Origin: Octopus vulgaris
Lineage: Eukaryota
Assembly (NCBI GenBank): GCA_951406725.2
Contig: OX597815.1
Coordinates: 85,188,001 to 85,252,000 of the forward strand
Length of the DNA: 64,000 bases
Reading direction: 5' to 3'
The notes under the pieces are model-generated. The model saw nothing but the letters and a program-made list of their open reading frames with translations, ran no database searches and was not told the origin of the DNA. Positions 1-64,000 of the stretch are shown piece by piece. The translations under genes were made by a program, and so were the position numbers. Each line of letters starts with the position of its first letter. Positions within the stretch are counted from its first letter, which is position 1.

Positions 1-115
1 CAGATGCTGCTTTTTACTTGCCACCAGCATGGGTGCCAGTCAAGCAGCGCTGGCATTGGCCATGAAAACGATTTCACTTGACTCAACAGGTCTTCTCAAC
101 CACAGCATATTGCCC
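1..115 (-). mobile_element. Fragment of RTE LINE 3' UTR (window edge)
   Basis: Similar to 23570-24020 (gatttcacttgactcaacaggtcttctcaa...cacagcatatt). Confidence 0.6.
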
Positions 116-132
116 AAGATGAAAAATGGATA

Positions 133-185
133 ATGGTCATATGTGCCATATTTCAGGGAGTTTTTCCCCTTCATCAGCACCCATC
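133..185 (-). ncRNA. Degenerate type-I hammerhead ribozyme-like motif (Penelope-associated)
   Basis: Minus strand reads gatgggtg-CTGATGA-agggg aaaaac tccct-GAAA-tatggcacat-a-tgaccat: canonical core, 5-bp stem II, imperfect stem I. Confidence 0.45.
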
Positions 186-519
186 TAACCCATTAATCAT
201 TTTTGAACACATTGCTTAAATAGCCACTATATATATAGTGGTGAATGCTCCTGGAAGCTGGTAGTATGTAAATACTAATGATTTGTAGGCACATGGTATG
301 TCATAACGCAATCATAATATACTATAAAGTATAGCAAATGTTTTTATGAGTCAGTACCGTGTTCTACTGCATTATGCCCATCACCCATTTTTCATCTTTC
401 ATCTCATTGTTTGTTTACATCTGATGTCATCTCGTATATGAAACGTAATAGCAAAAATCAGTGTTAGTTATAATTTCTATAGAATATCTGTAGTAATAAC
501 CTGAACAAATAATGTAAAG

Positions 520-1109
520 TGCAATGACAAGAGACCAAGACCTTTGGAGATATGTTGTGATTAAGAAGACCTGGCAACTAAAGTGAGATCGCAGCTATGG
601 TTGATGCCAGTGTTGCATGTCTGGTCCATTTAAAAGTACTCTTGATGCATTGGGCGATATGATATGCTTGAGAAAACCTGTTGAGTCAACTAAAACCAAA
701 ATCGTAGCTGTGGCCAATGCCCCCTGACTGGCTCCTATTCCAGTGGCATGTAAAATGCATCATCCGAACATGGTCGATGCCAGCACCTCCTGACTGGCTC
801 CTGTGCTGGTAACATGTAAAATGCACCATCCAAATGTGGTCGATGCCAGGTCCGCCTGAGTGGCTCCCATGCCGGTGACAGATAAAAAGTATTATCCAAA
901 TGTGATTGATGCCAGGCTCATCTGACTGGCTCCTGTGCCAGTGGCATGTAAAAAGTACCCACTACACTCTCAGAGAGGTTGGCGTTAGGAAAGGATTCAG
1001 CTGTAGAAACATTGCCAGATCAGTTTGGAGCCTGGTGCAGCTACTGGCTTTCCAGACCTCAGTCAAACTGTCCGACTGATGCTAGCATAGAAAGACGTTA
1101 AATGATGGT
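520..1109 (+). mobile_element. 5'-truncated RTE LINE 3' end with internal ~60-bp tandem subrepeats
   Basis: Matches reverse complement of 23404-24050; contains ggcatgtaaaa..cacc units, ggttggcgttaggaa motif and gacgttaaatgatg tail. Confidence 0.8.
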
Positions 1110-1139
1110 GACTCTGCTAACACAGTAGAACATAGTATT

Positions 1140-1900
1140 GACTTCTAAAAGATGTTCAATATACCTTACAGTATTTTATGGTTGCATAACGAAATGCCAC
1201 ATACCTACAAATCATTAGTTTGGATACAATATTCTCAATAATGGTGAAAGCTCTAAATTGAGCGTGGTTCATTGGGTATGTAATAATTGGCTCTGAAAGT
1301 TAGATTAAGATATTGCATTAATTTATAAAGTGTTTGTGATGAATAGTTGTAGAAAATGTGGAAGAACACATTGAATCATGTAGTCTTTGATACCCTACAT
1401 CAGAATAAAAGATGGGATCAGACATGATAGTCATGACTGAATCTAGAATGACTTTAACTATAGATTTCTTTAATGAAGGACAGTCTGAAGTTAAATTAGA
1501 AAAAATATACTCTGAGGTCAAAATCATTTGGCTGACCTAGTACTAAACAACAACAAGACCAATAACCTAACAGTTAGTTTCATATTAGATATTTATCTTC
1601 TTGCCTGAGGCAAGCTTGTTGGAAACAGTCTCATCTGATCATTTGTTTGGAAATAGTTTTTCAGTGTTTTGTGAGTTACCTTTTTAGTATAGGCGTTCAT
1701 GCAGATAGTCATATGTAGGTCATTGGATATCAGATTGGTCATTTTCTATTGCTGTCATAGATGTCAATTTGAATTCCAGTGATTGATTACATACTGCACC
1801 CAGCTTTTACTTTCGGTAACCTGTTGTCATACTGTACAAGTTTGACCATAAGCTGATTGTTGCAAACTTTCTAGTAGTTCATTCTGAAAAGCTGCCAATT
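1140..1900 (-). mobile_element. Highly decayed Penelope-like reverse transcriptase relic
   Basis: Minus-strand NTVRYIEHLL at ~1146-1175 (RYIDD-like), preceded by GYQRLHDSMCSSTFSTTI (Y.Q..G.AMGS..SP-like); lies upstream of the hammerhead-like motif on the same strand. Confidence 0.4.
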
Positions 1901-2052
1901 GATCTTTTTTTTTCATTTTTTTAATGTAATCTTGAATTAACATGCTCATCTCATGGTTAAAACACAGCAGTACAAAACTTTCTAGTGTAAAAAAGAATTA
2001 TTTTGTCATTTAACAGTATATAATTAAGTGCAACCCCACCAAGCTTGCTTGG

Positions 2053-3281
2053 TATTGGGTTATCCAATAAATGTGTTTTTTTTATATTTCTTTTATTTTT
2101 CAAAATTAAGATTAAGTTCTTTTGTAATCTAAAATATACTCTCCTCCATTTTCTACAATGCTCTTCCATCTATCTGGTAGACTTGCAAGGTCCCTCTTCC
2201 AAAATTCACTTGTCCGTGACAAAAAATACTCCTCCAGTACTATTCTGATTTCATCTACAGAATTCATATTTTTTCTGACCAAATGATTTTGAAGACTGCG
2301 GAATAAATGATAATCAGATGGGGCAATGTCTGGCAAATATGGTGGGTAGGGCATTGTTTCCCATTCAAACTGCTTCAGTCTTTGGAATGACATCCTTGCT
2401 GTATGTGGCCAAACACCTTTCTTCTTGAAACCAAAGTTGGTCGTTTTTCTTCTAGTGCTGACTTAAACTGCTCAAGCTACTCGCAGTAGATCTCCTTTAT
2501 CTTTTGGTTTGGGTTTAAAAGTTCAAAGTGGACTAAACTTTTCATTTCCCACCAAACAGATAACGCCTTACGTGGGTGAAGACTTTCTTTAGCCTAGAGT
2601 GTTGGTAGTTCCCCTCTCTCTACCCTCTGTCTTCGGCATTTGACATTTTTATAGAGAACCCATTTCTCATCACCATTTGGGTCCAAAAAAGATTCATTTG
2701 TGAGACGTGACAGCAAAGAAGAGCACACTTTCACTCTCTGCACACGATTAAACTTGGAAAGTTTGTGAGGAACTCATTGACCCAATTTGCTGACTTTTGT
2801 GATGGTACACAAGTGTCGATGAATGGTTGAATGACCAAATTCAAGCTTCTCTGCTAGTTCCTCAACAGTTACAATAGGATTTTTTCCCACCAGGGTTTGC
2901 AGGACGTCCTCGATGAGCTCTGCAGATCTTCCAGTATGAGGCTGTAGTTTTTGGCTTGGAATTTCTGGAACTACCATTGTCACTGGCTTATGCTTATTGT
3001 CTGATCCACATATACTGCATTAATACTCCTTGTACTTTCTGTTGCGTTGTTGCTTTTATTGACCTAATAAAGCAAAATATGCTGAATATATTCATTTGTC
3101 ACTTCCCTTATAGCTTTGAAAAGATAACTGTTAAGATTAAACTGCTCTCTTCAAAACTTGCAAAAGGCAAAATTACTACCTCCTTCTATATTAAATTGAT
3201 ACTGGTAGTTTATCCCGTTCCCATCCAAGTTTTAGTTCATACAGTTGAAAAAACCGCAATTATTTATGGGATGACTCAATA
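2053..3281 (-). mobile_element. Full-length but decayed mariner DNA transposon (~1.23 kb)
   Basis: TIRs tattgggttatccaataaat / atttatgggatgactcaata with TA ends; frameshifted transposase pieces with PYLPDIAPSDYHLFRSLQNHL, LPDRWKSIVENGGEY and HTH TVEELAEKLEFGHSTIHRHL. Confidence 0.92.
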
Positions 3282-3758
3282 GAAGTTTTCTTCCTTTTTT
3301 TTTTCTTTTGTTACTCTGTTTCATGGAAAGCAGGTCCTGTCAAAAAAAGACTGAAGAATTGTCATTGGTTATCCAATTATTACAAGTTACTCTGTGGTAT
3401 CACATTGAGTGAGATGCATTACACTGTAGACACCTAGTGAACAGTCACTCCATTGGTCATAAAATCAAACTGTCTTGGCCTGTCCTTGCTGGCTGTTTTC
3501 TACAGCTGAACAAGTGAATATTACTTGCAAGTAAAAAAGCTATTAGTACTTAAATATTTTGTAAACAGTCCTATAAAATAAGGTTAAATCAAAGTATATC
3601 AAGTCCAATGCCACCTGAATTACCAAAAAGGTCTTGGTCACCTGTCATTGCCTCTGAGAGGCCCAAAATCAAAACGGCTTGATTATAACATATACAAATG
3701 GTAACCAGTTGAATAGGAAATATCTTTTTGCATAATTAAACAGGTGTTTTACTTGCAT

Positions 3759-3761
<3 letters not shown>

Positions 3762-3805
<44 letters not shown>

Positions 3806-3821
3806 TATATATATATATATT

Positions 3822-3855
<34 letters not shown>
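3762..3855. repeat. (TA)n-(GA)n compound microsatellite
   Basis: Direct reading. Confidence 0.95.
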
Positions 3856-6800
3856 TGGATTATGGATAAAATTGTATGTTTTTAAGTATTGGTTTTAGTC
3901 AAATGTTATGGAATGTTACACAATCTTGTAAATAAAATATTCATCTCATCAGTGGCCTGAAAGTTTTATGAATTACAAACTGAAAATATTTTCTGTTATG
4001 AATAAAATAAAATAAACCAGTTGCAGAATGTGACATTGAGTATTGCAGTTTTGTCTGAATGAGCGTTCAATACATGAATTGAAAAAAAGGTTTTACAGTA
4101 GAGATTTTCACTTTACAAGAAATATTGAGTATGGATATAATGGAATATTAATAGTAGATGGAATGCCCTGTGGGTTGTAAGAGTTAAGTAAGGTTGAAAC
4201 TGAGGCAGTTTAGTAAATTTTAATAGAGATTTGAACTAGTCGCAATAAAACAGAAATGTATGCTATTTTTAAAAGAATCTTTAGAATTTAGGAAAACAAA
4301 TGAAACTGTCACATTCTTTTTATTGGACATATTAATGATAAATTATACTACTGGTAGGTATCCATGGAAACACCATGACTGATAAATATTTAGTTTTATG
4401 ATTTCAATAACCCAGGGAACTAACCAAAACTGTTTCCTTGAAAACATTTAATTCTATTTAATTTTGAGGATTATCAAAAACTGAAATAATATATGGAAAA
4501 CCTAAATTTTGCGTTATCACAGTTCTTAGTCATTGATTCTCTAGTTTAGCAAACCCTTAAAATTCCCATGACAGCACCTTCCACCCATCCCAGATTTTCA
4601 ATGTCATTTGGAATAAGTATATACTATGTAATGAAGGGAATTATCATTTCCTTCATTACAAAGCTTGTGCTAATTTTAAATGTTTTATTATTTATTTATT
4701 TGTATTTACTGGTTTGCATATTCACTGTGTCTCTCTACAAACTTTCTGCAAAACATTACAGTTAGAATGCTTAAATGAATGCTCTCTTTTGTTCGACCAG
4801 TGGTTATTGTATCAATTAAATGTCTATTTCTCAGCCTTCAAAATAAGATTTCAAATGATCACATGTTTGCATTTTGAATGACTAAGTGTCTTCCACTCTG
4901 TAATATATATCTCTTTTCTAGGAATTTAAAATTCTTTATATTTTTAAGGATAATTGTATTTATAACTGCATATAGTAGATTAAATTTGTATAGTATTAGT
5001 ATTTATTGAGTAATACTTCAGTTATAAGAAACTAAGAAAAAAAAAAATGTACTGATTGTTTTTTTAATAATTAACATTAGAAGTTTTAAATGAAAACTAT
5101 GCAAACTAGTGGGTGGGGTTCTAAAGTCCCCTGTTCAAAACTATAAGGATACAGATTGTGTCGTATAGCTAGCTGGAGATGATGTCTCCTGGGGCTAAAC
5201 AACAGTAGCATTTGTTCCAACTAGGACTGCCATATTAGGTTGGCAAATAATCTTTACTTTAAAGTACTGCTACTGAATATCTCTCACTGAGAGATTTAGG
5301 AACAATAACGTTTCTATTTATTTGTTTAATAAATGTACTAGAATCTTTTACTTTTTTTTTTTTGTTTTACATATATTGGAGATACCTATTACAATACATA
5401 ACTAGCAGATGACAACTTTTCTTTTAAACATGTCATACAAATAACTTAACAGACGAAATTACACAATACAAAAATAATTTCAATATAATGAATGCAGACA
5501 ACATCTAGTATACCATAGAATATTTGTAAAAGCAAGGCAGACCATGAGGTCATATTTGATTTCTGGTGGCTTTGTGGAAATATCTAGTTTACAGGAGTGG
5601 TTTACTATTAGCCTTTCTCTGGAATTCACTCTCTCTCTCATAGGATTAATTAAACTCAGATCTTGACTTGCAAAACATTGTTTGACCATCCTGGGGCAAT
5701 AGAAAAAGACACTTGTCCAATTTGCTGTGTAGAAGAATTGAACCAAAAACCATATGGTTGCAAAGCAAACCTCTTGACTACTAAACCATATTCATTGTCA
5801 GTGGCAGTTACTTGGAGCCAAGAATGATTGCCTTTCAGATTTTATATTTATCAATTCTTGTGTAACTATGTAGACCAATGCAGATCTCTGAAACCAGTTG
5901 TATACTGAGCATTTCATGTTTCATAGGTGACCAGCTGTAATGGTTGCTTCATGCCACTTTCTGCAGTTGCATTTATTTACCATTGCAGTGTTTGGTTTGA
6001 GCTTCAAAGTATCAGATTTCATCATAGCTGATTTGTCTCTGTCAGCAATTTGGTCAACAATTCATTTTCGTACACATAAATCTTGAACTTTTTCAAACTT
6101 CTTTTAAGTATGTCTTTGAACAGCTTCCTTTCATTACTTTGTGTGCATCTTCATTCATTCAGCCTTGAATAAAGCAGTTATTTGGGCAACTGATAAGATA
6201 TTACTCACACAATATGGCCAATCCTTCACAGCTGATGTTGCAGAAACATGGTTTCAATGCAGGAGAATAGGTTTGATTGAGTATGCTATCATTCCTCCTT
6301 CTGTTGTGCCATTGGATATCCATGATTTTCTTCAGACATCACAAGTGCTGTATTTCCAGATTATGGACATATCACCAGAGCCATACAGGAGATTCTGTAC
6401 AACACCTGCCTTTATCCATCATTGAAATTTGGTAGTTTGTCTCAAATCACAATCTTCATCTTCTCAAGTGACTAAAGGATGCACTCACAAATTTTATCCA
6501 GCGTTGGTTTGCCTCATCAACTTTTATTCATTTATATTGTGAAAGTAATTCAAGGCACATTTTTGTCTTTTGGCCCATTTCCATTGATGCATAATAGAGA
6601 ATGGTTCAAACTCTCTACATAAGTAAAAACAAAGCTCTTGCATCAAGTCTTGATCTAACCATTTGAATACATAGATAGTGGAAAATGTAGAGCATGTCCA
6701 ATATCTGAGTAGTTACACAGAAAATAACAAATACATTATCAAAATCAAAAACAAAAAAATTCTTGTCAAACAGTGTACAACATGCAGTGGTGCCTCATCA

Positions 6801-8714
6801 TAAAGTAGAATTAATATTCAAAATACAAATCATAAATGAAACAAATAACTAGGGGCTAATATGAAAGTTATGAACTTCTTTAGTCTGTGTTTTTTCGTTT
6901 AGATTTTGCTAATTTAGGTATTTACCTATTTCATTATTTTATTGATTTTAGTTTTTTGTATTGTATCCGTTCCCTTGATTAACATGTTTACTTTGATAAC
7001 GTGAACCAACAAGGAGGCTCTACATGATGGATTAACTTGCTGAAAATAGCAGCCAAATTTCCTTGAAAATATATTCTACTACCTTAAAGGTGTCTAAGAC
7101 TACATTAGATTATGTAATATTTGAAACATGTTGCCTAAAAAAATAAAAAGATCATGATCAAGAGTGAACACTTTTGATCTTAAGTTTGCTCATTCAGAGC
7201 CAACCTAAGCTAAACAAATTTATTTTATTGGTATAGTTTTTATTATTGGTTTATTAATATTCAAATTGCATTTTTGCTGCCATAAACCAATTGATTAAGT
7301 TTCAAACAAATTGACTTTGTGATGCAGTTTAAGTCTTAGTTGAAATTATTTTATCAATAGTTAATGCCCTTGTAAAAAATTGAGCAAGATCACAGCTTTT
7401 CATTTCCATCTTAACTAAAAAAGGAAAAAATCTCTTTGTATCTCACCAAAGAAACTAGTTTTTCTCTTTAAGGATTTTAATATCATTCATATTAACAAGT
7501 GAAATATTTTTCAAAGATGAAGCTTTATAGGCAAAGAAAGAAAAAAATTCTTAAACTCAAGTTTTAGTTATTTGATTTATTATTCAGTTTGTTTTCTATT
7601 GTATTTAAACTGCTTAAATTTATTAGCATTTAAGTTACCTGCCAGTTCTTGAATTTTAGTTAAATATAATATTGAATAATGTTGAATTGTCTTAAAAAAG
7701 GTTATTGTTTATATTCTTTTAAAAACATTTTTACTTTTGGCATTCTTTCATTTAAAATGCTAGATTTTTAATTTAATTCATAGAGATAGTAGCTTAGAGT
7801 CTTCAGTTGACTTAAATTTAGAGAATTTGTATAAAGTTCATTTATATTGGAAAATAAATATACCTTCAAAGAATATATAAATTGAATCATATTCTGTTTT
7901 CTTAGCACCAAATATCTAGTGTTTTAGAGAACTTCATTCTATAAAGTGTAATTCGTGTATATCATTAATATTTGTCCAACAAAATTATTTGTACACTATT
8001 TCTTGAAGTTATTACAAAGAGAAAAATGGAAAAAGCTAATATTTATATGTAAGCATTGATTTCTAAATACAAAGAATTATTACCTCCCTTGAAACATTCT
8101 TTAAAAAAAACAATTACTTCATGGGCTACTATTTAATTAACAATTGTCACTGAGTTTAACTACCTTTTAATTCTAAAGATAGCTATGGTAAGACGTAAAT
8201 TACTACTCTACATAAGTAGGTGTCAGTATATTTATTGTACAGAGCATTCAAATGCTTAATGTAGAATAAAGTCTAGTTGAAAAGTGAGTAGCTAACAAAC
8301 TATCAATTATTTCCCCTCTCTTTCAAATGTATTAATAAATAAAAATGTATAGTTTAGTTATATAGTTGGTCGTTATATCATATAGATAGAAATCTTTTTG
8401 TTGGCTGATGTTGTGATCTTTTCATGTGTTCCACTTCCTTTATTTGCATCCTATTCAAAGTATGAAATGTTTATAAAATGTAAAACCATATTTCACTAAT
8501 ATGAATAAATTTGTATACTCTGGTTGAGATAGGAATTCTAATGTAGCAGAGAAGGGTGCGATCAAAATGTTAAAAGTACTGGCTCTGTTATGCCATATAA
8601 AGTTGTTCATATAAGCGAATTTTATTTGCTGATTTCTGTTGTTGATTTCTTTTTTGTTGTTGTTGTTGTTTTAGCTTAAAATAATTATAGTTAGATTCCA
8701 TTATCATGGATTGA

Positions 8715-9544
8715 TGAGGTCTGATCAATAAGCATGCAGAGTGAAACCACTTGGCAAAGATTGACTTTGAACTCTGCTGTGTATGTGTACAAAGTTTTAA
8801 TGTTCTAGCTCACTTCCACTGTTTACAGCAGTGCTTGGAAGAAAGGTGTGTAGTGTGTGTGATTGTCGCATTGACCATGACAGAGAAAGTTGTCCTACTT
8901 GCTGAAAGTATATGGAGAGGAGTGTATGAACCACACAGAAGTGTACAAGTGATTCAGACGTTTCCAAGATGGCAGAAAAAATGTCAATATTGACGACATT
9001 CTGGGAGATCTACAACCAGCAGAACTCAAAAAAACATTACAGATGTGTATGTAGCTGTGAGGGGAAACTGTCGAATCACCACCTGTGAGTAATCAGAGGA
9101 TGTGCAGATTAGTTACAGTTCAGTTCAGTCCATTATCACTGAAGATTTGTGTATGAGACACATGTCTGCCAAGTCTGTGCCAAAACTGCTTTCAGCTGAC
9201 CAAAAAGACATTCTGGTTTCAGTTGCACAAGATCTTGATTGTGTCGAGAACAATGAAAACTTTTTGTAAACTTTGTGTAGGCCTCTGAGCAGGTATCGCC
9301 AAGCTTTTGGCAAAATTTGATGCAGATTCTCTGCTCAACTTTCTCTGTCATAGTCAATGCAATGATCACATGCTACACACCTTCCTTCCAAGCACTGCTG
9401 TAAATAGCAGAAGGGAGCTAGAATGTTAAAACTTAATGCGCATGCACAGCAGAGTTCAAGGTCAATCTATGCCAAGCAGCTTCACTCTGCATGCTTTAGC
9501 TTCATTACTATGGCAACAGACCAGATACTTATTGATCAGACCAT
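8715..9544. mobile_element. Non-autonomous mariner derivative made of two inverted 5' ends
   Basis: TIR ggtctgatcaataag / cttattgatcagacc; ~170-bp inverted arms, both reaching MTEKV; minus arm gives MTEKVEQRICIKFCQKLG; plus side gives a decayed N-terminal transposase (VPKLLSADQK). Confidence 0.88.
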
Positions 9545-9871
9545 ATATTGACAATATTTTTAGACCATATTTAGTGTCGTAATATAGTAATTATATTCTA
9601 TCAAAAATCTTTAAAGTGCTTTGAAGTCTGGTGGCATTGAACTATTGATTTCTCTTTCCACATATGTGTCCTACCAGCTTGTGTGTGTGACCTGCATAAA
9701 TATGTATTTGGTGAGTGACATGTGTCTGTGTTTTGAAAGTTTGGGCTATTTGCAGTTCATGTGAAGGGAAAGTTTCATGCCAGAAATTTTCCAGGATATG
9801 CATAGTGATTGGTGACATTGGATGTTTTTGCATTTTCTGTTTATAGAAGTTGTGCAAGTGTGGGTGACTTC

Positions 9872-10090
9872 TTCATCATTATCATTGTTTTGACATCCAC
9901 TTTTCCGTACTTGTATGGGTTAGACAGTATTCATTGAGGCAAACTTTCTAGAGCCTGATGCCCTTCCTGTCACCAATCCTCATCTGTTTCCAAGCAAGGT
10001 AATATTTCTTCACACCTCGACATGTTTTTACATGAAAGACCCCACTTATATGATGGTGACACTCCTTTACAACTATCACATGACATCAAG
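9872..10090 (-). mobile_element. SINE 3' part with RTE-type tail
   Basis: catcattatcat..gacatccacttttcc..gatgcccttcctgtcaccaatcctcatctgtttccaagcaag; same family as 12385-12768. Confidence 0.65.
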
Positions 10091-10111
10091 GCTATCTGTC
10101 TGTCTGTCTGC

Positions 10112-10370
10112 AGGTACGACTGTGTGGTTAAGAAGTTCACTTCCTGGCTGCATAGTTTCAGGTTCAGTCTCATTTTATGGCTTTTGGAGAAAGTTTCTTC
10201 TACTATGACCCTTGGAAAACCAAAGCTTCAAAGGCTTGTGAGTGGATTTGGTAGACAGAAACTGAAAGAAGCTCATTATGTGTGTGTGTGTGTGTGTGTG
10301 AGTATGCATGTGTATTAGTGTCTCCTTGCATTGACATCATGTGTCATAGTTGTAAATGAATGTCACTGTC
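10112..10370 (+). mobile_element. tRNA-derived SINE 5' part with internal (TG)n
   Basis: A-box/B-box-like head, then gtgagtggatttggtagacagaaactgaaagaagc shared with 41141-41545. Confidence 0.7.
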
Positions 10371-12384
10371 AGACCATTAATATTCATATGGGAATTTGAG
10401 ATCGGACTTAATACAATGCAAGTTTAAAAGGGTCCCATGATGAATCCAATAAGCTTTCTATCCAGGAGATAGGGGAAGTGACAACTACTGTTTGACTTTG
10501 AGCACGTCTCCTTGTGGATCTGCTTTCAAGACCTTAACAGAAATCAATCTTTTCAGATGCTGATGCTATTTTTTAGCCCCAGGTCCACTCTGATCTGGTA
10601 GCTCATACTTGTGGTCTAAAATACTACACCCATGAGCATCCTATCTTTTTAAGGGTATGTAGGACTGCATTATTCAATGTGTCCTTTTTTTCTAAGATGG
10701 TAGGGTGTTATTTAAGTAAGATTTGGCTACTATTTCTAGCAGGTCGAGTGACCACATAAAGAAAGTTGACTATCTTATTTTTAGACATTGGATGTGAAGG
10801 CAATAGGTTGGATGTTTGCAGAGTCACTTTCTTGGAAATGGGATATACTATTTGTGTTCCAGAGGTTGGAACATACAAAAATTGTACAAATGAGTATAGG
10901 AGCTTGCAGTGGACTGCACCATTTGAAGGGTAATTTAAGGAACACTTAAGACAATTTCTTGCTTCAGTATGTCTGTGTGTAGTTATGCTTTATTATTATC
11001 TTAATATCCAATTATAGTGTTAGTAGTTGAGATAGGAAAAGTCCTCTGCCCTTTGTATTGATAGAGATGAAAGGAGTTTCACATGTGTATAAACAAAACT
11101 TAGATATCTATTTACAAATGTAATTAAGTGTTGATCTGTCTAAGTGCTTTTGAGTTTTTCTGTATGTATGTATGTATATATATTTATATGCATTCCCATA
11201 TCTCAATGATCTATCTAGTATCACTGATGTGTACAGACATGTCTAAATACCCTCCACATTTATGAACAATTTATACCTACTCCTCCCTCTTCTACACTCG
11301 CATTTTTGTAAAAAAAAAAACTTTGTCTTTAATACTGCTATATGTATCCCTTTCTCCCACTTCAATCTCTCTCTCTCTCTTTCTCCTCCATCAGTCTGAC
11401 CCTCTCATTCTTCACAGACACTGGTGGTGGTGAGTGATGTAGAGTGAAGTTCTTTGTAAACCAAATCCACATCTCAGTCATTTCCCACATGCAACCATTT
11501 CATTTCATGTTTATTCTTTGTCGTCTAAAGAAAAGTATGAATATCACACAGTTCCATCTCCCTTCTATTATGAATCTGTGGTGTTGGACTTATGTAATAA
11601 TAAAGCAATATGAAAGGAGAAACACTATGATGTGATGAGCTAGACTACTAATCATATGGTCTGTAACAACAGGTTTGAAATATGTGTGCTACTAATCTTA
11701 ATTTATATTTGAATGTTCAACGTTATGAAGATCAGCAAGTCTTTAAAGAAATTTTACCAACTATATAGAATTGTTGAAATTTACAACACTTAAAGAAACA
11801 TTATCAGAATACAAGAAACTTGTTTTGCTCTGACTTTTTTCTCTCATAATCTACCCTTCTCTACTCTTTATTCTCTTACCATAAAGTTACCCCTTCCCCA
11901 CTCAGTTCATAATCTTGCAAGCTGCATAGTCACCTCACTGGTACTGGTGGTATGAAAAAAGTACCCAGTGCACACTATAAGTTAGTTGGTGTTGGGAAGG
12001 GCATCCAACCACAGAAACCATGCCAAAGGAGACACTGGAGCATGATACAATTCTTGAACTCATCAGATCCTATCAAGCCATTCAACCCATGCCAACATGT
12101 AACATGGCTGTTGAATGATGATGATATTAAGGAAAACTTGAAATCATTACAGTAAGTTTGTTTTTAGAAAAAAAGAAAGTAAGTCTACTGGAATGACTTA
12201 AGCATAAAAATTCTCAGACTGTTAACTTTGATATTATTTACTTTCCAGCATTCACAAATTACCTTTAATTTCTCTTGGGGGTATAAATACTTTTGCCAAT
12301 ATAGTCACTAAACCTGCTAGAAGTAGCAGCCAAATAAGTGCTGTCTATGTTTGGCAGCTGTTTCTAATTGGTGTTTTTAGTTAG

Positions 12385-12768
12385 TTTGGGGTTCAGTCCC
12401 ACTGAGTGGCATCTTGGACAAGTGTCCTTTGCTATAGCTCTGGGTTGATTAAAAGCCTTGCAAGTGGATTTGGTTGATGGAAACGGAAAGAAGTCCATTG
12501 TGCAGATATGCATGTAGATATGTGATTGTGCAACCTTGTCTTTACATCGCATGTTGTTGTAGATGGCTGTCACCATCAGACAAGCATTGTAATTCATCCG
12601 TTTCCAATCATCCACACGAGTATGATCTTCACATGGTGAAACATTACTTTGCTTGGAAACAGGTGAAGGTTAGCAACAAGAATGGTATCTGGCCATTGAA
12701 AATCTGCCTCAGCAAATTCTGTCTGAACCAAGCAAGCATGGGAAAATGGCTGCTAAAATGATGATGAT
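12385..12768 (+). mobile_element. tRNA-derived SINE with RTE-type 3' tail
   Basis: gggttcagtcccactg..ggacaagtgtc head/core; tail gcaagcatgggaaaatgg..aaaatgatgatgat. Confidence 0.75.
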
Positions 12769-13029
12769 ATATACTTTTGTTAATGTAGTCACTCACCTAC
12801 TAGAAATAGCAGCTAAATTTCCCTTGTCATATCTTAATGTTCTTATAAAAGAACTTGGATAATGCAATCTTGATTGCACAGTGCATGGGAAAATGACAAC
12901 TGGAATGTCTAATCACAGATCTAATTAAAAAAAGGCTGATGTTTCTCCATCTTTCAGTGTTCATCTTCATGGGTTGGACAAATATATGTATATATATATA
13001 GTTTTAAGGTAGATTTTTTTAATGACCAT

Positions 13030-13355
13030 ATTCCCTTCCTGTCTCCAACCCTCACCTGTTTCCAAGCAAAGTAGTATTTCCCCTATAGCTGGACTTGTTT
13101 TAATAGAAGACTAGAAATGAGGGACTTGTCTGGCAGTGACACTTGCTTGTAACAATCTTGTGATATCCAGACAAGGAGAGAGAGACATGCATGCACACAC
13201 ACACACACACACAGGTTTCTTTCTACCAAATCCACTAGGAAGGCTTTGGTTAGTCCAAGGCTGTAGAAGACACTTGCCCAAGGTACAGTGCAGTAAAACT
13301 GAACACAAAACCACATGTTAGGAAGCAAATTTCTTAATAGCAACAGTCATGACTG
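13030..13355 (-). mobile_element. tRNA-derived SINE with RTE-type tail and internal (CA)n
   Basis: ctaccaaatccact..gaagacacttgcccaagg; same family as 12385-12768. Confidence 0.72.
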
Positions 13356-13687
13356 CTCATAAGTAATTATGAGCTATTTAATTTAATTGTAAATAATTTG
13401 TACTGTTATCTGTTAAGTAGTACATTGTAAAATGTTTCAGTTTTTGTTTGCTTGCTTTTTTTTTTTCTTATTCAAGGTAATTACTTGTGAAATCTTAAGA
13501 TAAGCAGTGTTTTAGATCTCTGAGATGGGAAATCAAAGATAATATATGTAAACAGTCTTGCATTTTTCACATATTTGCATGCTTTCAGTAACAAAGATAT
13601 AAGCATGCTTTCTAGTTGGCATTTTAAATTTTAAACAACATTAAAAAAAAAACTAATTGTTTTTAATCCAACATATATTAAAGGTTT

Positions 13688-13996
13688 AGAGGGTCTCAAC
13701 CACTTTTCATCTATGGACCCCCTTTGATTACTATTTTATTCTGGTAGATTCAATGTTCAAAAACTAGTTTTATAGAAACTTCTTCCAAAATACTTTTTTT
13801 TTTCATACTAACTTGTGTGAGTTGAACTAAAAAAAATACCAGAGAAAGAAACCTGCTTCATGCAATACATACTAATACACACATCTAAGCAAATTTCTTT
13901 CAGGGGGCCCTTAAATTACTTTTGTGGATCCTCAATTTACTATTTTGTTGCATGAGCCCCACAAAATCTTATATAGACCCCAGTTGAGGAACACTG
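13688..13996. mobile_element. hAT(Charlie)-like MITE
   Basis: Terminal gggtctcaac / gttgaggaacactg and repeated subterminal ggacccc motifs; no ORF. Confidence 0.5.
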
Positions 13997-14004
13997 GTTT
14001 ATAC

Positions 14005-14416
14005 TACTCTTTTACTCTTTTACTTGTTTCAGTCATTTGACTGTGGCCATGCTGGAGCACCACCACCTTTAGTCGAGCAAATCGACTCCGGGACTTATTC
14101 TTTGTAAGCCCAGTACTTATTCTATCGGTCTCTTTTGCCGAACCGCTAAGTTACGGGGACTAAACACACCAGCATCGGTTGTCAAACAATGCTAGGGGGA
14201 CAAACACAGACACACAAACACACACACATATATATATATATATACATATATACGACAGGCTTCTTTCAGTTTCCGTCTACCAAATCCACTCACAAGGCAT
14301 TGGTCGGCCCGGGGCTATAGTAGAAGACACTTGCCCAAGACGCCACACAGTGGGACTGAACTCAGAACCATGTGGTTGGTAAACAAGCTACTTACCACAC
14401 AGCCACTCCTGCGCCT
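14005..14416 (-). mobile_element. Young full-length tRNA-derived SINE (family A) with internal microsatellite
   Basis: Near-identical reverse complement of 41141-41545; CpGs retained; tail (aaaagagt)n. Confidence 0.92.
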
Positions 14417-14630
14417 ATACTAATGACACTTCTTAAATTAGCAATAATATATTATAAATTATCAAATTCTCATCATCATTTTATGTCTACTTTCCAGAGG
14501 AGCTTATGTTGGCTGGGTTTGTCACAATATGAATTCGTTTCTATTCAGATTTACTATCTTCTTAGAAGGGTCAGAGGATCATGTCTCACTTGTACATTCC
14601 ATTTCTGACACTGTTTCTATGGCTGAATGT

Positions 14631-14841
14631 CCTTTCTAAACCGGCCTTATCAGCCCCAAATATTTTACATGTGTTATGTTCAAACCAGCCAGATCTGGCC
14701 TTTCACACCTACACTACAATGTATTTCTAAAAATAAACAATCACATCAAAATCTCGTAGCTATAGGATAATTTATGATTGATTGAAAACAATGTGAATAA
14801 ATAAACATTACATTTGATAGTGTAATCTGAAAGCTAAAAAG
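14631..14841. mobile_element. piggyBac-like MITE, decayed copy
   Basis: Internal sequence matches 20637-20855. Confidence 0.75.
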
Positions 14842-15586
14842 TTAAAGGTTGTACTGGATTTTATCATGGTACCAGCATTAGCTAGCAAAGCTGTCGGGTT
14901 TTTGACAAAACTAAAGAGTTCTCTCAACCTTACACTGTTTTTACTTATTCCCCAACTACTTTTATAAAGAGTACATTTTATTGTGGCATCAACTCTAATG
15001 ATGTTGCCTTGTACCTCACCAGTCTAAAGAATTCTAAGTTTGAGTCCATTTGTTCAAGAACCAAGAGGGTGAATAGAAGAGATGAACGATGAGGTGATGA
15101 ACTAAGGTGAGAGGATGAAAGAAATAAGGTTGCAATGGAGAAATGTAATTGGAATGACAGTGTTGTAGAGGAGGGAATAATGGAAGAGAGACAATAATGA
15201 GAAAGAGGCTGAAGGTGGCAGCAACAGAGAGCAAATGATGGAAGGTTGTAGAGATAATCAATGGTAAGAAAGCATGATTGTTGTTAATAAAAATGAAAGT
15301 GTGGTGATTGGGATCAACTGGATACTAATAGATTTGATATAACCCCTTGTTATGCAAGCATTATGATAGGATAAAGGGATGGGTGAAGTAGATTGTGACT
15401 GAGCAGCAATGTTATGGGTAAGAGACCTGTGTTATGTATATAATAATAATAATAATAAGGCAGGCAGTTTTTGTTTGAGAGTTCATATGCAAATAGAAAT
15501 ATGGAAAATATATATATAAAACAACTAAAAATAAAATTGAAACTTAAATATATAGCTTGTTTATATTTGACTTTATTTTTATTCAG

Positions 15587-15678
15587 ACATTGGAATTTGA
15601 CCTGAAAGGTGTTCCTCTTGCACCCAATGATGAAATAGTTGTTACAGTGAAAGATTATGAAAAGATTGGGCGCAATAA
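15587..15678 (+). CDS. MYOF: Type-I ferlin (myoferlin/dysferlin-like) internal exon, C2A domain: TLEFDLKGVPLAPNDEIVVTVKDYEKIGRN(K)
   Basis: Acceptor tttattcag| and donor |gtaagt; 92 bp, phase 0 to 2. Peptide resembles myoferlin C2A (LEFDLRGIPL...VKDFETIGQNK). The symbol names the closest recognised family; vertebrate MYOF/DYSF are probably co-orthologs. Confidence 0.93.
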
Positions 15679-16684
15679 GTAAGTACTTTTTAAACTCTGT
15701 TTTTATTCAATTTCACTTTTAACCAAGCCATTTAACTATGATACAGAAAGTATTTTTTATAAAGGAAATTATTAGAATCGAGATTTTTCAATTATTTGAC
15801 CTTCAAAAGGATTTTGAAATATTGTAATTCTTTTAAAATTTGAACAAAATTCTTTCATTTTGTTTAAGTGAAATTTAGCTGCTTGCTTACTGTAATATAA
15901 ATTTTAAAACTTTCCAGGATTACTTAACTGAGTAGAAATTCTCAATATGTAAACTCTTCAATGTAGTTCATCTCAACATTGATGAGGTTATTGCATTTAG
16001 CTTTCTTTCTAGTGCTAGAATAAACTACAGTGGTAAAGTTTCCACTATAATTCAATATTACAATCATTCTTGCTTCAGATCAATTAAAATTAGTTTCAGG
16101 AGGATTTGATCTCAATTTATGCAAATGAGTTACACTTAAATTTGATTGGTGACATACATACTACAGTACATCCTTATTCTCTTGGATCTTTGTCTTGACT
16201 AGAAATTTATTGTATCCAAGAAATAATTTTTTCTTGGTGAGTGGAGTTTATATGAAATCAAAATAGAGCTGAAAGTTGACATACTGATCCTAAATCTGCT
16301 AAATACTTCTTATTCATAATTTGAAGACTTTTTTTTACTAATAGCTGCTTTGAGGTGCATTAAGCCAATTGAATAGATCTGGTTGTTGTTTATCTCCAAA
16401 TCAACCCTCATCATGCAATGTTGTTCCAGCTCTAACCATCCAGAATTTTCAGGAGTATCTAGTTTTATATTTGTGTTTGTATCCTTCTCTTTTTAAAAAT
16501 GGCATAGTGTGATCTGAGGGCAATCTAGCTACTATTTTCAAGAAGCACAAGCAATTACATTAGGCTTCTTCATGGCCTTCAATAGATCTAGTGTCCTTAA
16601 TAGAACAATAGATTTGTTGTAGGCTAACAACCCAGATAACAAAATTGCTATCTTGCAGGTAGGTATCCCAGAGAAATGTGAAAA

Positions 16685-17023
16685 GTAAAGACCCCCTTCA
16701 GTCAAGAATGACCATGGGATTGCACCGTGAAAGTTCCCCTCTGAGGCACAAGTTGGGGCAAGGTTATTTATGGAAGACCAGCAGTCACCTATGCATATCA
16801 GCCTTCCCACTTCACACCACCGAAGCTATCCAAGAGAAGGGCAAAGGCTGATACAGCTTGGCACCAGTGATGTCATAACTCATTTCTACAGATGAGTGAA
16901 CTGAAGCAACATGAAATAAAGTGTCTTGCTCAAGAACACAACGCATAGCCTGGTCTGGGAAACGAACTCACTACCTCATGATTGTGAGCTTGACATTCTA
17001 ACCACTGAGCCATGCACCTTCAC
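16685..17023 (-). mobile_element. tRNA-derived SINE (family C)
   Basis: Minus head tggctcagtggttaga..gagttcg; core gttcttgagcaagacac; flanking gagaaatgt direct repeat; matches 49111-49428 and 59054-59389. Confidence 0.88.
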
Positions 17024-17086
17024 ATGGAGAAATGTACATCAATTAAAATGGTAGTACAATACATGTAGTTAGACATTGTGAAGATA

Positions 17087-17358
17087 GGGGGGTTCAGAAA
17101 GGGGTCTCAGGGAGTAAAAGCCTTGGTCTCAGGACCACTCATGTCTAGAAACTGAGGTTGGGGGTAAGCTAGGGTATGCTCCCTGTAGAAAATCCAGCTC
17201 CAAAAAAGCCTCATGATAGCAAAGGAGAATGGGCACCATCCAGCCCAAAAGTTGGGGTGGGTTGCACCTGCTTACCTCAGTTGCTATAGCATTGAGGTAG
17301 ATCCGGCCACCCCCGTTAACAGAGATAAAACCCAGATTTAAAACACTAGATGATGATG
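17087..17358 (+). mobile_element. Short non-autonomous element sharing its 3' end with the RTE LINE at 50568-51463
   Basis: 17283-17358 gctatagcattgaggtagatccggccacccccgttaac..gatttaaaacactagatgatgat matches 51382-51460. Confidence 0.7.
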
Positions 17359-17519
17359 TGATACATTCCTATTAACCTATACTGAATATATCTCATAAAA
17401 TTTATAGAAAATCCTATTTGTCTGAAAATCCTAGCTATTTTGACTCTAGAATAAAATCTGGAAAACTATTGATGGTCTCTGTTGGCCACAATTGGTCCAG
17501 AATATTTAGTGCGCATAAA

Positions 17520-17915
17520 TCAAAGTCGATGACTGGCATCCATGCAAAGAGCACCATCCGAGCATGATCGTTGCCAGAGCGGCTAACTGGCTTCTGTGCT
17601 AGTGGCATATAAAAGGCACCATTCGAGTGTGATCGTTACCAGTGTCACCTTACTGGCACCTGTGCCGTTAGCATGTGTAAAAGATTTGAGCGAGGTCGTT
17701 ACCAGTACCACCTGACTGGCCCCCATGCCAGTGGCACGTAAAAGCACCCACTACACTCTCAGAGTGGTTGGCGTTAGGAAGGGCATCCAGCTGTAGAAAC
17801 ACTGCCAGATCAAGATTGGAGCCTGGTGCAGCCATCTGGTTCACCAGCCCTCAGTCAAAATCGTCCAGCCCATGCTAGCATGGAAAGCGGACGTTAAATG
17901 ATGATAATGATGATG
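17520..17915 (+). mobile_element. RTE LINE 3' UTR fragment with tandem subrepeats
   Basis: ggcacgtaaaagcacccactacactctc..gggcatccagctgtagaaac..gacgttaaatgatgat. Confidence 0.85.
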
Positions 17916-18861
17916 TTTGCAGTGTAGAGTAAAGAATTTAACAGATTCTCAACTCTTCCTTGCTGGAATTTTGTTGACCTCGGATAGAGCTGCATTCACA
18001 GCCAGCAGAAGCAGAACTTACTACTGTAAAAACATTTAGTCTAAAGTTCTCTTTTATTTTCATTGTTTTTCCTGAAGTTATATTTACACACACAAGTATT
18101 GGTGCTTTTTATAAATCTCCAAAATGATTTATTAAATTCCAATTCATCCAACATCCCTGTTGAATTTTTCTCTCATTCATTAACCAACCAGTTAACTTGT
18201 TTTGCTATCTATTTTTTAACTGTTGAAATATTTTTTTAGTATTGAAGCTATTTCTGAAACTGGAATATTTAGTTTGGTTATTTTCATCTTACCATTGAAA
18301 GAAATGAATTATATTTTGGTGGTGGAATTATAAATGTTGTCAAAGGTTAGGTAATAACTTAAAAGAATGGAAATAATATAAATGGCTTGATGTTAGTTCT
18401 AAACATGTCAATCTTAGTTCTTTGTTCACTTGTCAAATATTTTTCTTTTATCATTTCCTTTAAGTCTAAGACTTGTCAAATCTTGCTCATTATCTTCAGC
18501 TAGTTGCTTAGCCCCAACTAAATCGTGATCAAGCAAACCTATAATCAAAGGCATTCCAGCCACGACATTTCCAATTTTTTAGGCATATTGTAGCTTTGAC
18601 AGCAGTAACCAGTATATTCTTTGCAAGATAGTAAGGTGATTGGCTGCTGTTTCTAGCAAGTTTAAGTGACCACATAGAGGCTGCCACATTGGATCATCAG
18701 TTATTTTGATGTCTGTATACGATGTTAAAAATGTAGAGAAGTTGAGTGACTTAAGTTTTATCATCCAGATCAAATGTTCTGGGAAGCTTTGACATCAGAG
18801 AAATGTTTAGTAGATTGATTATGTAAATAATGAGATTATATTAAATAAGAGTAATGGATTT

Positions 18862-19204
18862 GACCAGTGCCAGCTGATTGGTCCTGTGCCAGAGGCACGT
18901 AAAAAGCATCATTCGAGCGTAGTCATTGCCAGTGTCACCTGACTGACTCCCGTGCCGGTGGCACGTAAAAAGCACCATTTAAGTGTGGTTGATGCCAGTA
19001 CCACTTGACTAGCCCTTGTGCTGGTGGCATGTAAAAAGCACCCACTACACTCTCAGAGTGGTTGGTGTTAGGAAGGGCATCCAGCTGTAGAAACTTTGCC
19101 AGATCAGATTGGAGCCTGGTCCAGCCTTCTGGCTTGCCAGCCCTCGGTCAAACTGTCCAACCCATGCCAGCATGGAAGGTGGACGTTAAACGACAATGAT
19201 GATG
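18862..19204 (+). mobile_element. RTE LINE 3' UTR fragment with tandem subrepeats
   Basis: Same terminal ~170 bp as 17520-17915, with three subrepeat units. Confidence 0.85.
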
Positions 19205-20636
19205 TGATTATTATTGGTGCCATGCTAAAATATACCCAATACACTGTGTGAAGCGGTTGGCAACAGGAAAGTCATCTAGCTGTAGAAACTATGGCAAAAA
19301 TGAAACCTATAAGCAAAACATGATTCTCTGACTTGTCTTGGAGGGCATTAATTTAAATAAGAGCTTGCTCAAACTTGGATGATGTCAAGTCTTATATATT
19401 TTTACTTCATGCCAGTATAGACACAGCAATGTTTACTGCTAATGTTTAGGCTGTTTCTCATTCAGTATCTTTGTGATATAGATAATAAGTTATCACACCA
19501 ATATAAATATTTCTGACAAATTGAAATTCAAAATAAGAAAAAAGTTTTAAAGATTTGGCATGTTGATGGCACATTGATGGATTTTGAATGCCATAAATGC
19601 AAATGCATAGTAACAGAATAAAAAGTTTGTCATAGTCAAGAGGCTAATGAATATGTAAATTATTCACTCATTAAGAGGGTGTATATGGAATTGTTAGAAG
19701 GGTCATAGGAAGGAAGTGAGGAGTGTTTGTCTTCTGAACAAAAAGATAAGCTTTCTGTTAAGGTTTATTAACTGACTAAACTACTTTCAGAAGAAAATCC
19801 TCTGTATTAAATCTGAAAGTCTTTGTTTATTATTTTTTCTCTGCTTCATCAAAATTTAATGGCTGAACCAACGAAGAAGCCCTTGTGTTATCCCTCAACC
19901 TGCTAAAAATAGTGATCAAGTGTCCCTAAATTCAGATTTTACTACTTGAAAATAAATAAAAGAGAAAATATTGCTAATTATAGTCTTGGTTAAACTCTAA
20001 GACACTGAAAGATCATAACTGGAATGTCTTTGATCGTTGGTCTTCTCCAGCAGGTCTGTCTGGGGGATAAACAACAGTACTATAATGCACAACCCTTCAG
20101 AGAAAACATCAGCTTCTAACTCTAATCTCTATATAAACATCTCAAACTTTATCTCATCCCAATGAACTCAAGATTTGAGAGAGCTTTCGCAAGCTATCAA
20201 ACTGTGGAGATAGTAAGTAATCTAGTAGTTATTAAAACTTTCAAGCTTAATTCAATATAGATTACAACATTAAAATCTGCAGCTGTAGTGCCTCTCACAG
20301 TTTTCCTATTGCTTTAGAGTAACTACTCCCTAGTTTTGATCATCTAAACTTGCTGTACTTGCCTAAATATTGTCATCTCTGGAACACTATTGAGTTTTGT
20401 ATCAATGAATACATGCTGTCTTTTGGTACTCAAATTTATTTTTGTTAGTTTTTAAAAAGCTTCTCTCCAACCCCCCCTCCAACACCTTACTATGAGTTGT
20501 GTTTCATAGTAACTGCAACTATCTACCTGTCCCAATTTCCTCACTCTGATTCTTGGAAGTTTGGAACCTAAACTTGAAATCTTTAAAATATTAATATTGA
20601 TGTAGTTTGTAGAAATTATATGAATGATCACATTAA

Positions 20637-20855
20637 CCCTTTAACATTTGAACTGGCCATATCCGGCCCAAATATTCTACTTGTTTTATGTTCAAACCAG
20701 CCGGGTCTGGATTCTCACACCTACCTTACAATGTCATTCTAAAAATATACAATCACATCATCAAAATTTCAAAACTTGAGATAATGCATGATTAATTCAA
20801 AACAATGTGAATAAATAAGCATTACATTTGACAGACTAATCTGAATGCTAAAGGG
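20637..20855. mobile_element. piggyBac-like MITE
   Basis: TTAA|ccctttaacatt ... aatgctaaaggg|TTAA; four copies in the window. Confidence 0.88.
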
Positions 20856-21580
20856 TTAAGTAAGCTTATTTCTTTGTTTATAAACTAATGCACTTTTTTT
20901 ATTTTTTCAAATCTTGTAGTTAACTACTTTTTGCCTTTCACACCTCAAGCATTTAATCAATTCTATGCAATTACATTCAGCTAAGCAACTAATGTGTTGA
21001 TAGTTCTTAATTAGTATCCACTTAGTTTAGCAACACTGTTTATGTTAGCTCAGTATACTTTATAATTAAATTTACTTCTATGATTCTAGTTCTCCCTTAC
21101 AATTACAATATTGATTTTTGACTTTGATGCAATGCTTTATAAGAGAAGGAAGGAGTACGCCAAATCTTAACTACTTGTATCTTTCCTGGAAGTAGGGGTT
21201 TAGCTCTGTTGAGCCAGAAGACAAAACTGGCCTTCAACTGGCAAAGAGCCACTATGGCACTAAACTACACTACCAATAGTTGTATTCCTTTTTCTCTGAG
21301 TGGCTCATTCAAAGGTTTAATTCTAACACTGTCAATATTTATTTCTTTAAACAAATTTTTCAGTTGTCACCCATTAGATGAACTGAATCAGCAAACTGTT
21401 AACACTTAATTATTCAGTCACCTGAAATATTAAAGTTTCTTTGTATCAGTAACTGTATACATAGCAAGAGGCCCCAATCACTATATCAATTTATCTTTTC
21501 TAAGTCACCCTTCCTAATATTAAAAAATTCTGTTGGCTGGAATGTTTGTTTGTTTTTGTTTTTTTCTTAACTAATATACA

Positions 21581-21977
21581 TCTTTATATATAAAAGTGAA
21601 GTTGTGTGTCTGTCTCCTATGATTTAGATTCCTAACTACTCCCACATTTTGTGGTGCAGTGTAACCAAAAGCGGGTATCTTATAGTCGTGATTCATATTG
21701 AGCCCTTCTGGGTATTAGCACGCGTCTACGATGAGTCTATGATTTTAAAAAAAATTTACCATCATTTTTTCCCCATTTTTAATGCATTTTTTTTGCTATT
21801 ATATAAGGGAAGTAACTCTCTAAAAATGTATTATTAAATCTCAGAACGTAAAAAGCTACAGTAACACCCCTCTTTGTGGTTAGCCATATTGAGATGGCTA
21901 TTATACTTTACATCTCTAAAAATGCTTATATAGTTATTTGCCTTACAAACCCGAGCAACGCCGGGCGATACTGCTAG
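21581..21977 (+). mobile_element. Non-autonomous Helitron
   Basis: 5' A|TCtttatatataaaag; 3' hairpin cccg..cggg followed by CTAG|T; no TSD. Confidence 0.85.
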
Positions 21978-22990
21978 TTAATTATAAACTTTAAATAGCT
22001 AACATTTAGCTGAACAGTAATGCTTTTAAATCACGTAGCCATTTACTTTAGTGTGTGTGTGTGTGTGTGTGTACATATGCATGTGTATCATTCATGAGAC
22101 TTCACATGCTTTTTGCTAACCTAGTTATTTTATAACCAGCCTCCTACAGACTCCATATGCTATGTCTTTGAATAAACACAACCTCAAGTGCAGAGTAATG
22201 AATTACTGTCATTATAGTTCCTTGTTAGTAACATGATAACTGTTCAAAAATTTGCTGTTATATACAAAAATGCAAGTTGACATGTATGTAAACTTAGACG
22301 CATTGCATATAAACAATTTTTGTTTATTTCAATACCACATTGTATTTATGGCAGATACTGAACTTACAACTCTGCCCTTGATATGGTACTGCTCTATTTA
22401 ATATAAGAATAGATCCAGCTCCTACTTTCATTCTGTATGAGTGGCTAGCATATATAAAAATCCATCAGTATGTAAGAGTTCTTCCAGAACATGTACTTCC
22501 AAATCAGCAACTTCTATAGTTTGAAACTGGGATTGTAAAAAATGCAAAAAAAAATATAGTAACACAAATTATGAAGGTTTTTTTTAACTGGTTTTCTATA
22601 ATGTTTGATTAAAATTTTACTAATAGATAACATTAATTAAGTGTTAAGTGTGAAAATAAACCTACAAAGCTTTCTTTATTAGAAAACCCCCCACTCCTCC
22701 TACAAATGTATCTTGAACCAAACTTCCTTTACATCTACAAATGTCAGTTTTGTCTGTATGGCAAAATTGATGAAACTCAGTTTTATACCCTGTTTAACAA
22801 TTTCAATAACTACAAGAAACTAAAACTGCTTTCAACCTGAAGGCATGGAATTTGTTCACCATTCTTACTAAAATATTCTAAAATACTATTAGACATTTTC
22901 ACATGTTATATTCATTTTAATTGATGATTATGCCTTCTATGAAAATAACTAAACTGTCATCTGGCTAACAAGTTTCATGGTAATCTTTTA

Positions 22991-23186
22991 CCCTTTAGCA
23001 TTCAGATTATTCTGTCAGTTATAATGCTTATTTATTTACATTGTTTTGAATGAATCCTGCATTATCTTGTAATTTCAATGATATATTATTTTTCCTATGA
23101 CATTGTAAGGTAGGTGTGAGAGGCTAGATCTAGCATAAACTAGGTAGAATATTTGGACCTATTACGGCTGGTTTAAATGCTAAAGG
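22991..23186. mobile_element. piggyBac-like MITE, opposite orientation
   Basis: ccctttagcattc ... aatgctaaagg; reverse complement of 20637-20855. Confidence 0.78.
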
Positions 23187-23403
23187 ACAGTTCTTTTGTT
23201 TTTGTTTTTTTTTTGTTCCTTGGCTAAATATCAATAAACACACTTGTTCTATATGTTTAGTTCATGTTAACAATAAAATTATTAACTTACACTTATTTAA
23301 GTGTCAATACAAACAGCTGTTGTAAAGAAATGATCTTGTTTATTGTAGGGATTGCAATAATCTCCATTGAATATATGGTCTGAGTTATGAAACCATACTT
23401 TAG

Positions 23404-25255
23404 TCGTCATCATCATCATCATCATTGTTTAACGTCTACTTTCCATGCTAGCATGGGTTGGATGATTTGACTGAGGACTGGCGAACCAGATGGCTACACC
23501 AGGCTCCAATCTGATCTGGCAAAGTTTCTACAGCTGGATACCCTTCCTAACACCAACCACTCCGAGAGGTAGTGGGTGCTTTTACGTGCCACTGGCACGA
23601 GGGCCAGTCAGGCAGTACTGGCAATGGCCATGCTCAAATGGTGTTTTTTACGTGCCACCTGCACTGGCACCGACCTTGCTTGAATGTTTTTTTTCACATG
23701 TCACCGGCACAAGTGCCAGTAAGGTGACACTGGTAATGATCACGCATGAATGGTGCTTTTTATGTGCCACCAGCACGGAAGCCAGTTAGCTGCTCTTTCA
23801 ATGATAACATTCAGATGGTGCTCTTAGTGCTCCACTAGCACAGATGCCAGTCATCGAATTTAATTTCAATTTCAATTTGACTTGCCTCAACAGGTCTTCG
23901 CAAGCAGTTTAATGTCCAATGAAGGAAAGGTACACATAAGTGAGCTGGTTACACCCCTGGTATAGGCCATGAGGTTATGGTCTCACTTGGCTTGCCGGGT
24001 CATCTCAAGCACAGCATATTTCCAAAGGTGGTCACTAGTCATTGCCTCGGTGAGGCTTAATGTTTGAAGGTCATGCTTCACCATCTCATCCTAGGTTTTT
24101 CTGGGTCTATCTCTTCCACAGGTTCCCTCAACTACTAGGGTGTGGTACTTTTTCACACAGCTATCTTCATTCATTCTCACCACATGACCATAGCAGCACA
24201 GTCGTCTCTCTTGCACACCACATCTGATGCTTCTTAGGTCCAACTTTTCTCTCAAAGTACTTACACTCTGTTGAGTATGCAAACTGACATTACTCATCCA
24301 TCGGAGCAAACTGGCTTCATTCCTTGCCAGCTTACGCATGTCCTCAGCAGTCACAGCCCATTTTTCACTGCCATGTAGCATGGCTGTTCGTACACATGCA
24401 TCATACAGTCTACCTTTTACTCTGAGCGAGAGGCCCTTTGTCACCAGCAGAGGTAAGAGCTCGCTGAACTTTGCCCAGGCTATTCTTATTCTAGCAGCTA
24501 GATGAATTGTAAAAAATGCAAAACACCCTCCCCTGCTATTGACTTGGTCACCTAGATAATGGAAGCTATCAACTACTTTTAGTTTTTCTCCCTGGAATGT
24601 GGCGGAAGTTGTTCTCTGCACATTTTCAGTGTTTATTGCTCCTGAGCATCTGCCACATACAAAAACTATCTTCCCAGTTAGCCTTCCTTTGATATTACTA
24701 CACCTCTTATGTGTCCATAGCTTACACTGGGTACATCTTATAGAGTTTCTATCTACTCCTTTTCTACAGATCGAGCAGGGCCATCTACCTGAAGGGATTT
24801 GTGGTTTGCCTGCCTTCCTACTTATTAGGACTTTGGTTTTAGCTAGGTTGACTTTAAGGCCCTTCAATTCTAATCCTTGTTTCCACACATGAAACTTCTC
24901 TAGTTCTGATAGTGACTCAGTAATTTGAGCAAGGTCGTCAGCATAGAGGAGCTCACAAGGGCATCCTGTCTTGAATTCCTCTGTTTTTGCCTGGAGGACT
25001 ATGATAAATAGGAGGGGGCTGAGGACTGAACCTTGGTGGACCCCTACCTCTACTCGGAATTCTTCACTGTACTCGTTGCCAACCCTCACCTTACTGACAG
25101 CGTCCCTGTACATGGCTTGCACAGCTCTTGCTAACCATTCATCTATCCCTAGTTTCTTCATTGACCACCAGATAAGGAATTGGGGGACCCTGTCAAAGGC
25201 TTTCTCCATGTCGACGAAAGCCAGGTACCGAGGTTTATCTTTGGCCAGGTATTTC
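23404..25255 (-). mobile_element. 5'-truncated RTE-clade LINE (C-terminal half of RT, internal PHD-like zinc finger, 3' UTR with tandem subrepeats, (GAT)n tail)
   Basis: ORF 24091-25209 has FVDMEKAFD, GVHQGSVLSPLLF, LLYADD, YLG, RLYDACVR..MLHGSE.W; 8-bp TSD tactttag at 23396-23403 and 25256-25263. Confidence 0.96.
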
Positions 25256-25802
25256 TACTTTAGCAGCTTTAGATATTTATTCTTGAAATTAAGCTAACAT
25301 TACAAAGTTATCATCTGCTAGTGGAAAAGGCGGAATTACTTCAGAGCAAGACTTTAGCTCAATTGTCTTAAGGTGTTGCTTACAATATGAAAACCAGTTG
25401 CACACTGGGGTTGACCTAATCAACTGGCCCTCACCCCAAAGATTTTGGGCTTGTGCCTTGAGCAGAAAAGAATGAGAACAATTAAAATTTTTTGTTAGCT
25501 AAAGCTTCCCACAAGCTTTCTTTACGCAATTTAAATCTATAAAATTTGCTAGACAAGTAATAGATATTAAGGTGTGTCACTGTTGTTTATTTTTAAAATC
25601 CATTGTGTCAACTGTTCTAAATAGAAATACAAAATAATCAATGATTTTGGTGCTTGAACCTATTGATGTAAAAGTAAGTTTAGTACACTGTGAAAAAGAG
25701 GTTTCTCTTAAAGTTAGTTACTATTTAAATACAATGTTATGTTTATGCACCATTTTAAAGACTTCTAAATTAAGGAATGTTATTTTGACATGATAATGAC
25801 AT

Positions 25803-26014
25803 ATTGGTTTCAAATTTTGGCACAAGGCCAGCAATTTTGGGGAGAAAGGGACAAGCTGATTACATTGATCCCAGTGTTAGCTGGTACTTATTTTATTAAC
25901 CTCAAAAGGAAGAAAGGCAAACTTGACTCCAGCAGCATTTGATCTCAGAATGTTAAGACAGGAAATGCTGCTAAACATTTTGTCTGGTATGCTAACTATT
26001 CTGCCAGCTTGCCA
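25803..26014 (-). mobile_element. tRNA-derived SINE (family B)
   Basis: ggcacaaggcc..gctggtactta..ctgccagcttgcc; matches 36917-37127. Confidence 0.75.
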
Positions 26015-29000
26015 ACTCACATGATAATGAAATATTGAATAGAGAAATGCTACTTGCTATGCAAGATAAGAATGTAGAAAGCAAGCATATTATGTAATTT
26101 CAGTTTCAAGAAAATCTGTAATTGGTAGTAGTTCACTTTCCTTTTCATTTGATAAATTTAGGGAAACCCTAATGTTTTAGGGTGCTGTCCTACCAACTAG
26201 ATGGTCAACAAGAAAGAGAAAGTCTCTGAAACTGGTCTATTTCTGAAGCTTAAATATATTTTATCTGTGAGAAAGGAAATGCAGTTGCTATATATTTTTG
26301 TTCAAACCTTGTTGACATAACTGAACAAATAACTAATATTTGAAACTAACTAAAGGGTTTGGTTCATCACTGTTTGGAATTTTAGTAAATATTTTCACTG
26401 GTACAAATACAATTTATGTTTAAAGTTGTGAAAATGTTTACATGAACTTTGTCACAATGTTGTCAGTTTTAGTGACTGATTTTAGCCCATTTCCTCAGTT
26501 TTACATTTGTTTTAATATTAATTTTATCACCATTTTACATCTGCTTTTCCATGCAGTATGAGTTGGATGGCCCTCTTAGCACCTCACCATTCATTGCTGT
26601 CTGTCATCATCTGCAAAACTGAAAGACCAATTCCTGTGATGTTATTTTGGCATGGGTTTTATAACTGTATGTCCTTCCTATCTCCAACAATTTTACAGTG
26701 TGGTCTAGATGAATTAATCATGCTACTAGCACTAGAAAAATTGTTGATACAATGAAAAAGTCTTTCCCTCTGTCAATCCCATTAAAACAATTATTTACTA
26801 CAAATACTTTTATATGGTCATCCATGCTGTTATACATTATGTAAAAATATGATTAAATGTGGGAAAATTTATAATGAAAAATAAAATATTTTTCATTGAA
26901 GGAAATTAAGCATATTGTCTCTTGACAATCAGTTGGTTGCTATAAGAATAAAAATTGTGAGCTCATATTTGTCATTTAATTTTGGACTCCTTCAGACTAT
27001 TATGGTCACTTTGACAATTTTCCAATGTTTTATCTGTGCTCTGTGCAATTATTTCCGTTATGTAGTTTACATGAATTTGTAAATATACACCTTCCACATT
27101 CCAAAGTTTTATTTTTTTTGTTCCACTTTCATTTTCAAATCATAGACCCATATTAGTTGATAAAATTTCTTGGCCTATTATTATTTTCTTTGTGGATCGT
27201 GTTGAATGATCTTAATTTCTATTAGCCAAGTTTACTTTTCCAAATTCCATGCCTTATCTTACATTCTTTCTTTTATTCAATTCTCACCCTTTTTTTTTTA
27301 TGTTCAAGAACCTCAGCTAAATTTCAGGCATGAATTTCGTTCTTCATTTGGTTGCATCTTATAAATTCAAAATAAATCTAACCAGTCTATTTTGTGACTA
27401 TAATACATAAGTTATTGATGAGCACTTAGCGAAGTAATGTGCATAGTCAGCACTCTAAATATATGTGACTTGAACTTTTAATTTGTAACCTCATTAACTT
27501 ATGGTAACATACTTGAATAATCAAAACTCATGCGTCTGTCATTATCTGGTACTCATAACAACAGAGAAGAGCTGGTTAATTCTGTCTCTGTTATATTATT
27601 TTTGGCATGAGTTTTATAACTATATACTCTTTGTATTACAAACTACTTCACAGAGTAGACTGGGTGGATTTATCATGTTAGTTGTAGAGTAATTTAGTTG
27701 TTACATATGCAAACCAAAAGTAATTCTTGCATAAATTTTACAAGTTTGTTAAATTAATCATCAACTAGTTTTACTCTCCAACCCCCACCCCATCAATTCT
27801 CTGGAATTAATTTGAAATGAATTCATGGCAAAACTTCATTATCAGCAGCCAGGCTCTCCAAGATATCTTGAATGCCACAGATTGTAAATTAATTCAACTA
27901 AAAGTACAGTATTTCAGAATTTTGTTCCATTCAGTAGCTCCTACCTTTGCTGCAGCATTTAGGATATGTAATGAAGCAAAAGGATTACTAAATGTTGCAC
28001 CCTGTAAGTGGCACTGACCTCTAGCTCAAGACCAAAGAGTACAACCCTTGAGCCTTTTCTCTTGACAATCCCACTACTTCAAAATTAAGGAGATATTTAC
28101 TCTGACTGAGGCTCATTTTATGGTTAGATTTATCCTAGTTATTAGCAAAACAACCTGCATTCAGTTAACATGATTATCCATGAAAGCTCTGGGAAACAAG
28201 GGGCTTGTCACAAGGACAACTCATTGCCTTATATACATCAGTTCCAACTCCAAGAGCAATAAAGATGCAGAACCCATCCAGGTCAAGTAAACCACTGATG
28301 TCCATCCACAGGAAAAATATTGAAAGTTAGCACTTGTGGAAGTGACTCATTGAATATTGGTCAGATTATTCAAAAACAGTTAAAAATAGGCTTTACTTGA
28401 AAATTGTCTCAACTTTTTGAATTGATATATCCTGCTCTGGAACTAACAAACGAGACCTCTTCCATAGTAGTATAATGTCATCCCATCTGCCTTTGGAGTG
28501 AGTCCATGTTAAAAAAGTGGATTTTTCTCACCAAAGTGGAGTAAACATGAAAAAACAAAAAAAAAATTGGGTAGGGAATATGAAAACCAAATATTTGGGG
28601 CTATACAAATTGTCCAAGTGATTCTGAAACAAGCTTACCTAGGAATTGGACCAAGAGGATGTTGAAATATTTAGTGACCAGATCCATGTGTCTAAAATTC
28701 ACATATAGAATCATTAATTTAAAGATTCTTATGACCAAGTTCCTCAATAAACGACTTCACTGTACTGAGGACCCTATCCAGCCCATCCCACTCCCTCCTG
28801 CAACCATACACTATCAAAATACCAAACACATAAATGCAATTCAGGCCCCAACCTAGCAATACCATTGATATCCTGTATAACCAGTACAAAACCAAAGGGA
28901 TCACTCTGCTGAACTACTTAATCAGAAATAGTGTAATAGGGCTTTTCATACATCTGCTAAGCATAGCAAACTGAGAAAATTGAATTAAAACCATTTTCTG

Positions 29001-29639
29001 GTTAAGTTTGTAAACCATATTGGTGACCTCAAAAAGTGTACTTATAACCTTGTAGCATGAATGGCTCTGCACACTGCTTTAGTACTAGCCTCATTCATCT
29101 ACAGTAGATGAGTGACAAGCTCAATTTTGTTTTGATATAAAGCATTTCAAAGTACAGTATATATGTGTGCAGGAATGAAATGACTTGAATGTCTTTGACA
29201 ATGAGTTTGATTGAAAGTGATTTTCAGTTTTAAATTAGGAAATGAGACATTAAATAATGAATCTTTCTGCATACCATGAAAAAAGCAGGATGGTCACCGT
29301 TGGAACAAGTTTGATTATGGCAAAACTCGATTAGAACTTACGTGGAGCTGAACAACAACACGGAGGCAAATAAACATGATAATAGAAGTTTAAAAATAGC
29401 AATCTCAATAGTCATAATATGTAAGTAAAATAAAATATATAAGAAGGTCCCAAAAATAAGATTTGGAGAATAATTTTTTATTTTTTAGTTAAGATGCATT
29501 TGTAACCATAGCTTTCATGGTTGATCCTGGTTTCAGATTAAAAAAAAAATAGTTGATGAGGTTTCAGACAATTTGAATTCCCATTTTAGAAAAACACTTA
29601 TGTTCAAGAGGTTGAAATCAGATAAGGCATTATTATTAA

Positions 29640-29857
29640 TCTGTTAGCATTTAAACTGGCCATATCGGGCCCAAATATTCTACTTGTTTTATGTTCAGAC
29701 CAACCAGATCTGGCCTCTCACATCTATCCTACAATGTCATTTTAAGAATAAACAACCCCAGCATTGAATTTGTGAAGCTAAGAGACAACATATGATAAGT
29801 TCAAAACAATTTGAATAAATGAGCATTACATTTGACAGTGTAATCTGAATGAAAGGG
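29640..29857. mobile_element. piggyBac-like MITE
   Basis: ttaa..tagcatttaaactggcc ... gaaaggg|ttaa; matches 20637-20855. Confidence 0.82.
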
Positions 29858-30323
29858 TTAAACCAAGTTCTGATATTGGAATATCTGGTTATTTCTATAC
29901 AATATGATTGCTATCTAGACAGATTTTATTTTTTATGGAAAGATAGCTTATGTAGCCATCATGGTAAAAATAACTTAATATTCCAATCAGCTCATGACTT
30001 TCATAAAAGTTTTATAAAAGAGGGGACATTTACTTTAAAAAAAGTAATGTTTCATTAACAATTTATTTTACCCTTGATAAAGGGTACAATTTGAAAATTA
30101 TTTTTAATACTACCAAATATAATTTTGGCTGTTACTAGATACTTGAGTTATTTTGTTAAATTGCTTTATGTAATTTTTTAAAAATACATTTTAAATTAGG
30201 AAACTTCAGGGTGTTTCACCCAACTCTCAATAAAATTGCAAAACATATAGGATTAATTTGCAAAAGTTGTATAAAAATTAAGTGGTTAGAAACATTGAAA
30301 CAATTTATATTTTCTATTTACAG

Positions 30324-30423
30324 GTTTGTTGGTAGTGTTGTAGTACCATTGCAAAATTTGATTAATGCCAGGACTCAGGAACTGAATGTTACACTCAAAG
30401 ATTCTCAAAATAGTCCTACAACT
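30324..30423 (+). CDS. MYOF: Ferlin exon, C2A: (K)FVGSVVVPLQNLINARTQELNVTLKDSQNSPTT
   Basis: tatttacag| acceptor, |gtgagt donor; 100 bp, phase 2 to 0, joins the previous exon in frame (AA+G=Lys); C2 strand pattern K-F-V-G...V-P-L. Confidence 0.9.
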
Positions 30424-31904
30424 GTGAGTACATATTTACATCAATTAGAATTGATGCTCTAAATCTTTGAGGACTGTTAATCATTTTTTGAAAAATTTTC
30501 CCTCTATTTTTATTCAATTGTTTCTAATGGGATTTCGTTTGAGCATAGAGGTCTCCAAAAGACAAGGTTAAAAGATCTTATGATTGGCACATTTAATTGC
30601 AAAATGAAGAATTAAGTTAATGTCATGTGAAGACATGGTCTAAAATTATCATAAGTAACCTAATTAGTCAGAGGTGGTTGTAAAAGTTTCATTGCTAGAA
30701 TGAGTGGAGGAAGTTCAAAGAGGTGCTACAACAGGAGTCTTTGGTCATTTAAAACCTGGAAGATAGTCATGACTAAATTAAAAAACCCAAAAGCCAACTT
30801 TTGAATTCAAACTAAGATTTTATATAATTCAGCAGTATTTTGCAAACAAAATTTAACTGTAAAATATGGGCAGCAAACATCAATGGCCAAAACTGATCAT
30901 ACTTCAAACAGAAGAATATAAAAATTTAGTTTCATTATATATCTCTCAGCATTTTAAATATTTAGCTTCATACTTAGTGTATTTATTTGCATAAAAGATG
31001 CAGGAGCATCTTAAATGCACCCAAATTTCAGCAGTACATATTCAGGAAAAGTTTTTAATATATTAAAGCTAATGGGAGTCCCTTAATGAAACTGGGATGA
31101 TTTTTCTCTAGTCATTAGTTACCAAAAAAACAGCATGTCTTAAATGATGCCATCAAATACAGTAACTAATTTATGAATAGCTGACATTAAAATCTGGCCC
31201 CAACCACCAAAATAAACCAAAACATAAAATTTAAAAAAAACAATATACAGGGTGTTAAGTGGTGAGTTGACACTAACTTATTTGGTAATACTAAGTTTTG
31301 AAATTATCCTTTGAATTTCTGTATAAACAACCTATACATAAATGGCAAAAGGTTATTTGACAAATACAGAAGAGATTACTACATGGTGGAAGCATCAGAT
31401 ATAATATAGAAAGGTCATGTTTACATATTTGTGCTTAGCTGAAAGTTTGGGTTACATCATTTAGGCTAAAAGTCATACTACTGATAACAAGTGTAACCAA
31501 GAGTACAAGAGTATAGGTACTATAACAATAACAATAAAAGTCGGCTAATGCAGAGATGAAAGCTTTATCCAAAAAAAAAAAATGTAGAGGAAATCAAAGA
31601 GTAATACCCAACACCAGAGTAGGCTTATGGCCCGTCAGTCCAAAAGTTCCTTTCTGTTTGTCTTTTTAGGCAGGTACACCTTCCATTGCTGGCTTGCCAG
31701 GACTGTTGCAACATCACCATATAACTCAAGTTTGCTAGCTGGGTGAACTAGAGTAATGTGAAATGAAGTGTTTTGCCCAGTCCCAGAACAGAAACCACAA
31801 TCTTATGATGAGTACAACACCTTAATTACCAAGCCACATACCCCTCATCCCCTCTCTCCTAGCCTTCCACCCCCACCCCCACCTCTCCTACTTCTGTCCC
31901 ATTC

Positions 31905-32110
31905 ACCCCTTCTCCACTTCAGTCTGTTGCTATCATTCCCCCAGATCTTCCCCTCTCTGAGGTGGAGCGCTCCCTCCTCAGTAAGGGTCTGCGCTTCATT
32001 CCCCTCACTCCATCCAGCAACGAATTTCGAACTCGTGCTGATATCCACAGCTTTTTTGTGTGCAGCATTAGGTTGTGTGTGCTTTTCCACGACACTCCAC
32101 CTGCTTTACT
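31905..32110 (+). mobile_element. Penelope-like element ORF N-terminal fragment
   Basis: ERSLLSKGLRFIPLTP..EFRTRADIHSF..SIRL..LFHD fits the Penelope N-terminal L.KGL.F.P / F.R.LRL..FF pattern. Confidence 0.65.
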
Positions 32111-32139
32111 GACCTGGGCCACCGACCATCCCAGTGGAT

Positions 32140-32594
32140 GCCAGCTCCTGGCCAGTTCCAAGCAGTTGATCTTTTTGCGGGTGCCTGCAACAGGACTCTG
32201 CACCATACCACACAAGCAGGAGAACCCATGGCTGTCAGACAATTTTCTGTGACATCAACCCTACCTAATTCCCCAGACTACAACCCCCTTGATTATTATG
32301 TGTGGGGTGAGAGACCAACAAAACTCCTAGTAACGCCAAAGATGAAGAGAAGGCAAGGATTATGGCAGCATTCACTAAATTAAACAAGAAGACTGTCTAG
32401 AAGAGTTGCAGGAGATTCCGAAGTCATCTAAAGGCCATGGTTGAAGCCAATGGTGATTTTATTGAATAAATTTAATCTTTAGCATTTCAAGCTATTTTCA
32501 TGTAATTTTGGTAAATATATCTGTTAAAATGAGGTGTCAGTGTTATTTTCATTTCTGCATAATTTAGACGACAATATATTCACCGCACACTGTA
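32140..32594 (+). mobile_element. Tc1/mariner-superfamily transposon 3' fragment
   Basis: PNSPDYNPLDYYVWG motif; C-terminal AMVEANGDFIE*; TIR end ttcaccgcacactg|ta. Confidence 0.85.
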
Positions 32595-32859
32595 CATACA
32601 TTCAGTTTAATAGAATTAATAATGTATCGATTGAATATAAGTCCTGCCATTTGTTCCTACCCTGTCCTTATCACTTCAATTTTTCCAAATCTCACTAAGT
32701 AACTTAAAATCTAATTTGAATATTTCAAAATATGGTTTATATATTAACCAAATAAAATCCTCAAAATTCTTTTTAAACATTTGTGAATGGTAAAAAGCAT
32801 GAGTTATTTTATGTTTATTTGAAGAATTTCATAGCTATACTTACTGGAAACTAATTATA

Positions 32860-33171
32860 AACAAGAGCACTCAGAGAGCACAAACCTCCGCCAAGGCAAC
32901 ACCAACGTCCTCTCAACGATTAGCCAGACTGCTCTCAAAGATTAAGTAAAAAAAAAACAAAAAAAAAACAGGAAAAATAATCCAGAATCCTTGTCTGGTA
33001 CCGCATTGATCCCAAAATCTAGTCAATTTGTGCCAGCCATGAGGCCAAACATCCCTGAAAGTTACATCCAACTCCATCCAGTGGCTTTTGCGATATCTCG
33101 TCCACAGACAAACAAACAAACAAACACGACTGAAAACAATACCTCCATCTTTGCTAAGGCGGAGGTAATAA
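32860..33171 (-). mobile_element. Helentron-associated non-autonomous element (HINE/DINE-1-like)
   Basis: Subterminal inverted repeats acctccgcc / ggcggaggt, a short internal inverted copy near one end, terminal hairpin gcactcagagagc, (gttt/gtct)n microsatellite, A/T-run insertion site. Confidence 0.75.
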
Positions 33172-33228
33172 AGGAATACAAGCATTATAACAGCTTCACT
33201 TAACTACATTAGTAATATATATGTCTGT

Positions 33229-33490
33229 AAAGACATGTGGCCTAGTGGTTAGGATGTTGCACTCAAGGTTGTGGTTTCAATTCCTAAACAAATGGTGCAT
33301 TGTGTTCTTGAGCAAAACACTTCGTTTCACAGTGCTCCATTCCACTCAGCCTTAAATGGGTAACCTTGCACTGGACTGCCATTCCATTTAGGGGAAATTT
33401 GGGGCCTGATAGCCTACTCAGCAGGGGGCATCATTCAAAAGTTACAACAATCTAAGGAATCATATTGTGGCCAGTAATGTATAACATCTC
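33229..33490 (+). mobile_element. tRNA-derived SINE related to family C
   Basis: tggcctagtggttagg A-box; gtgttcttgagcaaaacactt core; related to 54308-54556. Confidence 0.7.
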
Positions 33491-33812
33491 TTCTTAGATA
33501 TGATACAGGATCAAATATGGTGTATTATATCCTATCTATCTAATGCTAGAGTAGAAAAAGAATGGAAAATGAGCATTTTGGTCCAAGAGCTTTTTGTAAG
33601 TTTTGAGCATATTTTGAAAGCATAGAATATGAACCAATGCGGAAAATAAATGCAGAGTCTCATAAAGTTAAAATATTAGAATAATTATTTTAAATATCTA
33701 TGTTTACATAGCTTATCATAAAGTTATCTTAGGTCATCTTATCATGGATTTGTATTTGAATAAGCTTTTGATATTCAGAATAATTGAAACGATTGTAAAC
33801 TTTTTTATTCAG

Positions 33813-33867
33813 GGTACTGTGAGATTAAAGTTGGATTATATAGCACCAGCTTCTACTACTCCGGGAG
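33813..33867 (+). CDS. MYOF: Ferlin exon, last C2A strand: GTVRLKLDYIAPASTTPG(G)
   Basis: ttttttattcag| acceptor, |gtaagc donor; 55 bp, phase 0 to 1; fits the ferlin C2A end pattern (alternating hydrophobics then Y-x-x-P). Confidence 0.88.
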
Positions 33868-34019
33868 GTAAGCATTGATAATCATCTATTGAATTTTCAT
33901 GATAAAGATTTGAAAAGCTATTCAATGTAGAAAAATAAAACAAATTATCATTAAGACTTTGCTACCATCAGCTCAAAATCTGTTAAGTACTCAAAGTAAA
34001 AAGATTGCTCCTCAAGCAC

Positions 34020-34382
34020 AGATTTGGGGTTCAGTCCTACCATGCAGTGCCTTAGGCAAGTGTCTTCCACTGTTGCCCCAGGTCAACCAAAGTCTTGTGA
34101 GTGCATTTGGTGAATAGGAAAATGAAAAAAAGTTTTGTGTGTGTGTGTCCATCCTTGTCTTGACTAGATGTGAATGAGTGTCACTGTCATACAAGTGGTG
34201 TTGAACATTTTAACTCTACCCTGAAAACACGTTCAATCATGGGGAAATATGACCTTCTCTGGAAATAAGTAAAGATTGTCAACATCAAGGACATCCAGCT
34301 ATAGAATATTTGACTCAGCAAATTCTGTATGACCCATGCAAACATGGAAAAATAGATTTTAAATCAACAATGATGATGATGC
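34020..34382 (+). mobile_element. tRNA-derived SINE with RTE-type tail
   Basis: gggttcagtcc..ggcaagtgtcttc head; gacccatgcaaacatggaaaa..gatgatgat tail. Confidence 0.72.
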
Positions 34383-34951
34383 TAAGAGACTTTATTTTCA
34401 AACTTATAAATGGTCGATTGGATGTATATATTAATTGTTGTACTATATTCTCAGGTCATCTTTGATCAAGCACACACCTGTGACAGACAGGTAATCAAAC
34501 AATTAGATTTGACCTCAAAAATCTCTTGTTCCAGATCTGTACACTCTCGTGTAGAGGACAGTGTGGGCATATCATATTCTCTCAACAATCCTATCAATTT
34601 TTACATGTCAGTAGATCCTAGTGGAGGTATACAGTGAGCAAGTTGGACTTGGACAAAATATAGCAGTTGCTGTACCTTTGAATTGATTAGTGTTTGGAGT
34701 TAATAAAGATATTGATACTGTTCCTAATTGCATGTGAATGTTGAATTGCAGTTAGCTTACTGGACTGAGTTGGGGATATAGTGGTCTTATGTTATATGAG
34801 TGCTGTATGAAGTAAATTACATGAAGAGCAAAGCTGCAGGCAACTTAACTAGGAAAGTAGCTGAGTATTAAAAAGTATTTAGCAATATGTTCAGGAGAAG
34901 CAATTGTAATGTTATAGGCATATATTTCTATATCATTCGTGCTGCATAATA

Positions 34952-35187
34952 TTGCATTGGTGCATAATTATTGCAGCTTTTTTTCAACAAAAACAATAAC
35001 AACATGTAGCAAAAACATCTTTAAATGATTATTCCTGAGCATATTCACCATCTACTTCAATTACTGCTTCCCATTTGCTTGGCAGACGGTTTGACCATCA
35101 TTTAAAGATGTTTTTGTTACATGTTGTTATTGTTTTTGTTGAATAAAATTTGTTGAAAAAAGTCGCAATAATTATGCACCAACCCAA
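34952..35187. mobile_element. Mariner-derived MITE made of two inverted 3' ends
   Basis: TIR ttggtgcataattattgc / gcaataattatgcaccaa; ~75-bp inverted arms; centre encodes RLPSKWEAVIEVDGEY on the minus strand. Confidence 0.85.
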
Positions 35188-35418
35188 GAAAAAGTGCCCT
35201 TTGCCAGTAGAAGAATCTCATGATGAAGGTAGACCAGTGAAAATGTTTGGGGATAGTCAACAGTGCTTTCTCAGAGGATATTGTGGAAAGGATGATAGTT
35301 TGATGTATCCTATTTAAGGAAGTTGTTGGTTTTGATGTTCAAATTTAATGATGAGAAAAGTACCCCCTTCATTTAAAAAAAAAAAATTTATTGTAATAAT
35401 AATTTTTTTTTCAAACAG

Positions 35419-35627
35419 GTGGTGGTGGTGGTGGTGGAGGTGCGTCTGGCGTTGTTGTTACAACTGATGGTGATGATGAGGATGAGGATGAAGATGATGA
35501 GGAGCCAGCAGCTCCAGTTCAGGTTGTTGACCCTGTTACTGGAAATGTCACAGTTGTCAAACCACCCAAGAAAAAAAAGAGGAGATCTAAAAGGCAAAAT
35601 CTATCAACAAAGAAACAAGATTTCCAG
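35419..35627 (+). CDS. MYOF: Ferlin exon, C2A-C2B linker: poly-Gly, acidic run, polybasic run, ending NLSTKKQDFQ
   Basis: tttttcaaacag| acceptor, |gttatt donor; 209 bp, phase 1 to 0; open frame ending LSTKKQDFQ, like myoferlin LSNKPQDFQ. Confidence 0.92.
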
Positions 35628-36916
35628 GTTATTATTATTACTACTACTATATGCTATTTATATGTTTATTTTTAAATTCTGTGATCAAAGACATTCTAGA
35701 TAAGACTAGCTTGTCTTTCCAGAGTATGTACAGGGCTGCATTATCACATGTGTCTTTTTCTTGTTTATGATGCTTGTTTGTAATTTGAGAGAGATTCACC
35801 TGCCATTTCTGATATGTACATGATCCTGTGTTGTGTCACCACTAATCTTTAGGACAGGTGAGACTACATGAGAATTTATGAGTTTTAGTGAAAACTCCAG
35901 CTTCTGTTTGGTAGTCAGGGAAATAACAGTATACTTTTAGTTATTCAGTACCGATAGGGTTAAACATAGCAAAATATTGTTGTCTCTCTCAACTGATATA
36001 TAATACTTTTGGACTGTTAAAGTTTGAAGATCATTAAAAATTGGACAGCAGCAGAGAAGGGAAACACAAGGGACATTAAGTAAATGAAACGAGAGTAACA
36101 ATAACTGGTTTGGCCCTTTGACTGACCAGTACCTTGAAGGAACTGTACCACTTACATTAACATCTCTGGTCATCAGATTGACTCTGAACAAGCCAATAAT
36201 TTGACCTATGAGAAATTGTAGACAGAATGGTCATGTCTTGAAATGCCTTTGTTCATTCAGATCTTGCTTGAAGTTAAACAACCACTTAGTAACAATGATA
36301 GCTGTTGAAATTTGGAAAGATTTGCCTTGTATTAGTGATTGAAGTTACAGTGAGTTAACTTCACTGTGGACCAATGAACCTATGCATGTTGACCTTTGTG
36401 AAAACATAATTCCTCTTATTTCAGCCTGCTTAGCTGACTATAGAATTTAGGGCTGACTGAATAATAGTTGGAAGATCCTGTTGTTTTAAAAGAACCTGTG
36501 TAAAAACCTTTCCACTCACGCTGAGTGAATCAGTATCTTGCAATTTTAAGGTGTTTATTATTGCACTAAATTTACACATTCACTCCACTATTGACCTTCC
36601 TAGGTTAAAGACAATCTCCTTCCTTATTTTTGTTTTTTTTAAGTTAAAAAAAAACAAAAATTCACAAGCCCCTTTAGATATTTTGAGCTATAGGGTGAGT
36701 GCATTGGCTGACATAGTTACAGATTAAATGTAATTACTCTATTTCATTTCATCCTACCGGGTTCTTAAAATCTTAAGAAATCCACTTTACTATTAATCCT
36801 CTGATTATTAAAATGAGTACCAGTGATATACTGGGTTGATTCAAATGATTACTTCTTCAAGACAAAATGTTTGATTTGGGACTATTAAAAAGAAATCAAT
36901 AGTCTATCTTTATTAA

Positions 36917-37127
36917 TATTCTTTTCTATTCTATGCACAAGGCCCGAAATTTTTGGCGAGTGGGGCCAGTCGATTAGATCGACCCCAGTATGCAACTGGT
37001 ACTTAATTTATCAACCCCGAAAAGATGAAAGGCAAAGTTGACCTTGGCGGAATTTGAACTCAGAACGTAAAGGCAGACGAAATACCACTAAGCATTTCGC
37101 CCAGCGTGCTAATGTTTCTGCCAGCTT
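36917..37127 (-). mobile_element. tRNA-derived SINE (family B), young copy
   Basis: Minus head agctggcagaaac..gagttcaaattcc; TSD tatctt(t/c)attaatatt at 36905-36920 and 37129-37144. Confidence 0.9.
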
Positions 37128-37156
37128 ATATCTTCATTAATATTAGAAATAGTTTA

Positions 37157-37349
37157 AGGCAGTAAGCTGGCAGAATCATTAGCACACCAGGCAAAATGCT
37201 TAGCTGCATTTCATCTGTCTTTATATTCTGAGTTCAAATTCCACCTTTTGGGGTCAATAAAATAAGTACCAGTAGAGCACTGGAGTCGATGTAATTGACT
37301 TAACCCATCTCCTTAAATTGCTGACCTTGTGCCAAAGTTTGAAACTGAT
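37157..37349 (+). mobile_element. tRNA-derived SINE (family B)
   Basis: agctggcagaatc..gagttcaaattcc; TSD atattagaaa(t/c)ag(t/c)tta at 37140-37156 and 37348-37364. Confidence 0.88.
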
Positions 37350-38924
37350 ATTAGAAACAGCTTAGCAATCTTCTAATTTAATTATTTCATTCTTTAGTAA
37401 GATCCTCAGTAGGAAAGCTCATTTTGAGGATCCTTTATTACTTACTTCCTTTAATTACAGACGAAGACACATTCATTAATTCTCTAACCTATCCCTATTC
37501 TATAATGTTTCTGTGCCATTGTAACCCTCATAAATGAAAACTTGAAAAGAATTAAGAATGATGTGCTTATATTGTAGTTCAATAACCACCCCCTCAAATA
37601 CCTTTGTTTAAAGCAATATTAAAGATTGTTGACTGAATAAGGTTTTTCTCATTGGTAACATCTTGTTCGGTGTTGCTTGCTAGACATATTAAAATGGGTG
37701 TGTTTAGAAAAAGTCAAATAAAAGAAAGAAATACTAATAACAAAGTGGAATATTGACTTATGGATAGTAGAAGTATTTTTTAGCTCAGTGTTTCAGACTT
37801 TACTGTAGAGTTTTTCAATGGCTAAAACTACCAATCAATCATCAGTAGGCTGTGAACCTCAACTCTTCTTATTGATTATTTTCATTTTTTTAATTTATAA
37901 TATTATTCATTGGGCAAACTCTTCAGATGAATTTTAATAATGTTTGAGATACAAACTGACAACAATCTCTCCATATTATTGCTTCCATAATCATGTATGC
38001 ATGCTTACCTTTTGAAGTAGATGGACTAGCTGATTTTAAGGAACTTGGGATATGAAAATGTTGTCTTACAGAGTTATATAATTATCTTAAAATACTTATA
38101 CAAAAGTAGTAGCTTGATGGAATTTAGTTAATTACAGTTCATCATCATAATGGCTAAAGTTTTTCAGGTAAGTGTACCAAAACATAATTTCTTGAATGAG
38201 CAGGGTAAGTAAAGTGGGAAGTCAAGAGTTTTCAGTGCAATTATTGCTAATGTTCACAACCATTAAGGTGTCTCTATATGGTTACTTGATCTACTAGAAA
38301 ATGCATACAGATCTCTCCCAGATCCCTTTTTTCCAAGACATATTGGACAGTGTTGTCCTACATATCCCTAAAATGATGAGCTGCTTATGTACTTAAGTTT
38401 TACTTACACTAGAAATTAGATAACTTTATCTAATCTGAAGGTTACATTTAACTTAGATTTTCAATTATTTCTTTTCTTCAGTTTTTGTTAAATTTTCGAT
38501 ATTTTTAGTTGTAACTTTTTATGTAAATTTTATTTTTAAAGATATCTGATTCATTTAGTTTCAATTAGGATCTTGGTTCCTTTGACTAGCTTAAAACTGC
38601 ATTATTCTCAGGAATTTGTAAAAATTGCTTTCTTATCTATACTGCTTTTAATAGACTTATTCTCTGGCAGTGGTATATCAGGTCAGAAGTAGAGATATTT
38701 CTTTTCTACAACTTCTTAAAATTAAAAATTAAAATTTTTTTTTTTTTTTTGTTGATGTCACTGTACTTGTTACATCATGCTGAATCTAGTCCTGGATAAA
38801 ACCAAAGGAAACAAAATATTCATTTTCGGATTTTTTTTCTCTCCTCAAATAAAGCAAATTTATCCACCTAATCACACACATACACGCATGTTCACTCTCT
38901 TCCTCTCTCTCTCCTTTTTTTATC

Positions 38925-39158
38925 ATTTACCTTTCACTTGTTTCAATCATTGGTCTATGGCCATGCTAAGATATTGCCTTAAAAAGTTCAGTGGAACAAA
39001 TCGATCCCATCACCTGTTTATAATCCTAGTATTTAATCTACTGGTCTCATTTGTCAAAGTGATAAGTTGCAGAGACATAAACAAACCAACGCTAATTGTC
39101 AAGCTGTGGTGGCAGACAAACACAAACATGCACGCATACATGTGTATGTATGTGTGTG

Positions 39159-39207
<49 letters not shown>

Positions 39208-39363
39208 GACAGGTTTTTTCAATTCCCATCTACCAAATCCACTCACAAGATTTTTAGTCAGCCTGGAGCTATAGTAAAAGACACTTTCTCAAGGTGCCAT
39301 GCAATGAGACTTGAACCTGAAACCATGTGGTTGGGAAGCAAGCTTCTTACCATACACCCATGC
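38925..39363 (-). mobile_element. tRNA-derived SINE (family A), older copy with compound microsatellite
   Basis: Collinear with 14005-14416 but more diverged. Confidence 0.8.
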
Positions 39364-39787
39364 TTAAGCCTAAAAGGTATTCATGGTTTCACTGGAAGTT
39401 CTATTAATTTCTTTTTATCTAATATAGTGAGATTAGAAGAAATGGGCTCTAATTTGTGATAAATTTGATTACTAGCTTTAAAAATAAAACAAACAAAAAA
39501 AAATTTCACTTTTCCCCAGAAAATATCTTAAGCCACTTGCATGATATCAGTTTCCGTTTGTAATTTTTTTGGTTTCGTGGTAAATTCTCCAGAACCTGCA
39601 ATGTTCTGATATGATTTTTTCCCCACTCAAAACTTAGAAATAAGGAGTGAAAACTTTTGTAGAGAAATGAATTAAAACTTTCCACTACTTAATGAGGTTT
39701 ATTTGAATAGAATGTTTCAGAAGTAAAATTACTGCATTATTAATATGTCAAGCAGATCAATAGTTATGTCAGTGTAGTTTTATATGC

Positions 39788-39995
39788 ATCATCATCATCA
39801 TCAAACGTCCATTTTCCATGCTGTCATGGGTTTGGTGGTTTGACAGGAACTTCCCCAGCCTCCATAGTCTGTATTTGTTTGGTTTCTACAGCTGAATGCC
39901 CTTCCTAACACCAGTCACTTTGCGGAGTGTACTGGGTGATTTTTATGTGGCACCAGCACCATTGCTTTTTACATAATACCAGCACCAGTGCTTTT
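39788..39995 (-). mobile_element. RTE 3' end fragment
   Basis: (cat)n tail, aacgtccattttccatgc, tttctacagctgaatgcccttcctaacacc. Confidence 0.75.
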
Positions 39996-41140
39996 TGCAA
40001 AACAGTAGAATCAGCCTAAGTAAAGTAGTGCTGGCTTGTGCTACCAAACGGAGAATACTAAAAGTTTGCCATGTGGAAAAAATGAACTTTTTGTGAAGAA
40101 GCAAGGTCTAACATTTTGGACAGATCTCTTTCAAGAAGAATTTTCTGCTTGAAAAATTATATTTGTTTCTCTTGTTTCCTCTCTGCAAACTATTCTACGA
40201 GTATTATGGTTCTTTTATTCTTTTTCAATGAAATATAGATTTGAGTATTTGTGGTATTTTCCACATTTACATGAAATTAACTATTAGTTTTATTTGTCTC
40301 TTTCATTTGACAGATTTGATCTGAAAGTAGGTGGACATTTCTTTTTGTGATGAGGGATAAAGATATTTTGCTGCAAAAATTTTTACTTCACTAATTAATA
40401 TACACATGTTCTTCATTTTAATCTCTCATAGTGTAGATGAGTTTTTTGGTTTTGTTTTGATTTTTTTCGTCCACAAGTTTTGGAGTCAATTGATTTGAGA
40501 CTCCTTTCTATTAAATTATTTCTCAGTTGTAAAATAAGTCAGGCAAGAGTTACGTACCTTGATCAGAAACGTAAAGCTTTATTTGTTCGTAGATTTTCAA
40601 TATGTTGTCATATTGTCTTTATCTCTCTCAAGCCATCAGTCTGTCTAAGAACACCTAAATCTTCATAAGTAGCTATATTGAATATTTTTTATTTTGTTAT
40701 CAATCTCCCATAATATTGGTACAATATTTGAACCCTCATAAACTTTGATCTGTCAAATAATTTTCCCTCATTATATGAACATGTTGGTGACAAGGTGGAT
40801 GCATTAGTCAACAAATTAGATATTAATATCAATATATGAATGTGTATCAGACTCTTACAATATCTCCTGGGATATTTCCGGCCATTTCAAGCAATTCTAG
40901 AATAATTATGTATTTCTTGCAATTTTAGCTAGTTACCATTTCCTATAAGAAAGGATAAAATTATCCTTAGATTTGCATCAATGTAACCCTAAGATAAGGC
41001 CCAAAATTTTTGAGGCTATATAACTTCAAAGGAGACTAAGTGTTTATTTATTTACAAAATTAGTTAAAATTGAACTGATAACTAATATTGCAGCAGATAA
41101 TTAGCAAGCATAGTATGAGTCTTCAGTTAAATTTCACCAT

Positions 41141-41545
41141 AGGCGCAGGAGTGGCTGTGTGGTAAGTAGCTTGCTAACCAACATGGTTGCGGGTTCAGTC
41201 CCACTGTGTGGCATCTTGGGTAAGTGTCTTCTGCTATAGCCCCGGGCCGACCAATGCCTTGTGAGTGGATTTGGTAGACGGAAACTGAAAGAAGCCTGTT
41301 GTATATATATATATATATATGTGTGTGTGCGTGATTGTGTGTCTGTGTTTGTCCCCTAGCATTGCTTGACAACCGATGCTGGTGTGTTTACGTCCCCGTC
41401 ACTTAGCGGTTCGGCAAAAGAGACCGATAGAATAAGTACTGGGCTTACAAAGAATAAGTCCCGGGGTCGATTTGCTCGACTAAAGGCGGTGCTCCAGCAT
41501 GGCCGCAGTCAAATGACTGAAACAAGTAAAAAGAGTAAAAGAGTA
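41141..41545 (+). mobile_element. Young full-length tRNA-derived SINE (family A)
   Basis: A-box tggctgtgtgg, B-box gggttcagtccc, CORE-like cttgggtaagtgtctt, internal (TA)n(TG)n, tail (aaaagagt)n. Confidence 0.92.
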
Positions 41546-42599
41546 TGTCTTTGCACGTGTTATACCCTCGGAATTTTTCTGCTTATTATCAAAGTTATTG
41601 TGATGGCATTTAAGTTTGTAGACCTATGAATGATAAAGCTGGTGGATTCTCAGAGCAATAAACCTATCAGTTGTCAAAGAAACAGTTTATAAACAAACAA
41701 AATTTCTGTATTTTGGTAGTAAACTTGTGAATTTATCCAATTACTTAAAGATAATGCATTGTATGTTACTATTTGCAGAAATAGAATACACAAGCTCATG
41801 ACGGAGCCTTTCCATTTTAGGTAGAGGTGCTAGATATAGAAGCCAAGTATCTTTGAAAGTACACCCTACTGCCTTTGCACAAAAGTCAGACTAGGCCAGG
41901 TTGGAATGCCTTTGATCCTAAGCTTGCTCAGTAAGCATTGAGTTAGAGTTAGACAACTACTACTAAAATACAGTTTCTTTATAAAGAGGTTTGTATAGAG
42001 TTGGTTCAGATATCTTCTTTGAGCAGTCCTTTTTTTTTCTACTAAGATTTAATTGTTCTTTGAGTATTTATTAATCTCTGAAAATTGTCAAAATATTTTT
42101 TTCTGACATATGCTATCTTTAAATGGAAAATATCTACACTTATAATTATTGTAATCATCAAACTAAATAATATTGCTGGTTTAAAATAAAGCATTGAAAC
42201 TCTGGACCTTATATAGCACGAAAACACCTGAGTGAAACGCCATCAACCTTGCATTTCAAACTACAAAAAACTGATTCTGTCTATTGACATGTTCCTTGTG
42301 GTTTAAGCGAACAAGCAGGTCTGAAAATGTTAACCTACTGTAGAGAGAAGAAATTCTAAATTTATTAGATAGATGCTGTAATTGAGTGCAAGTAGACACT
42401 ATATTTAGAAAGTATATTCATTGATTCTACTCAAGTGGTAAACATTCTGCCTGACTGAAGAACATTTTAATACTCACAAGATAACTCAAAATTTGCAAGT
42501 CCTTTTGTAAAGGGAAATAATATGCAAAACATGAGTTAGTTCCCTTGTGACAATTTTTTTTCCCCACATAAAAAAATAATAATCATGAAATTATTGTAT

Positions 42600-43640
42600 A
42601 CAGTGCTCAGGTGCACCACAACTTATCAAAAGTGCATATAAAGCATATGCAGTAATGTACAAATGTCTGGGAAGTGAACAGTGTATGAGTCAGATAATAC
42701 TTGCGTGTGTATGGAGGGGAGAAAATCAGGTGTAGTGTTGGCGAATCTCAGGAAGCATGGAAGTTTTGAAGGATGCAGTGCTCTGACAACTGATGCTGGC
42801 AGTCTGTTCCATGTTTCAGCAACTCCTAGCATGAAAAAATGTTTCCAAAAGTCATGGGAGCTATGCTGTTTTCTGACTTTGTAAACGTGTCCAGGGGTGT
42901 TAGACAGGTGGAGTTTGAAAAGGTGCTCAGAGTTATTGTTAGTAAGAAGGTTAATAACATCATCATCGTTTAGCGTCCGTTTTCCATGCTAGCATGGGTT
43001 GGACGGGTCAACTGGGGTCTGTGAAGCTGGAAGGCTTCGTCAGGCCCAGTCAGATCTGGCAGTGTTTCTACGGCTGGATGCCCTTCCTAACGCCAACCAC
43101 TCCGCGAGTGTAGTGGGTGTTTTTTACGTGCTACCTGCACAGGTGCCAGACAGAGCTGGCGAACGGCCACGAACGGATGGTGCTTTTACGTGTCACCGGC
43201 ACGGGGCCAGGCGATGCTGGCAACGGACACGAACGGATGGTGCTTTTACATGCCACCGACACGGGGCCAGACAGAGCTGGCAACCGGCCACGAACGGACG
43301 GTGCTTTTACGTGTCACCGGCACGGGGGCCAGGGCCAAGAAGAGATCCCTGTGGAACATCAGATGTCATCTTATAGGGTGAAGAGTGCTGTCCTAGAACT
43401 GTGACAACCTCTTTTCGGTCGATAATAAAGGACTTGAACCAGTTATAAAGATCATCTCTTATACCCATTGCAGAGAGTTTCACCATAAGTCTTTTGTGTG
43501 GCACAGAATTAAAAGCCTTAGGAAAGTCCAGGTAAACATCCACCCAGGAGCCACCATCAGTGATTCAGGTAATGTCCTCAAGAAGCTTGATGAGTTCATT
43601 ACAGCAGCTGGAGTTAGGAATAAATCCAAATTTTGATGGC
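42600..43640 (-). mobile_element. CR1-type LINE fragment interrupted by an RTE 3' end
   Basis: 43307-43543 DVYLDFPKAFNSVPHKRL..VPQGSLLGP; 42740-42957 GHVYKVRKQH..HFFMLGVAETWNRLPASVV (CR1 C-terminus). Confidence 0.85.
42958..43332 (-). mobile_element. Young RTE 3' UTR fragment with ~60-bp tandem units
   Basis: (cat)n tail; CpG-rich units ggtgcttttacgtgtcaccggcacggggccag. Confidence 0.88.
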
Positions 43641-45970
43641 TGTCAATATGTAAATATGTTTTGATTAAAGTTGACAGAACTTGAATTTAGCTACAAAATT
43701 CATTATTCCTCTCTTGAATTCAATGTTGAACATTCTGTTGGTAAAAAAACAAGTCCTCACAATCTAACACTCTAAAGTTGAAATTGATTGACTGTTTTCT
43801 TATGAATTTGGTTTTTTAGTGTTCTTAAAATTAACTTCAATTAATATATTCTTAGCTAGAATAAATATATTACTCTATTTTTTTGAGAAAGCTTTGTAAA
43901 AGACTTTTATATTTTATATCTAGATAGTGTTATTTTTGGTTGCTGATAGGCAAAGTGTATACATATTGTGCACTCTTTTTGCATATTTGAAAAAATATTT
44001 AATATTTCTTCAGTATTCTAGTTTATTCTTGAGTTGACTACATGACAGAGCTGTTTGGTGAATCATTTCACTTATGAATTGCTTCAAGGCTATGTATATA
44101 TTCTTCTAAACTTGGATTCACAGGAATAAATGTGTAATCTTTAGTACAGGAGGACACAGGTTTAGAAAGAAGTGGGGAGAAAGTAATTTCAAGGAAACGA
44201 AAAACTTCCTTTGCTCTCTAATACCTATTAAGGTTGTGAGAGTCACTAAAAATGTCCTTAACTCCAGATACTGAGAATATAACAGAGCATCTTCTCTTAA
44301 CACAAGATACTAGAATATAGAATATGCAACTGTTTTTAGTAGTGATGGGGTGTGGGAATAATTTTAAATATGGACAACCAAAAAGAAAAATTTACTTAAC
44401 ATTGATACTCAAATTTCCATCTTAGCTCAGCTAAAATATTCCTGGTTTTACTGTTTCTAATCTTCTATTCTTGCTATCCATAAATATGATTGAAGTATTT
44501 CGTTATTGTGCTACTAGGTTGGTGCTTTTTTTTTTTTTAATGCTATGAGTGAATTGCAAGTACATAATCTGGGAAGTGGGTTCATTTATAGAGAGAAAAA
44601 TAAAGTATGCAATCTATATAAAATTACTGTTTTGGTCTTAAGAATTTAATTGCTCTCATCCTTCTATAGATTTTTAGAGACTTTATTAGCAGACAGAATT
44701 TCACCACTGCTCTGGAGGAAACTATAACTGCTTAAAATATGAAGTACTATAAGAATGGAACTAATTTTGAGTTGTAGAACATTGAATGTTGTGAGTAAAG
44801 TCCTGGAATGATAAGAAGTCAATGTGGCTTTTAAATTTCCTCAATTATCTTCAAAGAAATTCCAATGCAATTTCATATTCTGATATCTTAACAGGTGTTG
44901 CTTTGTCAGTATTTTTACTTGTGATGGAAAATGTATTAATGGTTGGAATAGACTAGTTTCTGATATGAAGATTAGAAGCAATAAGACCAAGAATACTTCA
45001 TTTGAAATAAGATGGGCATTTTGTGTAAATAATTTTGATTATGAACAACTGAAGAACTAATGTTTTTCGGTTGTCATTAATAGAGCCTGAATTAGAAATG
45101 GCCTCTTAATTGAAACCAAATAATGTGATCAAGGTTAGTTTCTTTTTGGAATATCACTTTTTAACAGTGTTTTTTTTTTTTGATATTGCAATACATCCTA
45201 ACGGCAAGTGCTATTCTCATGTGTGCAGTTTTAAACAGCCTACAGAAATTTATTTTCATGTTTCTTTTCTTAAGTTCTTGAATAAATGGAAATCAAAAAC
45301 TTTATTAAATTATTACATTATAATTAGAATGCAATACCTTCTAGGTTTTTATGTAGCAGTTTTGTAAATATTGTGTAGAGAAACCTTCTCATAATCATAG
45401 TCAATAGAATTTTAGCTATATTTTAGCATGAATAATTTGTTCTGAATCTCTGTGTTTTCATGTTAAAAGAGAAATAACTTTATTATATTAATTTTCTGAA
45501 ATATTAAAATTAGACCTATGACTAAGAGTTTCCTCACCTTCATTATTATTTTGACATCTGTGCTAGTTTCAGCCTTCTACATTGATGATGAATTTATCAA
45601 CACATTAATATTAGGTGTATTGATTTTTGCCTTCTTCCCCTCCCACTAATATTCTCTCTATAACAGTTGTGATATAGGCCATTTTGGTTTACTTATCATC
45701 TGTTATAATTACTCCTGTCAGTGATCATGAAGAGTTATATTTCTGTTTGAACCCAGTCAACTTTTGTTTATGAACATTTTTACTAAATGTTCACTTTAAT
45801 TTAGGAAAGTATATTTTCAAACACCGTGGAAGATATGGATATACTAATTGTTTATCAGAAACTTTTACCAACATAATTTATATAAAGTTTTGAATAGCAG
45901 TGAGAGAAGTAAAAAAAAAAATGCTACAGCTGGATAACTATGTCATAACTTGGTTGATAATACATTCACT

Positions 45971-46213
45971 ATGTTTAAGTTAAATCGGAGAAATAGCATA
46001 GCTAAAAATAAAGGACCTCTTCGGAGAGAGAGTTTAAGGGAGACTCTTTCACGGAAAAATAACTTAGATTCAACAATGAAAATTGATTTAAGTGCTGTGC
46101 CTCCTAAGGAACCATTAAAAGAAAAACCACCTCCAAAAATGTCGCATTTAGTGCGATTTCGATGCAGGTCATCTGTCACAATGCCAAACGCAATGGTTGC
46201 TTCTGCATTTCAG
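45971..46213 (+). CDS. Putative alternative ferlin exon (alternative N-terminus or cassette): MFKLNRRNS...PNAMVASAFQ
   Basis: 81 stop-free codons from ATG 45971 in AT-rich intron, not repeat-derived; ends TTTCAG|gtaaat in phase 0, compatible with exon 61296; in-frame TAA at 45935. Confidence 0.65.
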
Positions 46214-46344
46214 GTAAATAATTTTTTCTAAATATTTTGCTAAGTCTTGTTCCAATTGGGTAGTTTTTATGTCATAAAAATTAACAATACTTGTGGGAGT
46301 TTTTTTCTGAGTAGAAGTAATAAAAGCACTCATATGTCGTCGTT

Positions 46345-46705
46345 CATCATCATCATTTTATATTGCTTCTCCATGCTTGCATTGGTCAGGTGGCTTTCCT
46401 GTTGCCAACCCTCACCCATTTCCAAGCAAGCCAGCATTTCCCCATGGTCAGACAAACTTTCATAGAATTCTGGAAATGAATGAGACAGCTTGTATGACAG
46501 TGTCACTCATTTCTAACTATCATGATGGCAAAATGAGATACATGCACACACACATGTATGGCTAGCTTCTTTCATGTTTCCACCTACCAGATCCACTTAC
46601 AAGGCTATAGTAGAAGACACCTGTCCAAAGTGCAATGCAATGGTACTGAACCTAGAGCCATGTGGCTGAGAAGCAAACTTCTTATCACACAGCTACATCT
46701 GTGCT
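46345..46705 (-). mobile_element. tRNA-derived SINE with RTE-type tail
   Basis: catcatcat..ccatgcttgca tail; ctaccagatccact..agtagaagacac core. Confidence 0.7.
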
Positions 46706-46707
46706 TT

Positions 46708-46754
<47 letters not shown>

Positions 46755-46916
46755 TACATACATAATAAATGTAATACTATTTACTGAATCTCAGTTTTTT
46801 TTATATGCTAGACTACTGGTGTTAAAATTGATGTTATCAAATTAATATCCAATTTTTCACCCTCATTTTAATTTTAATTTTAAATATATATATGTATATA
46901 TATCATCACCAACCTC

Positions 46917-47312
46917 ATCATCATCATTTAGTGTCTGCTTTCCATGCTGGTATGGGTGAGATAGTTTGACTGGAGTTGGTAATCTGGGGAGCTGCACTAG
47001 TTTCCAGCCTGATTTGGGCTTGGTTTCTATGGCTGGATGCACTTCTTAATGCCAACCACTCCAAGAGTGTAGTGGGTGCCTTTTACGTGTCACCAACACT
47101 GGCCACAGCTATGATTTCACTTGGCTGCACAAGTCTTCTCAAGCATAACAAATTGCCAAAGGTTGCAATCACTTGTCATTGTCTCTGAGAGACCCAACGT
47201 TCGAAAATCATGCTTCACCACTTTGTCCCATGTCTTCCTGAGTCTTCCTCTTCCACAGGCTCACCCCACAATTAGAGATTAGCACTTCTTTACACAGCTG
47301 TCCTCATCCATA
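46917..47312 (-). mobile_element. RTE LINE 3' fragment (ORF end plus short UTR)
   Basis: Collinear with 23404-24170 but with only about one subrepeat unit. Confidence 0.8.
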
Positions 47313-47405
47313 ATGGATATATTTATATATACACATTAAATGATGATGATATATATATAAGCAATAATAAATCTCAGAGCGAGTTATAAACAGTAGCTAC
47401 AACAC

Positions 47406-47590
47406 ATCGTGACGTACATTTGCCATTTAAGTATGGCTAACCCCTAAGGGTGGTTGCTACTGTAGTTTGTAGCCCCAGGAGGACACCTGTCTATGGCCAG
47501 CTGGAGGAGGTGTCCTCCTGGGGCTACAAGCTACAGTAGCAACCACCCTTAGGGGTTAGCCATATTTAAATGGCAAATGTACGTCACAAT
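47406..47590. repeat. Inverted repeat, 83-bp arms and 19-bp spacer (possible Penelope-type terminal inversion)
   Basis: 47406-47488 is the near-perfect reverse complement of 47508-47590. Confidence 0.92.
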
Positions 47591-47591
47591 A

Positions 47592-47655
<64 letters not shown>
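47590..47655. repeat. (TA)n microsatellite
   Basis: Direct reading. Confidence 0.95.
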
Positions 47656-47658
<3 letters not shown>

Positions 47659-47995
47659 AGAAGTAACAACTAAAATAATTCTTTTTCGCACATCTCCATT
47701 GTATTTTCAAGTTACTGAGGAAAGGGTGCAATATGAAACATTTCCAAATGAAAGTCCTGTTGGAAATGATATCTCACATCTTCTACCACTAACCCATCTG
47801 TTGCCCAGGCCACCCCCAGTAGCCAGTCTGAGTCTATATAGAATCCACTCTCAATCTTTCATTTGGACATGTGCAACAAAGACTTTGAATTACTCTTGTT
47901 CAAAGTTTCTTTGCCACTCTGAGGTTTATCTACTGTCTTTGCTACATTCTACTCACTTTGAATTACTTCCAACTATTTCTCTTTCTCTCACACAC

Positions 47996-48204
47996 ACGGG
48001 GTGCTAAAAAGTTCCTGGCTTTGGGTAAAAAAATATACAGAAGGATCAGTTAATTTTGATTTTATACAACATATTCCCCTCTGATTCACACACTTATTGC
48101 GCCAGTCCTTCAGTTTTTCTAAGCCCTATAAATGAACTCAGAAGGTTGAACTTCCCACTAGGCCTTTTGGGATACCCTTAAAGCCAGGAACTTTAGAGCA
48201 CTCC
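47996..48204. mobile_element. Mariner-type MITE
   Basis: TIR gggtgctaaaaagttcctggcttt / aaagccaggaactttagagcactc. Confidence 0.75.
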
Positions 48205-48239
48205 CACATATATATGTATATATATATTAATATATATGA

Positions 48240-48274
<35 letters not shown>

Positions 48275-48281
48275 TGTATAT

Positions 48282-48838
48282 AGGTGCAGTGTGGTTGTAT
48301 GGTTATGAGGTTTGCTTTCCACCTACACATTTTCAGGTTCAGTCTCACTGTGTAACACCTTTAAGCAAGTATCTTTTCCTACAGCTTCAGGCCAACCAAC
48401 TAAAATGTTATTAGTGGGATGACGATGATGATAAAACTGGAAGAAGCCTGTTAGCCTCATCACCCCATCATCTCTCTAATTGAGTGTCCAGCCATAGAAA
48501 CCATGTTAAAGCAAACACTGGAGCATGATACAGTCCCTGGACCTTCCAAACTCTCTAACTTATGCTATTATGGAACATGGATATTAAATGAAGTGTGTGT
48601 TTGTGTCTCTTTGTCTTAACACCATGTGGTAATTGAAAGCAAGTATTACTGTTAAACAAGCTGCGTTCTTTGCTTCTAGCCTTCTGTGTTAATGTATCCA
48701 TCCATGGGGAAACATTATCTTGCTTGATGACAGGCAAGGAAGGGCGGTGACTGGAAGGTCATCCACCTACAGGAAATCTGTCTCAACAAATTCTGTCTGA
48801 CCCATGCAAGCATGGAAAAGTGGACATAAAAACAATGA
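48282..48838 (+). mobile_element. tRNA-derived SINE with RTE-type tail and an internal insertion
   Basis: caggttcagtctcactg head; tail gacccatgcaagcatggaaaagtggac. Confidence 0.65.
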
Positions 48839-49110
48839 CACGCATATCTACAAATACATACACCTACACATATACATCAGTGCATACATGTATGTGTGTG
48901 TGTATATATATATATATATGTATATACTTACATATATGTATAAGTATATGTGTGTGTGTATGTGTAAGGAGTAAAAACCCCCTTCGGTCATGAATGACTC
49001 TGGGATTGCACCTAGAAAGTCACCCTCTGATGCACATATATACATAAATGCATACATGTGTGTGTGTATATATATATGTATGTATGTATGTACATATGTA
49101 TGTGTGTGAG

Positions 49111-49428
49111 GAGTAAAGACTCCCCTTCGGTCATGAATGACTGGATTGCACCTAGAAAGTTACTCTCTGAGGCATAAGTCCAGGCGAAGTTGTTTATAGA
49201 AGACTAGCAGTCACCCATGCATACCACCCCCTACGCCACCCATGCATAGCCAAAGGCCAATACAGCTTAGCAACAGTGACATCGCAAATCAGTTCTACAG
49301 GTGAGTGAACTGGACCAACGTAAAATAAAGTGTCTTGCTCAAGAACACAACACACCGCCCATTCCTTGAATCAAATTTACTACCTCATAATTGTGAGCCC
49401 AATGTTCTAACCTCTGAACCATGCGCAT
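49111..49428 (-). mobile_element. tRNA-derived SINE (family C); its 3' end is duplicated at 48970-49030
   Basis: Matches 16685-17023. Confidence 0.82.
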
Positions 49429-50567
49429 TATACACACCCAGATGCACAACACTATCTCTCCTATCTGTATACATGCACACGCACATACATGTGTGTGTGT
49501 CTGTTTTCAAGAGGTCTTGCCCACTCCATGACAGTTTGGATTAGACTGAACCTAAAACTGATGGTCGCTGTATTGGTGGTGGCAGTATTCACATGCCTAC
49601 TACAGTTATATATTTCTCTTAGTATAAAGTATCAGATTAACTACAGAAAGGAATTGGAATGAGAGCCATCTAGCCTCCCTTAAGGTTTTTTGTGTCATAA
49701 GTAAAATGAATGGTTTTCAATTTGGGAGTGGAAACTAGCTTTCCATGACCTTTTGTCCTATCAAGTGCACATAGAAATCTTTAGAAAAGAGAGATGGAAC
49801 CTTGAGATGGTGGCAAGTTCCGAACTCCATTTAGTTGTAAATCCATTACTGAGTATCTTGGATTTTATTGTTGTTGCTTAACCCAGTTCTGCTTTGGTCA
49901 AGGAAATGTACAATCAAAGACATTCAGACTGTGATAAATATTATCCATTGTGCCCCCTTTCTTTTCATCAAAACTGTTTTACTGTTTTGGTATGATTTGA
50001 TTGAGATCTGACTGTTATTTCTATCAGGTTCAGTAACTGCATAAAGTGTTCCTTATCGGCTTCATATAGTGTATTTTTGGCAAGTCAGTTGAAGAGACCA
50101 TTTTTCTGCTAAATTAAGCATTACCATCATTAAAATATGCTTAGTTGTTTTGGGTGATGTTTTCATGTGAAGCAGACAGGATGGCCATAGCTGTATTGTC
50201 TTGTGGTCATAGGTCTATTCAATCAATCCTGATTTGATGTTAAACAATAGCTGGCTAATAGTATTTGTCAGTATTATAACTGGTTAGTAAAGCAAGTTGC
50301 TCCTACTCTGCAATGCCTATAAACAGCTAGGTGGACTGGTCCATTTATTCGATGGTGTGGTAGTAGTGAAAGTATCCAGAACAATGGCTAACTGTTCCTG
50401 CACTTCTGTGAATGTAAAAAGCAGTTTAAATTTTCTATCTTTACCAACTAAGAATATGAAGAAGGTACTGATATAATAGATCTATTATTTATGCATCAAA
50501 ATAGTGATGATAGTACTTCTATGTATGTAATAGTTTTCATAGCTAAAACATTAATTATTCATACTGT

Positions 50568-51463
50568 ATGAGTGAGATGATGAAGGGATAGAGAGAGAAG
50601 TTCTGGAAATGGAAGGAGGTGTTTGAAAGCAAGGGTTTGAAGGTAAACCTTGGGAAGACAAAGGTAATGGTGAGCGGGGTCGAAGGAGAAATTTTAGTGA
50701 GTAAGGTGAAACCATGTGATGTATGTGGGAGGAGGTTTATAGCAAATGCAGTGTTGTGTACGATATGTGAGAAATGGATTCATGGTAGATGTACGAAAAT
50801 GAAGATGACAACCCCAAGACTGGCAGGAGAGTTTGTGGAAGATGTGAGAAAGGAGCTTGGAGGGCTGGTAGAACAAGTGGAAACTATGTGACGAGGTGGA
50901 GAGAGTGAGAGAGTTTTGCTATTTGGGAGATAGAGTGGATGTGAAGTAGCTGTGACAACAAGAGTGAGACTTGGCTGGGTGAAGTTCAGGGAATGTGGAG
51001 CATTGTTATATGGGAAAAGGGTCTCATTGAAGATGAAAGGAAGGGTCTATAGGAGTTGTGTGAGAGCTGCAATGCTGTATGGGAGCGAGACATGGTGTCT
51101 GAGTGAGAGAGAGATGGCAATTTTGAGAAGGACCAAGAGAGCAATGGTGAGAGAAATGTGTGGGATGAAGCTGTTTGATAAGAGGAGGACTGAGGACTTG
51201 ATGGGGATGCTGGGGTTGAAGGAATTGGTGAAATGGCTGGCAAGGGCGAACGTAGTGTGGTGGTATAGGCATGTGTTGAGGAGGGTGCTTGAATTTGAGG
51301 TAGGATTGCGAAAGTGAGGTAGACCGAGGAAAACGTGGAGGGTTGGCTTGAGAAAGGGGAACACCCAAATTCAAGCAAGATGGCTATGGCATTGAGGTAG
51401 ATCCGACCACCCTTGTTAACGGGGACAAAACCTGGATTTAAAACACTGGAAGATAATGACGAC
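50568..51463 (+). mobile_element. 5'-truncated RTE LINE, second family, frameshifted
   Basis: KWKEVFESKGLKVNLGKTKVM, Cys-rich PCDVC..LCTICEKWIHGRC, RVYRSCVRAAMLYGSETW; short 3' UTR ending in a gat/gac-rich tail. Confidence 0.92.
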
Positions 51464-51827
51464 TCTAATACACTTATGAAATGGTTTTAAAATTTTATAT
51501 TTAAAAAAATTTTTTATGAAGTTGGCATTTTCTTTTTACCTACTGAAATTTATGGATTATTCTCATAGCTCCAAGCAACGAGTCTTTTTTTTTATTCTTC
51601 TTCAAGCCTGTGTCAATTTTAAGAATAAAGACATATTGTTATTCTTTTCAAGCACCTCAGTCTAGCTGAGAGATATCAGCTTTGCTCATGGCCCAATTAA
51701 ATAGGATTGTTGGGAGATACCCAACTGTTACTCTTATGATAATTTATGTAAATTCCAGTTTTGCAACGCTTTTCTACTCATGCACACAAATATTGAAATA
51801 TTTAAAACATGTCAGCAAATTAAGCAC

Positions 51828-52216
51828 AGGCATGACTGTGTGATTAAGCTTACTTACACTCACAATGTTTCCAGTTCAATCCTGTTGTGCAGCACCTTGA
51901 GCAAATCTCTCTTTGACTATAGCTCCAGGTTGACCTGTGTTTTGTGAGTGAATTTGGTAGATGGAAACTGTATGGAAGCCATCGTATGTATGTGTCTGTT
52001 TTTGCCCCCACCCCAAAGAAAAAACACACATTGCTTGACAACCAGTGTTAGTTTGTTTACCTCCCCTGTAATTTTGTGGTCCTGTGAAAGAGACCACTAG
52101 AATGAATATCGTAAGTACTTAAAAATAAGCACTAGGGACAATGCATTCAAATAAACCTTACAAGGCAATGTCCCAACATGGCCACAGTACAATATCTGAA
52201 AGAGATACAAGATAAA
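51828..52216 (+). mobile_element. tRNA-derived SINE (family A), diverged
   Basis: Collinear with 41141-41545. Confidence 0.8.
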
Positions 52217-53480
52217 AAAATCATTTCTGTTATAAGGAACTAACATCTGAAATTACCCTTTATAGCACCAACATAAACTATTTTTATTTCCTAAAGTTTG
52301 CAAATGAAAAGCTAGATTTTGTAATGCAGTGATATAGGAATACCAATGAACACTTAATCTTCAAGGAGTGATAAAAGCAGCTTTTGCCTTTTTCATGCTC
52401 CTACTATTTGGTTATAACCCTGCAAGCTTGTCACTTATACAGTGCACTTACACTTATGGTTGTGAACTGATTTACTGTTGTCACTTATTTATATCAAATG
52501 GATTGAGTTTTTATACATTGCTGTTGATCAAATACAAACTATTGACTCTTTAGTTGGTTCAATACTATCATCTCTCACAGCTGCAACCGTCACATCTATA
52601 ATAAATTGGTTCAAAGCAGAATTTTCTTACTGTAGTTCCTAAACTGATGTTGAATAATAATTTTACCTCGTTCTTCAATGTGTTGTGCATTATGGACCAT
52701 CATTCACTTCATGAAAAAATGAGAAGACAGTTTCATTAGTTATGCTTATTAAAGTTTTTTTCTCTGCTCTTTGTAATCATTTCTACTTCAAAAAAATCTG
52801 TTAAAAACTATCAAAAGCTGTCCATTTCTTGGATGTTTCTATTGTTAAGCAGGAGTGAGTTTTCTTTTATTCTTCATTAGTAAGCTTGGGTTTAATAGAG
52901 TGAAGTATATCAAATATAAATCTTTACACATTTATTTCATTTGATTTGATTTTCTCATTGCAACTATAAAGTCTTTAATATCTTGCTAAAAAAAAATCAA
53001 TTACAGCTGCTATAGTTGTCATTCCATTGTTGGTAAACAGCATTTTCCCAGCTATGGGTAGACAGCTGAATATTAAGAACTAGTAGACCAATACTCAAGA
53101 TACATTTGTCATTTAATTTTGAACTGAATTTTATTTTTTTATCACTATTGCAGCTGTATGAATCACACCAGTATTATGTATATAAATTGCCATAATATTT
53201 AGTGACTTAAAACATTCTTCCCCTCTTGAAAAAGATTTGGTTGTTTACTAATCAGGTCATTCCATTACTATTTTGAAATGTTGCAGAAATGGGTTTTTAT
53301 TTTTCCCCCTTTGAAGTTAAGCTTGATTTTTCAGAAACTGAAGAGAAAGTATATAAAATACTTGATATCTAGTAAACAGAAAATAAATAATACTGAAACC
53401 AATTGCAGCGTGGAAGGTGTTTGTAAGCCATTTAAGAAACACACAAAAGCCGTTCGATTCACTTCAACATTTAAGTTTAA

Positions 53481-53532
53481 TTTGTCAAAAAATTTTTCGG
53501 CGCTTTAAGACCGCGACCTGTTCACTGACAAA
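53481..53532 (-). ncRNA. Minimal type-I hammerhead ribozyme-like fold with G3-C8 core variant (minus-strand copy)
   Basis: tttgtca-GTGAACA-ggtcgc ggtcttaaa gcgcc-GAAA-aattttt-tgacaaa. Confidence 0.62.
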
Positions 53533-53563
53533 AATCCGTGCTGCATCAGATGCAGCACGGATT

Positions 53564-53613
53564 TTTGTCAGTGAACAGGTCGCGGATTTTAGCGACGAAA
53601 ATTTTTTGACAAA
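53564..53613 (+). ncRNA. Minimal type-I hammerhead ribozyme-like fold with G3-C8 core variant (plus-strand copy)
   Basis: Stem I tttgtca/tgacaaa (7 bp), core GTGAACA, stem II gtcgc/gcgac (5 bp), GAAA, 6-nt minimal helix III region attttt. Confidence 0.65.
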
Positions 53614-54307
53614 TTAAACTTAAATGTTGATGTGAATCGAACGGCTTTTGTGTGTTTCTTAAATGGCTTACAAACACCTTCCACGCTGCAATTGTTTTTG
53701 TTTCAGCACACAATCTCAGATCAAATCACTTGCTATGTGAGTACATCTCCGTAAATAATACTGAATTCTGAAATTACATTTTAAGGCAAGGAAAATAAAA
53801 CAGATGGTAAAGAGTTGGATATATCTTTTAGACAGTCTAATTTGGTGTTTTCAGACGTTTTTAAAGTTTTTTTTAAAATCCTACTGTTTCAACCCACTAT
53901 TTGTATTTTAGTTGCTTTTAAGAATAAATATTTTTATATATAATCAATAATACTGAGTTCTATAAATATTTTCAATTCTAATCTGATATAGCACCTTGAT
54001 TTGAAGATCTTGTTACAGAAGTACTCAAGTTAGGATTTTAATAGTTTTGGTGTTAAACAAACTTTAAGATATATTTCAAAACTGTGAAAAATGTGGCCTG
54101 AAATTATAAGAAGAAAATAGCAGCCAACTCTCTACTAAATTACATGCTACCATCATTGAAAGACATTTTGTTGTTTTTGGTGCCCTGTTCATGTGAAGCA
54201 GTCAGGATGGCCATAGCTGCATTGCCTTGTGGTTATAGGTCTGTTCAATCATGCCTGATCTGATGCTAAACAATAATTGGCTAACAGTATTTGTCAATAT
54301 CACCACT

Positions 54308-54556
54308 GTGGAGGTGTGTGGTTTGGTGGTTAGGGTACTGGACTCATGATGATAAGATTGTAGTTTCGATTCCTGGACCAGGTGACATGTCTTCCTGAGC
54401 AAAACACTTCATTTCACGTAGCTCCAGTCCACTCAACTGACAAAAATGAGTAATCCTGTGACGGACTGGCATCCCATCCAGGTGGGGAATATATGTGCCA
54501 TGAAGCCGGGAAACCGGCCCTTCTGAGTCAGTATGACTTGGGAAGGTAACTTTACT
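54308..54556 (+). mobile_element. tRNA-derived SINE inserted into a locally duplicated segment
   Basis: tggtttggtggttagg..gtttcgattcc head; cctgagcaaaacactt core; absent from the paralogous segment at ~50270. Confidence 0.82.
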
Positions 54557-55324
54557 TTTTTTTTAGTATTGCCACTGGTTAGTGAAGCAATTTTCCCCTA
54601 CTCTGCAGTGCCTATAAATAGCTAGGTGGACTTATCCATTTGCACAATGGTGTGGTAGTTGTGAAAGTGTACAAAACAATGGCTAATTGTCCTTGCACTT
54701 CTGTGAATGTGAAAAGCAAAGTTTAAATTTTCTAACTTTACCAAATAAGAATATACTATTTTTAAGGTTGAAACTATGAAATATTCAGAAGGGAACTTTG
54801 GAATATATCATCCATTGAACTTCCATCATGAACTGTTTGGTAACATGACTTTCTGTTCTTACCCTTCGTTTTGTGAATATTATATTTTATCTGACTATCT
54901 TCCTATAATAGAGATTTATTTTTGACATCAACTACATGGTTGTTTGACATGTTAGAGCCAAATTCCCCTCAAATCCGATCCTGGCATCTTGAAAACGGAA
55001 AGAGCATGCTGCACAATGTAGCCCTAGATACACAAAAAACAGTTGAGATGGCCATGGCTGTAATGCCAATTATCATAAGTTCTCTTGATCAAGGTTGAGC
55101 AACAATCCATTTCATATTCAGAGCTTCAAATTCATGTGAGGGCCATTTCCTGTAACCCCATCACCACCACCACCAAACCTCATATCCTCAAAACTGCAAA
55201 AATTTCCTTTTGGTGGTAGTGGTGGAGGAGGAGGTCTAAAAATATTCCAGCCTTACAAGCTAATTATTCTGGCTGATAGAATCTCAATTAGCACCATTCC
55301 ATATCAGAGTAAAAAGTCCTGACA

Positions 55325-55510
55325 ACTCTCTATTTCTGTCTCCCCTCTCTCTCCTAGTCTCTCTTTCTCCCTCCCTCCCTCTCTTTCTCCTTTCTTCCTT
55401 TCCTTTTCTACCTCTCTCTCTTTCTCTCCCTTTCCCTCTCTCCCTATCTCATCCCTTTCTACACCTCCCTCTCTCCCTGATTATCTTTCCTTACCTCTGT
55501 CTCCCTTTAC
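55325..55510. repeat. Polypyrimidine (CT-rich) low-complexity tract
   Basis: Direct reading. Confidence 0.85.
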
Positions 55511-56379
55511 TTTGGATAGAGGACTGGGAACTGCTCAGATTTTGTGGAAGTGCTACCTAAGTTCTGCTACATATTCTAAATATATTCTAAATGATATTCT
55601 AAATATATTAGGAGTAGAAGTAGTGATAGCTTATTGGCTCGATTTTATGAGATTTTCAGAAAATTTTAACCCCTATTGGCAACACGTCCTCTTTTGCCTT
55701 CATATAAAGGTAGACTATATGAAACATTGATTGTAAAAGTATTTTCTATGGCATAGATAGTTTTAATTTAATCATTTCACAACCATATTTCAAAAGAAAT
55801 ACAATGCTGAAATTTATTTTGAAAATGATCAAGAAATTTAGGAAAATAAATTTTTTCATTATTGACCTGGTTTTTGGAACATAACTTAAAAAGATTCTTA
55901 CATTAAATTAAAGTGGAAAATTTTAATCAAAAAAGTTTCAAGTTTAGATGTCTGGTTTGGTAGAAACAGAGGTAGTCTCAAGTATACTGAGAATTAAAAG
56001 TAGAAGATAGCCATGTTATATGTAGGAAGATACGAGAAATATATTGGTTCACAAACTGAATATATTAAGATGTATTTCAAATTTAGCTTGACCATATAGT
56101 ATTTATATAAGTTGCCATTAAATAAATGTTGTTGATGTAAGCATTTTAATTCATTTCACACTGTAGTCTACAATCATTTTTTTTTTTTACATAAGTCTAA
56201 TTTGCAATTATATTATTTAGAAATAAAAATATCATTTATAAACAATTATAAAATACACGATTTCTGTTTAAATTTTCTTTTGCATTCATTTGGTTGACCA
56301 GTTACTCAGTTAATGAAAGGATTTTAAAACTGAACTGTAATAAGTTAACTATACATATATTTTAAAAGTCTAGTTTCAC

Positions 56380-57240
56380 TAAGGACTCATACTCTGTCAA
56401 TTCTGGTGTGCCTAAGGGTTCAGTTCTGTTCTCTATAGTCTTTCTTTCATAGTCCTTCTTTCATATATCACTGTTCTATGCACTCTCATGACTAACAATG
56501 CCCTCCCTTCAATCTTCCCAAACCTTCCCTACTCAAATGTCATCAACAGGCAACCTAGACACTATATACCAAGTCTACATTGACTCATAGATAGACCTTG
56601 AAAATATTCTCCAATGGCATTATATCAAACTTGTCTCTCTGAAAAGCAAATTAAAAAAAATAAAATCTAGAATTATTCATCAGAACTACACCTCACCTTC
56701 CATTAAACATGTGCAGCATGCAGCTAGGGCCTTTGCTGTCACTCTAAATACTGGGCTTCAATATCCATGACATCTTATGGTGAATGTTCATTCAGAAAAT
56801 AGCTAGGCTTGTATCTTAGACTGGACACTCTCTTCAGAGCCAGAAAATACTTCAGCTCCCTGTAATTATTGACCCTCTATAACTCTCAGGGGAGACCTAC
56901 TGTGAGTACTTCTCCCATATCTGAGATAGAGTAGCTGTTACATCCTTAGACTGCATTTAGAGAAAGGCTACATGATTGTTTGGTATAAAGTCACTTTCAG
57001 ACAAGCTATCTTCTTTATTCTTTGTTTTTCTATCAATACAGCAATGACCTCTGTTCGTCAGAGATGGCTGGGTTTTTCCTTGCTTCCACTCAGGCAGTCA
57101 TCACTCACTCCTCTCTCCTCTTTTCACACAGATGTTGTGTGTAACTCTTCCTTCCCAAAATATCAGCCCTCTAGAAATTCCACACTGCACATTAATTGCA
57201 TCAATCACACCAGTTTCAAAGGGCTTGTGAAAACCATGGA
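56380..57240 (+). mobile_element. Decayed Jockey/CR1-group LINE 3' fragment
   Basis: SYSVNSGVPKGSVL (GVPQGSVL motif) at ~56390-56430; LYNSQ.RP...EY.S.IW-like segment at ~56875-56925. Confidence 0.6.
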
Positions 57241-59053
57241 CATTGCCCTTTTCTTCAAACCTGGCTAATATAAAAAAAAACTACCTTTTCCTTCAGTTTT
57301 CTTTGTATTGTGGCAGTTGTAGCATTAAAAATACTTATATTTATTGGTATCTATCTTTTATCATATTTGATAAATAGAGTATCAGTGAACAAATCATACA
57401 TATATGGTGAAGTATTTTGATACCTACTAATATAAACCATTACAAAATTATAAGTAGAAGTGAATATAATGAGGTATGTTTTTCAATGGCTCTACCACAG
57501 TAAATATATTTAGTCTCGGTTTATGTTCTTTTTGTCAGAGATGAACTGACATACAAAATGTTACCAGATAAATTTCCATATTTTGAAATAGTTCAATGAT
57601 TTTGAGAATATTAAAGTATGGATATGTAGCTTTCTTACTTTCATTGTGGTTGTTACCTGGTCAGGTCAGGTTCTATTGCAGCTGGTACCATGTAACCCAA
57701 CATGTTGACTAGCTAGTATCTAAACTGCTAGCCCACACGTCATGCAGTTTATTGAATAAAGCAGGCGGACTGTTATCCAGCATGATTAAAGTTAAGACAA
57801 ATCGAAGGGTGAAAGAGGTCATGGAAGTCAACAATAACCAGAGAGAGGATAAGGGTTAGCAGGTTATTTTACTGAAACATACACATTGCTGTGCTCCTAC
57901 AGGAATTTTCTATCTATGAATTTTTAATGGATATTAGTTCACTAACCAAAAATTGAAGTAGAAACAGATTACAAACCCCAAGTGGAGGAATGGCACAATG
58001 TAATTTAGGTGGGTGGAGGGTGTGAAATAATTTTATAATTTAAAACTTAGTTGTTTAACCTCCAATCATACTTGATTGAGCAGATCCATGATCAAAGATA
58101 TTGCAGCAGTGGCCATTCCATTATTTTTTTCTATTAACCAGTCAATATTAATATTGTGCTCTCTGCCACCCCCACCTTTAAGATAGTACTGTGAAATTTT
58201 GTGTGTTGAGACTCTTTAAAAAAAACCTTGCTTTCTAATAATTTTAAGGTGTAAATTTGAGACGGGATTTATAAATCGGGTAATTTAGACTGAAAGAAGG
58301 CTGTTGATCAGATCAAATACATTTTTATAACGGCTGATTTATAGAATTGCCATGGTTTGCAAAGGTTTGAGAAATGAACTTGTTTGGAGTGAAGTGGGGT
58401 TTAATTTGACTAAAGAATACTTTATAAGTTTAGGTATTTTGAGCATAGTTTCCTTCAAACACTTTTGACATTTAACTTACATAGAGATGTGATTCGTGCC
58501 AGGGAGAACAGTGTGCTTTTGTTTTCTTTTGTAGTTTGCAATTTTGCACTAAATTGTCTTTTACCCCATTTCCGAAAGTTTTGTCAATCCCCTTTCATTT
58601 AAGTTGTGCTAGTTAGATATTTGTGTCTATTTTTAAGAGTTGATTTCAGTTTTTTCAGCTATTGTTAGTAAGATTTCATTATTTTTTTTTTTTTAGTCTT
58701 TTTATTTTTGTTGTTGAACTGCATGATTATATCTGTTTGATGACAGATGTAAAGTATTGATGTTTGTGGGGGATGTGTTCTTTTGTAGTGCCACAGGTGC
58801 TTGTTTATCATATACTTTGTAACTTGGCGAGCATGTATAATGAGAAAATGCCAAAACAAATCATGAAAGTTGTAATAATTCCAATTGAGTGTATGAATTG
58901 CTTTGTACCTTTTTCAGAAAACACTCCTATTTGTACTTTCCATACCTTCTCTTGTCCTATATTTCCATATGATGATTTATTTTTATATAAATCTTATGGA
59001 GAATTTACCATTCACCAGTCTACAACAATAATTTCTTTTGACTTGGTTAAAGG

Positions 59054-59389
59054 GTAAAGACCCCCTTCAGTCATGAATGACCATGAGATTGCACATAGAA
59101 AGTTATCCTCTGAGGCACAAGTCTGGGCTAGGTTCTTTATAGAAGACCACCAGTTGCTCATGCATACCAGCCTCCCCTATCCACACCACTAATGTTATCC
59201 AAGGGAGAGTCAAAGGCTGATACAGCTTGGCACCAGTGATGTCGCAACTCCTATCTACAGATGAGTGAACTGGAGCAACATGAAATATAGTGTCTTGCTC
59301 AAGAATAACACACAGCCCAATCCAGGAATCAAACTCACTACCTCATGATTGTGAGCCCAACACTCTAACCACTGAGCCATGTGCCTTCA
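59054..59389 (-). mobile_element. tRNA-derived SINE (family C)
   Basis: Collinear with 16685-17023. Confidence 0.88.
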
Positions 59390-59529
59390 AGGTTAATTTT
59401 ATAGCTGATGAAACAACTGTCAAATGAGTTAGCCTATAGAGAACAAAGTATCTAACTAGATATCCTAAATTATTTTGGTCAGCTTGAAACATGCACCAAA
59501 TGGTCTGTCATATTCTTTCCCAATTGTAA

Positions 59530-59655
59530 TAATGTTTCAAATTTTGGCATTAGCCAGCAATTTCAGGAGAGAAGTAAGTCAGTTACATTGACCCTTGTGC
59601 TCAACTGGTACTTATTTTATCAATCCTGGAAGGCTGAAAGGTAGTGTCAACTTTG
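59530..59655 (-). mobile_element. Family B SINE 3' fragment
   Basis: Matches 25803-25930. Confidence 0.65.
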
Positions 59656-59733
59656 ACCTAGTAATAATAAATTAACTATGGGAAAATATGAGTATTAGTT
59701 ATGCATAATATTAAATATATAGTTATGTATAAT

Positions 59734-59945
59734 CTTTTCTACTCTAGGCACAAGGCTCAAAATTTGGTGGTGGGGGGCAGTCAATTAGATTTACCCCAGT
59801 ATGCATCTGGTACTTAATTTATCGACCCCAAAAGAATCAAAGGCAAAGTCAACCTCGGTTGAATTTGATCTCAGAACGTAAAGACAGACAAAATACTGCT
59901 AAGCATTTCACCTGGTGTGCTAACGTTTCTGCCAGCTTGTTGCCT
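59734..59945 (-). mobile_element. tRNA-derived SINE (family B) inserted into a minisatellite
   Basis: Matches 36917-37127; flanked by tagttatgtataat on both sides. Confidence 0.88.
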
Positions 59946-60360
59946 TAGTTATGTATAATGTTAAATATATAATAATATTAAATATATAGTTATGTATGAT
60001 ATTAAATACATAGTTATGTATAATATTAAATATATATTTACATATAATATTAAATATATAATAACATCAAATATATAGTTATGTATAATATTAAATATAT
60101 ATTTACATATAATATTAAATATATAATAACATCAAATATATAGTTATGTATAATATTAAATATATATTTACATATAATATTAAATATATAATAACATCAA
60201 ATATATAGTTATGTATAATATTAAATATATATTTACATATAATATTAAATATATAACATCAAATATAGTTATGTATAATATTAAATATATATTTACATAT
60301 TATATTAATTATATAATAATATCAAATATATAGTTATTTATGATATTAGATATATATATA
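59946..60360. repeat. AT-rich minisatellite: 24-bp monomer grading into a 65-bp higher-order unit
   Basis: tagttatgtataatattaaatata + tatttacatataatattaaatata + taataacatcaaatata repeated at 60011, 60076, 60141, 60206 and ~60266. Confidence 0.92.
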
Positions 60361-61295
60361 TATAGGTGCAGGAGCAATCATCTCAGTCATTACAAATATC
60401 AGTACCTATAGTTAATTACAAAACCAGTTTCAAGTAACTGTAGTGCCAGTCATTAAAGGAAATTTTGTTGATGATACTTCATTTTAATTTTCGAGGCTTT
60501 TTGTTTTCAAACTATCCTAAAGATAGCTGGTGTCTAATTCAATAATAAGATCTAAAATCAAGTTAAATGTCACAGAATAACTATAAAATGAAAATATTAG
60601 TCATTGACTTATTCTTTTCATTACTGCATGATTATTTCTTGATAGTTTTCTAGTGCTCTCTACTTGTAACACATTAATACTAACTTAACTATTGTTTGTT
60701 GTACAGATATCTCTACATAATTTTGTCTTCTGATACCAATCAATCTACAGTACAGTGATTCTTTCATCAGAGAGTATGGTACAGGCTATGTTTTATTGAT
60801 ATGTCAATAAGACTGAAACATCCCCTCAGATGTTGCCCATACATGCAAGAAAAATAAGTTACGAGATTTATTGAGTAATATTGTTGTGTCTGAGAAGGGT
60901 CATAGTGCCTTAATATAACACACCCACTGATTCATTTCCACTCATTTATTTCATGTTTTAATGAAGTGGAGCTGTCAGATTTAGACAGCAGAACACAGTG
61001 TCTTTCAGCATCTTGCTAGCTTGGCTAGAGCTTATCTCGTTTGTAAGATTCCCCATGTGTTGAAGCAAATTTTCACATTGCACAATTATTACTAATTAGC
61101 TATTTAATGTTGACTGCATTAAATATGTTAGTATTAACTTAACTGTGATGACATAAGTTCTTCTCCTAATAGCATACAAACTTACAGTTCACTTCAAGAA
61201 TTAACCAACAGAAATTTAAAAATAGAACACTTACCAAAGTCACCAAATTTGATTTCTTTATGTATTTTTATGTGGCAATTTTTTTTTTATTGCAG

Positions 61296-61490
61296 ATTCG
61301 TGTGAAAGTCTTGGAAGCCCGCCAGTTGATGGGATCCAACATCCAACCACTGGCTAGGGTTAAAGTCTACAATCAAACAAAACAGACTCGTGTAAAGAAA
61401 TCAACCAATTCTCCCTTCTGGAATGAATCATTCTTTTTCAACTTCAATATGTCGCCTTCAGAATTATTTGACGAGCTTATTGAATTCCAG
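61296..61490 (+). CDS. MYOF: Ferlin exon, C2B: IRVKVLEARQLMGSNIQPLARVKVYNQTKQTRVKKSTNSPFWNESFFFNFNMSPSELFDELIEFQ
   Basis: ttttttattgcag| acceptor, |gtaaaa donor; 195 bp, phase 0 to 0; clear ferlin C2B signature (IRV..EARQL, TRVKK, P.WNE.FFFN, P.ELFDE). Confidence 0.96.
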
Positions 61491-63010
61491 GTAAAAACAT
61501 TTCAGAAGTTGACTTTTAACACTATATTCTCTGATTATTTAACTTAATTCACTTTTCATACATGCTATGATTTACAACCAGATTATTTTGTTTATTTGGG
61601 TTAATAATAGCAAATACACATGAAAATGTGTTTTGTTTTATATGGATTGTAAAATAGTGTTAGATGCTGGTAGTAGTAGGATTTAATCATTTGTATAAAA
61701 TGTATGTTAATTACCAAAACTGTATTGAAGTCTATTGGAGCACACTTTGTTCTTAGTCTCATTCTTAGAATGTTTGCAACAGATACGAGTTCACTCTGAT
61801 GTCAGCTTTTGGCTTAAATCTCTGGTCTGAAAATAACTCAGTTCTGGATTTCACTGCTTCCCACTGCCTCAACACAAATCGTGATTGCTTCCTTTGTTTT
61901 GACCCACCAATCTCATCTGTCATGGATACTGCTCCTCTTGTTAAACCAAAAGAAAAAATAAATTACTTATTTCTCAATAGAACTTTATAAAAATATTTGC
62001 AGTCTAATCATTAGGTTCTTGATTTAACAGGGATTATAGAATTTAGGTATTACATCCAAATAAGAATTTAAGCAACTGTTTACTGAAAAATAGGAAATGA
62101 GATTAAGTATCAATTGTTGATGAATATTTTTGAATATTTGATGAATATTATGAACTATCATAATTAGTATATTAGTTACAAAGTATATTAGTTACAAGAG
62201 TACATCATCACAGGTGTTATTTCCACCATAAAATATATCTCTCTGAAAACTGGTCACAAATCATGTAGAGACATTGCTGAGTTGTAAGAACTCTTTAGTC
62301 TTGTAGGAGGCATGACGCATCCCCTGTGCTGGTGTCACAATAAAATGCACTTAGTACACTGTAAAGTGTTTGGTATTAGGAGACTATCCAGCTGCAGGAA
62401 CCATGTTAAAACAAAGACACCTGAATGATATCTAGTTTTCAATATGCCAAGAAGAGCAGTAATTTTTAAAAATCAGATTTGGACTGTGAAATATCCATCA
62501 AACGCATACAAGTATGGAAAACTAATGTAAAATGATGATGGTGGTGGTTATATTGTCGTAGCACACACAACTTACTAAATTACAATACCCTTGCAGTTCT
62601 CTTACAGTCATCTGATGTATTGGCATTGAAAATGAGCAAATGAAATATTTAAGCACTCCCAAGCCTATCTTTTTTTTTATGCATCTTGAAAAAGACCTAT
62701 CCAGCATTTAGGAAGCTAAATTCGAACTGAAAATTCAAAGAGCCAAAACAGATGCTACAAGGCATCTCAGGTAATACTCACCTGAATTCAACATAGGGAG
62801 TACTGGAAAGTTTCTTAGTTATTCTAAAATTTAAATGAATTGAGTTTTAAGAAAGCTAGATAACTTCAGGCTTTTGATTAGATTTTTTTTATTCCAGATA
62901 CTTAAACTTTGGTTAATATAGGATGAGAAATTTACTAGTTTTTAAAGCATGAATTTATTCATTTACTATTTTATATTGACTTTTACACCTAGATACATTA
63001 ACTTTTGCAG

Positions 63011-63061
63011 GTGTTCAACTCGAGGAAGTTACGATCTGACTCACTCATAGGTTCTTTTAAG
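63011..63061 (+). CDS. MYOF: Ferlin exon, C2B: VFNSRKLRSDSLIGSFK
   Basis: cttttgcag| acceptor, |gtaaaa donor; 51 bp, phase 0 to 0; resembles myoferlin VYNSHSLRADCLMGEFK. Confidence 0.94.
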
Positions 63062-64000
63062 GTAAAATTTTATTTATTCATTCATAGTTTCACTTTGGTG
63101 TCGATTAACAAAACATCCAATAAAAATCATCTAAAAAAAACATAAATTAAGAAAAAGTATTGACTATGTAATATTTTCATTATAGTAAAAATTGCTCTTC
63201 TAATTTTGTTAATGACAACTAGCATGTAGTCTATTAGTTTGTCACATGTGGTTAAAATATTCAATAATTGACACAGACTATGCTTTTGAATATGTAACAA
63301 TTTTTAATGTTTGTTTTGTAAGTTTTCTGGAACATTGCATTTGTGTTTTCACTAAATATATGAAAAGAGAGGTTTTTTTCACAGCACTGACTATTGATTT
63401 ACTGAAGTTGGCCAGTTGCTGTCGTAATATGCAGGATTAAATTTGCATATTACTAAAAGGTTTTATGGAATATGGGCAGAATAACTTATCACCATGGACA
63501 AGCACTACAAAAAACAACCAACAGCAAAAAAAAAAAAAATGAATATCAGGAAATAAAAGATTAGAATAGTTGACTTTCAACTGAAGAGAATATGTTTCTT
63601 TTTAAGATGGAGCTGACCTTTCCCAGTGATATTATGCAATTAATCAACAGGAAAGGCCACCATATAAATTATGAGACAAGAGATTTTTGATCATTTATAT
63701 CTAAGCAGAATATAGTTAGGACTCTTTGTAATAAACAGTAGGTTTGTACCCTAACACCCTAACAATATAAGCAAACTTCATACTTTGACACAGTTTCAAT
63801 AACTGTATAATATCCTTGCTTTAATTAATGTATTTGTATTAAGAGGTATATTCTCGATGAACAATTATCAGAATCAGTATTGTTTTGTTATATATTTTCA
63901 GCCAAGTTGAATCAAGAACTGTATACAATTAAAAGCACCTTTAGTACTAAGTTGCATTTGGATTCTGTGTGGATATGTGATAACACAAGATGTCCCAGTG

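What the first reader, a model, noticed from the sequence alone, without database searches (positions are those of the whole stretch)
53398..53751. TSD-flanked palindrome carrying two hammerhead-ribozyme folds with a swapped G3-C8 core
Seen: a ~295-bp near-perfect palindrome (1-nt spacer at 53548) with a ~57-bp unique tail, bounded by a 14-bp direct repeat. Each arm reads stem I (tttgtca) - GUGAACA - g - stem II (gtcgc..gcgac) - GAAA - 6-7 nt - stem I' (tgacaaa). Established: the hammerhead core is C3UGANG8A...GAAA...UH, C3 and G8 form a Watson-Crick pair, and the compensatory C3G/G8C change rescues cleavage. Penelope-like elements carry minimal type-I hammerheads with a vestigial helix III and often form inverted terminal structures. 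Inference: this is a non-autonomous Penelope-type retroelement whose ribozyme uses the rare G3-C8 pair, which CUGANGA pattern searches would miss. One copy is sense in the ferlin pre-mRNA, but the long hairpin competes with the ribozyme fold and would be an ideal ADAR substrate. Most arm-to-arm mismatches cluster in the stem II loop and helix III region.
Basis: partly seen in the sequence, partly recalled or inferred. Interest (0 to 1): 0.85.

Follow-up and report, generated by a model that had tools for sequence, protein, structure and literature searches.

The report
Penelope transposon hammerhead with swapped core
This hairpin in a ferlin intron is two head-to-head stubs of the front end of an abundant Penelope-type jumping gene, and that front end carries a hammerhead-shaped RNA, predicted to cut itself, whose central base pair is flipped (G-C instead of C-G) in about 6,500 copies while two sister families keep C-G or U-A at the same place.

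Summary
The palindrome, tail and 14-bp flanking repeat are real. It is not a separate non-autonomous element. It is the pseudo-LTR of a young autonomous Penelope-like element (RT, CxxxCxxC linker, GIY-YIG): 30 of 30 endonuclease loci carry the unit downstream, and it runs into the ORF's first 30 codons. The G3-C8 core is family-wide: 6,490 of 7,100 exact matches. Two sister families carry the same fold before the homologous start codon with C3-G8 (3,928 matches) and U3-A8 (1,665), with compensated stem II pairs. My searches found no natural G3-C8 hammerhead in print; two key papers were not held. Cleavage is untested. This copy is damaged and locked in the hairpin. Extra: short copies begin at one base with an added G (17 of 24), like a copied cap; 52 of 57 inverted pairs join a tailed to a tail-less arm; 4 of 32 join two subfamilies. 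Inverted inserts therefore likely come from two sense mRNAs, against a published antisense self-priming model.

The parts
53384..53397 (+). left copy of target-site duplication (11-14 bp)
   Evidence: 16 of 26 tailed copies outside (TA)n show a 7-14 bp duplication
53398..53547 (-). inverted, tail-less pLTR copy; loop II haplotype GGUCUUAAA
53481..53532 (-). damaged hammerhead motif of the left arm (stem II mismatch, extra A, helix III palindrome lost)
53548..53548 (+). palindrome centre; the A at which short copies of the family begin (inferred transcription start)
53548..53751 (+). tailed pLTR copy: leader, hammerhead motif, start codon and ORF codons 1-30; loop II haplotype GGAUUUUA
53564..53613 (+). 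minimal type-I hammerhead motif: helix I 53564-70/53607-13, core GUGAACA 53571-77 (G3 53571, C8 53576), extra G 53578, stem II 53579-83/53592-96, GAAA 53597-600, predicted cut 53606|53607
53663..53751 (+). first 30 codons of the element's RT + GIY-YIG ORF
53699..53751 (+). PLE 'tail': sequence between the two 3'-end clusters (30-37 and 88-95 nt after the A of ATG)
53752..53765 (+). right copy of target-site duplication
15584..15679 (+). host ferlin exon (C2A domain), upstream of the insertion
61296..61499 (+). host ferlin exon (C2B domain), downstream of the insertion

Best explanation
The feature is a head-to-head pair of pseudo-LTR stubs of an autonomous Neptune/Nematis-type Penelope-like element whose leader holds a hammerhead-shaped motif with a G3-C8 core, predicted to self-cleave slowly, and the pair was likely made from two capped element mRNAs copied onto opposite strands of one cut. 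Shown: the unit lies about 900 nt after the endonuclease stop and again in front of the ORF; it contains the motif and codons 1-30; copies end at two fixed points in the ORF; inverted pairs are nearly always one long and one short end; short copies start at one A with an added G. Inferred: transcription starts at that A; the protein, probably as a dimer, nicks both strands of AT-rich DNA about 12 bp apart and starts reverse transcription at the two internal sites; when it uses the sites near the mRNA's 5' end it copies only 150-205 nt back to the cap, which gives the excess of stubs. Inferred: templates are uncut RNAs, so the ribozyme is not needed for insertion. It likely acts as a slow, dimer- or protein-dependent switch that removes the capped 59-nt leader 56 nt before the start codon. 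This particular copy is likely inert, because the antisense arm is transcribed first and traps the motif.
For: Linkage 30 of 30. ORF start in the unit at L102, L104, L117, L119. 1,025-aa open frame with YVDD and CQSNCAVC; GIY-YIG PF01541, E 1.8e-5, above its cut-off. G3-C8 in 6,490 of 7,100 exact matches. Sister B: 3,928 matches, C3 97 and G8 100 of the first 100. Sister C: 1,665 matches, U3 93 and A8 99 of the first 100. On 13 aligned copies the 3-8 pair is GC 5, CG 4, UA 4, and all 78 cells of the 3-8 pair plus stem II are paired; pair 15.2-16.2 is A-U in A and G-C in B. Helices I and II form with probability 0.61-1.0 in a natural unit and 0.0 in the window palindrome. Added G: 17 of 24 in an unselected list (hand count) and 24 of 34 in held loci; replicated in 4 of 4 sister C copies starting 117 nt before ATG. 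52 of 57 pairs tail+/tail-; 4 of 32 readable pairs of mixed haplotype. C3G/G8C partly rescues the anole PLE hammerhead, which needs the protein, and its mutants still insert (PMC11167929).
Against: No cleavage was measured and no raw RNA reads were available. The 13-row covariation rests on three lineages, so about two independent changes at 3-8. 397 copies have G3 with a non-C8, 36 of the first 100 being G8, more than the 12 C3 among the first 100 non-G3 rows suggest for that transversion. Sister B's abundant form has C9 instead of A9 (93 of 100), so a non-canonical core does not stop spreading. The extra base after A9 is G, where the published consensus has H. In several inverted junctions the added G can be read as the last base of the other arm or of the duplication. 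The window's two arms share one rare change, which needs recurrence or arm-to-arm conversion. Neptune versus Nematis was not resolved by a tree.
Confidence: 0.72

Rival explanations
1. The fold is a hammerhead relic that no longer cleaves and is kept as a structure for protein binding or translation control; G3-C8 was fixed while cleavage still mattered, or by drift.
For: cDNAs run through the cut site. C9 dominates sister B. About a third of position-8 variants are G. PAc hammerhead mutants insert normally and no reads end at its cut. Minimal PLE hammerheads cleave poorly in vitro.
Against: Three different Watson-Crick pairs at 3-8, a tertiary pair known from the active fold, and a self-complementary helix III in families A and C are hard to keep without selection on the catalytic fold.
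Confidence: 0.3
2. The short copies are a self-propagating non-autonomous (SINE- or retrozyme-like) family with an internal promoter.
For: Stubs outnumber ORF 5' ends hugely: 24 matches for an ORF N-terminal probe against 6,490 cores. Many start at one base and could keep an internal promoter, as Penelope does (PMC2377424 passages).
Against: Loop and leader haplotypes of short copies also occur in copies that run on into the element's UTR; no short-only lineage was seen. No tandem monomer arrays typical of retrozymes dominate, although L117 has a local array.
Confidence: 0.15
3. The fixed 5' end is a splice acceptor, and the palindromes arise by self-priming on one antisense template (model of PMC3846280).
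For: The UTR just upstream has a CUAAC branch-point-like motif and a pyrimidine-AG; Penelope has an intron ending at helix I. Most pairs share a haplotype (28 of 32).
Against: No shared exon-1 sequence lies upstream, only G (often TG). Sister C shows the same added G in a context with no pyrimidine tract. L049 has the added G on both arms and two haplotypes. One template cannot give two haplotypes or a long plus a short end without later conversion.
Confidence: 0.12
4. The hairpin is a DNA-transposon derivative (MITE or foldback) and the hammerhead likeness is chance.
For: Long inverted repeat; no Rfam hammerhead hit.
Against: Linkage to RT + GIY-YIG in 30 of 30 loci; many copies have no inverted arm; Rfam also misses the canonical CUGAUGA sister copies, so its silence says nothing.
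Confidence: 0.01

Closest known systems
[quoted passage not shown]
   Same: Position in the pLTR, extra base between A9 and G10.1, G10.1-C11.1 pair, short palindromic helix III, thousands of dispersed single copies; U3-A8 variant as in sister family C.
   Different: G3-C8 core; cores in the supplement passages I saw were all CUGA or UUGA. Extra base is G. Helix I is 7-8 bp, longer than their 4-5 bp.
Poseidon element PAc of Anolis (Frangieh et al. 2024, PMC11167929)
   Same: Hammerhead beside the start codon; tail lying between two RT start sites inside the ORF; AT-rich targets; uncut RNA as template.
   Different: PAc's core is C3-G8, and G3-C8 was only an engineered rescue. Its ORF starts within the ribozyme; here the cut lies 56 nt before ATG. 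This element has the CX2-5CxxC linker that Poseidon lacks.
Neptune/Nematis EN+ PLEs and Adineta vaga Penelope families (PMC8557442, PMC3846280)
   Same: C-terminal GIY-YIG with Cys linker, (TA)n bias, inverted 5'-truncated copies, pLTR holding the first codons, 9-10 bp duplications, N-rich insert (in sister B).
   Different: Tail of about 57 nt rather than 30-40. The added-G 5' end and mixed-subfamily arms are not described in the sections and passages I read.
Non-LTR retrozymes of animals (bioRxiv 10.64898/2026.07.22.740005; PMC7229834)
   Same: Short non-coding PLE-derived units with a type-I hammerhead.
   Different: Retrozymes are tandem monomer arrays; these are dispersed stubs or head-to-head pairs that include ORF codons and the PLE tail.

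Membership tests
EN+ Penelope-like element (pLTR) | single ORF with RT and C-terminal GIY-YIG linked to the repeat | tested here: met
   Pfam found the GIY-YIG but no RT model, the RT call rests on motifs (DKS, DVVSLY, GAIG, YVDD) read
EN+ Penelope-like element (pLTR) | pLTR at the 3' end and again before the ORF (partial tandem), holding the first codons | tested here: met
   L104 shows UTR, unit, ORF; L102, L114, L119 unit then ORF
EN+ Penelope-like element (pLTR) | optional tail at one end and inverted 5'-truncated copies | tested here: met
   52 of 57 pairs tail+/tail-; ends at 30-37 and 88-95 nt after ATG
Neptune/Nematis clades | CX2-5CxxC linker before the endonuclease; (TA)n bias | tested here: met
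   CQSNCAVC; 23 of 49 tailed copies end in (TA)n
Neptune/Nematis clades | RT phylogeny against reference clades | not testable with these tools
   no reference PLE proteins were held
Minimal type-I hammerhead ribozyme | core C3-U-G-A-N-G8-A9 and GAAA, U-H | tested here: not met
   3 and 8 are swapped to G and C; the other core bases are met. It works like a hammerhead by covariation but fails the literal consensus
Minimal type-I hammerhead ribozyme | Watson-Crick pair between positions 3 and 8 | tested here: met
   GC, CG and UA in three related families
Minimal type-I hammerhead ribozyme | helices I and II with compensatory changes | tested here: met
   stem II pairs 10.3 and 10.4 change on both sides; helix I differs in sequence between families, 7 bp in A, 5 bp with a bulge in B, about 3 bp in C
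Minimal type-I hammerhead ribozyme | palindromic helix III for dimer formation | tested here: met
   AAUAUU in 70 of 77 family copies; not met in the window copy
Minimal type-I hammerhead ribozyme | self-cleavage | not testable with these tools
   needs an assay; only contigs were available
Non-autonomous element / retrozyme | independent lineage without ORF, tandem monomers | tested here: not met
   unit is part of the autonomous element; no short-only haplotype among held copies, not tested genome-wide

The most novel reading that the evidence does not exclude
This is the first natural, high-copy hammerhead ribozyme with a G3-C8 core, one of three sister Penelope-like families that between them use G-C, C-G and U-A at 3-8. 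Its thousands of stubs record that PLE reverse transcriptase copies the capped 5' leader of its own mRNA from internal start sites, and that head-to-head PLE insertions are built by a dimer from two separate sense RNAs, one started at each of the two sites.
Probability: 0.42. Interest if true: 0.75.

Novelty: new variant of a known kind. Interest (0 to 1): 0.6.

Why it matters
For ribozyme work: genome searches use CUGANGA or UUGANAA, so a G3-C8 family with 6,500 copies in one genome means a class of hammerheads may be missed elsewhere. Three sister families give a natural swap series for the 3-8 pair that can be assayed at once. For transposon work: how PLEs make solo pLTRs and head-to-head inversions is open (PMC3846280 proposes antisense self-priming and asks for a test). 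The added G, the one-long-one-short rule and mixed-subfamily arms give a genomic test that favours two sense templates and fits the predicted PAc dimer. The single copy in the ferlin intron is itself ordinary and probably inert.

Tried and rejected
Rfam: no hammerhead hit on 53000-54200 nor on four loci that include two canonical CUGAUGA sister copies, so the blank is uninformative; miRNA hits are generic hairpin matches below gathering scores. RNA evidence: no RNA holder listed. Four runs laid were contigs only; they cannot show starts, ends or editing. They list no other letter at G3 or C8 at 5% or more in four organism labels, but 12 rows were not shown. One run shows A>G at about 10% at two places with no matching DNA run, so editing cannot be told from alleles. 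PDB search of the ORF: no match. A pattern meant to find tail-to-ORF junctions found none; one search found them. The first upstream fetch (L061) held only a truncated endonuclease. Pile-up of 5' ends at the cut site: not seen. A downstream promoter element: a GGTCG lies 2-3 nt off the usual spacing (recalled), not claimed. An added-G start in sister B: not seen among held copies. Earlier scan findings: none returned. Lunse et al. 2017 and Przybilski and Hammann 2007 were not held.

Full report
1. Observation. The inverted repeat, 1-nt spacer, unique tail and 14-bp flanking repeat are at the stated places. A descriptor for a type-I hammerhead with any Watson-Crick 3-8 pair finds one hit in the window, the right arm (G3 at 53571); 7 of 150 shuffles gave a hit. 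The left arm fails: stem II is broken and there is an extra A. The insertion sits between ferlin C2A and C2B exons on the + strand. The genome is 2.8 Gb; that it looks cephalopod is my recall, not a call result.

2. It belongs to an autonomous Penelope-like element. The 203-nt unit has at least 1,429 candidates, the best 95-97% identical. Several copies run upstream into a shared simple-repeat-rich UTR, and L020 reaches a GIY-YIG frame. A search with that domain gave 150 scored matches; of the 30 best loci fetched, 30 carry the unit about 900 nt after the stop on the same strand. A natural copy has a 1,025-aa open frame with RT motifs, a CxxxCxxC linker and PF01541. In L102, L104, L117 and L119 the unit or its tail continues in frame into the ORF, whose ATG is window 53663. 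The linker marks Neptune or Nematis (PMC8557442 passages). Copies end in two clusters, 30-37 and 88-95 nt after ATG, which matches the tail defined by two RT start sites in PAc (PMC11167929, parts 1-2 of 4 read). Of 49 tailed copies, 23 end in (TA)n; 16 of the other 26 have a 7-14 bp duplication.

3. The core. Exact 19-mer counts: G3-C8 6,490; G3 with another base at 8, 397; not G3, 213, with C3-G8 in 2 of the first 100 rows. In 77 held copies (loci chosen for mutated cores left out) the 3-8 pair is G-C in 70 and helix III reads AAUAUU in 70. This fits the published minimal hammerhead: extra base after A9, G10.1-C11.1, palindromic helix III (PMC4209133, parts 1-2 of 4). A natural unit folds helices I and II with probability 0.61-1.0; in the window palindrome both fall to 0.0. 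On either strand the antisense arm is transcribed first, so the motif is trapped (inference).

4. Sister families give the covariation. A search with the ORF N-terminus found families at 36-45% identity; family B's ORF is 1,309 aa and 54% identical over the RT-EN part. Upstream of the homologous ATG, B has core CUGAUGC or CUGAUGA (3,928 matches; C3 97, G8 100, C9 93, A9 6 of the first 100) and C has UUGAAAA (1,665 matches; U3 93, A8 99 of the first 100). All keep the extra G, a 5-bp stem II and GAAA. On 13 copies (5 A, 4 B, 4 C) all 78 cells for the 3-8 pair and stem II are paired, three of six pairs change on both sides, and slid controls pair 10-57%. The rows are related, so this is about two independent changes at 3-8, not 13. 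Helices I and III were tallied by anchors because MAFFT misplaced family C there. Both 3' end clusters fall at homologous codons in A, B and C.

5. How the stubs arise. In the first 100 of 3,635 listed matches to an anchor just past the cut (hand count), 23 run into the UTR. Of the other 77, 34 start within 3 nt of one A. Of the 24 that keep that A, 17 have G before it, 6 a pyrimidine and 1 an A, where the element has C or T. In held loci the count is 24 G of 34 (p 3e-11 at 18% G; the unselected 17 of 24 gives p 4e-5 even at 30%). Family C repeats this: 4 of 4 copies starting 117 nt before ATG have G in place of C. An untemplated G at full-length L1 and SVA 5' ends is read as a copied cap (PMC4859970 passages). 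Caveat: some Gs can be assigned to the partner arm or the duplication. Only 4 of the 100 start at unit positions 56-59, so templates were mostly uncut. Of 57 head-to-head pairs (six multi-copy loci left out) 52 join a tailed and a tail-less arm; of 32 with both loops readable, 4 (the window, L018, L032, L049) join two loop II haplotypes that differ at several sites. These loci were picked by likeness to the window copy, so the rate is not a genome estimate. PMC3846280 (part 2 and passages) explains such palindromes by self-priming on an antisense template and leaves it open; these data fit two sense RNAs better.

6. Against. Cleavage is unmeasured. Family B spreads with C9; that this lowers activity is my recall. 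G8 is 36 of the first 100 position-8 variants. PAc's ribozyme is dispensable for insertion in vitro. The window's arms share a rare A-to-T change in helix III.

7. What is known. C3G rescue of G8C is known from engineered ribozymes (passages, one sentence). Natural U3-A8 is reported (PMC3088659 passages). I found no natural G3-C8 in searches, in passages of PMC6155905, PMC10085705, PMC13725137 and PMC6765202, or in the supplement passages of PMC4209133 and PMC8557442 (not read whole, figures not held). Searches found no report of cap-derived G or two-template arms in PLEs. Lunse et al. 2017, the paper most likely to list PLE core variants, was not held, and repeat databases were not searched. 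A cephalopod repeat annotation lists 31 recently active PLE families with no mention of ribozymes in its main text (PMC13282606 passages). Of the retrozyme preprint I read part 1 of 5; PMC7229834 I saw only as a listing.

8. Verdict. An ordinary dead insertion of a known element class, carrying a real and apparently unreported core variant backed by natural covariation, plus genomic traces that bear on the open question of PLE insertion. New variant of a known kind; interest 0.6.

Noticed in passing
L175-L184, L223, L240-L254 (sister family B): An abundant PLE family with intact 1,309-1,312-aa ORFs and an N-rich insert carries a hammerhead with C9 in place of the conserved A9 in 93 of 100 copies; a minority has the canonical core.
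   Followed up: partly
L225-L239 (sister family C): PLE family with a U3-A8 minimal hammerhead, 1,665 exact matches, helix I of only about 3 bp; the bases just upstream are complementary to the start-codon region.
   Followed up: partly
window 53551-53556 with 53686-53691: In folds of the 150- and 204-nt unit the leader's 5' end pairs with the stretch just before the shorter 3' end cluster, closing a domain that might position RT initiation.
   Followed up: no
window 53583-53590 and 53558-53565: The younger loop II haplotype repeats 8 nt found 25 nt upstream, as if made by a template switch within the leader.
   Followed up: no
L135-L153: G3 with G8 (pair broken) is 36 of the first 100 position-8 variants and differs between the two arms of single insertions (L032, L038, L151): a mutation hot spot or a minor source lineage.
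   Followed up: partly
L117 1745-3067: Local tandem array of at least seven tail-less units separated by (TA)n, beside an ORF 5' end.
   Followed up: no
window 35403-35627: Ferlin exon with a Gly run, an acidic run and a lysine-rich stretch, ending in frame with the C2B exon at 61296; open frames at 45938-46231 and 57713-57859 in this intron could be alternative exons.
   Followed up: no
window 50592-51317: Broken reading frames that look like the C-terminal part of an RTE-type LINE (recalled likeness, no call).
   Followed up: no
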